A stretch of 64,000 nucleotides of DNA from contig CAWEAZ010000038.1 in NCBI GenBank assembly GCA_963807155.1, positions 36,709-100,708 of the forward strand, written 5' to 3'. Position numbers and translations under genes: made by a program. Below are positions 1-64,000 of the stretch, piece by piece (the first letter of the stretch is position 1; every line of letters starts with the position of its first letter). The stretch comes from an uncultured beta proteobacterium (GTDB lineage Bacteria; Pseudomonadota; Gammaproteobacteria; Burkholderiales; Burkholderiaceae_F). Below the pieces are notes generated by a model that ran no database searches, was not told where the DNA came from, and saw only the letters and a program-made list of their open reading frames with translations.

Positions 1-9
1 CTTGTTCCC

Positions 10-1138
10 ATGGCTGCACTTCGCTCGCTGAACTTGCGCCTCGCGCTGCTCGCAAGTGTGGCATGCAGCCTTGGCACGCACGTCCTTGCTCAGCCGGCGA
101 CCGGAATCGATACGACTCAACCGCCCACTGCGCCCGCAATTGCGCTGGTGCTGCCGAACCAGCAGGGCATTTTCGCCGCCGCCGCCGAAGCCGTGAGGCA
201 AGGATTTTTCTCCGCGCACAAGGCCAGCGGAAGCACTGCCACGATTCAGGTCATCGAGGTTGGCGACGAGGTCGAACAAATCGGTGTCGCACTTGCTGCC
301 GCGCGCGACCGTGGTGTGCGCGTCGCCGTTGGGCCGTTGCGGCGCGACCAGGTCAACGCGATCGTCGAAGGCGGGCGCGCGGTACTGCCGCTCGTGACGC
401 TGAATTTTCCTGATCGCGATGCAAGCGCACCGCCGACGATGATTGCCCTCGGGCTGTCAGCCGAAGCCGAGGCCGAGCGCGTGGTGCAGACGGCCCTTGC
501 GAGCTTCATCAATCTGCGGGCCGGCGTATCGACCGGCGCTCGCATCATGGTCCTTGCAGGCGTTGGTGCGCTGGAACGAAGAGTGGCCCAGGCTTACGTC
601 AACGCGCTGCGCGCGGCGGGCGAGTTGCCGTTGGTCGTCGAAGCGACACCCGGCGCGCTCAGTCGCCTTGGCAGGCAGTTTGAAACCGGCAGCTACGATG
701 CCGTGTTTCTGGCGCTGGGCGCACGTGAAGCGTCGCTGGTGCGGCCGCGCATTCCGCGCGGCGTTGCCATTTTCGGCACTTCTTTGCTCAACGTCGGTGA
801 CCCTGCTGGCTCGCCGGAGGCATCCGCGCTCGCTTTTGACCTCGAAGGCGTGCGATTTGTCGATATGCCGTGGCTGCTGCAGCCCGATCACCCGGCGGTG
901 ATGGTGTATCCGCCGCGCGGGAAGGCCGATGACGCTTGAAACCGCGCGGCTGTACGCGCTTGGAATCGACGCGTTCCGAATCGCGCAGGTCTGGATGAAA
1001 GGCGAGCTGCGCTTCGAAATCGACGGCGTTACGGGCCGGCTGCGCGTCGATCGCGCGCAAAGCGTCCGCGTTGAACGCATTCCGGTGTCGGCGATTTACC
1101 GCAACGGAACAATTGAGCGCGAAGAGGGCGCCCGCTGA
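10..1138 (+). pseudogene. lpoA: LpoA-like penicillin-binding protein activator, one frame break near 915-930
   Basis: ORF 10-939 has a signal-like N-terminus (MAALRSLNLRLALLASVACSLG). It continues in the +1 frame as ORF 929-1138 (TARLYALGIDAFRIAQ..., the family C-terminus). It lies upstream of yraN and a BON lipoprotein, as in the E. coli lpoA-yraN-diaA-dolP locus. Confidence 0.6.
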
Positions 1139-1518
1139 TGCCATCTCCGACGCGCACGGCGCGAACGCCGAAGCAGCGCGCCGGAGACGCGGCGGAAGAC
1201 GCAGCCGCCCAGCACCTGAAGGCGGCGGGTTGCCGCATCGTTGCGCGCAATGCACGCTATCGCGACGGCGAAGTCGACTTGATCGCAAGCGAACGCGATG
1301 TGCTCGTGTTTGTCGAAGTGCGGATGCGGGCCGGCTCGCGATTCGGCGGCGCTGCGGTCAGCGTGGATTTGTTGAAGCAGAAGCGAATCGCGCGCGCCGC
1401 GCAGCATTGGCTGTTCGGCGAGTACGGCGAGCGCTGGCCCGCGTGCCGGTTCGATGTCGTCACGGTCGATGGCAATGGCACAATCGAGTGGATACGCGAT
1501 GCGTTTCAATGTAAATGA
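1138..1518 (+). CDS. yraN: YraN family (UPF0102) endonuclease-like protein
   Basis: 126 aa with the GEVDLIA core typical of UPF0102. The start overlaps the lpoA stop (TGATG). Confidence 0.8.
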   Translation: MPSPTRTARTPKQRAGDAAEDAAAQHLKAAGCRIVARNARYRDGEVDLIASERDVLVFVEVRMRAGSRFGGAAVSVDLLKQKRIARAAQHWLFGEYGERWPACRFDVVTVDGNGTIEWIRDAFQCK

Positions 1519-1560
1519 GCAACGAGTGAACTCGGCGGGAGATTCGAATGAAATTGACTG

Positions 1561-2328
1561 ATGGACGGTTGGTTGCGATTATCGATGCTGATGGCGACGC
1601 TGGCACTGCCGGCTTGTGCGCCGCTGGTTATCGGTGCCGTGGCAGCGGGCACTGCGATCGTCGCCACCGATCGCCGCAGCACCGGCGCGCAGCTCGACGA
1701 CAAAACCATTCAGGTCAGAGTCGCCAACGAGTTGAAGGATGCGCTGCGCGGCAACGACATTCACATCAACGTCAACAGTTTCGACAAGCGCGTGCTGCTC
1801 ACCGGCGAAGTGAATAGCGAAGCGGTCAAGGCTCAAGCCAGTACGGTGGCTGCGGCCTCCAAGGACGTTCGGATGGTCAATAACGAACTGGTGATTGCGA
1901 CGCCATCCAGCTTCGGTGACCGCACCGAGGACAACACACTGGGTACGCGGGTGCGCGGAGCGTTCGTCAATACACGCGAAATCGCGTTTAACTCGATCGA
2001 CATCGTCACTGAGCGGCGCACGATCTATCTGATGGGCGCGGTCACGCAGAAAGAAGCCGATGTGGCAGCGCATGTCGCCAGCCGCGTGCCCGGTGTGAAG
2101 CAAGTCGTCAAGCTGTTCGACGTCGCTTCGGCAGATGAGATCAATCGCGGCCGGGCTGCAACAACAGCGCCGGCAGCGGGCCAACCGGCGACAGCAGCGC
2201 CTGCACCTATTACCACTGCGCCGGCCACGAGCACGCCCGTTCCGGCGTCGCTGACGGCCGTGATCGACAGACGGACCCAGGCGCCGTCCGTCAATCAGGA
2301 CTTGCGCGCTCAGGCGTTTGTCTTATAG
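1561..2328 (+). CDS. BON-domain lipoprotein (DolP/YraP-like) with Ala/Pro/Thr-rich C-terminal tail
   Basis: Lipobox LALPAC, two BON-like repeats (..RVLLTGEV.., ..TIYLMGAV..), and synteny after yraN. Confidence 0.75.
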   Translation: MDGWLRLSMLMATLALPACAPLVIGAVAAGTAIVATDRRSTGAQLDDKTIQVRVANELKDALRGNDIHINVNSFDKRVLLTGEVNSEAVKAQASTVAAASKDVRMVNNELVIATPSSFGDRTEDNTLGTRVRGAFVNTREIAFNSIDIVTERRTIYLMGAVTQKEADVAAHVASRVPGVKQVVKLFDVASADEINRGRAATTAPAAGQPATAAPAPITTAPATSTPVPASLTAVIDRRTQAPSVNQDLRAQAFVL

Positions 2329-2407
2329 TCCGCGCGCCTTGAAATTACGGCGATAGCGGCGGGCCGGGCAAATGCCGTCTGGTTGGGTTTGACTCGAGGA
2401 GGATTCG

Positions 2408-2995
2408 ATGAGTTGGATCATCACGCTGGTCGTCATCGCAGCAATCGTTTTCTGGGTGGTGGGCGCCTATAACCGGCTCGTCAGCCTGCGCAACAAGTTC
2501 AAGAATGCATTTGCGCAGATCGACGTTCAGCTGAAGCGTCGCTACGACCTGATTCCGAATCTGGTCGAAACGGCCAAGGCGTACATGAAGCATGAGCGCG
2601 AGACGCTCGAAAACGTGATTCGCGCGCGTAACTCGGCGGTCACCGCAAACACGGCGGCCGCCGCGGACCCGGGCTCGGCACAGGCTATTCAGGGACTGGT
2701 GGTCGCTGAAGGGGCGCTGAGTGGCGCCCTGTCTAAGCTGTTTGCTTTGGCCGAGGCATATCCCGACCTGAAAGCAAATCAAAACATGATGCAGTTGACC
2801 GAAGAGTTAACTGGGACTGAGAACAAGATCTCGTTCGCGCGCCAGGCCTTCAACGATTCGGTGATGAGCTACAACACTGCCGTTCAGCAGTTTCCGACTA
2901 ACGTCATTGCGGGCGCGTTCACGTTTACGCCGGCCGAGCTGCTGCAATCGACTGAAAGCGAAGAGGAAAAGCAAGCGGTTCGCGTGCAGTTTTGA
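2408..2995 (+). CDS. lemA: LemA family protein
   Basis: N-terminal TM followed by YNRLVSLRNKFKNAFAQIDVQLKRRYDLIPNLVE, the classic LemA core. GAGGAGGA RBS upstream. Confidence 0.9.
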   Translation: MSWIITLVVIAAIVFWVVGAYNRLVSLRNKFKNAFAQIDVQLKRRYDLIPNLVETAKAYMKHERETLENVIRARNSAVTANTAAAADPGSAQAIQGLVVAEGALSGALSKLFALAEAYPDLKANQNMMQLTEELTGTENKISFARQAFNDSVMSYNTAVQQFPTNVIAGAFTFTPAELLQSTESEEEKQAVRVQF

Positions 2996-3040
2996 ACGGC
3001 GCGCAGCAGCTTTGCATCGGGCCGCCGACTCATGGTCGCA

Positions 3041-3257
3041 ATGTGGGTCCTGTTCGCTGTGCGGCGCGGGGCTGATTGCGTGGGGCGTGATCAGCATTCG
3101 GCGCGGAACGGTGTGGGACAACGAGGTGGCGGGCGACTGGATCCGGCTCGATGATGATCCGACGATGTTCTGGACGGCCGTGTCGCTGATCTTCACGCTG
3201 GCGGTGCTGGCGATCGGCGTCGGTGCGATCGCCGGCTACGGCTCGCGTCCGCTGTAG
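3041..3257 (+). CDS. Small two-TM membrane protein, probable frame break near 3060
   Basis: ATG 3041 gives MWVLFAV. The reading then fits the frame of ORF 2907-3257 (AGLIAWGVISI...FWTAVSLIFTLAVLAIGVGAIAGY). It sits between lemA and the M48 peptidase gene. Confidence 0.3.
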
Positions 3258-3271
3258 CGCGCCACCGCATC

Positions 3272-5258
3272 GTGGATTTTTTCGAGCACCAGGAGATCGC
3301 TCGGCGGTCAACGCGACGTCTGGTCGTGCTGTTTGCGATTGCCGTCGTCACAATCGTCATCGCGGTGAACTTCGCCGCCACTGCGATCTATTTCGGATTC
3401 CTGATGCCCTCTGGCACGGCCGCGTGCCGGCGCCGCACTGCCTGCAGGGTTTTATTTCATCAACACCTGCATCGTGCTGGGTTTGATCGGCGGTGGCACG
3501 GCGTACAAGATGAGCGCACTGAGCGCCGGGGGCGCCGCAGTGGCCAACCTGGTTGATGCGCGCGAGGTCGACATGACCACCAGCGACCTGCTCGATCGAC
3601 GCCTGATCAACGTCGTCGAAGAGATGGCGATTGCGTCCGGCGTCGCGGTGCCGCGCGTGTACGTGATGGATAACGAAACGGCGATCAATGCTTTTGCTGC
3701 CGGCCATTCGATCAACGACGCGGTCATTGTCGTTACGCGCGGCACGTTGACCCGCCTGTCACGCGACGAATTGCAGGGAGTGATTGCGCATGAGTTTTCG
3801 CATGTGCTGAACGGTGACATGCGGCTTAACCTGCGGCTGATCGGCGTGCTGCACGGGCTGCTGATCGTTGCGATTGCCGGCCGCTTGTTGCTCGAAGTAG
3901 GAGGCCGCAGCCGGGGCGGAAGCAGCAGTGGGCGCAGCGGAAACGCGTTCGCCATTTTGCTTTTCGCCGGCGTTGCGCTGTGGATCCTGGGGTACATCGG
4001 CGTTTTCTTTGGGCGTCTGATCAAGGCGGCTGTTTCGAGGCAGCGGGAATTTCTTGCCGACGCTAGCGCGGTGCAATTCACTCGCAATCCGGACGGCATC
4101 GGCGGTGCGCTGCGGAAAATCGGCGGGCTCACCGAGACGACCGGGCTCGGAACTCGCATCGATCACCCGCAGGCAGAGGCGCTTTCGCACCTGTTTCTGG
4201 GAGCGGCTCGGCCCAGCTTTGTGCGCGGCCTGTTCGCCACCCATCCGCCACTCGAAGAACGCGTGCAGCGGATTTATGGGCGCAAGCAGGCGTTCCTGCC
4301 GGCACCGGAAAACGCGGTGGCACTCGCAATGAGCGGACCGGAGCCGGCACCGCAGAACGAGCGTCCGCGGGCAACGGGGTTGAATGCTTTGTCACCGATC
4401 GCGGGCCTGGTCGCGGCAGCAGCGGGCGGGGCTGCTGCGCAGGACGATCTTGCCGCGTCGGTTGGCACCGTCGCGCCGCCCGCTCAGCGCGACTTTGCCC
4501 TGGATGAATCGCAGCGCGCGACCGTGGGCACACTGCGGGCTGCGGCGAGCGACGCGATCCATGCACAGTTGATCGCCTTTGCCCTGCTGGTTGAGAAAGA
4601 CAGCGAGCTGCGTGCGCAGCAGTGCGAACTGATCGCGGAGACGTACGGCACCGAAGCCTCGCAGCTTTCGGATCGTTATCACGGCCTGATTCAGCAACTG
4701 CCGCCTGGCGCGCGTCAGCCGCTGTTGGACCTCGCGATGCCCGCGCTGCGCAAGCTGCCGGAGCCGGCGCGGCAACGCGTCTTAAAGCTCGCTCACCTGC
4801 TGATCGTTGCCGATGGGCGAGTATCAGTTCGCGAGTTTCTGCTGTTCACGATTCTGAAGCGGCGGCTTGGCCCGGATGCCAGTAAAGCAGTGCCGGTGCG
4901 CTATCGCGCCGTGAGTGAGAGAGCGCAGGATGCGGCACTGGTTCTATCGTTGATTGCGGTGGTCAGGCTGCCGAAGCGGCCCGAGCACGCCTTCAATGCG
5001 GGCGCTTTGCTGTTGCCCGAATCAAACGTCGAGTTCGTGGGCGCTGAAGCGATCAAACTGGACGACGTGTCGGCTGCGCTCGATCGGTTGAATCAACTGG
5101 CACCGCTTGCCAAACCGCAGCTGATCAAGGCCGCCACCGCCGCAGCGTTCGTCGATAGCGAGACCAACTGGCGCGCGGCCAGCGCGCTGCGCATGATTTG
5201 TGCTGCACTCGACGCGCCGTTGCCGCCGCAGATTGCGATGGTGGAAGCGGTGGCGTAA
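3272..5258 (+). pseudogene. M48 family zinc metalloprotease (HtpX-like) with a long C-terminal extension, frame break near 3415-3435
   Basis: The N-terminal TM segment is in ORF 3272-3556. The body is in ORF 3474-5258 and carries the HEXXH motif (AHEFSHVLNGD). LemA-M48 pairing is common. Confidence 0.75.
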
Positions 5259-5278
5259 TTTACAGAGGTAGAATAACC

Positions 5279-5458
5279 GTGAAGCCTGTGTGCCTCGCAT
5301 GCGTTTCGTTCGACGTCGAAGCGATCGTCGACGACGAACCGGCAGAGATCGGATTGTTCGCCTGCTTCGAGTGCCAGGACGTGTTTTATTTCATGGCTGA
5401 CGCGCAGCCGCGTCGGCGGCGTCTGGGCTTGTTCGAGTTGTACGAGCCCGCGATTTAA
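5279..5458 (+). CDS. Small zinc-ribbon-like protein (CxxC...CxxC)
   Basis: GTG 5279 is preceded by GAGGT. The 59-aa product has CLAC and CFEC pairs. No family was recognised. Confidence 0.4.
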   Translation: MKPVCLACVSFDVEAIVDDEPAEIGLFACFECQDVFYFMADAQPRRRRLGLFELYEPAI

Positions 5459-5474
5459 GGGCTAGCTATTCCAG

Positions 5475-6449
5475 CTAGGCCGTGACACCGGCGGCGTGCG
5501 CCTGCTGGTCGGCGTGGTAGCTTGACCGCACCAGTGGGCCACATGCCGCATGCGAAAAGCCCATCTGCTGTGCTTCGGCCTCGAACATCCGGAACGTGTC
5601 GGGGTGCACGTAACGCAGCACCGGCAAGTGATGCGTGCTCGGCGCCAGGTATTGGCCAACCGTCAGCATATCGACATGGTGCGCGCGTAGATCGCGCATC
5701 ACCTGCAAAATCTCTTCATCGGTCTCGCCCAATCCGACCATCACACCGCTCTTCGTCGGTACGTCAGGAACGACGCGCTTGAATTCCGCGAGCAGTCTCA
5801 GCGAGTGCGCGTAATCCGAGCCCGGTCGTGCGTGCCTGTAAAGCCGCGGCACGGTCTCCAGATTGTGATTCATCACGTCAGGCGGCGCGGCTTCGAGAAT
5901 TTGCAATGCGCGATCGAGACGGCCGCGAAAATCGGGCACCAAAACTTCAATGCGCGTCGTCGGCGACAGCTCGCGTGTCGCGCGGATGCAATCGACGAAG
6001 TGCTGGGCTCCGCCGTCCTTCAAATCATCGCGATCGACCGATGTGATGACGACATAAGAAAGCTTCAGCGCGGCGATTGTCCTGGCCAGATTGAGCGGCT
6101 CCTCGACGTCAAGCGGATCGGGGCGGCCGTGGCCGACATCGCAAAACGGGCAGCGCCGAGTGCACTTGTCGCCCATGATCATGAACGTGGCGGTGCCTTT
6201 GCCAAAGCACTCGCCGATATTCGGGCATGACGCCTCTTCGCACACCGTGTGCAAATTGTGCTGACGAAGAATGTTCTTGATTTCGTAAAAACGCGTAGCC
6301 GGTGAGCCTGCTTTCACCCGAATCCATTCGGGCTTCTTCAGCGTCTGGCCGATGGGCACAGGCGTGATGGCGAACTTCTTAAAGACCTTGCCGGTTTTGG
6401 CTTCGCCCTTTTTCTTCGCAAAGTCGGGTGCGGGTGCTGAGATATCCAT
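5475..6449 (-). CDS. lipA: Lipoyl synthase
   Basis: Motifs [12 protein letters not shown] and radical-SAM CTRRCPFC. Full length, 324 aa. Confidence 0.95.
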
Positions 6450-7126
6450 CAGGCCGACAGTCTAGCGAACGCGGGTTCCTGAACGGGTGCGGGCGCCGAC
6501 AGATGGGCTTGCAGCCGCTCGCTGAGGTGCAAGCCGACATCTTCGCAATCAGCCTTGACGCCAAGCGTCGCGAGATCCACGACTTGTAACCCGGCGTAGC
6601 CACATGGATCGATCAGCGCATACGGCGCCAGATCCATCGCGACGTTCAGCGCGACGCCGTGATAGCTGCATCCGCCGGCCACCTTGATGCCGAGTGCCGC
6701 GATCTTGGCGACGTCATTGAACGGCGGCGACGCATTACTCGGCCATGGCGTGAATACGCCCGGAGCCCCCGCTACGCGTCGGCCGTCGACACCGTAGGCC
6801 TGAAGCGTCTGAATCACCGACTGCTCGATGCGAAAGACGAGCTCTTTGACATAGATACGTAGACGCCGCAGGTCGAGTAACGGATACGCAACGACCTGGC
6901 CGGGACCGTGGTACGTGATCTGACCTCCGCGATCGGTTGTCACGACTGGAATGTCGGAGCCGGCAAGCAGGTGCACGCGGCGGCCCGCCTGGCCCAAAGT
7001 GAAAACGGGCGGATGCTCGACCATCCACAGTTCGTCAGCAGTATCGGAACTGCGCTGCGCATTGAACTCACGCATCGCCTGCCAGGTGCGGACGTAGTCG
7101 GCGCGTCCCAAGTGCCGAATGATCAT
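6449..7126 (-). CDS. lipB: Octanoyltransferase
   Basis: [22 protein letters not shown] motif, immediately upstream of lipA. Confidence 0.95.
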
Positions 7127-7136
7127 TGACCGGGCA

Positions 7137-7430
7137 CTACAGCACGACTTTGACCAGAGGATGACTGGTCAAGGCGCGATACAGATCGTCGAGTTGCTCG
7201 CGCGACGTTGCACGGATGGTCGCGGTCACCGACAGATAGTTGCCGTCCTTTGAGGTTCGCATCTCGAGCGTGCTGGGGTCGAAATCGGGTGCATGCATCT
7301 GCACGACTTCGACAATTGCCTGCGCGAACTCATCCACCCGGCGGCCCATGACCTTGATCGGGAAGTCAGTCGGAAACGTCAACCCCGGTGGGCGTGGCGT
7401 CAAGTCTGAGGGTTTGGGTTCGTTGCTCAT
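7137..7430 (-). CDS. ybeD: YbeD/DUF493 family protein
   Basis: 97 aa with FPIKVMG-type ybeD signature and conserved position upstream of lipB. Confidence 0.85.
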   Translation of the reverse strand: MSNEPKPSDLTPRPPGLTFPTDFPIKVMGRRVDEFAQAIVEVVQMHAPDFDPSTLEMRTSKDGNYLSVTATIRATSREQLDDLYRALTSHPLVKVVL

Positions 7431-8383
7431 GCGATTTGTTCATTCGCGTGGCGTTGTGGGGTGTGCGCGTCTCGCTGCGCCGCCCAGTCCCGCGCGTCAT
7501 CTAGCTTGGCCTGCTGAAACCATTGATGCATGCTCCGATACATAGGGCCGGGCTTGCCAGACCCCACCGCGGCACCGTCGAGCGAGACGATCGCCAGCAC
7601 CTCACGCCCGGACGAGCTGAGCCAGATTTCATCGGCCACCTTTAACTCGCTTGCCGCGATAGGTCGCACGTTGACGTTGACGCCGTGTTGTCCGCCAATG
7701 TGAGCAATGCCATCAACAGTGATGCCGGGCAGCAGCTGCACGGTCTTCGGCGGCGTGGCAATCACACCGTCCTTGATCACGCTGATGTTGGTGCTGGACC
7801 CTTCGGTCAGAAACCCATCACGCAGCATCACGGTCTCACTCGCACCTTGGTCGATCGCGTACTGCTTCATCAGTACGTTACCGAGCAGTGAGGTGCTCTT
7901 GATATCGCAATGCAGCCAGCGTTCGTCTACATGAGTGACCGCGGCGACTCCGAGTTCGACCTGCTCGGTCGGAATCGGCGGCCATGGAGAACTGGTGACG
8001 AACACCGTCGGCGCGACGCCGGCCGGAAACGGATGGTCCCGCTTCGCTACTCCGCGCGTGACTTGCACATAAACCAACTGGCGCGGCCACGGATGACGAT
8101 CGATGACCTCTGCGGTTAGATCGAGCCATTGTTCGAGCCGCAGCGGATTCTCGATCCGCACCGCGTCGAGGCTGCGCTGCAGGCGTGCGTAGTGCGCGTG
8201 TGCGCGAAACGGTGCTCGGATGCCGCCCACTGTGTCGACGGAAATCACTTCATACACGCCGTCACCGAAGATAAACCCACGATCGAGCACCGACACTTTT
8301 GCGTCGATCAGCGCCGTCCATTCGCCATTCAAGTAACAGGTAGCGCGTTGCCAGTCGGCGGGCTCGCTCCGCGATTCAACCAT
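7427..8383 (-). CDS. dat: Class IV aminotransferase, D-amino-acid aminotransferase-like
   Basis: Motifs RGFIFGDGVYEVI and EGSSTNISVI. Start taken at MVESRSE (8383); the longer ORF N-terminus looks non-coding. Confidence 0.8.
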   Translation of the reverse strand: MVESRSEPADWQRATCYLNGEWTALIDAKVSVLDRGFIFGDGVYEVISVDTVGGIRAPFRAHAHYARLQRSLDAVRIENPLRLEQWLDLTAEVIDRHPWPRQLVYVQVTRGVAKRDHPFPAGVAPTVFVTSSPWPPIPTEQVELGVAAVTHVDERWLHCDIKSTSLLGNVLMKQYAIDQGASETVMLRDGFLTEGSSTNISVIKDGVIATPPKTVQLLPGITVDGIAHIGGQHGVNVNVRPIAASELKVADEIWLSSSGREVLAIVSLDGAAVGSGKPGPMYRSMHQWFQQAKLDDARDWAAQRDAHTPQRHANEQIA

Positions 8384-9566
8384 TGCGCTTCCTCCACCAC
8401 AGCACGATGGCATCGTACGCGCGGCGCAACAAGCCACCGGATTCGACCCGCTCGAGAGCCACGACCGGGACGTCGGCAACTTGCCGCCCGCCAGCGCTGA
8501 TCATCATCCGACCCACCGTCTCGCCCCGTTGCAGCGGCGCGACGAGTGGATCGAGACGCTCGATCGACGACTTCAACGGCTCAGAGCCGAGTGCGCGCAG
8601 CTCGCTAGACGGAACCGTGACGTACACGTCGCGGTCGACGCCAACCGGCACGACTCCGCGATCACCCTTCCAGATTGCGGGCTTGGCCAGTACATCCCCA
8701 CGACGATAAACCTGCACCGTATCGAAAGCCGCGTATCCGTGATTGATCAGGCGCAAGGTCTCCTGCGTGCGCGCGGCCTCGCTCGCGGCGCCAAGCACCA
8801 CCGCAATCAATCGCCGCTGAAAGGCGCGCTCGCCGTCTCCCTGCGCACGGGCCGTCGTGGCCACAACCGACCATCCCGCGGCCGACAACTGTCCGGTCTT
8901 CATCCCGTCGACGTGCGCGTCGGTCCACAAAAGTCGGTTGCGATTCGTCTGCGAGACATTGTTATAGGCAAACTCGCGCTGCGCAAAGAGTGATGCGTGC
9001 TGCGGAAAATCGGTCAGCAAACGCCGCGCGAGGATCGCCATGTCTTCGGCACTCGAATAGTTTTGTGCATCTGACTGACCTGTGGGATTTGAGAAGTGCG
9101 TGTTGGCCATGCCGAGGCGGCGCACTTCGGCGTTCATTCGCTCGACGAACGCATCGACGCTGCCCGCGCTGTGCTCCGCGAGCGCCACGGCAGCATCACT
9201 GGCTGAAACAGTCAACATTCCGCGCAACAGCTGATCAACGCTGACGTCGCGGCCAGGTTCGAGGTACATGCGCGCCCCAAGCTTGCCCGGGGTTGCAAAG
9301 GCTGAACGCGAAACAGTGACTGTGTCCGCAAGTGCGATGCGATTCTCATTGAGCGCCGAGAACACCACATAGGCCGTCATCAACTTCGTCAATGACGCTG
9401 GCTCCAGACGCGCTGCAGGTTCAAACGCTGCTAGCCGCGCACCGCTCATGGCATCGACCAGAATCCAGGCGCGCGCTGCCAGCATTGGCGCTGGCTGTGC
9501 ACCCACAGGCGAGGTCCCCAGCAACGAAGCAAGGAGAAGAAAAGCGGTAAGACGCAAAATGATCAA
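8376..9566 (-). CDS. D-alanyl-D-alanine carboxypeptidase (PBP5/6 class)
   Basis: SLTKLMT (SxxK) and MKTG (KTG) motifs. Signal peptide from a TTG start at 9566 (IILRLTAFLLLASLLG). Synteny matches dacA-ybeD-lipB-lipA. Confidence 0.85.
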   Translation of the reverse strand: MIILRLTAFLLLASLLGTSPVGAQPAPMLAARAWILVDAMSGARLAAFEPAARLEPASLTKLMTAYVVFSALNENRIALADTVTVSRSAFATPGKLGARMYLEPGRDVSVDQLLRGMLTVSASDAAVALAEHSAGSVDAFVERMNAEVRRLGMANTHFSNPTGQSDAQNYSSAEDMAILARRLLTDFPQHASLFAQREFAYNNVSQTNRNRLLWTDAHVDGMKTGQLSAAGWSVVATTARAQGDGERAFQRRLIAVVLGAASEAARTQETLRLINHGYAAFDTVQVYRRGDVLAKPAIWKGDRGVVPVGVDRDVYVTVPSSELRALGSEPLKSSIERLDPLVAPLQRGETVGRMMISAGGRQVADVPVVALERVESGGLLRRAYDAIVLWWRKRNG

Positions 9567-9701
9567 CGGCGGCTCGGTGCTGGTAATCGGGGGTAGAGGA
9601 TAGCGAAGCGGACTGACGAAATCGCGGCCTGGAACTTGGAACCTAAAGTCCCGTCGCGGTTCAGTCCGAGCGTTCAGCAAATGAAACTTCTAAGCTCGAC
9701 C

Positions 9702-10239
9702 CTAGCCGCGGCGGCGCAGCGCCTTTAGATATTCCTGCGCTGCGCTGGGACCCAGCGCCGTCGAAATCAGACGCTCAGCTTCGCGCACCCGATAGCGAAA
9801 CTCTTCGATCGTGCGGCAGCTTTCGATGCGCATTGCCAACGTGTCAGCTTCGGGGCCGAGGCGGTCGTGCAGACCCCGCACGGCGCGGCGCTTGACTTCG
9901 TCCAACGTCATCGGGTTTGGGTCGCGTTCGTCGAGTCCGCCGCTAGTGCTGGGTCCGCCGAGAGCGTTCGAAAAGCCGGCGTCAGTATCGCGTCCATTGA
10001 TCGTCGGCACGTCGATTGCGCCTTGGTATGCAACGCGTTGAATCAGTCCGCCACTCTCCAGGCTCGCAATCGCGATTTTCGATGTCGTCTTGTTTGCCGA
10101 GAACTGACAGATCATCGATCGTCCGCTTGCCGTCGATCATGATCAACACACGGCGCGCCGTCATCGGCAGCTGTGCGCTACGCAGCGAGATCTCCGCAAT
10201 GCCGCGCGGCGTCTTTGAGTAGACGAGAGTGCCATCCAT
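9702..10239 (-). pseudogene. Conserved hypothetical protein, frame break near 10080-10115
   Basis: ORF 9982-10239 (MDGTLVYSKTPRGIAEISL...IDDLSVLGKQ) continues in the frame of ORF 9702-10115 (..TSKIAIASLESGGLIQRV..). No family assigned. Confidence 0.5.
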
Positions 10240-10926
10240 TCAGTAACTTTGATCACTTTGAGAGGCGGCGTCAATTGCGGGCATGCCGAGAATATGTGCA
10301 CTTATCAGGCGCTTTAGCAGCCCCAGCCGGCGGTGAAAGAAGTGTTCTGCCCCCGGAATCACAACAATCGGCAATTCCTGGGGGCGCGCCCAGTCAAGCA
10401 CGGCGACAAGCGGAATCGTTTCATCAAGCTCGCCGTGAATGACAAGCGCTTCGCGCGCTACCGGTGGCATCGGCCATTTGCCTGCGGCCGCGCCGATCAG
10501 TACTACGTACTTGACCGCGCGATTCGACTCAGAAAGCGCGCGAGCGGCCTTGGCTGCAACAAAACTGCCGAACGAAAAACCTGCGATGGCGATCGGCAGT
10601 GGATCTGGAAGCCTCGAACTGACGGCCGGCAGCGTGGGTACCGTAGCGATCAAGTGCAGGAAGTCATCCGTTTCGCCATTGCCTTCGTCGTGCTCGCCGG
10701 CTGAGCGTCCGACACCGCGAAAGTTGAAGCGCACCGCTAGCCAACCCATGGCGGCGAATGAGCGCGCAATCGTGGCTACGACCTTGTTGTCCAACGTGCC
10801 GCCATAGAGCGGATGCGGGTGCCCGATGTAGACAATCCCCTGCGGGACGTTCGCAGGCCAATCGAGCGCAAATTCAATCGCACCGCCGGGACCATCGACC
10901 AGCCCTTTCTCGATCGACGCCAGCAT
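10240..10926 (-). CDS. Alpha/beta hydrolase
   Basis: 228 aa with nucleophile elbow GFSFG and overall alpha/beta-hydrolase layout. Confidence 0.75.
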   Translation of the reverse strand: MLASIEKGLVDGPGGAIEFALDWPANVPQGIVYIGHPHPLYGGTLDNKVVATIARSFAAMGWLAVRFNFRGVGRSAGEHDEGNGETDDFLHLIATVPTLPAVSSRLPDPLPIAIAGFSFGSFVAAKAARALSESNRAVKYVVLIGAAAGKWPMPPVAREALVIHGELDETIPLVAVLDWARPQELPIVVIPGAEHFFHRRLGLLKRLISAHILGMPAIDAASQSDQSY

Positions 10927-10949
10927 GAGTTCGACGTCTTATAGACGGA

Positions 10950-11258
10950 CTAAATGCGAAGCCGTTCGACGATTTCGCCTTTCACGAGATGGCGGTCGAC
11001 GATCTCGTCAATGTCGTGTGTATCGACGTAGGTGTACCAGACACCATCGGGATAGACGACGACGCAAGGACCCTCCTGACAGCGATCCAGGCAGCCCGAC
11101 TTGTTGATTCGAATCTTTCCTTCGCCGTTCAAGTCGAGCTCTTTGATGCGTGCTTTTGCGTGCTTCTGCATTGCGGCCGCGTTATGGTTGGCACAACAGG
11201 CCGAGCCGTCGTCGCGCTCGTTAAGACAGAAGAAAACATGACGCTGGTAATAGCTCAT
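10950..11258 (-). CDS. Thioredoxin-like [2Fe-2S] ferredoxin
   Basis: MSYYQRHVFFCLNERDDGSACC ... GCLDRCQEGPC cysteine pattern. Start at ATG 11258. Confidence 0.75.
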   Translation of the reverse strand: MSYYQRHVFFCLNERDDGSACCANHNAAAMQKHAKARIKELDLNGEGKIRINKSGCLDRCQEGPCVVVYPDGVWYTYVDTHDIDEIVDRHLVKGEIVERLRI

Positions 11259-11265
11259 GCGCAAA

Positions 11266-12437
11266 TTATAAGGACGCCGGTGAACCGCGCCGCGCAGCAG
11301 CGTTCGGCAAGAGTGCAAGGGCGAGGCCGCAGCCCAGCGCATACGGCCACAGCAGTGACAGCCAGTGCGCCAGCGCATTGAAGTTCAGCAACTTGCCTTG
11401 GCGCCACGCGCTGATGGCATCAACGTAGTAAGGATTTTCCGGCACAAGATTGACGGCGACGACGAGCGCGACAAGCGCCAGCATTGCGAAGCGCGCCGAC
11501 CATACGCGCGGTCCGGCGCTCGCAGCCAATAACGAGAGGACGCCGAGCGCCAGCCCACCGTAAGCGCCAGGCGTCAGCCACGCCAACGCGCGCTCCGGAC
11601 CAAACTCCACCGCATTGGCGAGAGTCTTGGACAACAGCGCGGCCACCAGCAGCGCCAGGAGGAGCTTCACTCGCGGCGCATTCGGTCGCATGGTCGAAGT
11701 GAACGCGAGCCCCACCGCAAGAACCGCGGCCGCTACCACGAACGCCTCGGCCAGTATGAATTCGGCCACTTCGAAAGAATCGGCAAACTCGGTCACGGCA
11801 AACACCGCATCGTCGATCGGCAGCATCGCACCCAACGCCATCACCAGCGCGCCTAGCGCGCTGGTGATGTTGCCGTTGCCGAACAACATCGGCTCCGGAT
11901 AGATTTGCGCGGCGGGCCAGGCCGCGATCAGCAGCAGCAACAGCGATGCGTCGCGTTCGAACCAGCGTAGCCGCCAATCGGCCAATCGGCCGCGATCGAT
12001 CACGATTTGAAGCGAAAGGCGCCGCGATCAGCGCTCCCAACGCAGCGCCCGCCGTGTTGGTCAATAGATCGAGGTTGGACGGAATCCGCGTCTGCAGGAA
12101 ACTTTGCGCCGTCTCGATAAAGGCGGCGAGCAATAGCCCGAGCGACTAACGCAATCAACACGGCAGTCAGGCCGCGTTTGGCCGGGTGCAGCGCGAATAC
12201 CAGTAACGCGCCAAACGGTAAGTAGGCGAGTACGTTGACGACGAGATCGAAGTTGGTGACATGCGCCGGAATCGGCGCCGATAAATACGCGAACGGATTC
12301 AAGCCAAGATCACGCCAGCCGCTCCATGGCGCCAACCCCGCATAGAGCAGCAGCAGTGCATACGTCGCACAAGCAGCGCGCGCTAGCGGCGAACTCCGCG
12401 AATGCCAGGGCCTGCCGGTGAAGTGCGAAGGCGTCAT
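11266..12437 (-). pseudogene. VanZ family membrane protein, two frame breaks (near 12130 and near 12000)
   Basis: Three successive minus frames: ORFs 12000-12473, 11420-12133 (FIETAQSFLQTRIPSNLDLLTNTAGAALGA, the VanZ core) and 11266-12003. Confidence 0.6.
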
Positions 12438-12568
12438 CGAGCCATTGTCGGATGCATGTGCGCGCACTGACAACCACGCGTAATGACGAGGGAACCGATG
12501 TTAAATTCGATTGCCGTGTGAAGGGGATCAGATTTGGAGACGATTGTTTGGTTGCGACGCTCAATTTG

Positions 12569-13397
12569 ATGCGGCCTTCGGGTCAAGCCGGGGCAGGGAC
12601 ACTGTCTGCTCCAGCGATTGTTCAGGCACTTTCGTCTGACTGGCTTGGCGGATGCACGGTTGAAGCGGTGGCAGTTACCGTGTCCACCAACCAAGACTTG
12701 GTCACTCGCGCGAGAGCGCTGCAGCCGGCGCGATGTTTACTGCGCGCTGCTGACTTTCAAAGTGGCGGGCGCGGCCGCAAGCAGCGGCAATGGCATGCCG
12801 CGCCCGGAGACGCGTTGTTGTTTAGCGTTGCGATTCCGGTTGCTGGCCCTTCGAAATCGCTGCCGGCGATAACACTTGCGTCCGGCGTTGCGCTGGCCGA
12901 GAGTCTGGCTGCGTGCGGCATCGAAGCGCAGCTCAAGTGGCCGAACGATATTCGGATAGACGGCTGCAAGCTCGGAGGCATTCTGACCGAGCTGGTAGCT
13001 GATCGCGGAGGGCGGCACACGCTCGTGGTCGGTGTGGGTATCAATCTGCATCTGGACGATGCGGCTCGACGCTCGATCGGGCAACCGGCGATCGCGCTCG
13101 ACCAATTGCTTGACGCAGCCGCCCTGCCGTCGCGCGAGCAGTGGATCGGGCTGTTCGCCAGTGCGATCTTCAACGCGGCGGCGCGCTTCATACAGGACGG
13201 GTTCGATCCGTTTCACGCGCGCTTCAATCGGCGGCTCGAGTCACGGGGCGAGCTCGTCGATGTGGTGAGCGATGGCGCCAGGTGTCCCGCCGATCAGTGG
13301 CCGCGTGATCGAGGTTGATCGCTACGGTCGCCTTGTTATCGAAGCTGAAGGGCAACGCCACGCCGTCAGCGTGGGAGATGTGTCGGTGCGGCGATGA
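12569..13397 (+). pseudogene. birA: Biotin--[acetyl-CoA-carboxylase] ligase, frame break near 13275-13285
   Basis: GGRGRKQRQW motif. The C-terminal domain (GRVIEVDRYGRLVIEAEGQRHAVSVGDVSVRR) reads in the +1 frame and ends in TGA 13395-13397, overlapping the coaX ATG. Confidence 0.75.
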
Positions 13398-14218
13398 CGC
13401 TGCTCGTCGACGTCGGCAATTCGGCGATCAAGTGGGCGCGGATGTCGGCGGACGGAGAACTGCGCATGCCGCAAACTCAGCTGCATCGCGGCATGGATGG
13501 CATTGCTGCGCGTCTCGAGCAGCAATGGCGAAACAACGTGACGCGCGGCACGCCGGTAATTGCATGCAATGTTGCCGACACGCAGGTTGTTGCCGCGGTC
13601 GAACAGGCTGCACACATGTTGGAGTTGCAGCCGGTGCGGTGGGTGCGCTCGCAGACCAGCTTCGACGGACCGATTGCGCTCACCAATGGATATTGCAATC
13701 CGGCGCAGCTCGGCGCTGATCGCTGGCATTGCCTGCTGGGAGCATGCTCGACGTCGAACTTGCAAGGCGCGGCGAACTCGCTCGTTGTTGTCAATGCGGG
13801 CACCGCTACGACCGTCGATTGTGTCGATGCGGATGGTGATGATGCAGGGCGACCAAAATTTGTAGGTAAATTCATTGGCGGCGTGATCGCCCCCGGCGTG
13901 CGCCTGATGCTCGAATCCCTCGCGGTTCACACCGCAGGCTTGCCGAGCGCTGACGCTGATTTTTCTGCGAATGTTGCAGACTTTCCCGACAACACCGATG
14001 CAGCCATCGTCACCGGCGTGCTCGATGCACAGGCGGGTCTGGTGTATCGGATCTGGCATCGGTTTGCCGTGCATCTGTACGCTGAACCGCGGCTGATCGT
14101 GACCGGTGGCTATGCCGAGGCGCTGTTGACTCGACTGTCGATGGCGGCGGAGATCGAACATAATCTGGTCTTGCGCGGTCTTGCGCTGCGCGCGCAGTTC
14201 GATGCGAAGGAACCATGA
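13394..14218 (+). CDS. coaX: Type III pantothenate kinase
   Basis: LLVDVGNSAIKWA N-terminal motif, 274 aa, birA-coaX synteny. Confidence 0.9.
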   Translation: MTLLVDVGNSAIKWARMSADGELRMPQTQLHRGMDGIAARLEQQWRNNVTRGTPVIACNVADTQVVAAVEQAAHMLELQPVRWVRSQTSFDGPIALTNGYCNPAQLGADRWHCLLGACSTSNLQGAANSLVVVNAGTATTVDCVDADGDDAGRPKFVGKFIGGVIAPGVRLMLESLAVHTAGLPSADADFSANVADFPDNTDAAIVTGVLDAQAGLVYRIWHRFAVHLYAEPRLIVTGGYAEALLTRLSMAAEIEHNLVLRGLALRAQFDAKEP

Positions 14219-14439
14219 AGCTCGCGTTTCTCATTTTGGTGTTGCTGAATCTTGCGCTGTTCGCGTGGCAGCAAGGCGCATTCGGACGCGTCGGTGAAAG
14301 CGGTCGCGAACCCGAGCGCCTCGCTCGCCAGATCGAAGCGGAGCGGTTCCGCGTACTCAGCGAAAAAGAAGTGCAAAAGCTGCGAGAGCGCGCCAGCCAG
14401 GCCAAAAGTGGCGGCGCAGACTCAGCGATTGGGCAGTAG
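14215..14439 (+). CDS. Small N-terminally anchored protein, possibly a truncated SPOR-type protein
   Basis: ATGA overlap with the coaX stop. The N-terminal TM (MKLAFLILVLLNLALFAW) is followed by a charged helix. There is no room for a C-terminal domain before the next gene. Confidence 0.4.
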   Translation: MKLAFLILVLLNLALFAWQQGAFGRVGESGREPERLARQIEAERFRVLSEKEVQKLRERASQAKSGGADSAIGQ

Positions 14440-14544
14440 TTACCGGCATTCGCCACCTGTCGGGCGGCGCCCCTAGTGAACCCGCGTCGGACTAAACTGC
14501 TGCCGTGAGATTGTTACATGTCGCTGACCTATCTTGGAGAACCT

Positions 14545-15237
14545 ATGAATCCTAGCCTGCAAACTTCTGGCTATCGCGGTTCCGATGCGCTGGTTGTCGA
14601 GCGCAACCGGGTACTACGCAATACCTACTGGCTATTGGCGTTGTCGATGGTTCCCACCGTCTTGGGCGCGTGGATTGGAGTATCGACGGGAATCGTGCGA
14701 TCAATTTCGCCCGGCATCAGCCTGATCGTCTTTCTCGTCGGCGCGTTCGGACTCATGTTCGCCGTTGAGAAAACCAAGAACTCCGCACTTGGCGTTCCGG
14801 TGTTATTGGCGTTCACGTTTTTCATGGGCTTGATGCTGTCGCGCCTGCTCGGGGCCGTGCTCGGGCTGGCGAATGGTGCGAGCTTGATCATGGTGGCATT
14901 TGCCGGAACTGGCGCGGTCTTCTTCGGCATGGCCGCACTGTCATCCGTCATCAAGCGCGACTTGTCGACGATGGGCAAGTGGCTCTTCGTCGGCGCAATC
15001 ATGGTGTTTGTCGGGATGATCGCCAACTTTTTCATACAGTCGAGTGCGCTGATGCTGACGCTGATGGTGCTTGCAATCGGCATCTTTACCGCGTTCATCT
15101 TGTATGACCTGAAGCGCGTGCGCGACGGCGAAGAGACCAACTACATCACGGCCACGCTCGGCGTCTATCTGAGCCTGTACAACGTGTTCCAGAGCTTGCT
15201 TGCACTGCTCGGAATTTTCGGCGGCGACGCCGACTAG
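14545..15237 (+). CDS. Bax inhibitor-1/YccA family membrane protein
   Basis: Seven-TM profile and the family's C-terminal region. GGAGA RBS before ATG 14545. Confidence 0.9.
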   Translation: MNPSLQTSGYRGSDALVVERNRVLRNTYWLLALSMVPTVLGAWIGVSTGIVRSISPGISLIVFLVGAFGLMFAVEKTKNSALGVPVLLAFTFFMGLMLSRLLGAVLGLANGASLIMVAFAGTGAVFFGMAALSSVIKRDLSTMGKWLFVGAIMVFVGMIANFFIQSSALMLTLMVLAIGIFTAFILYDLKRVRDGEETNYITATLGVYLSLYNVFQSLLALLGIFGGDAD

Positions 15238-15250
15238 ACCTGCGCTCGCG

Positions 15251-15685
15251 CTAGCTAACGCGCGACACTTTTTCCGCAATCACTTCGCGCAGCCGATCGA
15301 CCCGCGCGCGGCGCGCCTGCAGCGTTTGATCATTGGGGGTGCGCTGCGGCGCACCCCACACAGGCTGCGGGTAATGTAGATCGTCGGCGAAGCGGGCAAT
15401 GACATGCCAATGCAGATGCGGCGTCATGTTTCCTAAGCTGGCGATGTTCATTTTCAGCGGCTCGAGCACTTCAATTTGCGCGTCTTCGACCGCGAACACT
15501 GTGCGCATCAAGCGCAGCCGCTCGTCATCGCTCAGCTCGGTCATCTCGCGTACATGCTCGTTCCAGATCACGCGCACATAGCCGGGGTAATTGGGCTCAT
15601 CAACCAGCGTGACGCGCAGCCACTCGTTGGCCAGCACAATCGTGCCGCCGTCACTCCTACATAGCTCGCAGTCGGCCAGCTTCAC
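15251..15685 (-). CDS. HIT family hydrolase
   Basis: Histidine triad HLHWHVIARF. Confidence 0.85.
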   Translation of the reverse strand: MKLADCELCRSDGGTIVLANEWLRVTLVDEPNYPGYVRVIWNEHVREMTELSDDERLRLMRTVFAVEDAQIEVLEPLKMNIASLGNMTPHLHWHVIARFADDLHYPQPVWGAPQRTPNDQTLQARRARVDRLREVIAEKVSRVS

Positions 15686-15687
15686 GG

Positions 15688-18600
15688 TTACACCAGCACG
15701 CGTTCGATGCCGCCGTGATTGGCGCGCTCTACATACGCCGGCAGCCAGTCGGCGCCGAGCACATGGCGCGCCATTTCAACAACGATGTAGTCGGCGTCGA
15801 TGTCGGCATCGTGGTTGTAGCGCTTGAGGCCCTGCAAGCAAGACGGGCACGATGTCAGCACCTTCACTTCTCCGTCGAATCCATCAGCGCGCAGTTTGTC
15901 GGCACCAGCGCGGACTTCGCGCTCTTTGCGAAAACGGACTTGCGTCGCCACGTCGGGCCGCGCGATTGCGAACGTCCCGGATTCACCACAACAGCGGTCG
16001 TTGTTCTCAATCGCGACGTTATCGACCGTCTTGACGAGCGCGTTGACAGTTTTCAGCGGCGCCTGCAGCTTCATCGGCGTATGGCACGGGTCGTGATACA
16101 TGTATCGCACTCCGGTGATTCCATCGATGCGGATATCTTTTTCCAGCAGGTATTCGTGGATGTCAATGATGCGGCAGCCTGGGAAAATCTCTTCAAATTT
16201 ATAGCCCTGCAACTGGTCGTAGCAAGTGCCGCAGCTGACGACCACGGTCTTGATGTCCAGATAGTTCAGTGTGTTGGCGACGCGATGGAACAAGACGCGA
16301 TTGTCGGTAATGATCTTCTCGGCCTTGTCGAACTGCCCGGCGCCGCGCTGCGGATAGCCGCAGCACAGATAGCCCGGCGGCAGCACCGTCTGCACACCGG
16401 CGTGCCACAGCATTGCCTGCGTGGCCAACCCGACCTGCGAGAACAGCCGCTCGGAGCCGCAGCCGGGAAAGTAAAAGACGGCTTCGGTTTCGCTGGTCGT
16501 TGTCTTGCGGATCGCGAATGATCGGCACGTAGCGCGAGTCTTCGATATCGAGCAGCGCGCGCGCCGTTTTCTTCGGCAGATTTCCCGGCATCTTCTTGTT
16601 GATGAAGTGAACGACCTGTTCGGTCATCTTCGGTCGGCCACCGGTGGTCGACGGCGGGCGCCGCACCTGCAGCGCCGCCGCCGGCCTGAAAAACTGGTTG
16701 CCGAAGCGCTGCAGCTTGAAGCCCCATTCGATCAGCACCGTGCGAACGACCTTGATCGTTTGCGGATCCTTGGCGTTCAGGAAAAACATCGACGCCCACG
16801 CGCCCGCATTGAACTTTTTCTTGCCCATTCGCCGCAGCAGGTCGCGCATCGCCATGCTGACATCGCCGAAATCGATATCGACCGGGCACGGCGATTCGCA
16901 CTTGTGGCACACGGTGCAGTGATCGGCAACGTCCGAAAATTCGTCCCAGTGCCGGATCGAAATGCCGCGCCGCGTCTGCTCTTCGTACAGGAACGCTTCG
17001 ATCAGCAACGACGTCGCAAGGATCTTGTCGCGCGGTGAATAGAGCAGGTTCGCGCGCGGTACGTGCGTCGTACATACCGGTTTGCACTTGCCGCAGCGCA
17101 GGCAATCCTTGATCGCATCGGCAATGCTCGCGATGTCGCTCTGCTGCATGATCAGCGACTCGTGGCCCATCAAGCCGAAGCTCGGCGTGTACGCGTTCGA
17201 CATGTCGGCGCCGGGCATCAGCTTGCCCTTGTTGAACCGCCCTTCGGGATCGATCGCATTCTTGTAGCGGCGAAAACCCGATGTCTCGTCGTCGGTCAGG
17301 AATTCGAGCTTCGTGATGCCGATGCCGTGCTCTCCGGAAATCACGCCGCCGAGGTCGCGCGCGATCTGCATGATGCGGGCGACCGCAGCGTTCGCTCTTT
17401 GCAGCATCACGTAGTTGTCGGAATTGACGGGAATGTTGGTATGGACATTGCCGTCGCCCGCGTGCATGTGCAGTGCGACGAACACGCGCCCGCGCAACAC
17501 GCGCTTGTGAATCGCATCGGTTTCCGCGAGCATCGGAGCGAAGGCGTCGCCGGAAAAGATGCGATGCAGCGGCGCGCGCACTTCGACTTTCCACGAAGCG
17601 CGGATTGTGTGGTCCTGCAAAACGTCGAACAGGCTGACGGCACCGTTTGCTGACACTGCGGCGTTCGAACTCGCCCATCAGGTGGGTCAGCCCGAGGCGC
17701 GACAGCTCGGAGCGCGCGGCGGCAACCGGCGTGTCGAGATGGTTCAACAGATAGCGCCAGCGCTCACGTGTGTACGCGAGCAGCTCGCGCGCTTCACCCA
17801 ACCGCTCGCCGATAATTTCGTCGCGCGGCAAGCGGTCGAACTCCGCATCCCCGGTTTTGCCAAGCGGAAACGTGCTGTCGAAGTACCGCTCGAGCTCATC
17901 GAGCAGCTCGAGCTTGTTCTCCAGCGAAAGCTCGATGTTGATGCGCTCGATCGAGGCGGTGTACTCGCCCATTTTCGGCAGCGGAATCACGACGTCTTCA
18001 TTCAGCTTGAACGCGTTCGTATGCTTCGAGATTGCCGCGGTCTTCGCGCGATCCAGCCAGAATTTCTTGCGAGACTCCGCGCTGACCGCGACGAATCCTT
18101 CGCCGTGCCTTGCGTTGGCCAGTCGCACCACTTCGGACGAAGCACGCGCGACCGCGGCGTCGTCATCGCCGACGATGTCGCCGAACAGCGCCATCTTCGG
18201 CAGACTGCCGCGCTTGGACTTCGTTGTGTAGCCGACGGCGCGCAAGTAGCGATCGTCGAGATGCTCCAGGCCGGCGAGCAACACGCCGCCCGGACGCTGC
18301 GCAAGATAGTCGGTGATCTCGACGATCGACGGGATCGCTTCATGCGCCTGTCCGAAAAATTCCAGACAAACAGTGCGAACGTGTTGCGGCATTTTGTGCA
18401 CGATCCAGCGCGCTGACGTGATCAGTCCGTCGCAGCCTTCCTTCTGGACGCCCGGGACGCCGCCCAGGAATTTATCGGTGACGTCCTTGCCGAGACCTAC
18501 CTTGCGAAACTGAGCTCCGGTGAGCCGAAGGCGCTCGGTACGCAGCACCTTCGCCTTTTCGGCCGGCTGCGCACCGTCCTTGTAAGTCAGCTCAAAGATC

Positions 18601-19640
18601 GCTTCCGGTGCGTCGTGAATCTTGCCGAGGTTGTGATTGACGCGCTCAACTTCTAGCCAATTGCCCTCGGGATCGACCATGCGCCACCACGCGAGGTTAT
18701 CGACCGCCGTGCCCCAGAGCACCGCCTTTTTTCCACCGGCGTTCATCGCGATGTTGCCGCCGACGCACGATGCATCCGCCGACGTAGGATCGACTGCAAA
18801 TACATAGCCCGCGCGCTCGGCGGCTTCGGCGACCCGCCGGGTCACGACACCGGCACCGGACAGGAGCGTGGGCACAGGCAGACTCACGCCGGGCAGCGCC
18901 ACTGATTCGACTTCGGACAAATTCTCAAGTTTCTCGGTGTTGATCACCGCCGATAATGCAGTCAGCGGAATCACGCCGCCGGTATAACCCGTGGCGCCGC
19001 CGCGCGGGATGATCGTCAGGCCGAGCTCGATGCAGCTACGAACCAGACCGGGAATTTCATCTTCACTGTCGGGGTGCAGCACCACGAACGGGTATTCGAC
19101 CCGCCAGTCGGTCGCGTCCGTCACGTGTGTCACGCGGGCATAGCCGTCAAACCGCACATTGTCGGTACGCGTGTGGCGCGTCAGTACACGGCGCGCTTTC
19201 TTGCGAAGGTCCCACATCGCGCGAAACTCTGATTCGAACGCTTGCACGGCCTTTCGCGCCGCAGTCAGAAGCTGACCGACCTTCACGTCGCGCTCGACGT
19301 CTTCGGGCTCACGCCGCTTCTCGATCTCGCGTAGCCGATGATGCAGCGCTTCGATCAATGCGGCGCGCCGCTTTGGGTTATCGAGCAGATCGTCTTCCAG
19401 GTAAGGATTCCGACGGACAACCCAGACGTCGCCGAGCACCTCGTACAACATGCGCGCCGACCGTCCGGTGCGGCGCTCGCTGCGTAATTCGTCGAGCACG
19501 CGCCACGCTTCGGTCCCGAGCAGCCGCATGACGATCTCGCGATCCGAGAACGATGTGTAGTTGTAGGGAATTTCGCGCAGCCGCGCCGGATGATCGGCAG
19601 CTTGCGTGCGAGTCGATTCAGGAGACAGCGGTGCGTTCAT
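15688..19640 (-). pseudogene. Large FAD-binding / 4Fe-4S / CCG-domain oxidoreductase (GlcD-GlcF-like fusion), two frame breaks near 17655 and 16505
   Basis: The gene reads in three consecutive minus frames. The first holds the N-terminal domain plus the FAD-binding oxidase. The middle frame has [11 protein letters not shown] and [11 protein letters not shown] ferredoxin motifs. The last has PGCGSERLF and CCGESG cysteine-rich motifs. Confidence 0.8.
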
Positions 19641-19744
19641 CGGCTGATCGAACGCGTGTGCATTCGAGAACTCAGTTTACCGGCTGTTGCCCACCGGCTC
19701 AGCGTCCGCCGCACTCCTGTATCGCTCGACGTCGCTGTTACAGC

Positions 19745-20044
19745 TCAGGCGAAGAGCACCATCAATCCAAACACAAGTGGTGTGGCGATGCCTAGCGCGG
19801 CAATTGCACGCCAGCGTTCGCGCCGCACGAGCGAGACCGTCCCCAGGACGAGGCCGGAGGCGATTGCGAGCACCGCGACCGGCAGAACGGTCAGCGTCAG
19901 CAACAACCCCGCATAACCGTTCAGCGCCTTGCCGACATCGCTGTATTCGAGGACCAGCAGCGCAATGATCCCAAGCGCAGACACAGCAACCGACGAGATG
20001 CCGAACAACGGTAATCCCGCCGAGTTAAATGGTGCGGCGGTCAT
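19745..20044 (-). CDS. Small membrane protein
   Basis: About 100 aa with 3 TM segments. ATGA start/stop overlap with the upstream membrane ORF. Confidence 0.45.
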   Translation of the reverse strand: MTAAPFNSAGLPLFGISSVAVSALGIIALLVLEYSDVGKALNGYAGLLLTLTVLPVAVLAIASGLVLGTVSLVRRERWRAIAALGIATPLVFGLMVLFA

Positions 20045-20421
20045 CGTGATTGTTCGGTCGCTGATGGGCCGGTGAACCACGGGTTGCCGCACACGCCGAT
20101 CAGCCAAAACACCGCCGCTGACACCAACCCGATGGCGCCGTAGGGAATGATGTAGGAGACCGAGCCGCGCGCCAGCACCACAGGCGCGATGCCGAACAGG
20201 GCGCCGGCCAGGGCGAATTGCCAAAGCCCACGCCAGCCACGGTGCCGGAACAAAAATAGAGCCGGGACGCCCAAGGCGATCGAGACGAGGTAGGTATACA
20301 TCAGCATGACCGCCGGGATGATCAGCTGTTCACCGACGCCGCTTCGCACAACGATCGCGACCGCAACACAGAGCGGAATGATGGCCGGGGCAAGTAGAAA
20401 AGCTGCAATGATGCGAGGCAT
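20041..20421 (-). CDS. Small membrane protein
   Basis: Start at MPRIIAAFLL (20421), about 4 TM segments. No family recognised. Confidence 0.45.
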   Translation of the reverse strand: MPRIIAAFLLAPAIIPLCVAVAIVVRSGVGEQLIIPAVMLMYTYLVSIALGVPALFLFRHRGWRGLWQFALAGALFGIAPVVLARGSVSYIIPYGAIGLVSAAVFWLIGVCGNPWFTGPSATEQSR

Positions 20422-20559
20422 CGCGCGTATGGTTGTTCGAGAAGCAGAAAGGTGACACGTACCTGCCGAACGAGCAACTTTGATGCGGAAGGTATCGAAA
20501 TGTGTACCGTCAAGTAGCGTGCGGACCACCGTCCTATCGGCGTCACTCTGCGAAGGCGG

Positions 20560-21558
20560 CTAGACGACGAGCGCTTCCTCCTGCATCGCCGCGACCTGCT
20601 CGCGAAGTTCGAGAATGCGATCCTGCCAATAGCGCTGCGTGTTGAACCACGGAAACGCGGCAGGGAATGCGGGGTCGTCCCAGCGGCGCGCGATCCAAGC
20701 CGAGTAGTGCAGCAGCCGCAAGGTTCGCAGTGGCTCGATCAACGCCAGCTCGCGACGATCGAACTCGGCGAAATCTTCATAGCCTTCGAGCAGGTCCGCG
20801 AGCCTCTCGGTCTGTTCGGCACGTCCCGCGCCGAGCAGCATCCAGAAATCCTGCACCGCCGGCCCCATGCGGCTATCGTCAAAGTCGACGAAGTGCGGTC
20901 CGACGTTGTTGATCGAGTCGGTCCACAGCACGTTGCCTTCATGGCAGTCGCCGTGCAGCCGCAGCGAGTGATGTGCGCCGCGGTCGTATTGAGCGGCGAT
21001 CAGGTCGAGCGCCTGCTGCGAGACGCCTTCGTAGACGCTCTTCAGTTCGGGTGGCAGCCAATCGCCGTCGAGAAGATAACGGCGCGGCTCGACGCCGAAG
21101 GTTGCGATATCGAGTGCGGGTCGATCGATGTACGACTTGACGCGTCCGACCGCGTGGATGCGGCCGAGAAAGCGACCGAGCCATTCGCGCACACTTGGGT
21201 CGTCCATATTCGGCGCTCGTCCGCCGGAGCGCGAAAAAATGGCAAAGCGAAAACCTTCGAACGAATGCAGCGTATTGCCGGCAATCGAAAGCGCAGGAAC
21301 CGCCGGTATCTCACGCTCCGCCAATTCAGCGATGAAGCCGTGCTCCTCGAGGATCTGCGCGTCCGACCAGCGACCGGGACGATAGAACTTGGCGACGACG
21401 AAGCTTCCGCCCTCCAGTCCGACTTGAAACACGCGATTCTCGTAGCTGTTCAGCGCCAGCTGGTGGCCATCAGTAACGAGACCCACGCTGTCGATTGCAT
21501 TGAGTACGACATCGGGCGTTAGCCGGCCGTACGGTGTATCGGCATCGGGTTCATCCAT
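20560..21558 (-). CDS. srkA: Stress response kinase A (YihE/RdoA family Ser/Thr kinase)
   Basis: LNSYENRVFQV and HGDCHEGNVLW motifs. Start at MDEPDADTPYG. Confidence 0.85.
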   Translation of the reverse strand: MDEPDADTPYGRLTPDVVLNAIDSVGLVTDGHQLALNSYENRVFQVGLEGGSFVVAKFYRPGRWSDAQILEEHGFIAELAEREIPAVPALSIAGNTLHSFEGFRFAIFSRSGGRAPNMDDPSVREWLGRFLGRIHAVGRVKSYIDRPALDIATFGVEPRRYLLDGDWLPPELKSVYEGVSQQALDLIAAQYDRGAHHSLRLHGDCHEGNVLWTDSINNVGPHFVDFDDSRMGPAVQDFWMLLGAGRAEQTERLADLLEGYEDFAEFDRRELALIEPLRTLRLLHYSAWIARRWDDPAFPAAFPWFNTQRYWQDRILELREQVAAMQEEALVV

Positions 21559-21626
21559 GCCTCCGATGGTACGGGGTCGCTCTGCTGGCAGAATCCGGTC
21601 GGTTCGAACGGGATCGGGAGGCTTCC

Positions 21627-22901
21627 ATGAGCGTGCGGGTGGTGGTGGGTGCGATCGCAGCTGCGATCGCGGCAGTGAATTCGAGCGGCGCGACTGCGCA
21701 AACCAAATCACAGCAAGTCGTCAAGCCGCCGGTGGCACAGCTATGGATGGATGTTGCCACCATGACGATGCCGGGCATGCCCGATATGGCATCGATTCCA
21801 GGCGCTGGAGCGCTGGGCGGACTATTTGGTGCTGGTGGCGGAGGAGGCAACAACGCGTTCGGCAACACGCGCGGCATGATGCCCGGCCGTTATGTCGATA
21901 TCGCGTTGTTCACGCAGCGAAAACCTGCCGGCACTGAGGGCCTGCAATCGGTGCCACAGGTGACCGGGCTGGCGCCGACGTTACCGCTGGTGCCACCGCC
22001 GGCGCGCTCCGGCCCAACTCCGACCGACTCGAGCCGACCGGACCCGACTGAAATCGAACGGCCCAAGGGGCGGATCTTGTTCTATTGGGGATGCAGCGAA
22101 GCCGTACGCCCTGGCCAGCCCCGCGTGCTCGATCTTGCGCGCGCCGCTCCACAGGAGTGGGCGGGCTTCATGCAGGGCCGCGCGACCAGCGACCGCGGCG
22201 CACTCTCGCGCCCCGGCCACGCGTTATGGCCCAACGAAAAAGACCGCCGCTCTTTTGGCCGCGACGCCTCACTGGTCGGCGACCATTCGGTGTCCGGCGA
22301 AGGCGTTCCGGCCGGCCTCAAGTTTGCGCTGTCTGAGGCGAACGATTTCATGCCGGCGATTGCGCTCACGCAGTCGGGCACGCCGGCCGATACGCTGCAG
22401 CTGAGTTGGCAGGCTGTTGGCCCCGCGCGGGCTTACTTCATCAATGCCATCGGTAGCGGCGATGGCGACACCGTGTTTTGGAGTTCAGCCGAGGTGCCGG
22501 AGGTCGGTATGGGGCTGATGGATTTCGCATCACCGGCCAACGTCGAGCAATGGCTGAAGGAAAAAGTTCTGCTCGCGCCTACCGTCACGCAGTGCGCGGT
22601 CCCGAAAGGCATCTTTGCCAAGGCCGCCGGCGCGATGCTGCGCATGATCGCTTACGGCCCGGAGCTCAACATCGCGTATCCGCCGCGACCCGCTGACGTA
22701 AAGCAGGCCTGGGAGCCCGAGTGGGCGGTGCGAGTGCGGACAAAGTCAACCGCGATGGCGCAACTGGGCATGGACGCTCGCGGTGCGGCCCCTGCGCGCA
22801 TGGGTTCTGAACAAGCGCCACCGCCGTCGGTTGAAGCAAAAAAAGACGAGCCCAAGGTCCCGGGTGCGGTAGACCTCCTGCGCGGCATACTCGGCCGCTA
22901 A
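21627..22901 (+). CDS. Secreted hypothetical protein
   Basis: GGGAGG RBS and signal peptide MSVRVVVGAIAAAIAAVNSSGATAQ. Gly-rich and Pro-rich linkers. No family recognised. Confidence 0.6.
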   Translation: MSVRVVVGAIAAAIAAVNSSGATAQTKSQQVVKPPVAQLWMDVATMTMPGMPDMASIPGAGALGGLFGAGGGGGNNAFGNTRGMMPGRYVDIALFTQRKPAGTEGLQSVPQVTGLAPTLPLVPPPARSGPTPTDSSRPDPTEIERPKGRILFYWGCSEAVRPGQPRVLDLARAAPQEWAGFMQGRATSDRGALSRPGHALWPNEKDRRSFGRDASLVGDHSVSGEGVPAGLKFALSEANDFMPAIALTQSGTPADTLQLSWQAVGPARAYFINAIGSGDGDTVFWSSAEVPEVGMGLMDFASPANVEQWLKEKVLLAPTVTQCAVPKGIFAKAAGAMLRMIAYGPELNIAYPPRPADVKQAWEPEWAVRVRTKSTAMAQLGMDARGAAPARMGSEQAPPPSVEAKKDEPKVPGAVDLLRGILGR

Positions 22902-22939
22902 CCGATCGCATTGGCCCCGCACTAGGCGCAGAGCTGCGA

Positions 22940-24466
22940 GTGCCCGCTCAGGAGTATCTGCGCCGAATTCTGACTGCGCGCGTCTACGACGTCGCGATTG
23001 AGTCGCCGCTCGAGCTCGCGCCGGGGTTATCGGAGCGGCTTGGCAACCGGGTTCTGCTGAAGCGCGAGGACTTACAGCCAATCAAGAGCTTCAAGCTGCG
23101 CGGCGCGTACAACCGGATGGCGCAGCTGTCGCGCGATCAACTGAAGCGCGGAGTCATCGCGGCGTCAGCGGGCAATCATGCGCAGGGTGTTGCGCTTGCC
23201 GCGCAGAAACTCCAATGTCGCGCGCTGATCGTGATGCCGGTGACAACACCGGAGGTCAAAGTCGACGCGGTGCGTGCACGCGGCGCCGAAGTCGTGCTGT
23301 TCGGAGATTCGTACTCCGATGCGTACACGCATGCCTTAAAGCTGCAACGCAAGTACAAGCTGACGTTCGTGCATCCGTTCGACGATCCGGACGTGATCGC
23401 AGGGCAGGGCACGATCGCAATGGAGATCTTGCGGCAGCATCATCCGGTCGAGCACGGGCCGATTCATGCCGTGTTCGTCGCGATCGGAGGTGGCGGTTTG
23501 ATCGCTGGCGTCGCTGCATACATCAAGGCGCTCGCGCCGCAGATCAAGGTGATCGGGGTTCAGACGACAGATTCGGATGCAATGGCGCGTTCGCTCGAAG
23601 CGCGACGCCGGGTCAAGCTGCATGACGTAGGACTGTTCTCGGACGGCACGGCGGTGCGTGAAGTCGGGCAGCACACATTCAAGTTGATCCGCGACCACGT
23701 CGACGACATTGTGCTGGTCGACACCGACGCGATCTGCGCGGCGATCAAGGACGTGTTCCAGGACACCCGTTCGATCCTGGAACCGGCCGGCGCCCTATCG
23801 ATCGCGGGCATGAAGGCGTACGCGCAGCGCGAAAAACTGAAGCAGCGCACGCTGGTTGCGATCGCGGGCGGTGCCAACATGAATTTCGACCGTTTGCGTT
23901 TCGTTGCCGAACGCACCGAAGTCGGCGAGGCGCGCGAAGCGTTGTTTGCGGTCACGATTCCCGAGGAGCGCGGCAGCTTCAAGCGTTTTTGCAAGCTGGT
24001 CGGCAACCGTAGTGTTACCGAATTCAACTACCGCATTTCGGACTCGTCGATCGCTCACGTGTTCGTCGGGATCGGCACCGCAAGTGCGGGCGACAATCAG
24101 ACGCTGGCACGTCAGTTCCGGCGCCACGGCTATGCCACCGTCGACCTGACGCACGACGAGCTTGCCGCCGAACACGTGCGCTACATGGTGGGGGGCAAAA
24201 GCCCTCTGGCTGCGGGCGAGTTGATTTATCGCTTCGAATTTCCCGAGCGCCCGGGAGCGCTAATGAAGTTTTTGACCAGCATGGCACCGAGCTGGAACAT
24301 CTCGATGTTCCACTATCGCAACCAGGGCGCTGACTACTCGCGCGTGCTGGTGGGTCTGCAGATTCCACCTAACGAACGGCGCGTATTCAGCCGTTTTCTG
24401 GCAGCGCTCGGCTATCGATACTGGAATGAAACCGAGAATCCTGCGTATCGGTTGTTTCTGTCCTGA
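22940..24466 (+). CDS. ilvA: Threonine ammonia-lyase, biosynthetic
   Basis: PLP-lysine motif SFKLRGAYN, 508 aa with two C-terminal regulatory repeats. Confidence 0.95.
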   Translation: MPAQEYLRRILTARVYDVAIESPLELAPGLSERLGNRVLLKREDLQPIKSFKLRGAYNRMAQLSRDQLKRGVIAASAGNHAQGVALAAQKLQCRALIVMPVTTPEVKVDAVRARGAEVVLFGDSYSDAYTHALKLQRKYKLTFVHPFDDPDVIAGQGTIAMEILRQHHPVEHGPIHAVFVAIGGGGLIAGVAAYIKALAPQIKVIGVQTTDSDAMARSLEARRRVKLHDVGLFSDGTAVREVGQHTFKLIRDHVDDIVLVDTDAICAAIKDVFQDTRSILEPAGALSIAGMKAYAQREKLKQRTLVAIAGGANMNFDRLRFVAERTEVGEAREALFAVTIPEERGSFKRFCKLVGNRSVTEFNYRISDSSIAHVFVGIGTASAGDNQTLARQFRRHGYATVDLTHDELAAEHVRYMVGGKSPLAAGELIYRFEFPERPGALMKFLTSMAPSWNISMFHYRNQGADYSRVLVGLQIPPNERRVFSRFLAALGYRYWNETENPAYRLFLS

Positions 24467-25478
24467 GTTGGAGCGACCGCGCGGGACCGATCGCTTCGAT
24501 CTCCACCAACAAATTGGCGCGACATATGTCGGCGTGCAAGTACAGCACTGCGTCGGCGTCGAGTCCGTGCCCCGCCAGAACTTGTCGCACCAACGGCTGA
24601 TCCTCCGGGTGGCGCACGTACGCCTTCAGTAGCAGATCGGAAAGTAACGTGACGTCCCGCGCGCCATGGCTTATCGCCGCCGCGACGACCGATTGCAGGT
24701 TGGTCAACGTCTCATGCGCTTGCGCCACGACGTTACCTTCATGCAGCGTTTGATGACCGACGATGCTCGCCGTGCCGGAGACGAACAGCACATCACTGTC
24801 GCCGCCTGCGCCGCGCCACAGCGCTGCACGCGAAAAACTTGGCGCACGCGGGCCGTATTGCTGAGGGTATCGATAGGCGCTGGTTTGGCGCGGATTCTCG
24901 ATCGGTTCGGGTGGTGTTTTCGACGCAAGGCAATACAGCACCAATGGCCCACCGAAGCTGCCAAGCGCGCACGCGGCGGGTGCGCCGGTTTCGGTCGGGC
25001 ACTTGGCTTCGTCGTACGCTTTGAAGCGATGTAGATTAAAGCGGCGGTAGCGCTCGAGCCCACCGTCGTCAACGTTGATGCCGGGAATTGAATTCCAGAC
25101 TCGCAGCAAATGCGGATAACCGGAAGCGTGCAGTGCCTCGAGTAAGGAGTGGTATGCGGTGTAGGTTGCTGCCCCGAGTGCATCGATGCCATCGTCCGCC
25201 ACGGCCGCTGACACGGTCGCGAACAGTATTTCACCGTTGTGCCGGTAACGCGTTGTGCCGACGGTCCCGTCGGTCGCCTCAGAACGCCCGCGCCAAACCT
25301 CAACCACCTGACCGTCGCCGCCGGCCTCTTTGCCGAGGACGCCTTTCAGCAAATGCGCCTGTGGCAGATGCGATGCGGATGCCAACGGCATCGCACCGCC
25401 ATGAGTAGCGACGCCGAGTGTGCGGGCGTCGTGCAGCAGCGGCGAGCGGGCGAACTCCGCCGCCGGCATCCACTGCAT
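24387..25478 (-). CDS. XanB2-like chorismatase (FkbO/Hyg5-type N-domain + RidA/YjgF-like C-domain)
   Basis: Architecture and position at the head of an aryl-polyene cluster match Xanthomonas xanB2. The start is uncertain (ATG 25478 or TTG 25526). The 3' end overlaps ilvA by 80 bp. Confidence 0.65.
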   Translation of the reverse strand: MQWMPAAEFARSPLLHDARTLGVATHGGAMPLASASHLPQAHLLKGVLGKEAGGDGQVVEVWRGRSEATDGTVGTTRYRHNGEILFATVSAAVADDGIDALGAATYTAYHSLLEALHASGYPHLLRVWNSIPGINVDDGGLERYRRFNLHRFKAYDEAKCPTETGAPAACALGSFGGPLVLYCLASKTPPEPIENPRQTSAYRYPQQYGPRAPSFSRAALWRGAGGDSDVLFVSGTASIVGHQTLHEGNVVAQAHETLTNLQSVVAAAISHGARDVTLLSDLLLKAYVRHPEDQPLVRQVLAGHGLDADAVLYLHADICRANLLVEIEAIGPARSLQLRTETTDTQDSRFHSSIDSRALPENG

Positions 25479-25579
25479 TCCAAGGCGATTTTTCGGGTTG
25501 CTGTTCAAGATGTTGATACCGGGCAAAAGGTGCGGATTCTAGTCATTGGCGCCGGTCCGATTGATACACTCGCCGCGCC

Positions 25580-26118
25580 ATGCATGCAGTGACCCAATCG
25601 GCTCCCCAACGCGCGGACGCTCCGCTGGCGCCTGCTGCGATCGACGAACGCGACGCCGATATCGTGATCATTGGCGGCGGTCCAGGCGGCAGCACGGCCG
25701 GTGCGCTGCTGGCGCAAAAGGGCTGGCGTGTGCTGCTGCTTGAAAAAGATCGGCACCCCCGGTTTCATATCGGAGAATCGCTGCTCCCGCTGAATCTTCC
25801 ATTATTTGAGCAACTGGGCTGCGCGCCAGCGGTCAAGAAGGTCGGGCTGGTCAAGAATTCGGTGCAGTTTCACTCGATGGAGCATGAGGCACGCCAGACG
25901 TTCGCGTTCGCCGACGCGTGGGAGGGTGTACCGAAGTATGCCTATCAGGTGCGTCGCTCGTTTACGACTTGGGACCGGTGCGGCGACGGGTGATGATGTT
26001 TCGAGGAATCTACTACCTGAGTGCGATAAAACACTGGCGTCAGGCATGGCGCAGTGTGGTCAACCGCAATAACGCCATTCGTCCGCAAGCGATTTGCGCC
26101 ACCGACGGATCGGGGTAG
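25580..26118 (+). pseudogene. FAD-dependent halogenase/oxidoreductase remnant (internal deletion)
   Basis: The N-terminal roughly 125 aa carry DIVIIGGGPGGSTAG (GxGxxG) and are good up to YAYQVRRS. A short C-terminal-like tail (MFRGIYYLSAIKHWRQAWRS) follows in another frame. Roughly 300 aa of a normal enzyme are missing. Confidence 0.6.
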
Positions 26119-26990
26119 CAGTGCCGACCCAAGCATGCAAGGGAGCGCTTTGCGCAGTGCTCGGTGTGCTGCTGGCCGGTGCATCGTTGCCTTCAATCGC
26201 GCAAGAGCAAGATTTGCCGCTTTGGGAAGTCGGCGGCGGCGGCACTTTCTTGCGCGTGCCCGACTATCGTGGCTCGGAAGATGTTCGCAACTACGTGCTG
26301 CCCATTCCGTGGTTTGTCTATCGCGGTGAAATTTTTCGTGCCGATCGCGACGGTGCCCGCGCCCGCTTATTCGACAGTGAGCGGGTCAAGGTGAACTTGA
26401 GCATTGGTGGCAGTGTTCCCGTTGACAGCGACCGCAATCGCGCGCGGGAGGGGATGGAGGATCTAAGTCCTCTGTTCGAGCTTGGCCCGGTGGTTAATGT
26501 GCATCTGTGGCGTACCGATGATCGCCGCGCAGCGCTCGATCTTCGGCTGCCGGTGCGCGCGGCGTTCACTTTCCGTGATGGTGTGCGCAATGTCGGTTAC
26601 GTGTTTGGCCCGCTGATCAACCTCGACTTGCGTTGGCCCTCCGCGACGGCGCCAGATCGCTGGAACCTCGGGCTGCTGGTTGAAGTGCCGTTTTCTGACC
26701 GTCGATTCAATGGCTATTTCTACGACGTACCGGCCGCCAATGCGACCGCCACGCGCCCCGAATACCGTGCAAGCGGGGGCTATGGTGGCTGGCAGGCGCT
26801 GGCAGCGCTGTCGCACCGAAAAGACCGCTGGTGGTTCGGTGCCTTCATTAAATACGACAACGTCAGTGGTGCCGTATTTGCAGATTCGCCACTCGTCACG
26901 CAGCGGCGGCAAGTCAGCGGCGGCTTTGCGGTGACTTATGTGTTCACCCAGTCGTCCACTCTCGTACCGCCACGTCAGGACGAGTATTGA
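26094..26990 (+). CDS. MipA/OmpV family outer-membrane protein
   Basis: Signal peptide, then LPLWEVGGGG..VPDYRGS.., typical of MipA beta-barrels. The start may be GTG 26121. Confidence 0.8.
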   Translation: MRHRRIGVAVPTQACKGALCAVLGVLLAGASLPSIAQEQDLPLWEVGGGGTFLRVPDYRGSEDVRNYVLPIPWFVYRGEIFRADRDGARARLFDSERVKVNLSIGGSVPVDSDRNRAREGMEDLSPLFELGPVVNVHLWRTDDRRAALDLRLPVRAAFTFRDGVRNVGYVFGPLINLDLRWPSATAPDRWNLGLLVEVPFSDRRFNGYFYDVPAANATATRPEYRASGGYGGWQALAALSHRKDRWWFGAFIKYDNVSGAVFADSPLVTQRRQVSGGFAVTYVFTQSSTLVPPRQDEY

Positions 26991-26991
26991 C

Positions 26992-27666
26992 ATGCCCTCG
27001 GATAGCGCAGCTGCCTCGAGCTTGCCCCGCAGCCTCTGGTTGTTGGCTGCGGGTGCGATCGTCTTGTCGACCGCACTGCACGTCGTTCCGCAGCTGATGC
27101 GCGACTGGGTTGACCCGGCGTGGTCGATGCTCGTGCTGATGACTATCGATGCCTGCGTCGTTGCGCTGATTGTGCGCAGCCGAACTGCGCTGTTGGTTGG
27201 AATATTGTTGGCCGCGTTACTCGGTGCTGCGGTGTTATCGCATCAGCAGCTGCTGGCTGCGGTCCCGTCGATTGCGCTGAACCTGATGCTGGCCAGCGTT
27301 TTCGCTGTCACACTGCGCCGAGGCGAGACGCCTTTGATCGTTCGTATTGCGGAGCTCGACAGCGCAACGCTGACGCCGCAGTTCAGACGGTATCTGCACC
27401 GGCTGACGCAGGGCTGGGCGATATTTTTCTTCGCGATGGCCGGATTGTCGCTGCTACTGATGCTGTACGCGCCTTTTGAGTGGTGGTCGCTCTTTGTCAA
27501 CGTGCTGACCTGGCCGCTGATGGGGGTGATGTTCATCGCCGAATGGCTGGTGCGCGTCGTTTGCTTCAGAAAATTGCCGCGACACACGCCGCTGTATATC
27601 GCGGCGAGAGTACTTGCCTACCAGCGGCAGGTGGCTCAGATGCGGATAGGGCCGCGAAGCGGATGA
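26992..27666 (+). CDS. Integral membrane protein of the APE cluster
   Basis: About 5 TM segments. ATG 26992 lies 1 bp after the mipA stop. Same position as the membrane ORF in xanthomonadin-type clusters. Confidence 0.6.
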   Translation: MPSDSAAASSLPRSLWLLAAGAIVLSTALHVVPQLMRDWVDPAWSMLVLMTIDACVVALIVRSRTALLVGILLAALLGAAVLSHQQLLAAVPSIALNLMLASVFAVTLRRGETPLIVRIAELDSATLTPQFRRYLHRLTQGWAIFFFAMAGLSLLLMLYAPFEWWSLFVNVLTWPLMGVMFIAEWLVRVVCFRKLPRHTPLYIAARVLAYQRQVAQMRIGPRSG

Positions 27667-29084
27667 CGAGCGAGCTATTGATTGCCCATCGCGCGGCGAA
27701 TGCGCGCATTGCCGTACGTGGCCGCGAGTCCATTTCGGCCGGCCGTTTTGTTGCCGCCGCACAGGCGCTTGCACAACAGTTGCCGCCCGCGCAATACGTG
27801 CTGAACAGCTGTCGCGATCGCTACCTATTCGCGGTGGCGTTTTGCGCAGCGCTGATCGCCGGACGTACGAGCCTGTTGCCGCCCTCGCGCACGCCGGAAA
27901 CGCTGGCACAGCTCGCGACGCGCTATCCAGACACGCTGTATGTGGGCGAAGAAGCCGGCGATCTCGTCTGGCACGGCTCCGCCGAACCCGCCATGAAGTG
28001 GCAGACCGGTGCGGATGCAGAGGCGTGGCCGCCGCCGGCAATCGCTCGTGACCATGTTGCTGCGATCGCGTTCACGTCGGGCAGCACCGGCGAACCGCAG
28101 CCACAACCGAAAACCTGGGGCGCGATCGTCGACGGCGCGCGCGCCGAGGTCATCGCACTGCATTTGGACGATGCAACGATCGACGATGTAGTGTTGGTCG
28201 GCACCGTCTCGCCGCAGCACATGTATGGGTTCGAATCGACGGTATTACTCGCGCTGCACGGTCCCTGCGCGCTTGCGGCCGAGCATCCGCTGCATCCCGA
28301 TGAAGTCGTTGCCGTGTTGTCGCGCATCAGCGGGCGACGCGTGCTGATCACCGCACCGGTGCATCTGCGCGCTCTAGCCGAGTCCGCGCACTCGATGCCG
28401 ACGCTGGATCGCGTCGTCAGTGCGACCGCGCCTCTGACGCCTGAATTGGCGAAACGGTGCGAATCGATGTGGGGTACGCGCGTGTTCGAGGTATACGGCT
28501 GCACCGAGACTGGCATGGTTGCGACGCGGCGCACGGTCGATGGCTCGCTTTGGACAACGATGCGAGATGTGAAGATCGAGTCAAGCGGCGACGGGTTTCG
28601 TGCCTACGGCGGGCACGTTCAGCCGGGACAGCTTGCCGACCGCCTGCGGTTGATCAGCGACTCGACGTTCGAGCTTGAAGGGCGCACCGATGACGTCGTC
28701 AACATCGGAGGCAAGCGCGCGTCACTGCAGGGACTCAACCGCATGCTGCTGTCGATCGACGGCGTGGTCGATGGTGCGATATTCGAGCCGCCGAGCGTGC
28801 CTGCCGTCACGCGCGAACAGCGCTTGATGGCGCTCGTGGTGGCGCCCGGCATTACGCGTGCCGATCTGCTTACTGCGCTGCGCGCACAGATCGATCCGGC
28901 GTTTTTACCGCGACCATTGTTGTGGGTCGATGCATTGCCGCGCAACGCGCAAGGAAAACTGCCGAAGGCCGAGCTGCTGGCGCTGGCAAACAGAGCGCTT
29001 GCAGGGGTCCACGGCAGGTCAGCCGCCGTCCAAAGGTGTTGTGCGAACGATCGACGTTCGATTGGATTGATTAGCATTGAATGA
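27663..29084 (+). CDS. AMP-dependent synthetase/ligase (aryl-starter activating, ApeH/XanA2-like)
   Basis: AFTSGSTGEPQ and YGCTETG adenylation motifs. ATGA overlap with the upstream stop. Confidence 0.8.
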   Translation: MTSELLIAHRAANARIAVRGRESISAGRFVAAAQALAQQLPPAQYVLNSCRDRYLFAVAFCAALIAGRTSLLPPSRTPETLAQLATRYPDTLYVGEEAGDLVWHGSAEPAMKWQTGADAEAWPPPAIARDHVAAIAFTSGSTGEPQPQPKTWGAIVDGARAEVIALHLDDATIDDVVLVGTVSPQHMYGFESTVLLALHGPCALAAEHPLHPDEVVAVLSRISGRRVLITAPVHLRALAESAHSMPTLDRVVSATAPLTPELAKRCESMWGTRVFEVYGCTETGMVATRRTVDGSLWTTMRDVKIESSGDGFRAYGGHVQPGQLADRLRLISDSTFELEGRTDDVVNIGGKRASLQGLNRMLLSIDGVVDGAIFEPPSVPAVTREQRLMALVVAPGITRADLLTALRAQIDPAFLPRPLLWVDALPRNAQGKLPKAELLALANRALAGVHGRSAAVQRCCANDRRSIGLISIE

Positions 29085-29443
29085 CAAACCGTATGACCGA
29101 TGGTGGGCAATCAGCGAATCCGGAGCGCGGCATCGTGACTGTCGATCATCCGATGCTCGCCGGACACTTTCCCGGTCATCCGATCGTGCCCGGGGCGTGG
29201 TTGTTGGCCTGGGTTGTTGCCGCGGCGGGACGGCGTCTATTGGCGACAGGAGAATCGCGCTCGATAGCTGGGATAAAGCGAGTCAAGTTCTTGCGACCGC
29301 TTGCACCGGACTGCGCTTTCGAATGCACATTGGATCCGGCCAGCCGCAATGACACGATGCGGTTTGCGGTGATCAGCAATGGCGGGGTCATTGCCGAAGG
29401 ATCATTGCAGTTGCAGCAGCAGGTGGCTGAGCCCGCACAATGA
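29081..29443 (+). CDS. Hotdog-fold dehydratase (ApeI/FabZ-like)
   Basis: HPMLAGHFPGHPIVPGAWLL motif, 120 aa. Confidence 0.7.
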   Translation: MTNRMTDGGQSANPERGIVTVDHPMLAGHFPGHPIVPGAWLLAWVVAAAGRRLLATGESRSIAGIKRVKFLRPLAPDCAFECTLDPASRNDTMRFAVISNGGVIAEGSLQLQQQVAEPAQ

Positions 29444-30083
29444 CGCACCGTCTCGTTACGCGCCGCTCTGTGCTAGCAGCAGCAGTGCTTGCATGCATCA
29501 CGCCTGGGATCGCCCGCTCTGCTGACGACCCACTGGCGCGACTGTTTGCAGAGCTTGGTGCACAACGCGAACGTCACGCGCGATTCAGCGAGCGCAAATT
29601 TTCAGCATTGTTAAAGGCGCCGGTCGAATCGAGCGGCACATTGATCTTTCGCGCACCCGATTATCTGGAGAAGCGCACCGTTGAGCCGCAGCGTGAAACG
29701 GTGCGAATCGAGGGAAGCGTGGTGACCTACGAAGGCGGCGCGGGGCGCAGCGGTGGGCAAAAGCGGACCTTTTCACTATCCGATGCGCCGCTGCTTGCTG
29801 CGTTGATCGAAAGTCTGCGTGCGACGCTTGGCCGGCGACCTGCCCACATTGCGCCGGCACTACGACGTGTCCTGGAGTGCGCCGGTGCCGCAGGTACAAA
29901 CGGAGGGATGGCAGCTCACTCTTGGTGCCGCGCGAGCGCGCACTGCTTGATGCAGTGTCGAAGGTGGTGCTGCGCGGCGCCGGCGCGCAAATCGCCTCAG
30001 TTGAGATTGTCGAAGCCAATGGCGATCTGACGTTGATGCAGATCTCTGCGCTTCCCGCTCCGTCCGCACCGGCAAAAAAATGA
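29440..30083 (+). pseudogene. LolA-like lipoprotein carrier protein, two +1 frame breaks (near 29828 and near 29915)
   Basis: Signal peptide plus a LolA-like body. The reading resumes as AGDLPTLRRHYDVSWSAP.. and then as VPRERALLDAVSKVVLRG.., each after an apparent extra G (CTT-G-GCC and CTT-G-GTG). Confidence 0.65.
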
Positions 30084-32432
30084 CGAGTCGCGCCATGCGA
30101 TGGGGCACGTGGCTGCTCGGTGTGTTTGTGTGCGGAGTGATCGTCGCACGCGCGACGATCGTCACCGATATCACTGCGTTTCTCCCAGGCCCGGCGACAC
30201 GCGAGCAGGCGATGCTCGCCGAGCAGTTGCGCGACGGTGTCGCTGCCCGCGTCATCCTGATCGGTATCGAAGCGGCGGGCGCTGAGCAAACAGAAGCGGC
30301 GGCGAAGCGTTCGCAGCAGATCGCGGCAGCGCTGCGCGCCGATCCGCGCTTTGCCTTCGTCGCCAATGGCGATCCGGCGATGTTCGTATGCGGAGCGCGA
30401 TCGTCTGTTCGATGCGCGCTACCTGCTGAGTGCGCAGGTGACGCCGCAACGGTTCTCGGTCGAAGGTCTGCGCGCCGCAGCCGACGAGCTGGAGGCTCTG
30501 CTGCGCTCATCCGCAGCTCCTCTGATAAAGCCGACTGCCGCACGCGACTTGACCGGGGAATTGTTGAGCGTTGCAGCGGCACTGAAGCCGGGGCGAGCGC
30601 CGGTAAGTGCACACGGAGTGTGGTTCGACTCGACCGGCCGCACTGCGCTATTGCTCGCGACAACACGTGCGCCGGGATTCGATGTCGATGCGCAGTCCGA
30701 AGCGGTCGCAGCCATACGTGCTGCATTCGGCGCTGCGTTCGCCACGCCGCCATCGACCGGGACACCGCAACTGCAACTTCATATGACCGGCCCGAGCGTG
30801 TTCGCAGTTGAATCGCGGCGTGCGATTCAGCACGACGCGCGGCGCTTGACGTTGATTGCGTCGGTTGCAGTGAGTCTGCTGTTACTGATCGTGCTGCGCA
30901 GTCCGCGTTTTCTTTTGTGGGCCGCGCTGCCGACGGCGACCGGTGCACTGGCGGGACTCGCCGCAGTGTCGGTCGCGTTCGGCAGTATTCACGGCATCAC
31001 GCTCGGCTTCGGGCTGACGCTGGTTGGCGAAGCGGTCGATTACGCGGTCTACGTGCAGGTGCAGCGGCAGGACGCCAACAACACGTACTTGTGGAAAGGC
31101 TTGTGGCTCGCCGTATTGACCTCGAGCGCAGGCTTCGTCGCAATGATGCTGTCGGGGTTTGCCGGATTGATGCAGCTGGGCCTGATGTCGATCGTCGGCA
31201 TCGTCGTCGCAGCATTGGTCGCGCGCTTTTGCTTGCCCGACGTGCTGAGGCCGCTCGACGCGGCGCGCCTTGCGCGCTTTGCACCGCTTGCTCGCTTTTC
31301 GAAGGCTGCGTCGCGTTGGCGGGTTCCTCTGGTACTGATCGGTGTTGCGGCGGCATTGCTGCTGACTACGCGTGGCGACCGACTGTGGAACGATCAGCTC
31401 GCGGCGATTTCGCCGCTGGCGCGCGGGTCTGGAGAACTCGACGCGCGCCTGCGCAGCGAAACCGGGCTTGGCGATCTGCGCTTCGTGCTCGCTGTCGAGG
31501 GCGCGACGCTTGGACGAGACGATGACGCGTGCCGAGGCGTTGCACGATCGGTTGCGCGAGTTGCAATCGCGCGGCAGCATCGTGGGATTCGACTCGCCCG
31601 CAGCGCTGCTACCGAGCGCAGCGACGCAGCAGGCGAGGCGCGCCGCGTTGCCGGATGCTGCGACGCTGCGTGACCGTCTGACGCAGGCGCTGGCACAGAG
31701 TGCGTTGCGGGCTGAAGCGTTCGAGCCGTTCATTGCGACGTCCAACGCGCGCGGCAACTGACGATTACGCCCGGCTACTATGCAGGGACGGCTTTGGGTC
31801 AGCGGCTTCAGGCGCAGGTGATCGATCGCAAGCAAGGCACAGCGTCTGACGTGGCGGCATTGATTACGTTAACCGGCGTCGGTGATGCGGGCGCCGTCGC
31901 CGCCGCTGTAAGAAACGTCGAGGGTGTTTCGTTGATCGATCTGGCCAACGTGCAGGCGTTGGTCGCTGATTACCGGGCCCGTGCGGCGTGGGCGGCGCTG
32001 GCAGGGGGACTACTGATCGTGCTGATTCTGGCGGTGCAATTGCGAAACCTAAGGGCGACTGCGCGCATTGCGGCGTCGGTCGCGGTCTCGATAGTGATTA
32101 CCGCCGCGGTATTGATATTGATCGAAGGCGGGCTGACGCTTTTTCACCTGGTGGCGTTGCTGCTGGCAGCCGGGGTAGGCACCAACTACGCATTGTTTAT
32201 CGGCATGCCACGCGATGATCGGCATGACGAGCCGGCAACCGTTGCGCTGCCGGTGACGTTGTCAGTCACGCTCGCGGCGGGAACTACGCTGATTGCGTTT
32301 GCAACTTTGGCGATGTCGTCAACGCCGGTGTTGCACATGATCGGCATCACAGTGGCCATCGGCGCGACCGTCGCACTTGTCGTCAGCATGGCGCTCGCGC
32401 CAGAGCGTTCGCGCGCGTCGATCACTGCATGA
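30080..32432 (+). pseudogene. MMPL/RND-type exporter (ApeM-like), at least three frame breaks
   Basis: Segments lie in ORFs 30080-30811, 30351-31673, 31372-31761 and 31794-32432. There are two 5-6 TM bundles with large periplasmic loops. The break near 31745 looks like a 1-bp deletion (FIA-DVQRARQ). Confidence 0.75.
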
Positions 32433-33655
32433 ACTTTGCTCCGGTCGCGATCAGCGCATACACCGCCACGACCGCGGTCGGCCGCGGGCGGGGTGCATTG
32501 CTTCGATGCGTTGCGTACGCGGCGCAGCGGATTGAAGCGCTATGAAGCGCGGCGCGATTTTGCGGTCGACGTCGATGGACCGACGCTCGATACGTGGATC
32601 GGCGAGGTCGAAGGCTTGCAATCGGTCGCGTTGCCCGAGCAGTTGTCGAACTATGACTGTCGCAACAATCGGCTCGCATGGCTCGCGCTCCATCAGGACG
32701 ACTTTGTCGTACGCGCGTCGCGAGGCCGTCGCACGCTACGGTGCCGAGCGGGTCGCGGTGATCATCGGCACCAGCACCTCCGGCATCGCACAGGCCGAAA
32801 GCGCGTATCGCGCGCGAGACGCGGCGGGCCGGCTGCCGGAGTCGTTCAGTTATGCGACGACGCTGAACAACTTTTCGGCGCCGACATTGGTGGCGCACGT
32901 GCGTCGGCGCCACAGGGCCGACACTGGCGATCTCGACCGCGTGTTCGTCGAGCGCCAAGGTGTTTGCGGCCGCCGCGCGCCTGATGCGCGCAGGCTGGAT
33001 TGATGCAGCGGTGGTCGGCGGTGTCGACTCGCTGTGCCTGACGACGTTGTGCGGATTTTCCGCGCTCGAGCTGTTGTCGCCCGAACCATGCCGCCCGTTT
33101 GATCGCGCGCGTCGCGGCATCTCGATCGGGGAAGGCGCTGGTTTCGCGCTGCTCGAAGCGCGTGCGCACGCACCCGCATACCTGCTCGGTGCAGGCGAAT
33201 CGAGCGATGCCCACCATATGTCGACGCCGCATCCGGAGGGTCTCGGCGCGCGCCTGGCGATGCGCGGCGCGCTCGAGAGTTCAGGACTTGTGTTCGACGC
33301 GGTCGACTACGTCAACCTGCATGGCACGGCAACCCGCTCCAACGATCCGGCCGAAGGCCGTGCGGTCGCTTCCGTGTTCGGAAATACTGCCAGCAGTTCG
33401 ACCAAGGGCTGGTTCGGTCATCTGCTTGGTGCGGCCGGTATCGTCGAGTCAATCGTAACGTTGCTCGCGCTTGAACACGGGCTGGTGCCTGGCACATTGA
33501 ACACGACAGATCTGGATCCCGATTGCCCGAACACAGTGTTGCTTGGCAACGAAGAACGCGACATCGACGTGGCGCTGTCGAATTCATTCGGCTTCGGCGG
33601 CAGCAATTGCAGCGTTGTCTTTGGCCGCGAAAACAAGACGCCGCCGCTCTCGTGA
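32429..33655 (+). pseudogene. Beta-ketoacyl-ACP synthase (FabF/ApeO-like), three +1 frame breaks
   Basis: Active-site TISTACSSSAK plus the HGTAT and GHLLGAAG motifs. Four frames are used (starts 32429, about 32480, about 32700, about 32900). Confidence 0.8.
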
Positions 33656-34460
33656 TTGCGTGCGCAGTGCTGGGAATCGGGATCTACGGACCCGGGCTTG
33701 CCGATTGGGATGCGGCGCGCGAAGTCTTTTCCGGCGCTGCGAATATGTTCGCGCCGATAACGCAGCGCCACCGAGCGGTCTTTTGCCGCCTGCAGAGCGC
33801 AGGCGCGCGACGCCGTCGACGCGAATTGCGCTGACGACCGCACAGCAAGCACTGACGCATGCCCGGCTCGACGCCAAGGCGGTGCCCGCGGTGTTCGGCA
33901 GCAGTTCGGGCAATCCCGACATCATTCACGACATCTGCGCGATGTTGGCCGCGGGCGACTACCAGATCTCACCGACCAAGTTTCACAACTCGGTGCACAA
34001 CGCGGCGTCGGGCTACTACAGCATCGCGGTCGCGAGTCATCGGGCGGTGACCAGCTTGTGCGCGTTCGATGGCACTGCTACTGCGGCATTACTCGAAGCA
34101 GCAGTGCAGGCCAGTCGCCGGGACTCGCCGGTACTGATGGTGTGCTACGACCTGCCGTATCCGTTTCCGCTGTCTGAAGCGCGGCCCACGGTCGACGCAT
34201 GGTCGCTCGCGCTGGTGCTCGCTCCGCCGGAGTTCGAAACCGCGATTGCGCAGTTGACATTGACCGACGGTGCGGCGCGCGCCACCGACGACGCAGCCGA
34301 TACGACGTTGGCGAACCCGCAGCTGGAATCGATACGCCTGGGCAATCCGACGGCGCGGATGTTGCCACTGTTCGCGGCGCTGGCGCAGCCAGGTGCGAGC
34401 GACATCGTTCTGCGCCAGGGCAACGGCCGCGCGTTGCTCGTGGCGACGTCGGGATGTTGA
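33652..34460 (+). pseudogene. KS-like chain-length-factor protein (ApeC-like), one frame break near 33745
   Basis: GTGA overlap with the KS stop. KS-like fold without the Cys-His-His triad (..SPTKFHNSVHNAASGYYSIAV..). Confidence 0.65.
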
Positions 34461-34905
34461 TGGCGTCGATTGAAACGCTGCTGCCGCACGCCGGTCGCAT
34501 GCGGCTGATTGACCGCGTCGTGTCGTACGACGAGCAAACAATTATTTGCGAGAGTGATTCGCATCGCAGCGGCCGATCATCCGCTGGCCGAAGCAGGCGT
34601 GCTTTCGATCATCTGCGGCCTCGAATACGGCGCGCAGGCGATGGCAATTCATGGAGCGTTGCTCGCGAGTGGCGGATCACCCGGTGCCCGTACGCGTCAC
34701 GGCTATCTGGTCGCAGCGTCCGATTTGCGGTGGACCGTTGATCGCCTCGACCAGTGTGCAACACCGCTCGTGATCAAAGCCATCAGTGAATTTCGGACAG
34801 ACAGTCAGGTTGCTTACCGATTTGAAATCAGTGCGTCCGAGCGCGAATGTGCTCGACGGTCGTGCCAGCGTGTTGCTGGGCGCTCCGATTCTGCCGACCG
34901 ATTAA
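34454..34905 (+). pseudogene. Hotdog-fold 3-hydroxyacyl-ACP dehydratase (ApeP-like), two frame breaks
   Basis: MLMASIETLLPHAGRMRLIDRVV.., then ..LSIICGLEYGAQAMAIHGAL.., then the C-terminus ..VLDGRASVLLGAPILPTD in a third frame. Confidence 0.6.
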
Positions 34906-34931
34906 CGGCGCAGCGCTTCGTCTGAATTCGC

Positions 34932-35551
34932 GTGGCCAAGACGCTCAGTGGTACGTTGACTCCATCGCTCTACTTGAGTCGCTTTGACTTGCCGCTAGAC
35001 AATGCGTGGGAAGCAGAGCAGATCGCTAGGCTGACGTTGACGGAACGCGCTCGTCTGGCGCGCATTTCCCGTCCTCAGCGACGCGCACAGTTCATCGTGG
35101 CTCATTGCACGCTGCGCTGGGGCCTCGCGGCCGTCGGACACGAAAATGTGACGATTGAAGTCGATATCGAAGGCCGACTACTTCTGCATGCGAGCGTGCC
35201 GGTATACGCCAGCATCGCGCATAGCACAGACGTTGTCGCAGTGGTGATTGCCGCCGATCCGATCGGTGTTGATCTCGAATCAACACGCCGCCAGCGCGAT
35301 CTGAGCACGGCCGCCGCGCTGCTGGGTCTTTCCGGCGCGCGGTTCCAGTGATTCGGCGGTCTTGGCGGACATGGGTGACGGCCGAAGCTCGACTGAAAGC
35401 CGGTCCCGACGCGAGCCCCCAAGTCTGGCTGTCTACTTGGGAAGCCTGTCAACTTGCCGTTGCCGGAAGCCCGAGTCCGCCGCTTGCCGGCGTGTTCGAT
35501 GGGATGGCCGGGATTTACAATGCGACCGCGTTGCAGTGGGAAGCGGTTTAA
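34932..35551 (+). pseudogene. 4'-phosphopantetheinyl transferase, frame break near 35345
   Basis: GVDLE motif and W..AEARLKAG (WxxKEAxxK-like) motif, split between ORFs 34932-35351 and 35348-35551. Confidence 0.6.
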
Positions 35552-35616
35552 TAGCACTCTGATACTGGTGTGGGAAGTTAACGGTCTGCGTTGAGCGTCA
35601 GCACAAGGTAACTTCA

Positions 35617-36480
35617 ATGGCAGTTGTTCTGACCGAGCGCGCCGACACCGGGCGCGAAAAGCAGATTCGGCCGCAGGCGGTGGCGGAACAGCCATCCGGC
35701 TTCAGTGCCCGCATCGGCCGCGCCACCCGATCAATCGGGCAAATCGCCTTGTTCACGGTATTCGGACTCTATGGCGCGCTGATGAGCGCGCTGATCGTGC
35801 CGGCGTATTCAGTTGCCGTACGCGATCGCGCACGGCGCGCGCACGGCGTACGCCGCGTCATGTTTTACATGATGCGCACCTATGTCGGCAGCATGCGAGC
35901 CTTGCGCCTGATCGATCTCGAAGTAATTGGGCTGGAGCGCGTGCCCGCCCCGGGCTCGCTGCTCGTCGCCAATCACCCCTCGCTGATCGACGCGCTGATT
36001 TTGCTTGGGCACGTTGAGGACGGCGTCGTGGTCGCCAAGCGATCGCTACAGATCAATCCGTTTACCTGGGGTGGCATTCGTGGTGCGGATTACGTTGTCA
36101 ACGCAGATCCACAGGCGCTCATTGATGAGTGTCGTGGCCGTATTGCGGCGGGTGAAACGCTGATCCTGTTCCCCGAATGCACGCGTACCGGGGACGACGG
36201 TGTGATCCGGCTGCGGCGCGGCGCAGCGCACATTGCGGTGCGCTCGGGCTGCCCTGTGATTCCGGTGACGATCGAATTTTCGGAGCCGTTGTTGACCAAG
36301 AGGAGTCGTTGGTGGCTGGCGCCGAAGGTGCGGCCGACAGTGCGCGTGGTGCAACATCCCGCGATAGATCCGGCACAGTTTCTACAGGGCGGCCGCAGCG
36401 TTTCGCTTGCTGCGCGCGCGTTGACCGAATGCTTGCGTGAGCTGTACGTCAGGGAGCTTGCTCGTCGTGGATCCACTTGA
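35617..36480 (+). CDS. Lysophospholipid (PlsC-type) acyltransferase
   Basis: HX4D motif NHPSLIDA and PECTRT motif. First gene after a 65-bp gap. Confidence 0.8.
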   Translation: MAVVLTERADTGREKQIRPQAVAEQPSGFSARIGRATRSIGQIALFTVFGLYGALMSALIVPAYSVAVRDRARRAHGVRRVMFYMMRTYVGSMRALRLIDLEVIGLERVPAPGSLLVANHPSLIDALILLGHVEDGVVVAKRSLQINPFTWGGIRGADYVVNADPQALIDECRGRIAAGETLILFPECTRTGDDGVIRLRRGAAHIAVRSGCPVIPVTIEFSEPLLTKRSRWWLAPKVRPTVRVVQHPAIDPAQFLQGGRSVSLAARALTECLRELYVRELARRGST

Positions 36481-36739
36481 ACAAGAAATCGCCCAGTTGA
36501 TTATCGAGTGCACTGGGTTGGAGGACATGCGGGCGGAGGATATCGATCCGGTCGCGCCGTTGTTCGTCGAGGGACTGGGGCTGGACTCGATCGACGCGCT
36601 CGAAATTGGCGTGGCGCTCGCGAAGCGCTATGGCGTCAAGCTCACCGCCGACAACGAAAACAACCGCCGGCATTTTGCAAACGTACGCGCGTTGGCGGCG
36701 TTCGTCGCGAGCCAACGGGGTGCTGCGCAAGCGGCGTAG
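36467..36739 (+). CDS. Acyl carrier protein
   Basis: GLDSIDALE phosphopantetheine attachment motif. GTG start overlaps the end of the upstream gene. Confidence 0.85.
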   Translation: MDPLEQEIAQLIIECTGLEDMRAEDIDPVAPLFVEGLGLDSIDALEIGVALAKRYGVKLTADNENNRRHFANVRALAAFVASQRGAAQAA

Positions 36740-36776
36740 CGTGCGCTAAGAATTTCGGTCGCTGGACATCGGCACG

Positions 36777-37543
36777 TTGCATTCATCGTCCGCGCTTCGC
36801 GTTTGCGTCATCGTGCCCGTGTACGACCATCATGCAGCGCTGCCACGCCTAACAGACGCGCTGCGCTCGACTGGACTGACATGCTGGCTGGTCGACGACG
36901 GCAGTCATGCGCCATGTGCACAGGCGGTGCAGGCGCTATGCGCGGACAATCCGCAATGGATGCATCGATTGCGGCTCGAAAATAACCAGGGAAAGGGCGC
37001 TGCCGTGCTCTCCGGATTGCGCGCTGCGCAAGGCAGCAGGGTTCACTCATGCGGTGCAGATTGATGCCGATCTGCAGCACGACCCGTCGCGCATCGGCGA
37101 ATTCGTCGCCGCCGCTGAACGCGATCCCGCGGCCGTCATCAACGGTGTGCCGCAATACGATGCCAGCGTGCCCGCTGTCAGGCTGCACGGCAGGCGCATC
37201 ACGACCGTGCTGGTGTGGCTGAACACGCTTGTCGCTGCAGATTGCCGATGCGATGTGCGGCTTTCGCCTGTACCCGATCGCGCCTGCCGTCGCACTCGAC
37301 GATCGGGTGCACATCGGCCGCCGCATGGAGTTCGATACCGACATCATCGTGCGGCTGTTCTGGGCCGGTATGCCGGTAGTCAACCTGCCCACTCCGGTGA
37401 CGTATCCGGCGGACGGCGTCTCGCACTTTCGGATGTTGCGCGACAACCTGCGCATGGCAGGGTTGCACTTTCGATTGTTTGCAGGAATGCTGATACGCCT
37501 ACCGCGCTTGCTGCCTCGACGTCTTGCAGGTCGGGCGCCGTGA
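36777..37543 (+). pseudogene. Family 2 glycosyltransferase, two +1 frame breaks
   Basis: VIVPVYDH, DDGS and QIDADLQHDP motifs. Segments lie in ORFs 36777-37064, 36907-.. and 37229-37543. Confidence 0.75.
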
Positions 37544-38502
37544 GCAGCGTCAACGTGTCTACCGATCGGCGGTCGGACTCGCATTGGGCGTCTCTTCCCG
37601 AATCGGGAAGCACGGCCTGGCTGTGGATCAGGTATCTCAGCTATGTGTGGATCGGGCGTCCGCTGTTTCGCCTGCTGGTATGGCCTGCGTCCTGGTATTT
37701 CATCACCGTCCGGCCCGTGGCGCGCCGGGCGTCGATCGAATACCAGCGTCGCGTCGGCGTGTTGGCTGCCGACTCGAGTGCGTGGCAGGCGTGGCGCGCG
37801 GCAGGGGTGCACGTGCGCCACTTTGCCGACACGCTGCTCGACAAGGCGCTGGTGTGGACCGGCGGCCTTGCGCTCGACGGCATACGGCGCGAAGTGGATC
37901 CGCGCTTCGATGAAGCGGTCGACGAAAATCGTGGTGGCGTGCTGGTCGTCGCGCATTTCGGCAATCTCGAGGTGCTGCGCCGAATGGGTGAGCGCGCGAA
38001 GCAGCTGCGACTGCACATCCTCGTGCACACGCGACACGCCGAGCGCTTTAATCGGGTGCTGACGCGCATGAATCCGCAGAGCGCAGAGCGCTTGCTGCAG
38101 GTCACCGAGGTTGATACGGCCACCATCGCGCATCTGGCGACGCGTGTCGAGCTCGGCGACTTCGTCGTGATTGCCGCCGATCGCGTGCCCGTTACCAGCG
38201 AACGAGTGCTTGACGTTCCGTTTCTCGGCGCCGATGCCGCGTTTCCGATTGGCCCATGGGTGCTCGCTGCCGCGCTGGGTTGCCCCGTGTACTGGCTCGC
38301 GTGCTATCAGCGTCCGGCCGATCGCGGCCGCTACACACTGGTGTGCGAGCTGATGAGCGAGCGCATTGTGCTGCCGCGAAAGACGCGCGATGCGGCGTTG
38401 CGCGAGGTCATCGCCGATTACGTGCGGTGCCTCGAACGCGCGTGCCGCGAGGCGCCGCTCGCGTGGTTTAACTTTTTTCCGTTCTGGCGCTCATCGAGAT
38501 GA
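37540..38502 (+). CDS. LpxL/HtrB-like lipid A biosynthesis acyltransferase family protein
   Basis: AHFGNLEVL (HxGNxE) motif, about 320 aa, GTGA overlap with the GT2 stop. Confidence 0.75.
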   Translation: MSSVNVSTDRRSDSHWASLPESGSTAWLWIRYLSYVWIGRPLFRLLVWPASWYFITVRPVARRASIEYQRRVGVLAADSSAWQAWRAAGVHVRHFADTLLDKALVWTGGLALDGIRREVDPRFDEAVDENRGGVLVVAHFGNLEVLRRMGERAKQLRLHILVHTRHAERFNRVLTRMNPQSAERLLQVTEVDTATIAHLATRVELGDFVVIAADRVPVTSERVLDVPFLGADAAFPIGPWVLAAALGCPVYWLACYQRPADRGRYTLVCELMSERIVLPRKTRDAALREVIADYVRCLERACREAPLAWFNFFPFWRSSR

Positions 38503-39255
38503 GTGGCGGCCAAATGAACACCGGCGCTGTACTGATTACCGGCTCCAGCCGCGGCATCGGGCGTGCAACCGCGTTACGGCTGGCGCGCGACGGCTATGAC
38601 GTCTGGCTGCATCATTCGGGGCAATCCGATTCGACGGCGGCGATTGACGCCGTCGCCGATCAGGTGCGGGCGCTGGGACGCGCTGTCGACGTCCTCGCGT
38701 TCGACATCGCCGACCGTGACGCCTGCGCGCAAGCGCTTCGACGCCCAGCTGGAAGCGCGCGGCGCGCCCTACGGCATCGTGCTAAATGCGGGCATCGTGC
38801 GTGACCACGTGTTTCCGGCGCTGTCGGGCGAAAATTGGGATCGTGTCTTGCGGACCAACCTCGATGGCTTCTACAACGTACTGCATCCGCTGGTGATGCC
38901 GATGATTCGGCGGCGTCTTCCAGGCCGCATCGTGACGCTGGCGTCGGTCGCCGCGCAGACGGGCAACCGCGGACAGGTGAACTACAGCGCGTCGAAGGCG
39001 GGCATCATCGGCGCTACGAGATCTCTGGCCCTCGAGCTCGCGAGTCGCAACATCACCGTCAACTGTGTTGCCCCCGGCCTGATTGCCACTGATATGACCC
39101 GCGAATTGCCGATCGACGAAATGACGAAGATGATTCCCGCGGGGCGCATCGGCGAAGCCGACGAAGTGGCTGCCACGATTGCGTTTCTGCTCTCTGCCGA
39201 TGCCGCTTACATTACGCGGCAAGTGATTGGTGTTAACGGAGGTTTGGCAGCATGA
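38499..39255 (+). pseudogene. fabG: 3-oxoacyl-ACP reductase, one +1 frame break near 38730
   Basis: TGSSRGIGRA and NYSASKAG motifs, split between ORFs 38499-38804 and 38563-39255. Confidence 0.85.
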
Positions 39256-39995
39256 ACAAGACGGAAACAGTCGCACCGCATCCGCCATTGACGGACTATT
39301 ACGCGGACGAGACCGCGCGTCATCGGTGGCTGCGGACCATATTCAACGCCAGCGCCGTCGATTACGACCGCATCGAAGGCTTAATGGCGTTCGGTACCGG
39401 TCCTTGGTATCGCAGGCAGGCGCTTCGTCGCGCAGGGTTGGCGCCGGGCATGCGGGTACTCGATGTGGGTACCGGCACCGGGCTTACCGCGATCCAGGCC
39501 GTACGCCTCACCGGTGACGGGGCGAACGTGACGGGCGTCGATCCGAGCATCGGAATGCTTGCGAACGCCCGGTTGCCCGAAGGAATGCGCGTGATTGAAG
39601 GGCGCGCCGAGGCGCTGCCCGCCGCGGATAGTGCGTTCGACTTCGTCAGCATGGGCTATGCGCTGCGTCACGTGGCCGATCTACGGACAGTGTTCGGCGA
39701 GTTTTTTCGCGTTTTGCGACCCGGAGGCCGTGCGTGCGTGCTCGAGATCACGCGTCCCACGGGTGTCCGCGCAACGCGCTGGTTGCGCGTGTACTTGCGT
39801 TATCTGGTGCCGTACGTGGCGCGCTGGGTCGGGCGCTCGCGCGATACACCGGAAGTCATGCGCTACTTGTGGGACTCGATTGAAGCATGCGTGCCACCGC
39901 AACAAGTCATCGACCAATTGCGCGCTGCCGGGTTCAAGACCGTCACGCGTCATGTCGTGCTCGGCATCTTCTCTGAGTACGTCGCAATCAAGTGA
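39252..39995 (+). CDS. Class I SAM-dependent methyltransferase (UbiE-like)
   Basis: VLDVGTGTGL motif I, intact at 247 aa. Confidence 0.8.
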   Translation: MNKTETVAPHPPLTDYYADETARHRWLRTIFNASAVDYDRIEGLMAFGTGPWYRRQALRRAGLAPGMRVLDVGTGTGLTAIQAVRLTGDGANVTGVDPSIGMLANARLPEGMRVIEGRAEALPAADSAFDFVSMGYALRHVADLRTVFGEFFRVLRPGGRACVLEITRPTGVRATRWLRVYLRYLVPYVARWVGRSRDTPEVMRYLWDSIEACVPPQQVIDQLRAAGFKTVTRHVVLGIFSEYVAIK

Positions 39996-40848
39996 GCGTT
40001 TCCAGATTCACTCTTCATAGCCCATTGCCGCCTCGCGCGTGGCAACCAGGGCCATTGCACTGGGTGCTGGCGGGCAGCCACGTGGCTGGAGTCGCGTCGA
40101 TCGCGATCCAGCCGGCACTGTGGCCATGGGCCGTGGCCGCGATGTGCGGCAGCCATGCGCTGAATCTGGCGTTTGGCTTTGCGCCGGCGACCACGGCGCT
40201 TGGGCCGGTGATATCCGAGTTGCCGCCGACCTCTGCCGAGCGCGGCGAAATCGCACTGACGTTCGACGACGGGCCGGATGCCGAGGTGACGCCGCGCGTG
40301 CTCGATCTGCTCGACGAATCCGGCGCGCAGGCGACTTTTTTTTGCGTCGGCGCGCGGGCGCGTGCACATCCACAGGTCGTGCGTGAAATCGCGTCGCGCG
40401 GGCATGCGGTTGAAAACCACGCCTTTGGACACTCGCGTGCGATGGGTTTTTGGGGCGTCGGACGGATGGTGCGCGACATCGGCGAGGCGCAAAAGACGCT
40501 GGCCGATATCACTGGGCAAGCGCCTAAATTTTTTCGTGCTCCCTTCGGGATTCGTACTCCACTGACGGAGCCCGCGCTGGCGCGTCTCGGTCTCCGGTGC
40601 GTCGCCTGGAACGTCCGCTCGCTCGACAGCGTGGACGCGTCGTGCCGAGCGCGTGGCGGCGCGCATCGGGCGGCGTCTGGCGCCGGGCGCGATTGTTCTG
40701 ATGCACGACGGCATGGAAGGGCGGCGCAAGACGCCAACGCATCGAGCCGAAAGTGTCCAGCATGCTTGGCGCACTGCCATTGGTGCTCGCAATGATGCGC
40801 GAACGCGCCTGGCGCTCGGTGACGCTGCGCAGCGCGTTGCCCGCATGA
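39992..40848 (+). pseudogene. Polysaccharide deacetylase (NodB-type), two +1 frame breaks
   Basis: TFDDGP and HAVENHAFGH motifs. The C-terminus (APGAIVLMHDG.., LPLVLAMMRERAWRSVTLRSALPA) is in shifted frames. Confidence 0.75.
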
Positions 40849-41712
40849 TGCGAGCCGATGGTGCGCGCGACGCGGCAGCGAGCGCATCGGCCGCCTATGC
40901 ATCGACGGTCCGCGCATCCGCAGATCCGCTGGCCTTTGCGGAATGCCCCGCGCCTCGAATCGGCGCCCCGAATCAAGCGGCTGATTCGGATTCTGCATTC
41001 CGCCAACTCGTAATGAGCGCCGCGGCGCGCTATCGGCCGGTCGGCCGCAGTCCGTACTATTTCGCGCGCGGAAAGCTAAGCGGCGATCCGGTGTTCGCTG
41101 CGCTATTGCGCGATGGCCGAATCCATGACGATGCGCGCATCGTCGACGTCGGTTGCGGGCTCGGGATACTGGCAGCGTGGCTTGCCGCCGCCGAAGTCTG
41201 CGATCCGCGCTCCGCTTCCGAATGGCCGCAAACATGGGCGCCACCGCCAAAAAACTGGACGTTGCGTGGATTTGATTTGCGGACGCGTGCGATTGCGGCA
41301 GGGCAACGCGCGCTATCGGATCTCGGTAAGTCGCGTTGCGTTGAACGTTGGCGATGCGCGCGGCGTAACGCTGCCCGCGTGCGACGTCGTCGTCATGCTC
41401 GACGTCCTGCATTACATGGATCGCGGCGCGCAACAAGTACTGCTGAAAAGCGCCCATCAAGCGCTGGCTCCGGGTGGCGTCCTGCTTTTGCGCGTCGGTG
41501 ACATCACCTCTAACTGGCGCTCGCGCTTTACGTCGATGGTGGATTGGTGGGTGACGCTGCTGCGCGACAAACGATGGCCGCGATTGCATTGCCGCTCGCT
41601 GGCCGAATGGAAGTTGTTGCTCGAATCGATCGGCTACTCCGCCGTTGCGCAGCCGATGAGCGAGGGAACGCCCTTTGCCAACGTACTGTTGATTGCCACT
41701 AAGCACCGCTAG
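40845..41712 (+). pseudogene. Class I SAM-dependent methyltransferase, one +1 frame break near 41320
   Basis: IVDVGCGLGIL motif I is in ORF 40653-41501. The C-terminus (VVMLDVLHYMD.., GGVLLLRVGD) is in ORF 41113-41712. Confidence 0.65.
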
Positions 41713-41802
41713 CGATGATGGCCGCCGCGATCTCGTTCGATTGATCTCACGTCCGCGGAGCGCAAACGCCGCGCGCGCGAACGGCTGATCACGCTGACGC
41801 GA

Positions 41803-42165
41803 TTGATGGATTCTGCCGTCGATGTGCCGCTGCTACGCACGAAAGTCGGACTCGACGCGCTGCTGGGCGTTGTTCCGGTCGCGGGCGATCTGCTGTCGGC
41901 TGCGATAGGTGTTTATCTGATTACACAGGCGCGCGAGCTCGGTGCGTCACGTTGGCTGCAAGGCAAAATGATCGGCAACCTGGTGGTCGATGCCGCTTTC
42001 GGTGCGGTGCCGCTGGCCGGCGACGTCTTTGACATCTACTTTCGCGCGCATCGCCGCAACCTGAAGTTGCTGCAGCAACATCTGGGCGAACCGTATCTCG
42101 ATGTGCGCGGCGCCGATTCCGAAATCGTCGACGCCAACGCCGCGCGTGTTACGCGGCGGCGCTAG
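41803..42165 (+). CDS. DUF4112 family membrane protein
   Basis: GLDALLGVVPVAGD and GAVPLAGDVFD repeats. In-frame upstream sequence has no start codon, while ATGATG at 41715 is in another frame, so a further frame break near 41740 is possible. Confidence 0.65.
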   Translation: MMDSAVDVPLLRTKVGLDALLGVVPVAGDLLSAAIGVYLITQARELGASRWLQGKMIGNLVVDAAFGAVPLAGDVFDIYFRAHRRNLKLLQQHLGEPYLDVRGADSEIVDANAARVTRRR

Positions 42166-42174
42166 CGAGCGGAC

Positions 42175-43164
42175 TCACTCGGCCTTGATTCCCGCTGCTT
42201 TAACGACCGCGCCATAGCGCGCGAGATCGCGCTTGATCTCGTCGCCGAACTTCTCGGCCGTACCAGGCGTCGCGTTGATGCCGAGCACGCTCAGTCGCTC
42301 ACGCACCTCGGGATCGGAAAGCGCTGCCGTCAGCTCCGCATTCAGCTTGTCGACGATCGGCTTGGGTGTCTTGATGGGCGCCAGAACGCCGACCCACGAA
42401 TTGATTTCGAAATCAGCCACTCCGCTTTCGATAAACGTCGGCACATCGGGCAGCGACGCTGAGCGCTGAGCGCTCGACACCGCGACTCCGATCAATTTGC
42501 CTGACTTAACGTGCTGCTGCGCGCCGGCTACGGCCGTGTACACCAGTGGAATGTTGCCGCCCATTGCGTCGATGATGGCCTGGCCGCCCCCTTTGTAAGG
42601 CACGTGCGTCAGGTTGGCACCAGTGCGTTGCTTCAGCAACTCGCCCGCAATGTGCGGTGTGCCGCCGGTGCCCGAGGTGCCGTAGAACAATCCGCCCGAC
42701 TGCGTTTTCGACAGCGCGAGAACGTCGCGCAGATTCTTCGCGGGCAGGCCGGGGTAGGCGACGAGGATCAGGATTGCGTCGCCGATCTTGCCGACCGGTG
42801 CAAAGTCCTTCACGGTATTAAACGGCACCTTGTCGAACACGTGCGGGTTGATCACCATCGTCCCGTCGAATCCGAGCAGCAATGTGTAGCCGTCGGGCTC
42901 GGCCGTCGCGACTTGCTGCGTCCCGATGTTGCCGGAAGCTCCGGGCCGGTTGTCGACAATGACCTGCTGCCCGAGCCGCTTGCTGAGGGCGTCGGCCACC
43001 ACACGCGCGCTGGTGTCCGTGACACCTCCGGTCGTAAACGGAACGACGAGTCGAATCGGCTTGTTCGGATACGTAGACTGCGCCAGCGCAGGTAACACGA
43101 TGCCGATGCTCGCGGCCAGCGCCAGCGTTGTACTGATGAACAAGTCGCGTCGCGCACGATTCAT
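42175..43164 (-). CDS. Bug family (TctC-like) tripartite tricarboxylate transporter substrate-binding protein
   Basis: Signal peptide plus YPNKPIRLVVPFTTGG, typical of the Bug family. 329 aa. Confidence 0.9.
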   Translation of the reverse strand: MNRARRDLFISTTLALAASIGIVLPALAQSTYPNKPIRLVVPFTTGGVTDTSARVVADALSKRLGQQVIVDNRPGASGNIGTQQVATAEPDGYTLLLGFDGTMVINPHVFDKVPFNTVKDFAPVGKIGDAILILVAYPGLPAKNLRDVLALSKTQSGGLFYGTSGTGGTPHIAGELLKQRTGANLTHVPYKGGGQAIIDAMGGNIPLVYTAVAGAQQHVKSGKLIGVAVSSAQRSASLPDVPTFIESGVADFEINSWVGVLAPIKTPKPIVDKLNAELTAALSDPEVRERLSVLGINATPGTAEKFGDEIKRDLARYGAVVKAAGIKAE

Positions 43165-44057
43165 GTTTGTTCTCCCTGTATCGCCACGCTCGGTTCGGCG
43201 TAGCGTTTTTCAAATGCCCAGATATCCTCGAACCCCATCAGCTTTGTCAGGTCGGCGAAGTCGGCCAGCGGCACGTCGATGCCGTCGGTCGAACCATTGA
43301 CTTTCAAGGTTCGGTAGACGCCCGTCATCGCACTCACCGCCGCGAGCAGCGCAGAGACCGGAAAAATCGCGATCTTGTAGCCGATCGATTCAAGCTCCGT
43401 CCGCGCCAGGACGGGGGTGCGGCCTTTCTCGACCATGTTGGCCACCAGCGGCAGATCGAAAGCGCTGCCGATTCGGCGCATCTCATCAACCGACTCGGGA
43501 GATTCGACGAACAGAACATCGGCGCCCGCACGCGCATACGCCTCGGCACGGCGCAGCGCTTCGTCGAGCCCCAAAGCAGAGCGCGCATCGGTGCGTGCGA
43601 TGACCAGGAAGTCCGATGAGCTACGCGAATCGATTGCGACCCGAATTTTCGCGACCATGTCGTTGATAGGAATCACACGACGACCTGGCGTGTGCCCACA
43701 TTTCTTCGGAAACTCCTGATCTTCCAGCTGGATCGCCGCCGCACCCGCCGCTTCGTATCCGCGGACCGTGTGCCGCAGATTCAGCAATCCGCCGTAACCC
43801 GTATCGGCATCTGCGATCAGCGGCGTCCGTGCCATCGCAGCCATCGCTGTGACGCGGCCGAGCATGTCACTGTAGGTCGCCAGACCCGCGTCGGGTAAGC
43901 CGAGGTGCGAAGCGACCGTGCCGAATCCGGTCATATACAGCGCATCGAAGCCGAAGGTGTCCGCGAGCCGGAGCGACACCATGTCGAAGACGCCCGGCGC
44001 CACGATCAGGCCGGGTTGAGCGAGTCGAGCCTTTAGCGCGTGTTTGGAGTGGGACAT
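43161..44057 (-). CDS. Isocitrate lyase/PEP mutase family protein
   Basis: EDQEFPKKCGH motif, 298 aa. ATGA overlap with the downstream Bug gene. Confidence 0.85.
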   Translation of the reverse strand: MSHSKHALKARLAQPGLIVAPGVFDMVSLRLADTFGFDALYMTGFGTVASHLGLPDAGLATYSDMLGRVTAMAAMARTPLIADADTGYGGLLNLRHTVRGYEAAGAAAIQLEDQEFPKKCGHTPGRRVIPINDMVAKIRVAIDSRSSSDFLVIARTDARSALGLDEALRRAEAYARAGADVLFVESPESVDEMRRIGSAFDLPLVANMVEKGRTPVLARTELESIGYKIAIFPVSALLAAVSAMTGVYRTLKVNGSTDGIDVPLADFADLTKLMGFEDIWAFEKRYAEPSVAIQGEQT

Positions 44058-44179
44058 GGCTTTGAGACGACTCTAGCAAACACGTCGCAGACATCCGGCG
44101 CGAAGGATGGCGTTTCGTCCGCTTACCACGGCTCCCGGGTCCATTCGAACGCTCGATGGACGGAGCCAACTTAGCCCTA

Positions 44180-44195
44180 TAACGTTCCGGTAACG
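44180..44195 (+). promoter_or_regulatory. Candidate SARP box: TAACG-N6-TAACG direct repeat with 11-bp phasing
   Basis: TAACGTTCCGGTAACG lies 45-60 bp upstream of the SARP gene start. It is 16/18 identical to TAACGGCCCGGTAACGC at 47691. Confidence 0.3.
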
Positions 44196-44239
44196 CTCGC
44201 GCGCAACGATCGCTGCATCGACGACATCGAGGGGTCGGT

Positions 44240-47200
44240 GTGGATCAGTTGCGGTGGCAAGTCGCGCGTGAGGCGGGAGTAGCGCCGCGGCTGCAGAGCC
44301 TGCTGCGCTTTGCGGGGCTGCCCTTGATCGAGACAACTATAAGAGCGGGCGCATTGGCACGGCTGCAGCTTCTGGCGGCGCCTGCGCTTGTGCGCCCCGA
44401 TGCGACCGTCGTACCGCTTGAGCGCAAGGACGCGGCGTTGCTCGCACTGCTCGCGTTCGATGGACCGACATCACGGTCTCGCGCGGCAGCGCTGCTCTGG
44501 CCCGATGCCGATGCGGACAAGGCGCGCAACAGTCTGCGGCAACGCTTGTTCCGGTTGCGCCGCGCGGCGGGCACCGAGCTTATTGAGCCTGACGAGAGTC
44601 TGCGTCTTGCAGATCGCGTCGAGCACAACCTTGGTTCGCCAGCACGGCAGCTAGCCGAGGATCCAACGGCCGCTGCAGGGGACCTGCTGGGTGCGTGTGT
44701 GTACGAGGACTGCCCGGAGCTGGAAGACTGGGTTCGCATCGCGCGCGAGCACTGGCGCGCGATGCGCCGCGATGCGCTGGCCGAGCTGGCCGCCAAGCGC
44801 GAAGCGGATGGACAGATCGCGCAGGCGCTGGTCTACGCCGAACGGTTGCTGGCCGAAGACCCTGTTTCCGAACAGGCGCATCGCCTCGCAATGCGACTGC
44901 ATTACCGGCGCGGCGATCGGGCCGCGGCGCTGGCTGCGTATGACCGTTGCCGTTCTGCACTTCAGCGCGAGCTCGCCGCTGAACCCGATGCAGAAACGGT
45001 TGCGCTTTCGCAGCTGATTCAGAGGGCTGACGAGTTGCCGGGATTGGCACGGGAAAGCGCGGCGGCCCGCCGCAATTCTTCGGCCCCCGCGCCTGATCGG
45101 ACGCGATGCCGAGTGGCGCGCGCTCGAGCGCAGCTGGGATGCCGGTCTGCCGGTGCTGATCAGCGGTGACGCAGGCGTTGGCAAGAGCCGACTGCTCGGC
45201 GATTTCGCTCATGCTCGCTCTGTGCCGATGGTCGGTGGCCGGCCCGGAGACACCCGCGTGCCTTATGCGGTGCTGGCGCGCCTGCTGCGCGCGGCTCTGC
45301 GCACCGAAGGCGCGATTCGCCTCGATGACGGGCTCGATGACTTCGTCAAATCAGAACTCGCGCGCGTGCTGCCGGAACTCGGCGCAGCGCCGGTCGGCCC
45401 GTTGGTCGAAGCGCGCTTTCGCTCGGCGGTCGTGCAGGCGCTGTCTGCGCGGCAAGCAGCGGGACTTGCAGGCTTTGCCGTCGACGATCTTCATTTCGCC
45501 GATGACGCGACGCTTGAGTTATTGCCGCAGCTCGTCATCCCCGGTCTGCGCTGGATCGGCGCGGTGCGCCCCGCGGAATGCCCGGCGCCGATCGCGGCGT
45601 GGCAACGCGCCGAAGGCGGGCAGAGACTCGCTGAAGTGTTGCTCGCTCCTCTGAGCGAGAGCGCAGTGCGCGAACTATTGGAATCACTCGCGCTGCCTGG
45701 CATCGATGCCGCCGCACTCGCCGGCGCGATTGCGCGCCATACCGGCGGCAATCCGTTCTTCGTACTCGAGACGCTGAACGCATTGGTCGAGACAGGCGGC
45801 GCTGACCACGTCGAATCGACTGCCGACGCCGACATCAGTCGGCGCGCTGATCGAGCGACGGCTGGCGCAACTGTCTGCTCCTGCGCTGAAGCTTGCTCGC
45901 GTCGCCGCGCTGGCCGGCGCTGATTTCAGCGCAGCGCTGGCCGCCCATGTATTGCAGACGCATCCGCTCGACCTGGCCGAAGCCTGGGGCGAACTCGAGA
46001 TGGCACAGGTCATTCGCGGCCAGGCGTTTGCGCACGACCTGATTTACGAGATCGCACTGCGATCAGTGCCGCAGCCGATCGCGCAACTGTTGCAGCGTGG
46101 CATCGCCGAGTATCTGGAGTCGCAAAATGCGCCGCCGGCGAGTCTGGCGCAGCACTGGGCCGACGCTGGCGAATGGAGCCGCGCGGCGCGCGCACATTTG
46201 CTGGCTGCCGCTGAAGCACGGCACACGTCACGCCGATTGTCGGAAGTCGAGCACTGCGAAGCTGCGTTTGCGTGCTTTGATCGCGCGGGCGAATCGGCGT
46301 CCGCGTTCGACGCACGCTGTGCGAGCGTCGAAAGCCTGATCCTTGTGCGCGGCGTTGAACGCGCCAACGTCGTCATTGATGCATTGCTCGCTGAAGCGCA
46401 CTCGGACGGTCAACGCGCCGCTGCGCTGACCGCGCGCGCGAACGCTGCGCTGATGGCCGTCGATCATGTCACCGGCATCGCGTCCGCGCGCGAAGCGTTC
46501 GCGCTGGCCGAGCGGCTCGAGTCGCCGTGGCCTCGCTTCGAAGCGGCACGCCTGTTGGCGGTGGGCCTTGCCCAGGCGGACCGCAGCGACGAGGCGCTGG
46601 CGGTGATCGAACCGTTTGAAACATTGGTCGAAGCCGACGGCACGCGCGAGCAGCGCGGTCGCTTCTGGGCCGACTATGCGTATGTGTTGAACTCGGCGCG
46701 CAAGCTGCGTCGGACAGCAGACGCGCTTGCCCGCGCGATCGACAACGCACGCGCGCTCGGCGACCTCGCTGAGCTGGCACAACTGACGACGAACCTGGCG
46801 ACGGTGCAGGGCAACTTGGGCGATATCGGCCAGGCGCTCGAGCACGCGCTGCGGGCGCGAGCACTGCAATCGGAGGTCGGTGACACCGACGGGCCGATGC
46901 GCGGCGTGATCGAGCACCACTGCGCGCTCTACAGCGCCGAGGCAGGGCGGTACACCGAGGCGCTCGATACGATCGAAACGGCGCTCGAGTGCTTCAGGGG
47001 CGACGGTCAGACGGTGTGGATTGCAGTGGCGAACAACAACAAGGCGGCGATGTTGATCCACCTGGCGCAATACGGGCGCGCGAAGAAGGCGCTCGACTAC
47101 GTTGCGCCGTCGGTCGGCCATGTTCGCGCGCGCGGGGCGATGCTGTCTGCGCGTATTGCGCGCCTGCTCGGCGGATCCGCGAAGCCCGATTTGCGGCTCG

Positions 47201-47680
47201 CCGCAGAAGCGCTGGGCACGGCGGGCGATCCGTACATGCGGCTGCTGGTCGACCTCGAAGAGTCCATCGAATTGGCACCGAGCGACGCGGCCGACGCTTT
47301 GCATCCGCGTGCGCTCGGCTGCGGAGAAGATCGAGTACTTCGGCGTGGCCTTGAAGGCCCGCTTGCTTTTGGTGCGCGCCCTGCTGAAAACGGGTGAGAT
47401 GGACGCTGCCGCTGCGCGCTGGACCGAGTTGCAACCGGCGCTGGCATCGATACAGCCGGCCGACATGTATCTGCCTGATGCGTGGTCGATTGGCCATGAC
47501 GTGCTCGCGGCCAACGGTGACACAAGCGGAGCCGCGGCGCTGCTTGCGCGCGCGGTCGAATGGATCGAACAGACAGCGCTGCGCCACGTGCCACCCACCT
47601 ATCGCGACAGCTTTCTCCATCGCAATCCGGTCAATCGAGGGTTGCTGACCGCTGCAAGCCGCCCTGGCAGCGCGGCTTGA
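44240..47680 (+). pseudogene. SARP/AfsR-like regulator: wHTH + BTAD + AAA ATPase + TPR, three +1 frame breaks (near 45065, 45825, 47300)
   Basis: wHTH (RKDAALLALLAF..LLWPD..ARNSLRQRLFRLRR), BTAD (LLAEDPVSEQAHRLAMRLHYRRGDRAAALAAYDRCRSALQRELAAEPDAET), Walker A GDAGVGKS, and a long helical-repeat C-terminus. About 1146 codons in total. Confidence 0.8.
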
Positions 47681-47690
47681 TAGAACTCAG

Positions 47691-47720
47691 TAACGGCCCG
47701 GTAACGCGCAACTCGTTACG
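47691..47720 (+). promoter_or_regulatory. Candidate SARP box: TAACG-N6-TAACG direct repeat plus an inverted CGTTAC copy
   Basis: TAACGGCCCGGTAACGCGCAACTCGTTACG lies 43-72 bp upstream of ATG 47763. Confidence 0.3.
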
Positions 47721-47762
47721 TTCTGCCCCGAGGCCGAATCGCGGCCGCGACGGGGAGTCACA

Positions 47763-49384
47763 ATGAAAAAGTCCAGACTGAGAAGGGCAACCGTGGCGGC
47801 GCTAATTGCCGCGCTCGCGGGGCCGGTCATTGCGGTTGACCGCCAGATCGGCATCGATCCGATGCTATCGATGCACTGGAGCACGCTGACCGGCGGCCCA
47901 ACGACGCCAGCGGCCACGATAGGCAACCACATGATGGTCGGCTTCTGGCAACGCTCGTCGGGCGCCAAGGCCGGCGTGGGCTCGATCAATACCGGTGTGG
48001 TCGAGTTTCAGTTGCCGGAAAACCCACCGCAGCGCATCCGCTCGGCCACGCTCCAGTTCAAGGCGCGCGCCAGTCAGTGCTCCGGTGCTGAGCCGGTTGT
48101 GTTCGAGGTCTTTGGTTTTCCGGGTAACGGCCGGACGGACCCGGCGGATGCCACCACGGGCGTGAGACTCGCGCAACTCACCGCCAACTGCGCCGATAAC
48201 CCGGCGTTCACGCAGCTGATCGACGCGACCAATCTGGTGCGTCAACTAAGCGTGGCCTCGGGCCTGCGCTTCGTTGGTTTCAACGTGCGCAAGATGAACC
48301 ATCGCGCCGGTCCCAGTTTCTTCGGGTTTAGCGCCGCCAAGCTGACGATCGTGGTGGCCGACCAGGACGTGGCGGCTGCTCCGAATCCGGCGAGCATCGG
48401 TGGAACAGCGGGCGGAGGGACTGCGGGCGGTGCGCCGGCCGCCGGCTCGGAGGTCGATGTGAATCGCGTGATCGGTGGGTTGCTCGGCGCCGCGGGGACG
48501 CTGATGCGTGGCGGCGGCGAGAAGCCGGCGCGCGATCAGGCGGGCAACGAGGCCGCTGCCGTGTTGAGCAATCCGCCGATGACCTCCACAGACGCGGGCG
48601 CCGCATCTTTTCCAGCCAGTTCCGGCTACGTCACCGGCGGGTGGCGAAGTCGTAGGTGCTGCTGCAGCCCCCGCCGCTGGCGTGGCCGCCGCCGCGGCAC
48701 CCGCCCGGGCAGCGGTCAACGTCGACATCGTCGGCATCAAGCTCGGCATGCCGCTGGCTGAAGTCAGGCGCGCGCTGCAGGCGCACTCGCCGGGGATGCG
48801 CATCGACGAGGCCCGCGGCATCGTCAACAATGTCGCGGCCACCGACTATCTGTCATGGGTGATCGCGCGCGGCGCCCAGCGTGGCACTGACGGCTCGGGT
48901 GACGCGATCGGAGTGCACTTCCCGCCGCCGCCGAACGCGCATCGCGCCATCTTTGTCGAGCGCTTCACCGGCTTTCCCGCAAACCAGTATCCGCTGTTCG
49001 ACACGCTGAAGCAGGCGCTGGTCGGGAAGTACGGTTCGCCCAGCTTCGCAAGCGAAGGCGTGATGCTGTGGACCTTCAATGCGGCCGGCGCGCAGATCGT
49101 CGACAACAACGTGAACGCGCGCTGTGCCAAGTTTCCGCCGACCGATCCACCGGCGCGTGGGCAGAACGTGCTCTTCAACGGCTACAAGACGGCCGGCTGT
49201 GGAACGACGGTCTATGTGCGATACGAGCGCAACCGCGGTCCGTCCGAACAGCGACCTGGTGCGCTGGATGAGCGTGTCGCTGATCGACGATTCGCAGTTC
49301 GAAGACATGCGGCAGGCCGCGGCGCGCTTTGCCACGCAGGCCACGCGCGACGCCGGATCACGCGTTGCCGCGCCCAAGCTGTGA
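47763..49384 (+). pseudogene. Secreted two-domain hypothetical protein (P1) with Gly/Ala-rich linker, two frame breaks (near 48640 and 49240)
   Basis: Signal peptide MKKSRLRRATVAALIAALAGPVIA. The N-domain runs to about 48360 and the low-complexity linker covers 48360-48720. The C-domain lies in ORFs 48682-49461 and 49124-49384. Confidence 0.55.
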
Positions 49385-49528
49385 GGAGCCTGCATGACCC
49401 GCGCAATCCCATGAGTGGCGGGTTTGAGCTCTTCAAGAAATGTGCTGGACGCGGTCGATAGCGTGCGGCTCCGAGGAATCATCAAAGGTGCGCATACGAG
49501 ATAGCGCACGGCCATAGAGGGAGAAAAC

Positions 49529-50382
49529 ATGAACCGCTTGATCTACAGCGCAATGCTCACGCTTGTCGCCACCAGCGCGTCGGCCTGGGCACAGGGCAAG
49601 AGCGATATAAGCTGATGCAGCCCTACCTCGGCGTGCTGGCACCGGACTGTTCGAACTACATGCTGCCTCAGCTCAAGAACCTTGGCGATTCGCTGGTCGT
49701 GCAGGACGGCGGCAAGGCGGTGCTGACCGGGCTCAAGGTGAAGCCCGCGCCCAAGTACTTCGGCGCTACACCTCCACCGGAATTCGAAACCGCATTTACG
49801 AGCGAGGTCGCGGGCGGTGAAGCGCTGGTGTTCGTGTACTACCGTAATGCTTCGGGTCTGTTCGCCGCGGTCGAGGGCGGACCGAAGGTGATGGCCGCGC
49901 TGCCGGCAGCATTCAAGGGCAAGCGCTCCCGGCACTGCGACCCGAACCGCAACGTCGCGCCGGGGGCAGCGGCAGCGGCCCGAGCGCAGCAGGCAAAGGC
50001 CGGATCCGAACAAGATTTCAAGGGCTACGCGCTGACTGAACTCAGCGCGGCGGGGCTTCTTTACAACGCGAAGGCAAAGGAGATTTACTACAAGGCACTC
50101 GGTCCGCTCGTGAAGGAGTCGTGGCTCGCCAAGCTCGACGGCCCGAGTTCGGAGGGTCAGGCAATGAAGGTGGCTGACGCCGATTACGTGATGCTCTACA
50201 CCTGCAAGAACCACGACTGCTACGACAACAACGTCGTCCTGCTGTGGTCAGGCGTGCAGAACGTTGTGTACGGCAAGGTTAATCAGAAGGGCAAGTCGAC
50301 CTTGATCGGCGACCCACCGCCGGCCGTCGCGGCCGAACTCGAAAAGCTGTGGAAGAAGCAGTTCCGGTCGCAACCGAAGTAG
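49529..50382 (+). pseudogene. Secreted protein with a C-terminal Ivy (inhibitor of vertebrate lysozyme) domain, frame break near 49600
   Basis: Signal peptide MNRLIYSAMLTLVATSASAWAQ, after a GAGGGAG RBS, is one frame off the body (ORF 49615-50382). The C-terminus aligns by eye to E. coli Ivy, including the loop YTCKNHDCYDNNVVLLWS versus ACKPHDCGSQRIAVMWS. Confidence 0.6.
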
Positions 50383-50411
50383 CGCCCAGTGCGCCGAAGC
50401 GCCACGCCGTG

Positions 50412-50433
50412 GCGCGCTAGCACTCACAGAGAT
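50412..50433 (+). repeat. 22-nt upstream motif GCGCGCTAGCACTCACAGAGAT (copy 1)
   Basis: 20/22 identical to 51090-51111. Upstream of family-A gene A1. Confidence 0.35.
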
Positions 50434-50444
50434 GAGGGGACACC

Positions 50445-51017
50445 ATGACGATTGACGACGTTGGCCGTTGCCGCGCATCGATGATGCGGGCCGCGATGTT
50501 GGGACTGTGCCTATGCGGGAGCTTGCCCGCGTTCGCCGCAACGCTTGGAGACATCGCCGCTGCGCTGGCGGCTCCGGCGGGTGCGCCGCAGGCGACCAAC
50601 GACTTCACTGCGTTTGCCAAGCTGGCCGGCGCCAAGTGGCAAGGCAAGGCGCCAGCCAAGGGCGGAAACAAGTACTACTGGAACGGCAAGGTGCCGATCG
50701 ACGGCGTCGGCTCGGGCCAGATCAGTCTCGTCGGCGGTCAGAAAGCGCTGGACTCGGCCACGGTCGGTTGGCCGAAGAACATCGTGCTCGCGAAGGTTCC
50801 GGAGATGCTCGCGGCGCAGTTCCCGAAGGACACGAAACTCGAACAGGTTCGCGGCGCCTGCCCGGACGAGCGGCTGAGCGGCTCGCGCATCTATCGCGCG
50901 ACGCTGGCGGGGCGCAAGCCGCTCTACCTGCACATCCAGTACGCGGCGGCGGATCGCGGGGGCGCCACTTCGACGATCGAAATGGAGCCCCAGCGCAACA
51001 AGGGGTGGATCTGTTGA
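50445..51017 (+). CDS. Secreted hypothetical protein, family A (A1)
   Basis: Signal peptide ..MLGLCLCGSLPAFAA. Paralog of 53774-54316 (shared ATLGDIAAALAAP/VTLGEFAGALAVP, RIYRATLAGRKPLYLHI/RLYRVTLPAKRPLFMRL, terminal W-x-C). The start may be 50481. Confidence 0.6.
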   Translation: MTIDDVGRCRASMMRAAMLGLCLCGSLPAFAATLGDIAAALAAPAGAPQATNDFTAFAKLAGAKWQGKAPAKGGNKYYWNGKVPIDGVGSGQISLVGGQKALDSATVGWPKNIVLAKVPEMLAAQFPKDTKLEQVRGACPDERLSGSRIYRATLAGRKPLYLHIQYAAADRGGATSTIEMEPQRNKGWIC

Positions 51018-51089
51018 TGGACAACGTGCGCGTTGTTCGCCTTGGTCGACGAGCCGACGCACGGTCGAGTCATCGAGTGCTACGCCCTC

Positions 51090-51111
51090 GCGCGCTCGTA
51101 CTCACAGAGAT
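51090..51111 (+). repeat. 22-nt upstream motif GCGCGCTCGTACTCACAGAGAT (copy 2)
   Basis: 20/22 identical to 50412-50433, and 62 bp upstream of ATG 51173. Confidence 0.35.
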
Positions 51112-51172
51112 AATCGAAGACCGGAATGGCGGTCGCAGCTGAAGTAGTGACCTTGTGATAAGGGAAACAATC

Positions 51173-52207
51173 ATGATGAGTCGATTCATGTCGTGCGTAC
51201 TCGCATTGATGGTGCCCTGCGCGATGGCGCAGACACCTGAAGAGGACCGCCGGCGCGAGTACAACCGCCAGCAGGAACAGCAGCGCGAGGAACAGCAGCG
51301 CCGGGCGCAGGAGGAGATGCAACGGCAGCAAAAGGTCAGCAGAAGACGCGAGCAAGAGGCAGCAGCAGTTGCACGACGAAACGACGAAGAACATAGAGCG
51401 ATTGGCGAAAGGACGCGTCCAAGAGGGGGGCGGCAACGAGCAACCAGGTCGGTAATGACATGAGGGACGCGCGCCCAAAGCTGCCCGCCGAACGCAACGT
51501 GCTGCTGGGCAGCTGGCGCGTTGAAAGTGGCAGCCAGGGGGCCGGCGTTACCGGGCTCGGTCAGGGCAAGGGGACCGATCGCAATGCCATGGCCCGCGAG
51601 CTGTCGACGGCGTTGTCGAATCCCTGCGTCCTGATGTTCGGGAACGGGATTACTTTTGCGCCTTCAACCTACTCGATCCAGGCGCTCGACGGCAGCGTGT
51701 TTCGAGGGTCCGTTGACTACCGCAGTACCCAAAAGCAAGTCATTTCGGCCATAACCCAAGAAACCTGGAAGACATTGTCCTTCGAAATCGAAGGCCCGAA
51801 TCGCATAGTGTGGGGGCGCTTCGGCTGCGCACTAGTGCGGGTCGGTGCGCCTGCCAACGCCGCGGTGAATGCGCCGACTGCTCCGGGCAACGCGCGCACG
51901 GCGGCCGCCAGCTCATCGGCGACGTCGGCAGCACGCCCTGCCGCAAGTGGCGTCTGCTGCGCCGTCCGTGGGCGCGGTGTTCGACGGTGCCGCCTTCCAA
52001 TGCGCCGATGGTAGCTTGCTGCACGTCAGCCTGTGCCAGGGCGCGTCCGCCGACTCTACGTGCAAGCTCACCGAGTTGCACAAGCCCCCTCACGGCCTGC
52101 AGATGGGCACTTCAACACGCCGCGCGGACATTGCGGCGCGCGTCAAGGGCTGCGAGGCCGGTGGCATCCGCTATGGCGCCGACCACAAGGCGATCTTCGT
52201 GCGCTAA
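51173..52207 (+). pseudogene. Secreted hypothetical protein, family B (B1), two frame breaks
   Basis: Signal peptide MMSRFMSCVLALMVPCAMAQ, then a Q/E/R-rich charged segment, then LPAERNVLLGSWRVES.. (ORF 51460-52014), then a Cys-rich C-terminus (ORF 51869-52207). Confidence 0.5.
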
Positions 52208-52340
52208 GGGGCGGGCGGCGCGCTCGGCCGCCGTCTCCTCGAAGATCTGCCGCGCGAAATTTGCTGCTGGAAGGCGTACTACGCGAGAAAGTAGGGACAG
52301 GACGCATCGCAGGCGAACTGATGGCCAGGAGGTCCGACGA

Positions 52341-52460
52341 ATGAACAATCAATGGGATGCCGGGACTGCCGCAGTGCTGTGGGCCTTGTTGCTCGCGACC
52401 GCGCCGGCCGTGGCGCAATACGGAGGGATGTCACAGGGCCAGTACATGCAGCCGAAGTAG
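52341..52460 (+). CDS. Small secreted peptide (39 aa)
   Basis: AGGAGG lies 9 nt before ATG 52341. The product is MNNQWDAGTAAVLWALLLATAPAVA-QYGGMSQGQYMQPK. The mature part resembles the mature N-terminus of B2 (QYSPYDPRSNIYNNEY). Confidence 0.4.
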   Translation: MNNQWDAGTAAVLWALLLATAPAVAQYGGMSQGQYMQPK

Positions 52461-52503
52461 CGCAGCACCTTACTCGTGCCGTTTCCATCAGGAGTCCAAA
52501 ATA

Positions 52504-53731
52504 ATGGTGAGCAAGACACAAGCAGGTACGTTGGCCGCAGTTTCGATCGTGCTTGCCGCGTCTAGCGCCGCGCTCGCCCAATATTCACCGTACGATCCCC
52601 GAAGCAACATATACAACAACGAATATCTGCGCCGCCAGGACGAGATAAGGAGGAACGAAGAAGCCGCCAAAACGCAAGAGCAGTACGACGACGAAAGGCG
52701 TTCTGCCAATGCTCCTCCTGCATCTTCTTCTTACGATGCCCGCGGCGCTGCCGAGTTGCAGGCCTTGCGCGGGAAGCTTACTCGGCATGCCGCCATTGCC
52801 TGACGAGCGTAATACGCTGCTCGGGCGCTGGCGCGTCGAAAGCGCCGGCAAGCCCAAGAGGAAGGACGAACTGGGGCAAGCTGATGGGCATGCTGTCTAA
52901 CCCCGGCGGCGCCGCCTGCCAGTTCACGTTCGGCGATGGCATCACCGAATTCAAGTCGAAGACCTGGGCCAGCATCGACGCGCACGGCGATGACTCGCTC
53001 GGCCCGATCGCCTATCGCGCCGACGGCAAGCGGTTGTTCGCGCTGCCAGCCAAGGGGATTGAAATCATGGGGTTCGATGTCGTAAATCCGAATCGTATTG
53101 AGGTTTTTAACCTCGCGGGCTGCGCCTTAACCCGCGTTACAAGCACCACGACAACGACACAAAGCGGGCTGCCGAACCGCGCGCCATCAGCATCGGCCGC
53201 CGGTGCGCCGCCACCGGCGCCCGGCCCGGCGAAGTCCTCGACGGCCTCGAAAGTGGCCGCTGTTGCGCCTGTCGCCGGCAGCTTCAACGTTGTCGCGCCC
53301 GTCACCCGAAGTCTGTCGCCAGACCTTGCTCGACAAACTCGGCGTTGTCGGCGTCAACCAGGTGCGGGCGATGTCGGACGTGCGCTTCAAGGAACCCGCG
53401 ATCGAAGGCAAGGTGCCGAACACGAACAACCTGCGCATCGACCTGCGCGGCAGCGCCTGCGACGACCCGCGCCTCAAGGCGACGCTGTACGACTTCGACG
53501 CCAATGAAATGCTGCAGTCGATCACATTTGTCTGGGACGCGCCCGCCCGGGCCGGCGCCGGCGCCGATCTTCCAGGAGCGTGTGCAGACGCTGTCCCGGG
53601 TCAATCCCGGCGGCCTGCCCCCGCCGCAATCACCGGGACGCCTGCAAGCGGACACAATAATGGGCCGCCTGATTCTGCAGGACATGCCGGAGCGGAACCT
53701 GCTGCTGGAGGCGTACAAGGCGAAGAAGTAG
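52504..53731 (+). pseudogene. Secreted hypothetical protein, family B (B2), four +1 frame breaks
   Basis: AGGAG RBS and signal peptide ..VLAASSAALAQ, then a charged segment, then LPDERNTLLGRWRVES.., NPGGAACQFTFGDGITEF.. and GCALTRV, then a Thr-rich linker and a C-domain. Five frames are used (starts 52504, 52709, 52884, 53203, 53345). Confidence 0.5.
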
Positions 53732-53773
53732 TGGCGTTGCCGCGACAAGTAGTTTTCTAGGTGAAAGATCAGC

Positions 53774-54316
53774 ATGCGCGCATGGATTGTTGGCCTGACT
53801 TTCTCCGCCCTGCAGGCGTCGGCGAGTGCGGTAACGCTCGGTGAGTTCGCCGGCGCGCTTGCGGTGCCGGTTGCGGCAAAGCATTCGGCCAACAACTGGA
53901 ACGCGCTAAAGGCAGTAAAAGGTGTGACATGGCGCGACACCACGGTGAAGGAAGCGCCTAGCGCGTTTGCTCAAGCAGCAGACGTAGCGCTCAATGGTCA
54001 CGGACGGGCGACCGTGCTGGTCGTCGGGGCTCGTCAGATGATGTTCGACATCGAGGTGTCGATGCGCAGCTTGCTCGAGAAGAAAGGTCTCGCGCAGACG
54101 CTTAAGGCGCAGTTCTCTGCCGCCACGCTGATCGAGCAGATCGGTGGCGACTGTCGAACGAAGACGGGATCCGGTAGCGCACGGTTGTATCGCGTGACGT
54201 TGCCGGCCAAACGGCCGTTGTTCATGCGGCTCGAACTGCCCGGCGCAGGCAATGCGGCGCCCGCCGGGACGCTGTTCACACTATCGGTGGAAAACAAACC
54301 ACAGTGGGCGTGCTGA
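53774..54316 (+). CDS. Secreted hypothetical protein, family A (A2)
   Basis: Signal peptide MRAWIVGLTFSALQASASA. Paralog of 50445-51017. Ends in ..KPQWAC. Confidence 0.6.
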   Translation: MRAWIVGLTFSALQASASAVTLGEFAGALAVPVAAKHSANNWNALKAVKGVTWRDTTVKEAPSAFAQAADVALNGHGRATVLVVGARQMMFDIEVSMRSLLEKKGLAQTLKAQFSAATLIEQIGGDCRTKTGSGSARLYRVTLPAKRPLFMRLELPGAGNAAPAGTLFTLSVENKPQWAC

Positions 54317-54368
54317 AAGTAGACGGCGGCGCTTAGCATCACGCCCTGGTGACGATCAGGTGCGCCTC

Positions 54369-55476
54369 ATGAACGAGTCCGATAAGCGTTTCGCCCGCAC
54401 TCTGCATCACGCAAGCAAGGCCACCGGTATCGGCGAGGCGTTTTCACCGCCGATCGTCAACACGTCCGTCTACCGGCTGGCGTCAGAGCCGAGCGGCCCT
54501 TATCAATATGCGCGCTGGGCGAATCCCACCTGGACTGCGCTCGAGGAGGCGCTCGCGATTCTCGAAGACGCTGAAACAGTCACCTTTCCGTCCGGTATGG
54601 CGGCCATTGCATCGGTGCTCTACAGCAGCCTGAAGTCCGGCGACCGCGTGCTACTTCCGTCGGACGGTTACTACACCGTGCGCGTGTTCGCTGACAAATA
54701 TCTGCTGCCGATGGGGGTAGTCGTCGATTCGTGTGCGACGGCTGAGGTCGAAGCACGTGCGCTCGATGGCTACAAGCTGGTGTGGATCGAAACACCCTCG
54801 AATCCGGGCCTCGATCTAGCCGACATCGCCGCCGTCGTGCGTAACGCGAAAGCGGCTGGCGCCATCGTCGCAGTCGATAACACGACAATGACACCGCTGG
54901 GCCAGCGCCCGCTTGACCTCGGCGCCGATGTTGTCGTCTCTGCCGATACGAAGGCGCTCAATGGTCATTCCGATGTGCTCTTCGGCCACGTCAGTTCGCG
55001 TGATGCTTCATTAGTCAGCGCCGTGCGCGATTGGCGCAAGGTCGCCGGTGCGGTACCGGGTCCGCATGAAGCGTGGCTGGTACATCGCGGTCTTGAAACG
55101 CTGGAAGTTCGCTACTCGCGGATGCGCTTCAATGCCCTTGTTCTGGCCGAGCTTTTCGAGCGACACCCGAAGGTCGTCGCGGTTCGCTATCCGGGCTTGG
55201 CCTCGCATCCGGCGCATGGCCTGGCGCGAGCGCAGATGGCGGGCGGCGGGAGTCTGATCGCACTGACGCTTGCCGATGAAGCGGTTGCCGAGCGTTTCAT
55301 TCAGGGCTGCGCATCGATGCGGGAATCGACCAGCTTCGGCGGCGTCCACACCTGCGCCGAGCGCCGCGCGCGCTGGGGCGATGCCGTACCCGATGGTTTC
55401 GTTCGCGTTTCGGTCGGGTGTGAGCCGAGCTGAAGTATTGGTCGACGAGGTGGAGCGTGCGCTGAACGCAGCGTGA
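54369..55476 (+). pseudogene. Cys/Met-metabolism PLP-dependent enzyme (cystathionine gamma-synthase/lyase family), +1 frame break near 55424 at the 3' end
   Basis: SADTKALNGHSD PLP-lysine motif. The family C-terminus (AEVLVDEVERALNAA) reads in the next frame and ends at 55476. Confidence 0.8.
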
Positions 55477-55483
55477 GCGCACT

Positions 55484-56372
55484 TCAAGCAAAGCGAATCA
55501 CATCGGCCGCCGCATCTTCTTGAGTGGCGCACGGCGGTTCATCGAACGCGATATCACCATCGATGTCCGCACGGCCGCTCGCACGCAGCGACGCAAAGTC
55601 GAACAGATCTGCATCCATCAGGTGTGACGGTGTAACTCTCGCCAGCGCGTTAAATATGTTTTCAACGCGTCCCGGGTAGCGTTTCTGCCATTCGATCAAC
55701 ATGCGCTTGATTTCCTGCCGCTTCAGATTGACCTGGGCGCCGCACAGGTTGCATGGGATGATCGGAAATTCTCTGACGTCGGCGTAACGTGCGAGGTCGG
55801 CTTCCTCAACGTACGCGAGCGGTCGGATCACGATGTGCTTGCCGTCATCCGACATCAGCTTCGGCGGCATCGCCTTCAACGTGCCGCCGTAGAACATAGT
55901 TCAGGAAAAATGTGCCGAGGATGTCGTCGCGATGATGCCCGAGCGCGATCTTGGTCGCACCCAGTTCGTCGGCGACGCGATACAAAATACCGCGCCGTAG
56001 ACGTGAGCACAACGAGCACATCGTCTTGCCTTCAGGAATGATGCGCTTGACGATCGAGTACGTGTCCTGCGCTTCGATGTGAAACGGAACGCCTCTGGCT
56101 CTCAAGTACTCGGGCAGAACTTCTTCAGGAAATCCAGGTTGCTTCTGATCGAGGTTGACAGCCACGAGGTCAAAGTCGATCGGCGCGCGTTCGCGCAACA
56201 GCAGCAGCACGTCCAGCAGGCTGTAGCTGTCCTTGCCGCCCGACAGGCACACCATCACCTTGTCACCGGCCTCGATCATGTTGAACTGCGTGATCGCCTG
56301 GCCGGTCAGTCGCAGCAGGCGCTTCTCCAATTTGTTGTTCTCGAACGCGAGCTTTCTGAGAGGGGCGTTCAT
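55484..56372 (-). pseudogene. ttcA: tRNA 2-thiocytidine biosynthesis protein TtcA, one frame break near 55885
   Basis: PP-loop CLSGGKDS, plus [10 protein letters not shown] and CNLCG. The junction reads GTFFLN-(extra T)[14 protein letters not shown], between ORFs 55845-56372 and 55484-55897. Confidence 0.85.
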
Positions 56373-56767
56373 GCGCTGTCCCTGAATCGCAGGATTTCGA
56401 TGCCGACTGCGTCGACGTCGTCGTAAACGTCGGACTTTTCACTCGACACGCGCACGGCACGCACGGCCGGATGCGCAAGCAGCGCGCGCGATATGTCGTC
56501 GATCAGCGTCTCCTGCAAATTGATGTGCCCCTGATCAACGCGGTGACTAATGGCGAGCCGAATGAAGTCGTAGTCGACCACTTCATGAATACGGTCATGG
56601 CGCGGAGTCGAAAGCGCCAGCGGAACGAACACGTCGACGTTCAGCGCGATGCGCTGCGCGCCATTCTTCTCGTGCGCGTGAACACCGATATTGGCGTCGA
56701 GGACGTAGTTGCGCAGAAAGATCCTGCGGCAGTCCGCGAGCCGGGGATCGAGCAGCAGCGCGCTCAT
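56369..56767 (-). CDS. folB: Dihydroneopterin aldolase
   Basis: 132 aa with a FolB-like core (..LNVDVFV.., DYDFI..). Overlaps its neighbours by 4 bp. Confidence 0.8.
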
Positions 56768-57546
56768 GGCTCGGTCTGCGCTTCGGTCAAAAACATCACG
56801 TCGCGCGAGCTGGGCACCAAGTGCTGGCCGCCGTCGACCAGCAATACGGTGCCGGTTACCGCCTCTGCATTTGCCAGGTACACGGCCGCGTGCGCAATAT
56901 CGTCCGGCGTACTCGATCGATTCAGCGGAGTGCGACGATGCGCTTCTGCGAAACCAGTGTCGCTCTGCAAATTGGATGCGAGCGTAATGCCTGGTGCAAT
57001 ACCGACGACTCTCACCTTCGGCGCCAGCGCAATCGCCAGCAGCTTCGTCGCTTCCTTCAAAGCGGCTTTGGAAAGGGTGTAGGAAAAAAAATCCGGGTTC
57101 GGGTTCTCGAGCTTTTGATCGAGCAAATTGATCACGACGCCGCGTGCGTCGTGCGGCAGGTGTTCGTGCAACGAGCGCGCCAGCAGGATCGGCGCGGCAG
57201 TATTAGTTCGCATCGCGCGCAAGAGGTGGTCAGCGCTGAACCGCGCGACGTTGTCGTATTCGAACAGCGACGCGTTGTTGACCACGCAAGTTACCGGGGC
57301 GAGTTCGTTGGCGCACTCCGCAAGCAGGCTCATTACGCCGGGCTCGACCGCTAGATCGCGATTGACAGCGATTGCGCGGCGACCGAGCGCTTCGATTTGC
57401 GCAACAGTGTCCATCGCGTCGGCGCGCGAAGTCGCGTAGTGGACCGCCACGTCCCATCCATCGCGCGCGAGTGCGAGGGCAATCTCGCGGCCGATGCGGC
57501 GCGCGCCACCAGTGACGAGCGCGGTTCGATTGGATGGTTCAGGCAT
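56764..57546 (-). CDS. SDR family oxidoreductase (pteridine-reductase-like by context)
   Basis: VTGGARRIG and YTLSKAAL (YxxxK) motifs. ATG at 57546. The long ORF N-terminus is non-coding-looking. Confidence 0.85.
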   Translation of the reverse strand: MPEPSNRTALVTGGARRIGREIALALARDGWDVAVHYATSRADAMDTVAQIEALGRRAIAVNRDLAVEPGVMSLLAECANELAPVTCVVNNASLFEYDNVARFSADHLLRAMRTNTAAPILLARSLHEHLPHDARGVVINLLDQKLENPNPDFFSYTLSKAALKEATKLLAIALAPKVRVVGIAPGITLASNLQSDTGFAEAHRRTPLNRSSTPDDIAHAAVYLANAEAVTGTVLLVDGGQHLVPSSRDVMFLTEAQTEP

Positions 57547-57611
57547 TCGGGAGATCGACGGTAAAACCGGTGGCAAGACGCGCCAGAGTTTAGCGGCAGT
57601 ACGATTGATCG

Positions 57612-58745
57612 ATGTCTCTGCAACCTTCGTCGATGCCATTGCCGAGCCGGGAGGCGATCGAACACAGCGAGCGCGTTGCAACGCACATCTCCGGCGAGAT
57701 CGAGCGGGCAGGCGGCTGGATTCCGTTCGATCGCTACATGCAGTTGGCGCTGTACGCGCCGCAGCTGGGTTACTACGCGGCCGGTGCGCGCAAGTTCGGA
57801 GACTCGGCGTCGGGCGGCGACTTCGTGACTGCGCCTGAAATTTCGCCATTGTTTGCGCAAGCGCTGGCACAGCAAGTCGCGCAATTGTTCGAGCAGGTGC
57901 CCGCGCGCATCGTCGAGTTCGGCGCCGGCTCCGGAGTGCTGGCGCGCGATCTGATCGCGGAGCTCGCACGGCGAGAAGTCGGGCTCGAGAGCTATTCGAT
58001 CGTCGAGGTTTCATCCGACTTGGCCGATCGGCAACGGGCGCGACTGCAAGGATTGCCAGTCAACTGGTTACGCGCGCCGCCGGACGCTTTCGAAGGCGTC
58101 ATGCTGGCCAACGAAGTACTCGACGTGATGCCGGTGAAGCTTTTCGTGAAGCGCGGCAACGCAACGTTCGAGCGCGGGGTGGTGAATCGACACGGCGGTA
58201 GCTTCGCATTCGATGAGCGTCCGGCAAGCGAAGATCTCGCCAGCGCGGTAGCCTCGATCGAAGCCGAACAGGGTGTGTTCCCTGACGGTTATGCATCCGA
58301 AGTCAACTTGACTGCCGAAGGCTGGATGCGGTCAAGTGGGCAATGGCTCGCGCGCGGCGCGCTGCTGGTTATCGACTACGGCTTTCCGCAGCGCGAGTAC
58401 TACCACCCCCAGCGGCTAATGGGCACCGTCATGTGCCACTTTCGGCATCATGCTCACAGTGATCCGCTGTGGATGGCGGGCCTGAACGACGTCACCGCAC
58501 ACGTCGATTTCTCTGCGATGGCGGCCGCAGCGCATGCCTCCGGTCTCGATGTGATGGGTTACACGTCACAAGCGCATTTTCTGCTGAACTGCGGCGTGCT
58601 CGATCAACTGCAAACGCAGTACACGGCTCGAAACTCGGCCGCGCTGCACCGGCTCGTGTCTGAAGCTGAAATGGGCGAGCTGGTAAAGGTCTTGATGGTC
58701 GGGCGCGGGCTTGCAAGGTCCGCTGATCGGATTCGCGCGTGGTGA
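57612..58745 (+). CDS. SAM-dependent methyltransferase, MidA/DUF185 family
   Basis: 377 aa with the family N-terminus (..WIPFDRYMQLALYAPQLGYY..) and EFGAGSG motif I. Confidence 0.8.
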   Translation: MSLQPSSMPLPSREAIEHSERVATHISGEIERAGGWIPFDRYMQLALYAPQLGYYAAGARKFGDSASGGDFVTAPEISPLFAQALAQQVAQLFEQVPARIVEFGAGSGVLARDLIAELARREVGLESYSIVEVSSDLADRQRARLQGLPVNWLRAPPDAFEGVMLANEVLDVMPVKLFVKRGNATFERGVVNRHGGSFAFDERPASEDLASAVASIEAEQGVFPDGYASEVNLTAEGWMRSSGQWLARGALLVIDYGFPQREYYHPQRLMGTVMCHFRHHAHSDPLWMAGLNDVTAHVDFSAMAAAAHASGLDVMGYTSQAHFLLNCGVLDQLQTQYTARNSAALHRLVSEAEMGELVKVLMVGRGLARSADRIRAW

Positions 58746-58801
58746 TCGCTTGCACACGCTTTAGCGATCTTTCGACCTTACGCTGGGTAGACTGCCGCTG
58801 G

Positions 58802-58993
58802 ATGAAATGGCTCTTGACGACCTTTATTGCGTTGCTGGTGTTGACGGCGCTGCAGCCGTGGCTGAGCCGGCTCGGCATTGGCCGGCTGCCCGGTGATATG
58901 CGCTTTAAGCGCAACGGGCGCGAATACGTGCTGCCGTTTACCAGCACGATCGTTCTATCACTTCTATTGATGCTACTTGCGCAGCTGATCTAA
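58802..58993 (+). CDS. DUF2905 family small membrane protein
   Basis: MKWLLTTFIALL..GRLPGDMRFKRNG..YVLPFTSTIVLS, 63 aa. Confidence 0.7.
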   Translation: MKWLLTTFIALLVLTALQPWLSRLGIGRLPGDMRFKRNGREYVLPFTSTIVLSLLLMLLAQLI

Positions 58994-59006
58994 GCGCAAA
59001 CAGGCT

Positions 59007-60128
59007 CTAAGTCGGCGGGCCGCGCAACTCGCCGCCGACGGCGACGATGCGAGCCTGCCTGACCGCGCGCTGAATCTGACTCGGATCATTGCGGTGCAAG
59101 CTTGCCAGCGTGCCCGCATCGACCTCACTGGCGACTCGCAGCGCACGCCGAAAGCGCTCGGCGGAGACATCGGCCGTCGCCTCAAACGCCTGTAAGAGCC
59201 ATTCGAAGCGCTCGGGTCGGCGGAATGCATCGCTACGTTCGAGCACTTCGACGATCGCCGCCGATGTTTCGGCGTTCTTTAGCGGCTCGCGCAGTTCCAC
59301 TAGCAACCGCGCCAGTTGTGCCGCATCGTTCTGCACGCGCAGCTTGCCCAGAAAATCGGAAACTGCGCGCGACGATCGGCATGCGCCGGCCAGGATTGCG
59401 AAGCGCGAGGGCAACACGAGTTCGCGTTGCGCGGCGCGGTCTAGCGCGGCGCTGGTCGGGCCCAGGTCTTCGAGTTCGGCAAACAATCGGTCGATCAGCC
59501 CGCATGAGACGAGCACATTTAACATTTGCGAAGGCTTCGTCTCCATCAGCCCGCGCGAAATCTCCTGCATCACGCGTTCCGGAACCAACGCATCGGCTTC
59601 GCCATTGCGCACCATTTCGCGCATCAGCGCTGCCGTCTCTGGGGCCACCTTGAAGTTTGGAAAGCGGGCAGCAAAGCGCGCGACACGCAGTATGCGCACC
59701 GGATCTTCGATAAACGCCGGACTGACGTGCCGCAGAATGCCGGCGTCAAGATCGCGCTTGCCTTGATACGGGTCGATCAGCGTGCCACCATCATCGAGCG
59801 CCATCGCGTTGATCGTCAGATCGCGACGCGCTAGATCCTGCTCGAGGGTTACGTCGGGCGCAGCGTGAGCAACAAACCCTTTGTAACCCGGCGCGGTCTT
59901 GCGCTCGGTGCGCGCCAGCGCGTATTCCTCCTGCGTTTCCGGATGCAGAAACACCGGAAAGTCCTTGCCGACCGGCCGGTACCCGAGCGCCGTCATCTGC
60001 TCGGGTGTTGAGCCGACGACGACCCAATCGCGATCGGTTTCCAACGCGGCGTCCAGATCGCCCAAGTGACGGCGCGTATTGCCTAGCATCTGATCGCGTA
60101 CGAAGCCGCCGACTCGATACGCTTTCAC
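59007..60128 (-). CDS. cca: CCA tRNA nucleotidyltransferase (class II) with a degenerate HD domain
   Basis: GGFVRD, DRDWVVVG and RRDLTINAMA motifs. 373 aa. No HD/His-Asp ligand motifs are visible in the C-terminal half. Confidence 0.85.
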   Translation of the reverse strand: MKAYRVGGFVRDQMLGNTRRHLGDLDAALETDRDWVVVGSTPEQMTALGYRPVGKDFPVFLHPETQEEYALARTERKTAPGYKGFVAHAAPDVTLEQDLARRDLTINAMALDDGGTLIDPYQGKRDLDAGILRHVSPAFIEDPVRILRVARFAARFPNFKVAPETAALMREMVRNGEADALVPERVMQEISRGLMETKPSQMLNVLVSCGLIDRLFAELEDLGPTSAALDRAAQRELVLPSRFAILAGACRSSRAVSDFLGKLRVQNDAAQLARLLVELREPLKNAETSAAIVEVLERSDAFRRPERFEWLLQAFEATADVSAERFRRALRVASEVDAGTLASLHRNDPSQIQRAVRQARIVAVGGELRGPPT

Positions 60129-60131
60129 GGT

Positions 60132-60791
60132 CTAGGGTTCTAGCGTTTCAGGTTCCGCTTTGGCCGCTGCGATCCACTGTTGCATCGCCGGCAGCGCCAA
60201 TACGTTTTCCGAATATGCCGCAAGCAGCGGAGACAGCTTGACGCCGTACGTTGCGAAACGCGTCACGACCGGTGCGTAGAACGCATCGGCAATCGAAAAA
60301 CTTCCGAACAGCATCGGCCCGCCTTTCGCTAGGCATTCGTTCCACACCGATTGAATGCGCGCGACATCCGCCGCCACGTCGCTGCGTTGAAGCGCAGCCT
60401 GGCCTTTGTCGGGGCGCCGCGACCGAATATCCATCGGCATGTGCGTCCGCAGCGCTGCGAAACCAGAATGCATCTCCGCGACCACCGAGCGGGCCCGCGC
60501 GCGCGCCTTGGCATATCGCGCGGCCAAAGGCTTCCACCGCCGTCGCCCTCTCGTGAGCTTCTCATTGATGTACTCGCAGATTGCCAGTGAATCGAAAACA
60601 GTGAGCTCGCCGTCGATCAGACACGGCACACGTCCGCTCGGCGAATAGCGAAGAATTTTTTCGGTCGTGTCCGGACGGCCCAACAGCACGCTGGTCTCGT
60701 TGAAGGCAATCCCGGCCTGCTTCATCGCCAGCCACGGCCGCAGTGACCATGACGAATAGTTCTTGTTGCCGATCACCAGCGTCAAGCTCAT
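60132..60791 (-). CDS. Glutathione S-transferase family protein
   Basis: N-terminal thioredoxin-like NYSSWSLRPW motif, 219 aa. Confidence 0.85.
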   Translation of the reverse strand: MSLTLVIGNKNYSSWSLRPWLAMKQAGIAFNETSVLLGRPDTTEKILRYSPSGRVPCLIDGELTVFDSLAICEYINEKLTRGRRRWKPLAARYAKARARARSVVAEMHSGFAALRTHMPMDIRSRRPDKGQAALQRSDVAADVARIQSVWNECLAKGGPMLFGSFSIADAFYAPVVTRFATYGVKLSPLLAAYSENVLALPAMQQWIAAAKAEPETLEP

Positions 60792-61081
60792 TGCGGTTTC
60801 CCGGTCATGCCGCCGCGATATACCGGTTCGATTTCCTTCAGATTTTCGCGGAACATCGTTTCGTATTCATTGCGAAAATATGCGGCAGCCGCATCGAGCG
60901 ACTGGCCTGGATGCTCTTCGCTCGTTAACCAGTTGAATGCGTTGTAGCGCGCCGCCGCGTACATCAGTACCGCGCGTACCCACTCGGCTGAATATTGCTC
61001 GCTCATTTCGTTTGCGAGTGTCACGAAGCGATCGGCGGCTTCGAGGAACTCGTCGGGAAGCTCGTATTTCTGGGTGGCCAC
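60788..61081 (-). CDS. DUF3144 family protein
   Basis: About 97 aa from GTG 61081 (LPDEFLEAADRFVTLANEM.. helical protein). ORF-track start 61135 would overlap the upstream gene. Confidence 0.55.
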   Translation of the reverse strand: MATQKYELPDEFLEAADRFVTLANEMSEQYSAEWVRAVLMYAAARYNAFNWLTSEEHPGQSLDAAAAYFRNEYETMFRENLKEIEPVYRGGMTGKPQ

Positions 61082-61103
61082 GATTTTGACGTCTCGGCGA
61101 GCT

Positions 61104-62070
61104 TCAGCGGCCCGCGCGCGCACGGTAAAGGCCAAAACGGCTGCGCGCGTGCGCGCGCGAAAGATAAGTGGGCGCTTCCGCCTCCATCGGCGTCATTCCG
61201 ATTCCGAGTTCGGGCGCCGGTCGGAACGGTTGTTCGGTGGCGATGTTATCGACCTTCATCGAATCCAGGTTATCGCGCGACAGCAGCGGCTCGCCTGGCA
61301 TGAGCTCCATCATCATCGCCTGCACGCGTGCCAGCGCATCGGGCAACCCGAACACGGGTCGCGGATGGCCGCTCGCTGCAGCGGCAAAGGCGACCATGTC
61401 GCGCAGTCGGTAAATCTGCGGACCGGCGAGCTCGTAGATATGCTCGAACGTATCGCGATTGTCGAGCGCGTTGACAAACGCATCGGCAACGTCGCCCACC
61501 CACACCGGTTGAAAGCGCGCGTTGGCGCAGCCGATCGGCAGCACCGGAAAAAATTTTGCGAGCGTCGCAAACATGTTCAGGAAATTGTCCTCGGGCCCAA
61601 ATACGACCGATGGCCGAAAAATCGTCCAGTCCAAGTGGGAAGCCTGCACTACCGCATCGCCGTCGCCTTTGCTGCGTTGATACATCGAAGGGCCGTTCGC
61701 ATCGGATCCGAGCGCGCTCATGTGTAATAAGCGGTCGACGCTGTGTTGACTGCACATCGCAACGATGCGCTGCGGCAACTCGACATGCGCCTGCGCAAAC
61801 TCAGGCCCGTAGGGCGAACCTTGCGATCCATGCAGGACACCGATCAGGTTGATCACGGCGTCCTTGTCCCGGATCAATCGGTCCAGACGCCGCATCGTCG
61901 TGCACATCGCACTCGACGACATCAATCGTTGGCAACATGATCAGGTGGCGCGCCCTCGCGCGCCGCCGCGTCGGAACCGTTACCCGCAGGCCACGCGCGG
62001 TCAGCCGCGCAACAATATGGCGCCCGATAAACCCGGCACCGCCGATGACGAGAATGTTGGAATGTTGCAT
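61104..62070 (-). pseudogene. NAD(P)H-binding NDUFA9/NmrA-like epimerase-dehydratase family protein, one frame break near 61900-61925
   Basis: The N-terminus MQHSNILVIGGAGFIGRHIV (ORF 61801-62148) joins the body in ORF 61104-61925 (..LIGVLHG.., YQRSKG). Confidence 0.75.
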
Positions 62071-62101
62071 GCCGCGAATTCTATTCGCGCGGGTTGGGTG
62101 A

Positions 62102-64000
62102 CTAAGGCAGCTCAGTGCTGCCCGCCGCTTTTGGAGTGACTGTTCCAAGGCGGGTTTTCAACGACGGCGGCGCCTTGTTGTCGAACAATGCGGCGTAGTA
62201 GACGCTGTTCGACATGACCTTCTTCACGTAGTCGCGGGTTTCATTGAACGGAATCGACTCTGCGAACACGGCGCCTTCCACCGGCTTTGACAACGATGCG
62301 CGCCATGCGCGCGGGCGGCCGGGCCCGGCGTTGTATGCAGCGGTGGCCAGTACCGGTGAGCCGTCGAGATCGTCGAGCACCATTTTCAGATAGCCGGTGC
62401 CCAGCTGCAGGTTGACGTCGAGCTCGTTGACGCGCGCGGGTGTGAAGTTCGTAACGTTCAAACGCTTCGCCACGTAGCGCGCCGTCGCCGGCATCAGCTG
62501 CATCAATCCACTGGCGCCGACCGAAGAACGTGCGTCAGTGATGAAACGCGACTCCTGGCGAATCAACCCGTAAACCCAGTTTTCGTCCAGACCGAGCGGC
62601 GCCGAATATTGAATCAACGAATCGCGAAACGGGGCCGGGAACCGCTGGGTAAAGTCGAACTCGGTCTTGGTGCGATCCGATGTGCTGATCATGCGGTCCA
62701 GAACGCCACGCTTTCGCGCAAACTCGGCTGCAGCTAACAGCTGGCGATCGCTTAGTCCGCGCATCTGCCAGTTCCATTCGCGATTACCCTCGAGCCGCAT
62801 TCCAACCTCGTAAAACTTGAATGCGCGCACGAAGCCGGCATTCGATTCGAACGGTGCAACTTCTTCCGCAGTCGGAGCTTCGGCGCGAGGCGGCAGCGCG
62901 ATCGGTTGTGCAAGCTCTTCGGCCGCCAGCTGCCCATAAAAATGAAACTGCGGAGCGATGCGCGCGAACTGCTCCTGCGCCTCAGCGACGCGTCCTGCCT
63001 GGCGCAGTGCGCGGCCATGCCAGTAGACCCATGTCGGGTCTTCGCGCAAGGCAGTGGGCATCCGATCGATCACCGCCTTCACTGTTTTCCAGTCATCCGC
63101 GCGCAGCGCACTGCGCACCTGCCACTCGAGCACTTCGTCGACTCTGGCCGCATCGGGGCCGATACCGACGTGTTCACCGCCACGCCGATACCAATCGTTG
63201 GCTTCGCGCATTAACCGCAGCGCCGCCATGTGGCCGATGCGGCCCCAGACGATGCCGCGCTGCTCAGGCGTCAGCAACAAGTTCAACGCGCCCGCGTATT
63301 CCGCAGCGTCTTGCGGGTTGTCGCGCGCGAGCCGCACGACCGCCACCATCGCCAGCTCACGCTGTACTTCGGTCAGCCGCCGCTCGTGCACCGTCAAAAA
63401 TGCCGCGGGTCGATCGATCGCCTGCGCCAACAGTTTCTGATCGACAAGCCGCCCGCTCGCATCGAGTGCGCGCGTGCCGATGCGCTTGGCGACATCGAGT
63501 TGGTTCTGCTCGACCAGCGCGCGCACGCGTTCCCACACCGAGACGCGGTTATCCGTCAGCAGCGCCTCAGTGAGCGCGATGCATCCTTCACCGGCCGCGT
63601 TGGTCGTGTTGGCGAGCAGCTGGCGCGCTTCACGCGCAATAGCGTCGGCTTGCTTGGCGGCGGCGCGCCGGTACTTCGACAACGTCGAATAGCAGCGGAA
63701 TTGCGCGTCGTCGGTCCACCATGCAAGTTGCGCGGCCTCCCGTTCAAACCCCTGGTAGTCGCCGCGGTTCGCCAAGGCGAGGGCCACATCGAAGCGCAGC
63801 CGATCGGCAATGTAGGTACCTGCATGGCGGCTCATGAACTGCGCCACGTCGGACACCGCTTTCGGTTCAGCGCTGCGGATCTGTCCGAGCAGCTGCCAAT
63901 ACTCGATGTACGCGGCTAAAGGATGACCGGCAAGGCGCGCAGCCGCCTGCGCGAGGCGCTCGCGATCGCCGACTCGAACTGCATCGCGCGCGCTCAGAAA
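62102..64000 (-). CDS. slt: Soluble lytic murein transglycosylase (Slt70-like), 5' end beyond the window
   Basis: C-terminal lysozyme-like domain with LIRQESRF, GLMQLMPATA and AAYNAGPGR. The superhelical N-domain frame stays open to position 64000. Confidence 0.85.
   Translation of the reverse strand, partial: FLSARDAVRVGDRERLAQAAARLAGHPLAAYIEYWQLLGQIRSAEPKAVSDVAQFMSRHAGTYIADRLRFDVALALANRGDYQGFEREAAQLAWWTDDAQFRCYSTLSKYRRAAAKQADAIAREARQLLANTTNAAGEGCIALTEALLTDNRVSVWERVRALVEQNQLDVAKRIGTRALDASGRLVDQKLLAQAIDRPAAFLTVHERRLTEVQRELAMVAVVRLARDNPQDAAEYAGALNLLLTPEQRGIVWGRIGHMAALRLMREANDWYRRGGEHVGIGPDAARVDEVLEWQVRSALRADDWKTVKAVIDRMPTALREDPTWVYWHGRALRQAGRVAEAQEQFARIAPQFHFYGQLAAEELAQPIALPPRAEAPTAEEVAPFESNAGFVRAFKFYEVGMRLEGNREWNWQMRGLSDRQLLAAAEFARKRGVLDRMISTSDRTKTEFDFTQRFPAPFRDSLIQYSAPLGLDENWVYGLIRQESRFITDARSSVGASGLMQLMPATARYVAKRLNVTNFTPARVNELDVNLQLGTGYLKMVLDDLDGSPVLATAAYNAGPGRPRAWRASLSKPVEGAVFAESIPFNETRDYVKKVMSNSVYYAALFDNKAPPSLKTRLGTVTPKAAGSTELP

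Follow-up and report, generated by a model that had tools for sequence, protein, structure and literature searches.

An AfsR-like regulator gene and its linked cassette of exported proteins in an uncultured Burkholderiaceae genome

Large SARPs such as AfsR of Streptomyces coelicolor join a wHTH, a BTAD, a NOD ATPase and TPRs in about 1000-1150 aa (SARP-NOD-TPR), and SARPs have been described mainly from actinomycetes. In SARP-controlled promoters such as the afs box, a pair of direct repeats spaced by one helical turn (11 bp) takes the place of the -35 element, and the 3' repeat is near the -10 (PMC10936776). The known targets of AfsR are afsS or antibiotic gene clusters. Among exported proteins, periplasmic Ivy (YkfE/Ivyc of E. 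coli, Ivyp1 of P. aeruginosa) inhibits C-type lysozyme and lytic transglycosylases (PMC3660660). The periplasmic lysozyme inhibitors PliC/MliC, PliG and PliI likewise protect from peptidoglycan hydrolases, while the curli genes csgDEFG specify a regulator (CsgD), a channel (CsgG) and accessory proteins (CsgE/F). The AfsR-like regulator gene described here comes from an uncultured soil Burkholderiaceae genome, and the window is the 64,000-nt stretch of it that was analyzed.

Gene content of the regulator locus

The features of the locus, all on the + strand, are as follows.

44179..44195, +, upstream SARP-type box ATAACGTTCCGGTAACG, a pair of hexamer repeats at 11-bp spacing
44240..47680, +, REG, large SARP / AfsR-like STAND regulator (Pfam and profile matches)
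47690..47706, +, cassette SARP-type box GTAACGGCCCGGTAACG, exact direct repeat with an 11-bp period
47763..49384, +, P1, exported two-domain protein of ~540 aa (frame-corrected gene model)
49529..50382, +, Ivy fusion, ~283 aa (Pfam Ivy 2.2e-7; NCBIfam NF007443 7e-8)
50445..51017, +, A1, exported A-family protein of 190 aa, orthologue of the A gene that most loci have as a single copy
51173..52207, +, B1 (B' subtype), frame-corrected; intact B' ORFs exist in loci L022 and L043
52211..52291, +, apparent relic of the C-terminal tail of a standard B protein (..LGRRLLEDLPRE/NLLLEGV..), non-coding or out of frame
52341..52460, +, 39-aa ORF, signal-peptide-like (...APAVAQYGG...), weak match to a B N-terminus
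52504..53731, +, B2, standard B protein, ~408 aa when frame-corrected
53774..54316, +, A2, exported divergent A paralogue of 180 aa ending in W-A-C, last gene of the cassette

The initial annotation had reported a wHTH-BTAD-AAA-TPR regulator of roughly 1146 codons, followed by seven same-strand ORFs with signal peptides, and all of these genes were found in place. Specifically, corrected REG runs from a GTG start at 44240 to 47680 and has 1146 aa, exactly the length of the intact orthologue in locus L021. Its domain order is wHTH-BTAD-NOD/AAA_16-TPR (Pfam BTAD 4e-17, AAA_16 3.6e-11, TPR_12), its N-terminal profile matches EmbR (2fez, 1.3e-4) and AfsR (8hvr, 1.7e-4) over wHTH and BTAD, and Walker A (GDAGVGKS) and Walker B (AVDDLH) motifs are legible. 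The seven ORFs lie 3' of REG on its strand, and a hydrophobic core with an AXA-type site, scored by a simple rule rather than SignalP, occurs at 7/7 of their N-termini. As originally described, no enzyme, transporter or mobile-element gene is interspersed (Pfam recognizes no gene between the ORFs on either strand), and the sole family match among the seven is Ivy (PF08816, 2e-7).

Profile and structure searches placed none of the other proteins in a well-annotated family, with zero matches for A, B and P1 in Pfam, NCBIfam, PADLOC and PDB. P1 consists of an N-domain, a Gly/Ala-rich linker and a C-domain, and all 86 members of its family are hypothetical. The Ivy fusion comprises a signal peptide, an N-domain that is 90-98% identical (aa) in most loci and, at the C-terminus, an Ivy-like domain; a -1 frameshift near 49614 puts its signal peptide into a different frame. 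The paralogues A1 and A2 are 28% identical and, as had been noticed, the A proteins share two Cys residues and a terminal W-x-C, with W188 and C190 invariant and C139 nearly so across the family (A1 has C139 and C190 and ends in W-I-C). In L001, L002, L017, L018, L021 and L033, orthologues of A2 (79-95%) are likewise terminal. A confident AlphaFold model of A1 (pLDDT 82.5, pTM 0.77) found no fold match in PDB or BFVD (best E 0.09 and 0.03, respectively), nor did a model of B2 (pLDDT 69).

The B proteins also carry conserved Cys pairs, and their family has 375 members, every one hypothetical. B1 and B2 were annotated as paralogs, which holds for their common N-terminal layout but not for their C-domains. 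B1 has a signal peptide, a charged Q/E/R-rich helix, a type-I N-domain, an Ala/Pro linker and an alternative 4-Cys C-domain ending in KAIFVR*, which is kept at 64-76% in L022, L019 (several copies), L043 and L036, and partly in L044 (residues 45-90, 65%). B2 has a signal peptide, a charged helix, a type-II N-domain with a Cys pair, a linker and a highly conserved C-domain with its own Cys pair.

Between them, the apparent B-tail relic marks a past rearrangement: it matches the end of the L001 B gene at 88% of nucleotides, and tblastn aligns it weakly with the final ~27 residues of nine B proteins (37-44% identity, E 0.16-1.8). Directly 3' of it, the 39-aa ORF has no homologous ORF in other loci and no Pfam match. 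Over 27 aa it is 55% identical to the N-terminal part of B protein P0135, a weak match (E 0.15), and it is probably what remains of the 5' end of a B gene, not a functional gene for a peptide. The mirrored order A1-B1-peptide-B2-A2 in the initial annotation is not conserved and finds no support as a meaningful feature, because copy number and order vary among close relatives (A1-B-A2 in L001, L002 and L021; A-B in L003 and L005) and the small ORF is remnant-like.

Conserved boxes and linkage across related loci

The cassette box has the form GTAACG-N5-GTAACG and begins 10 nt past the REG stop codon, followed by a -10-like hexamer (TACGTT, 47717-47722) and, ahead of the P1 ATG at 47763, by an RBS (GGGGAG, 47752-47757). 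The upstream box is a 1-mismatch copy ~45 nt ahead of the REG start, with a -10-like hexamer (AACGAT) at 44206-44211. This geometry agrees with the SARP rule of an 11-bp repeat period, a 3' repeat close to the -10 and no -35 (PMC10936776), although we count 9-10 nt between the 3' repeat and the hexamer, versus 8 bp in the rule.

Both boxes occur at the same two positions in related loci that retain the regulator. Exact matches to the cassette box stand at the equivalent position of 23 fetched loci, regardless of which gene leads the cassette (CsgG-like, P1, lipoprotein or Ivy fusion), and the upstream-box consensus, TATAACGTyCCGGTAACGC.C.CGC..AACGATCG, precedes the regulator in 16 other loci. 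With at most one mismatch, GTAACG-N5-GTAACG has 53 matches in 835 kb of related loci, where by our own arithmetic ~4 would be expected by chance. All 53 are on the coding strand, and matches lie directly upstream of REG or a cassette gene, the sole exception being at window position 6877. Because the box was inferred from conservation among homologous loci, shared ancestry adds to this signal.

A survey of co-occurrence, as the initial annotation had suggested, placed a SARP/AAA/TPR gene upstream of B and on the same strand in 19 of 24 informative loci, meaning those genome loci in which the B gene has 8 kb or more of upstream sequence. Flanking genes differ from one locus to another, and every genome locus found is from an uncultured MAG. 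The regulator is absent from the other five informative loci. A scan of 13 regulator-less loci, four of those five included, found no box in the 1.5 kb that precede the B match; in the fifth, L037, a box lies ahead of the Ivy gene. The cassette is modular: regulator, box, Ivy, A and B are retained, while strains differ in their count of A and B paralogues and in the head, which is either P1 or a "CsgG-like" protein together with a small one.

The recurrence of boxes at both positions and the linkage in 19/24 loci support a dedicated regulon well and, with A, B and P1 matching no annotated family, the earlier proposal of a regulator with its own exported regulon stands. We think it probable that the locus is a self-contained regulon in which an AfsR-like large SARP activates the exported cassette, with envelope or cell-wall protection as the favored role. 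DNA binding, activation, co-transcription, localization and biochemical role are what we infer for it, as follows. REG would be an activator whose OmpR-type wHTH and BTAD contact DNA and RNA polymerase, with the NOD as ATPase switch and the TPRs as sensor. Two protomers would bind GTAACG-N5-GTAACG in the place of the -35, with 9-10 nt between the direct repeat and a TAnnnT-type -10 hexamer downstream of it. The box ahead of REG is a predicted autoregulatory site and would confer positive autoregulation, whereas the box after its stop codon would drive a ~6.6-kb transcription unit (47.76 to 54.32 kb) encoding only Sec-exported, Cys-pair-containing proteins (P1, the Ivy-like fusion, A1, B', B and A2). 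That P1 to A2 would form a single unit is suggested by short intergenic gaps and by the interval 47.7-54.3 kb, in which no additional box, no sigma-70 consensus and no credible terminator was seen.

Candidate roles of the cassette

We tentatively propose that the cassette supplies signal-induced binding and inhibitor proteins of the periplasm or surface that shield the cell wall or envelope from lytic enzymes. Possible targets would be lysozymes or muramidase effectors of predators or competitors, or the cell's own lytic transglycosylases. This reading is favored because Ivy is an inhibitor of lysozyme and lytic transglycosylases (PMC3660660) and its domain is kept in 19/19 regulator-linked B loci, and because of the paralogue turnover and domain swapping, which are typical of inhibitor and immunity proteins. 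In addition, the A-domain makes up the extracytoplasmic region of a TIR-TM protein elsewhere, which points to a module for binding or sensing. Lysozyme inhibition itself is doubtful, as the Ivy-like loop (CKNHDC in the window, CKN[H/R/Q]DC among homologues) lacks the Pro of the canonical CKPHDC, its key His is Arg or Gln in 7/23 homologues, and the domain scores 32 bits, far below the NCBIfam equivalog cut-off of 180 (NF007443).

A role in making or secreting an extracellular structure (a matrix, fiber, adhesin or sheath component) is less likely. In that case P1 or the CsgG-like protein would be the export or anchoring module and A and B the subunits that are secreted or assembled; the Ivy-like protein would do no more than guard the wall during export, and REG would take the part that CsgD plays in curli. 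About half of the related loci begin the cassette with a gene carrying a precomputed PF03783 (CsgG) match, followed by a small exported protein, and some encode membrane proteins in it (DUF4282, a 340-aa multi-TM protein); these fit assembly or secretion as well as protection. In line with a structural role, the charged helix of B is long and its linkers are rich in Ala and Pro, and the P1 N-domain is fused elsewhere to DUF642, of unknown function in Pfam, which we take to be a galactose-binding-like, carbohydrate-binding fold. However, the CsgG assignment was not reproduced (no hmmscan match at E<=1, and the family profile missed the PDB CsgG chains), and the window holds no CsgG-like gene. 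Further, A and B are globular and Cys-stabilized, without the repeats typical of fiber or amyloid subunits, and they are accompanied by no assembly enzyme such as a glycosyltransferase, usher or sortase.

An island of immunity proteins against exported competitor toxins (for example, T6SS or contact-dependent effectors), enlarged by duplication and recombination under a danger-sensing STAND regulator, seems unlikely. Such an island would account for an array of small signal-peptide proteins of variable copy number, with subtype swapping, gene relics and no enzymes between genes, and the NOD-TPR architecture of REG is NLR-like. In addition, relatives of the A-domain are fused to TIR and FGE-sulfatase domains, both common in conflict systems. 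Yet no toxin, T6SS, Rhs or CDI gene is nearby in the window or the clean loci, PADLOC gave no hits, and the core order Ivy-A-B is conserved with dN/dS of 0.1-0.25, unlike a fast-evolving grab-bag. A dedicated activator is not known for described orphan-immunity islands, which also counts against this explanation.

No large gene of the regulator or island stays one open frame in this window, which carries 13 single-base frameshifts there: three in REG (near 45050, 45807 and 47293, leaving it in four frames; placed by frameshift-aware alignment to the intact L021 orthologue), two in P1 (48627, 49252), one in the Ivy fusion, three in B1 (51335, 51435, 51949) and four in B2 (52777, 52880, 53271, 53539). 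Twelve of the 13 are +1 insertions, and accompanying nonsense codons are absent. We attribute them to assembly error rather than decay, because the essential tilS is broken too (as are an epimerase and a metC-like gene), dN/dS is ~0.1, and the genes are intact in short-read assemblies of relatives. After correction, dN/dS indicates purifying selection (REG 0.08-0.11; P1 about 0.09-0.10; A2 0.09 versus L021; 0.08-0.25 over the genes compared), with metC, at 0.086, equal to REG and P1; the nearest relatives, L001 and L002, are Nanopore-only MAG assemblies fragmented at other positions. A decaying pseudogene cluster, with real frameshifts and a cassette non-functional in this organism, is therefore very improbable, despite the density of frameshifts (13 in 10.1 kb versus 3 in the next 7.8 kb; one-sided binomial ~0.04, our own arithmetic), the B-tail relic and probable gene fragment between B1 and B2, and an in-frame stop in the B gene of the short-read relative L021.

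Comparison with described systems

The role proposed for A and B, as part of envelope protection, would be analogous to that of PliC/MliC, PliG and PliI, which are also small, exported, beta-rich and often disulfide-containing; however, A and B share no sequence or fold similarity with these inhibitors, which are absent from their top Foldseek hits, and P1 likewise showed none in fold search. As in curli, an activator gene is followed by exported accessory proteins, and in some relatives the precomputed CsgG match at the first gene, with its small exported partner, extends the likeness. The window differs from curli in its regulator class, its lack of curlin-repeat subunits and of a CsgG-like gene, and the CsgG match elsewhere is not reproducible.

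The Ivy-like fusion resembles Ivy in its PF08816 score above gathering, its export and its disulfide-closed six-residue loop with conserved Lys and Asp. It departs from Ivy in the residues of that loop and its sub-equivalog score, in its fusion to a highly conserved ~130-aa N-domain, and in its setting within a predicted SARP-controlled operon.

REG shares with AfsR its domain architecture, its size and a predicted promoter layout in which paired direct repeats stand in for the -35, although the similarity is remote and seen only by profiles (E about 1e-4), and no AfsK-type kinase was seen. Unlike AfsR, REG belongs to a betaproteobacterium, is associated with a GTAACG repeat at a slightly longer distance from the -10, has a second box that predicts autoregulation, and has exported proteins, rather than afsS or antibiotic gene clusters, as its predicted targets.

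Reading frames of the island

Gene models were built by searching the window (tblastn) with intact orthologues from related contigs, followed by frameshift-aware protein-to-DNA alignment. The ORF listing and its translation revealed discontinuous reading frames in the window for the regulator and for most genes that follow it. Of the seven ORFs that the initial annotation placed after the regulator, A1 and A2 are intact and the large genes are frameshifted. The corrected models are as follows.

44240-47680, plus strand: large SARP regulator, 1146 aa when corrected; +1 shifts near 45050, 45807 and 47293
47763-49384, plus strand: P1; shifts near 48627 and 49252
49529-50382, plus strand: Ivy fusion; -1 shift near 49614
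50445-51017, plus strand: A1; frame intact
51173-52207, plus strand: B1; shifts near 51335, 51435 and 51949
52211-52291, plus strand: decayed copy of a standard B tail, directly past the B1 stop and followed by the 39-aa ORF
52341-52460, plus strand: 39-aa ORF
52504-53731, plus strand: B2; shifts near 52777, 52880, 53271 and 53539
53774-54316, plus strand: A2; frame intact

The shift in the Ivy fusion places its signal peptide, MNRLIYSAMLTLVATSASAWA, in another frame. Minus-strand ORFs across the island had no Pfam match, and a GC3 plot did not tell the frames apart at the GC content of the window. The island is flanked by a TctC-family receptor and a PEP-mutase/ICL-family gene, both of them divergent and minus-strand, and by a Cys/Met-metabolism PLP enzyme downstream.

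These frameshifts are probably not real. Single-base insertions account for 12 of the 13 island shifts, with no nonsense codons alongside. Further, one frameshift each, relative to intact orthologues, was found in tilS (55487-56372, minus strand), which is an essential gene, in an NAD-dependent epimerase gene (61107-62070, minus strand) and in a metC-like PLP enzyme gene (near 55431, plus strand), which indicates that indel errors of the assembly extend window-wide, beyond the island. Once corrected, the regulator and P1 have dN/dS values (0.08-0.11 and 0.09-0.10, respectively) on a par with the metC-like gene (0.086). L001 and L002, to which the window is most closely related, come from “contig_N” records in Microflora Danica MAGs, which were assembled from Nanopore reads (PMC12313526), and their genes are fragmented at positions other than those in the window. 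The genes are intact in short-read assemblies, with regulators of 1133-1142 aa in five loci (L003-L007) and, in the related locus L021, a regulator of 1146 aa, a P1 of 536 aa and a metC-like gene of 368 aa. Shifts are somewhat denser within the island (13 in 10.1 kb vs 3 in 7.8 kb; binomial p ~0.04), which would fit a poorer consensus in a strain-variable region. Pseudogenisation, by which the shifts would represent genuine decay, is countered by the frameshifted tilS, the insertion bias, the low dN/dS and the intact short-read orthologues, and we regard it as very improbable. A dN/dS of 0.83 for the B1 N-domain was discarded, given that the comparison was with L001, itself an error-prone long-read contig.

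Regulator, linkage and predicted operator

The corrected regulator bears out the wHTH-BTAD-AAA-TPR architecture of about 1146 codons that had been read from the sequence. Specifically, Pfam identified BTAD (4e-17 / 3e-17), AAA_16 (1e-12 to 1e-16) and TPR_12, and the corrected sequence contains Walker A (GDAGVGKS) and Walker B (VDDLH) motifs. A profile built from the N-terminal ~330 residues of the regulator in nine loci, searched against the PDB, matched the wHTH and BTAD of EmbR (2fez; 1.3e-4; residues 57-272 onto EmbR 32-270) and AfsR (8hvr; 1.7e-4; residues 57-260 onto AfsR 66-286). This kinship is remote, as a single-sequence phmmer search with the regulator returned no match. The protein combines the N-terminal OmpR-type winged helix and all-helical BTAD of a SARP with the C-terminal NOD/STAND ATPase and TPR of a large SARP, and is a new, phylogenetically unusual member of a known regulator class.

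Linkage of the regulator to the exported-protein genes recurs among relatives. Searching 185,579 species-representative genomes with the B-family alignment recovered 41 loci, all in MAGs (Burkholderiaceae, Caldimonas, Aquincola and a few Gammaproteobacteria) and none in cultured isolates; many of the carriers are long-read MAGs from Danish soil and sediment. When the cassette families were mapped onto these loci, a recurring order emerged, namely the regulator, a head module (the first cassette gene or genes), Ivy with or without its N-domain, A and B, sometimes followed by A2 or by extra copies of B or its subtype B'. Two kinds of head module occur, one pairing a “CsgG-like” protein with a second protein of ~150 aa, the other consisting of P1, alone or joined by a multi-TM protein and a small lipoprotein. 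In 19 of the 24 loci that extend 8 kb or more upstream of B, the regulator lies 5' of B on the same strand, and the flanking genes vary between loci, so that the stretch from regulator to B is the conserved unit and the suspected association of regulator and secreted genes stands. Two of the five exceptions, L045 and L048, each represent an additional locus in a MAG that has B genes at its main locus (L014, L019); of these main loci, only L019 shows the regulator.

Aligning the spacers between the regulator stop and the next gene across loci revealed a direct repeat, GTAACG-N5-GTAACG (the box), with the cassette-side consensus C.GTAACGgccCgGTAACGCc....tcgCTAcgTT. The element comprises two GTAACG hexamers with an 11-bp period and, 9-10 nt further on, a TAnnnT-type hexamer. 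In the window, the cassette box is exact (47690-47706, 10 nt past the regulator stop), with TACGTT at 47717-47722 and the P1 ATG at 47763. In many loci (e.g., L005 7976, L008 5577, L024 6963 and L036 4319), the first repeat contains the TAA stop of the regulator, so that operator and coding end overlap. A second version, TATAACGTyCCGGTAACGC.C.CGC..AACGATCG, lies ~45-60 nt 5' of the regulator start (44179-44195 in the window).

With up to one mismatch allowed and both strands scanned, 835 kb of related loci contained 53 boxes against ~4 expected by chance. All 53 lie on the coding strand, and all but one are found before the regulator, at or just past its stop, or directly before another cassette gene. 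Despite spacer divergence, the box is retained whichever gene leads (CsgG-like, P1, lipoprotein or Ivy fusion), and it also occurs before P1 in L010, before a lone B in L015, after Ivy in L022 and before Ivy in L037. It is absent from most of the five regulator-less exceptions, and none was found within 1.5 kb upstream of B in the regulator-less satellite loci. The one hit placed elsewhere, a one-mismatch match in the window far from the island, GTAACGGATACGCAACG (6877-6893, plus strand), lies within a minus-strand ORF and is probably due to chance, given that the window should yield 3.1 matches when two mismatches are tolerated.

The box scan identified no further box within the window cassette, and a generic scan, in itself uninformative, found neither a sigma-70 consensus nor a convincing terminator there; P1 to A2 would therefore most simply form one transcript. 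In the mechanism we propose, the repeats would take the place of a -35 element in the cassette promoter, and the upstream box would be an autoregulatory site. This regulatory architecture (large SARP, box for autoregulation and cassette promoter with repeats replacing the -35) is well supported in silico, and we hold it to be likely; SARP-type binding of the repeats and activation by the regulator are predicted.

Exported families of the cassette

The A, B and P1 families proved to be orphans, in keeping with the initial reading, as none matches an annotated family and neither A nor B a solved fold. The 111 close homologues of A, the 375 homologues of B and the 86 of P1 are without exception unnamed. 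Pfam, NCBIfam and PADLOC returned nothing for A, B, P1, the Ivy N-domain or the extra genes of relatives, except for DUF4282 in a relative, and sequence-profile searches of PDB chains with A, B and P1 were negative. The A model (pLDDT 82.5, pTM 0.77) shows an alpha/beta domain in which C139 and C190 are predicted to pair, and for which Foldseek gave best E values of 0.09 in the PDB and 0.03 in BFVD, with nothing below 0.001; for the B model (pLDDT 69), the best E in the PDB was 0.09. Foldseek matches to LolA, VioE and RseB-like proteins were weak and not significant, and were given no weight.

The A family matches only 101 clusters among 1.84 billion representatives. In remote homologues, the A domain sits at the C-terminus of longer proteins, including TIR-TM-A (P0297) and FGE-sulfatase-A (P0285) fusions; P0262 is among the remote homologues listed with these fusion proteins, which also include a 790-aa membrane protein. 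The A part of these proteins is probably extracytoplasmic, and its C-terminal position in the TIR-TM, FGE-sulfatase and 790-aa membrane proteins points to an extracytoplasmic binding or sensing module, which suggests a domain reused in conflict or signalling proteins. In some metagenomic proteins (P0405, P0407 and P0408), the N-domain of P1 is joined to DUF642, a carbohydrate-binding-like fold, where P1 has its C-domain.

B proteins consist of a signal peptide, a charged helix, a PPLP motif, an N-domain with a Cys pair and two subtypes, an Ala/Pro linker, and a highly conserved C-domain with a Cys pair. B1 and B2 are paralogues in the shared linker and the part preceding it, but not beyond; past the linker, B1 has a different, four-Cys domain of ~70 aa ending in ...KAIFVR*, and represents a separate subtype, B'. 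This C-domain matched no family in the Pfam, NCBIfam and PADLOC scans, and is conserved in L022, L043, L036, L019 (several copies) and partly L044, usually with a standard B after it. In L019 (6700-11800), no fewer than three or four B' copies stand in tandem ahead of the standard B, the extreme case of the paralogue expansion found in the window. The B gene of L021, an otherwise clean relative (~9050; short-read SPAdes MAG JBDTQZ010000002), contains an in-frame stop (…MLQSIT*VWERPPGP…) at a conserved Tyr/Phe codon, which reflects either a genuine nonsense mutation or a recoding event.

The mirrored order of A and B around the small ORF, which had been singled out initially, is not conserved, and we rejected it as a functional feature. 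L001, with an A1 97% identical to that of the window, and L021, also close, have a single B with a B1-like N-domain and a B2-like C-domain, and L002 is ordered A1-B2-A2. The varied order, the B' subtype and the relic tail indicate that the symmetry is a by-product of duplication and recombination. The 39-aa ORF resembles only B signal peptides, weakly (E 0.15), and had no match in the same three databases; lacking a homologue and lying amid relics, it was rejected as a bona fide peptide gene and is probably a gene fragment.

Ivy remained the sole Pfam family matched among the cassette products, as first noted. The fusion scores 31.5 bits against PF08816 (cut-off 21) and 32 bits against the NCBIfam equivalog NF007443 (cut-off 180), and by these profile scores, one above and one far below its cut-off, its domain is probably an Ivy-fold relative rather than an Ivy orthologue.

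About half of the related loci have an alternative head protein of ~305 aa (L003 8009-8932, L005 8049-8960 and eight other loci; 73-88% identity to L003 across eight aligned loci), followed by a ~150-aa exported protein; L016 has both head types. The precomputed Pfam CsgG (PF03783) hit of this protein in relatives was not reproduced (hmmscan gave none at E<=1, and a profile search of PDB CsgG chains was negative), so the label was given no weight; tblastn found no such gene in the window. Non-soluble additions to the cassettes of relatives (L021 6042-6398; L001 2152-3174 and 3316-3687), all absent from the window, comprise a DUF4282 membrane protein, a multi-TM protein of 340 aa and a small lipoprotein with the sequence LVAAC|DSGPS.

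Putative role and comparison with known systems

We infer, with limited confidence, that the cassette serves in induced cell-wall or envelope protection, a role we favour given that Ivy, its sole recognisable component, is nearly always kept, that its products are exported and disulphide-stabilised, and that families of binders and inhibitors typically show such turnover of paralogues. Of the main alternatives, a function in extracellular assembly or in secretion appears unlikely, and an anti-effector immunity island less likely still. More broadly, and tentatively, this may be a hitherto unrecognised inducible envelope system of uncultured soil and sediment Burkholderiaceae. As a SARP (AfsR-type) regulon whose operator is defined, it would be the first outside Actinobacteria, its modular operon encoding at least four orphan exported families. 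These include the A domain, which has no detectable solved-fold match and which other bacteria join to TIR and FGE-type domains, where it would sense or bind on the extracytoplasmic side.

SARPs are regarded as actinomycete regulators of antibiotic synthesis; in these Proteobacteria, their architecture and operator geometry would govern an exported-protein operon instead. The operator is short, exact and conserved, making the regulon directly testable, and offers a handle for turning on a cassette whose carriers are solely uncultured. The cassette also brings several unannotated families, including a confidently modelled domain unmatched by solved structures and a loop-altered Ivy variant. If envelope protection holds, the means by which soil bacteria are known to resist peptidoglycan hydrolases would be widened; should the Ivy-like fusion, together with A and B, turn out to inhibit or sense cell-wall-lytic enzymes as a new class of proteins, a new envelope-defence mechanism would be at hand, and the finding would matter considerably more if they, the Ivy variant included, are new envelope-defence factors.

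Relative to known systems, the locus lacks the CsgG-family outer-membrane lipoprotein of curli-type secretion. It also differs from known Ivy, whose canonical inhibitory loop is CKPHDC (PMC3660660), as all 23 cassette homologues have CKN[H/R/Q]DC, with Asn at the Pro position (23/23) and H (16), R (6) or Q (1) at the His position. No PliC/MliC, PliG or PliI inhibitor was among the Foldseek PDB matches of the A (pLDDT 82.5) or B (pLDDT 69) models. The set of target genes is without known counterpart and confined to uncultured lineages. In SARP-dependent promoters, an interval of 11 (or 22) bp separates the direct repeats, the 3' one lies ~8 bp from the -10, and a -35 element is missing (PMC10936776); here, the period is 11 bp, the box precedes both cassette and regulator in regulator-carrying loci, and 9-10 nt separate the 3' repeat from TACGTT, which is close to that rule yet not identical. 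The regulator itself has the same “large SARP” domain architecture as AfsR (PMC10936776).
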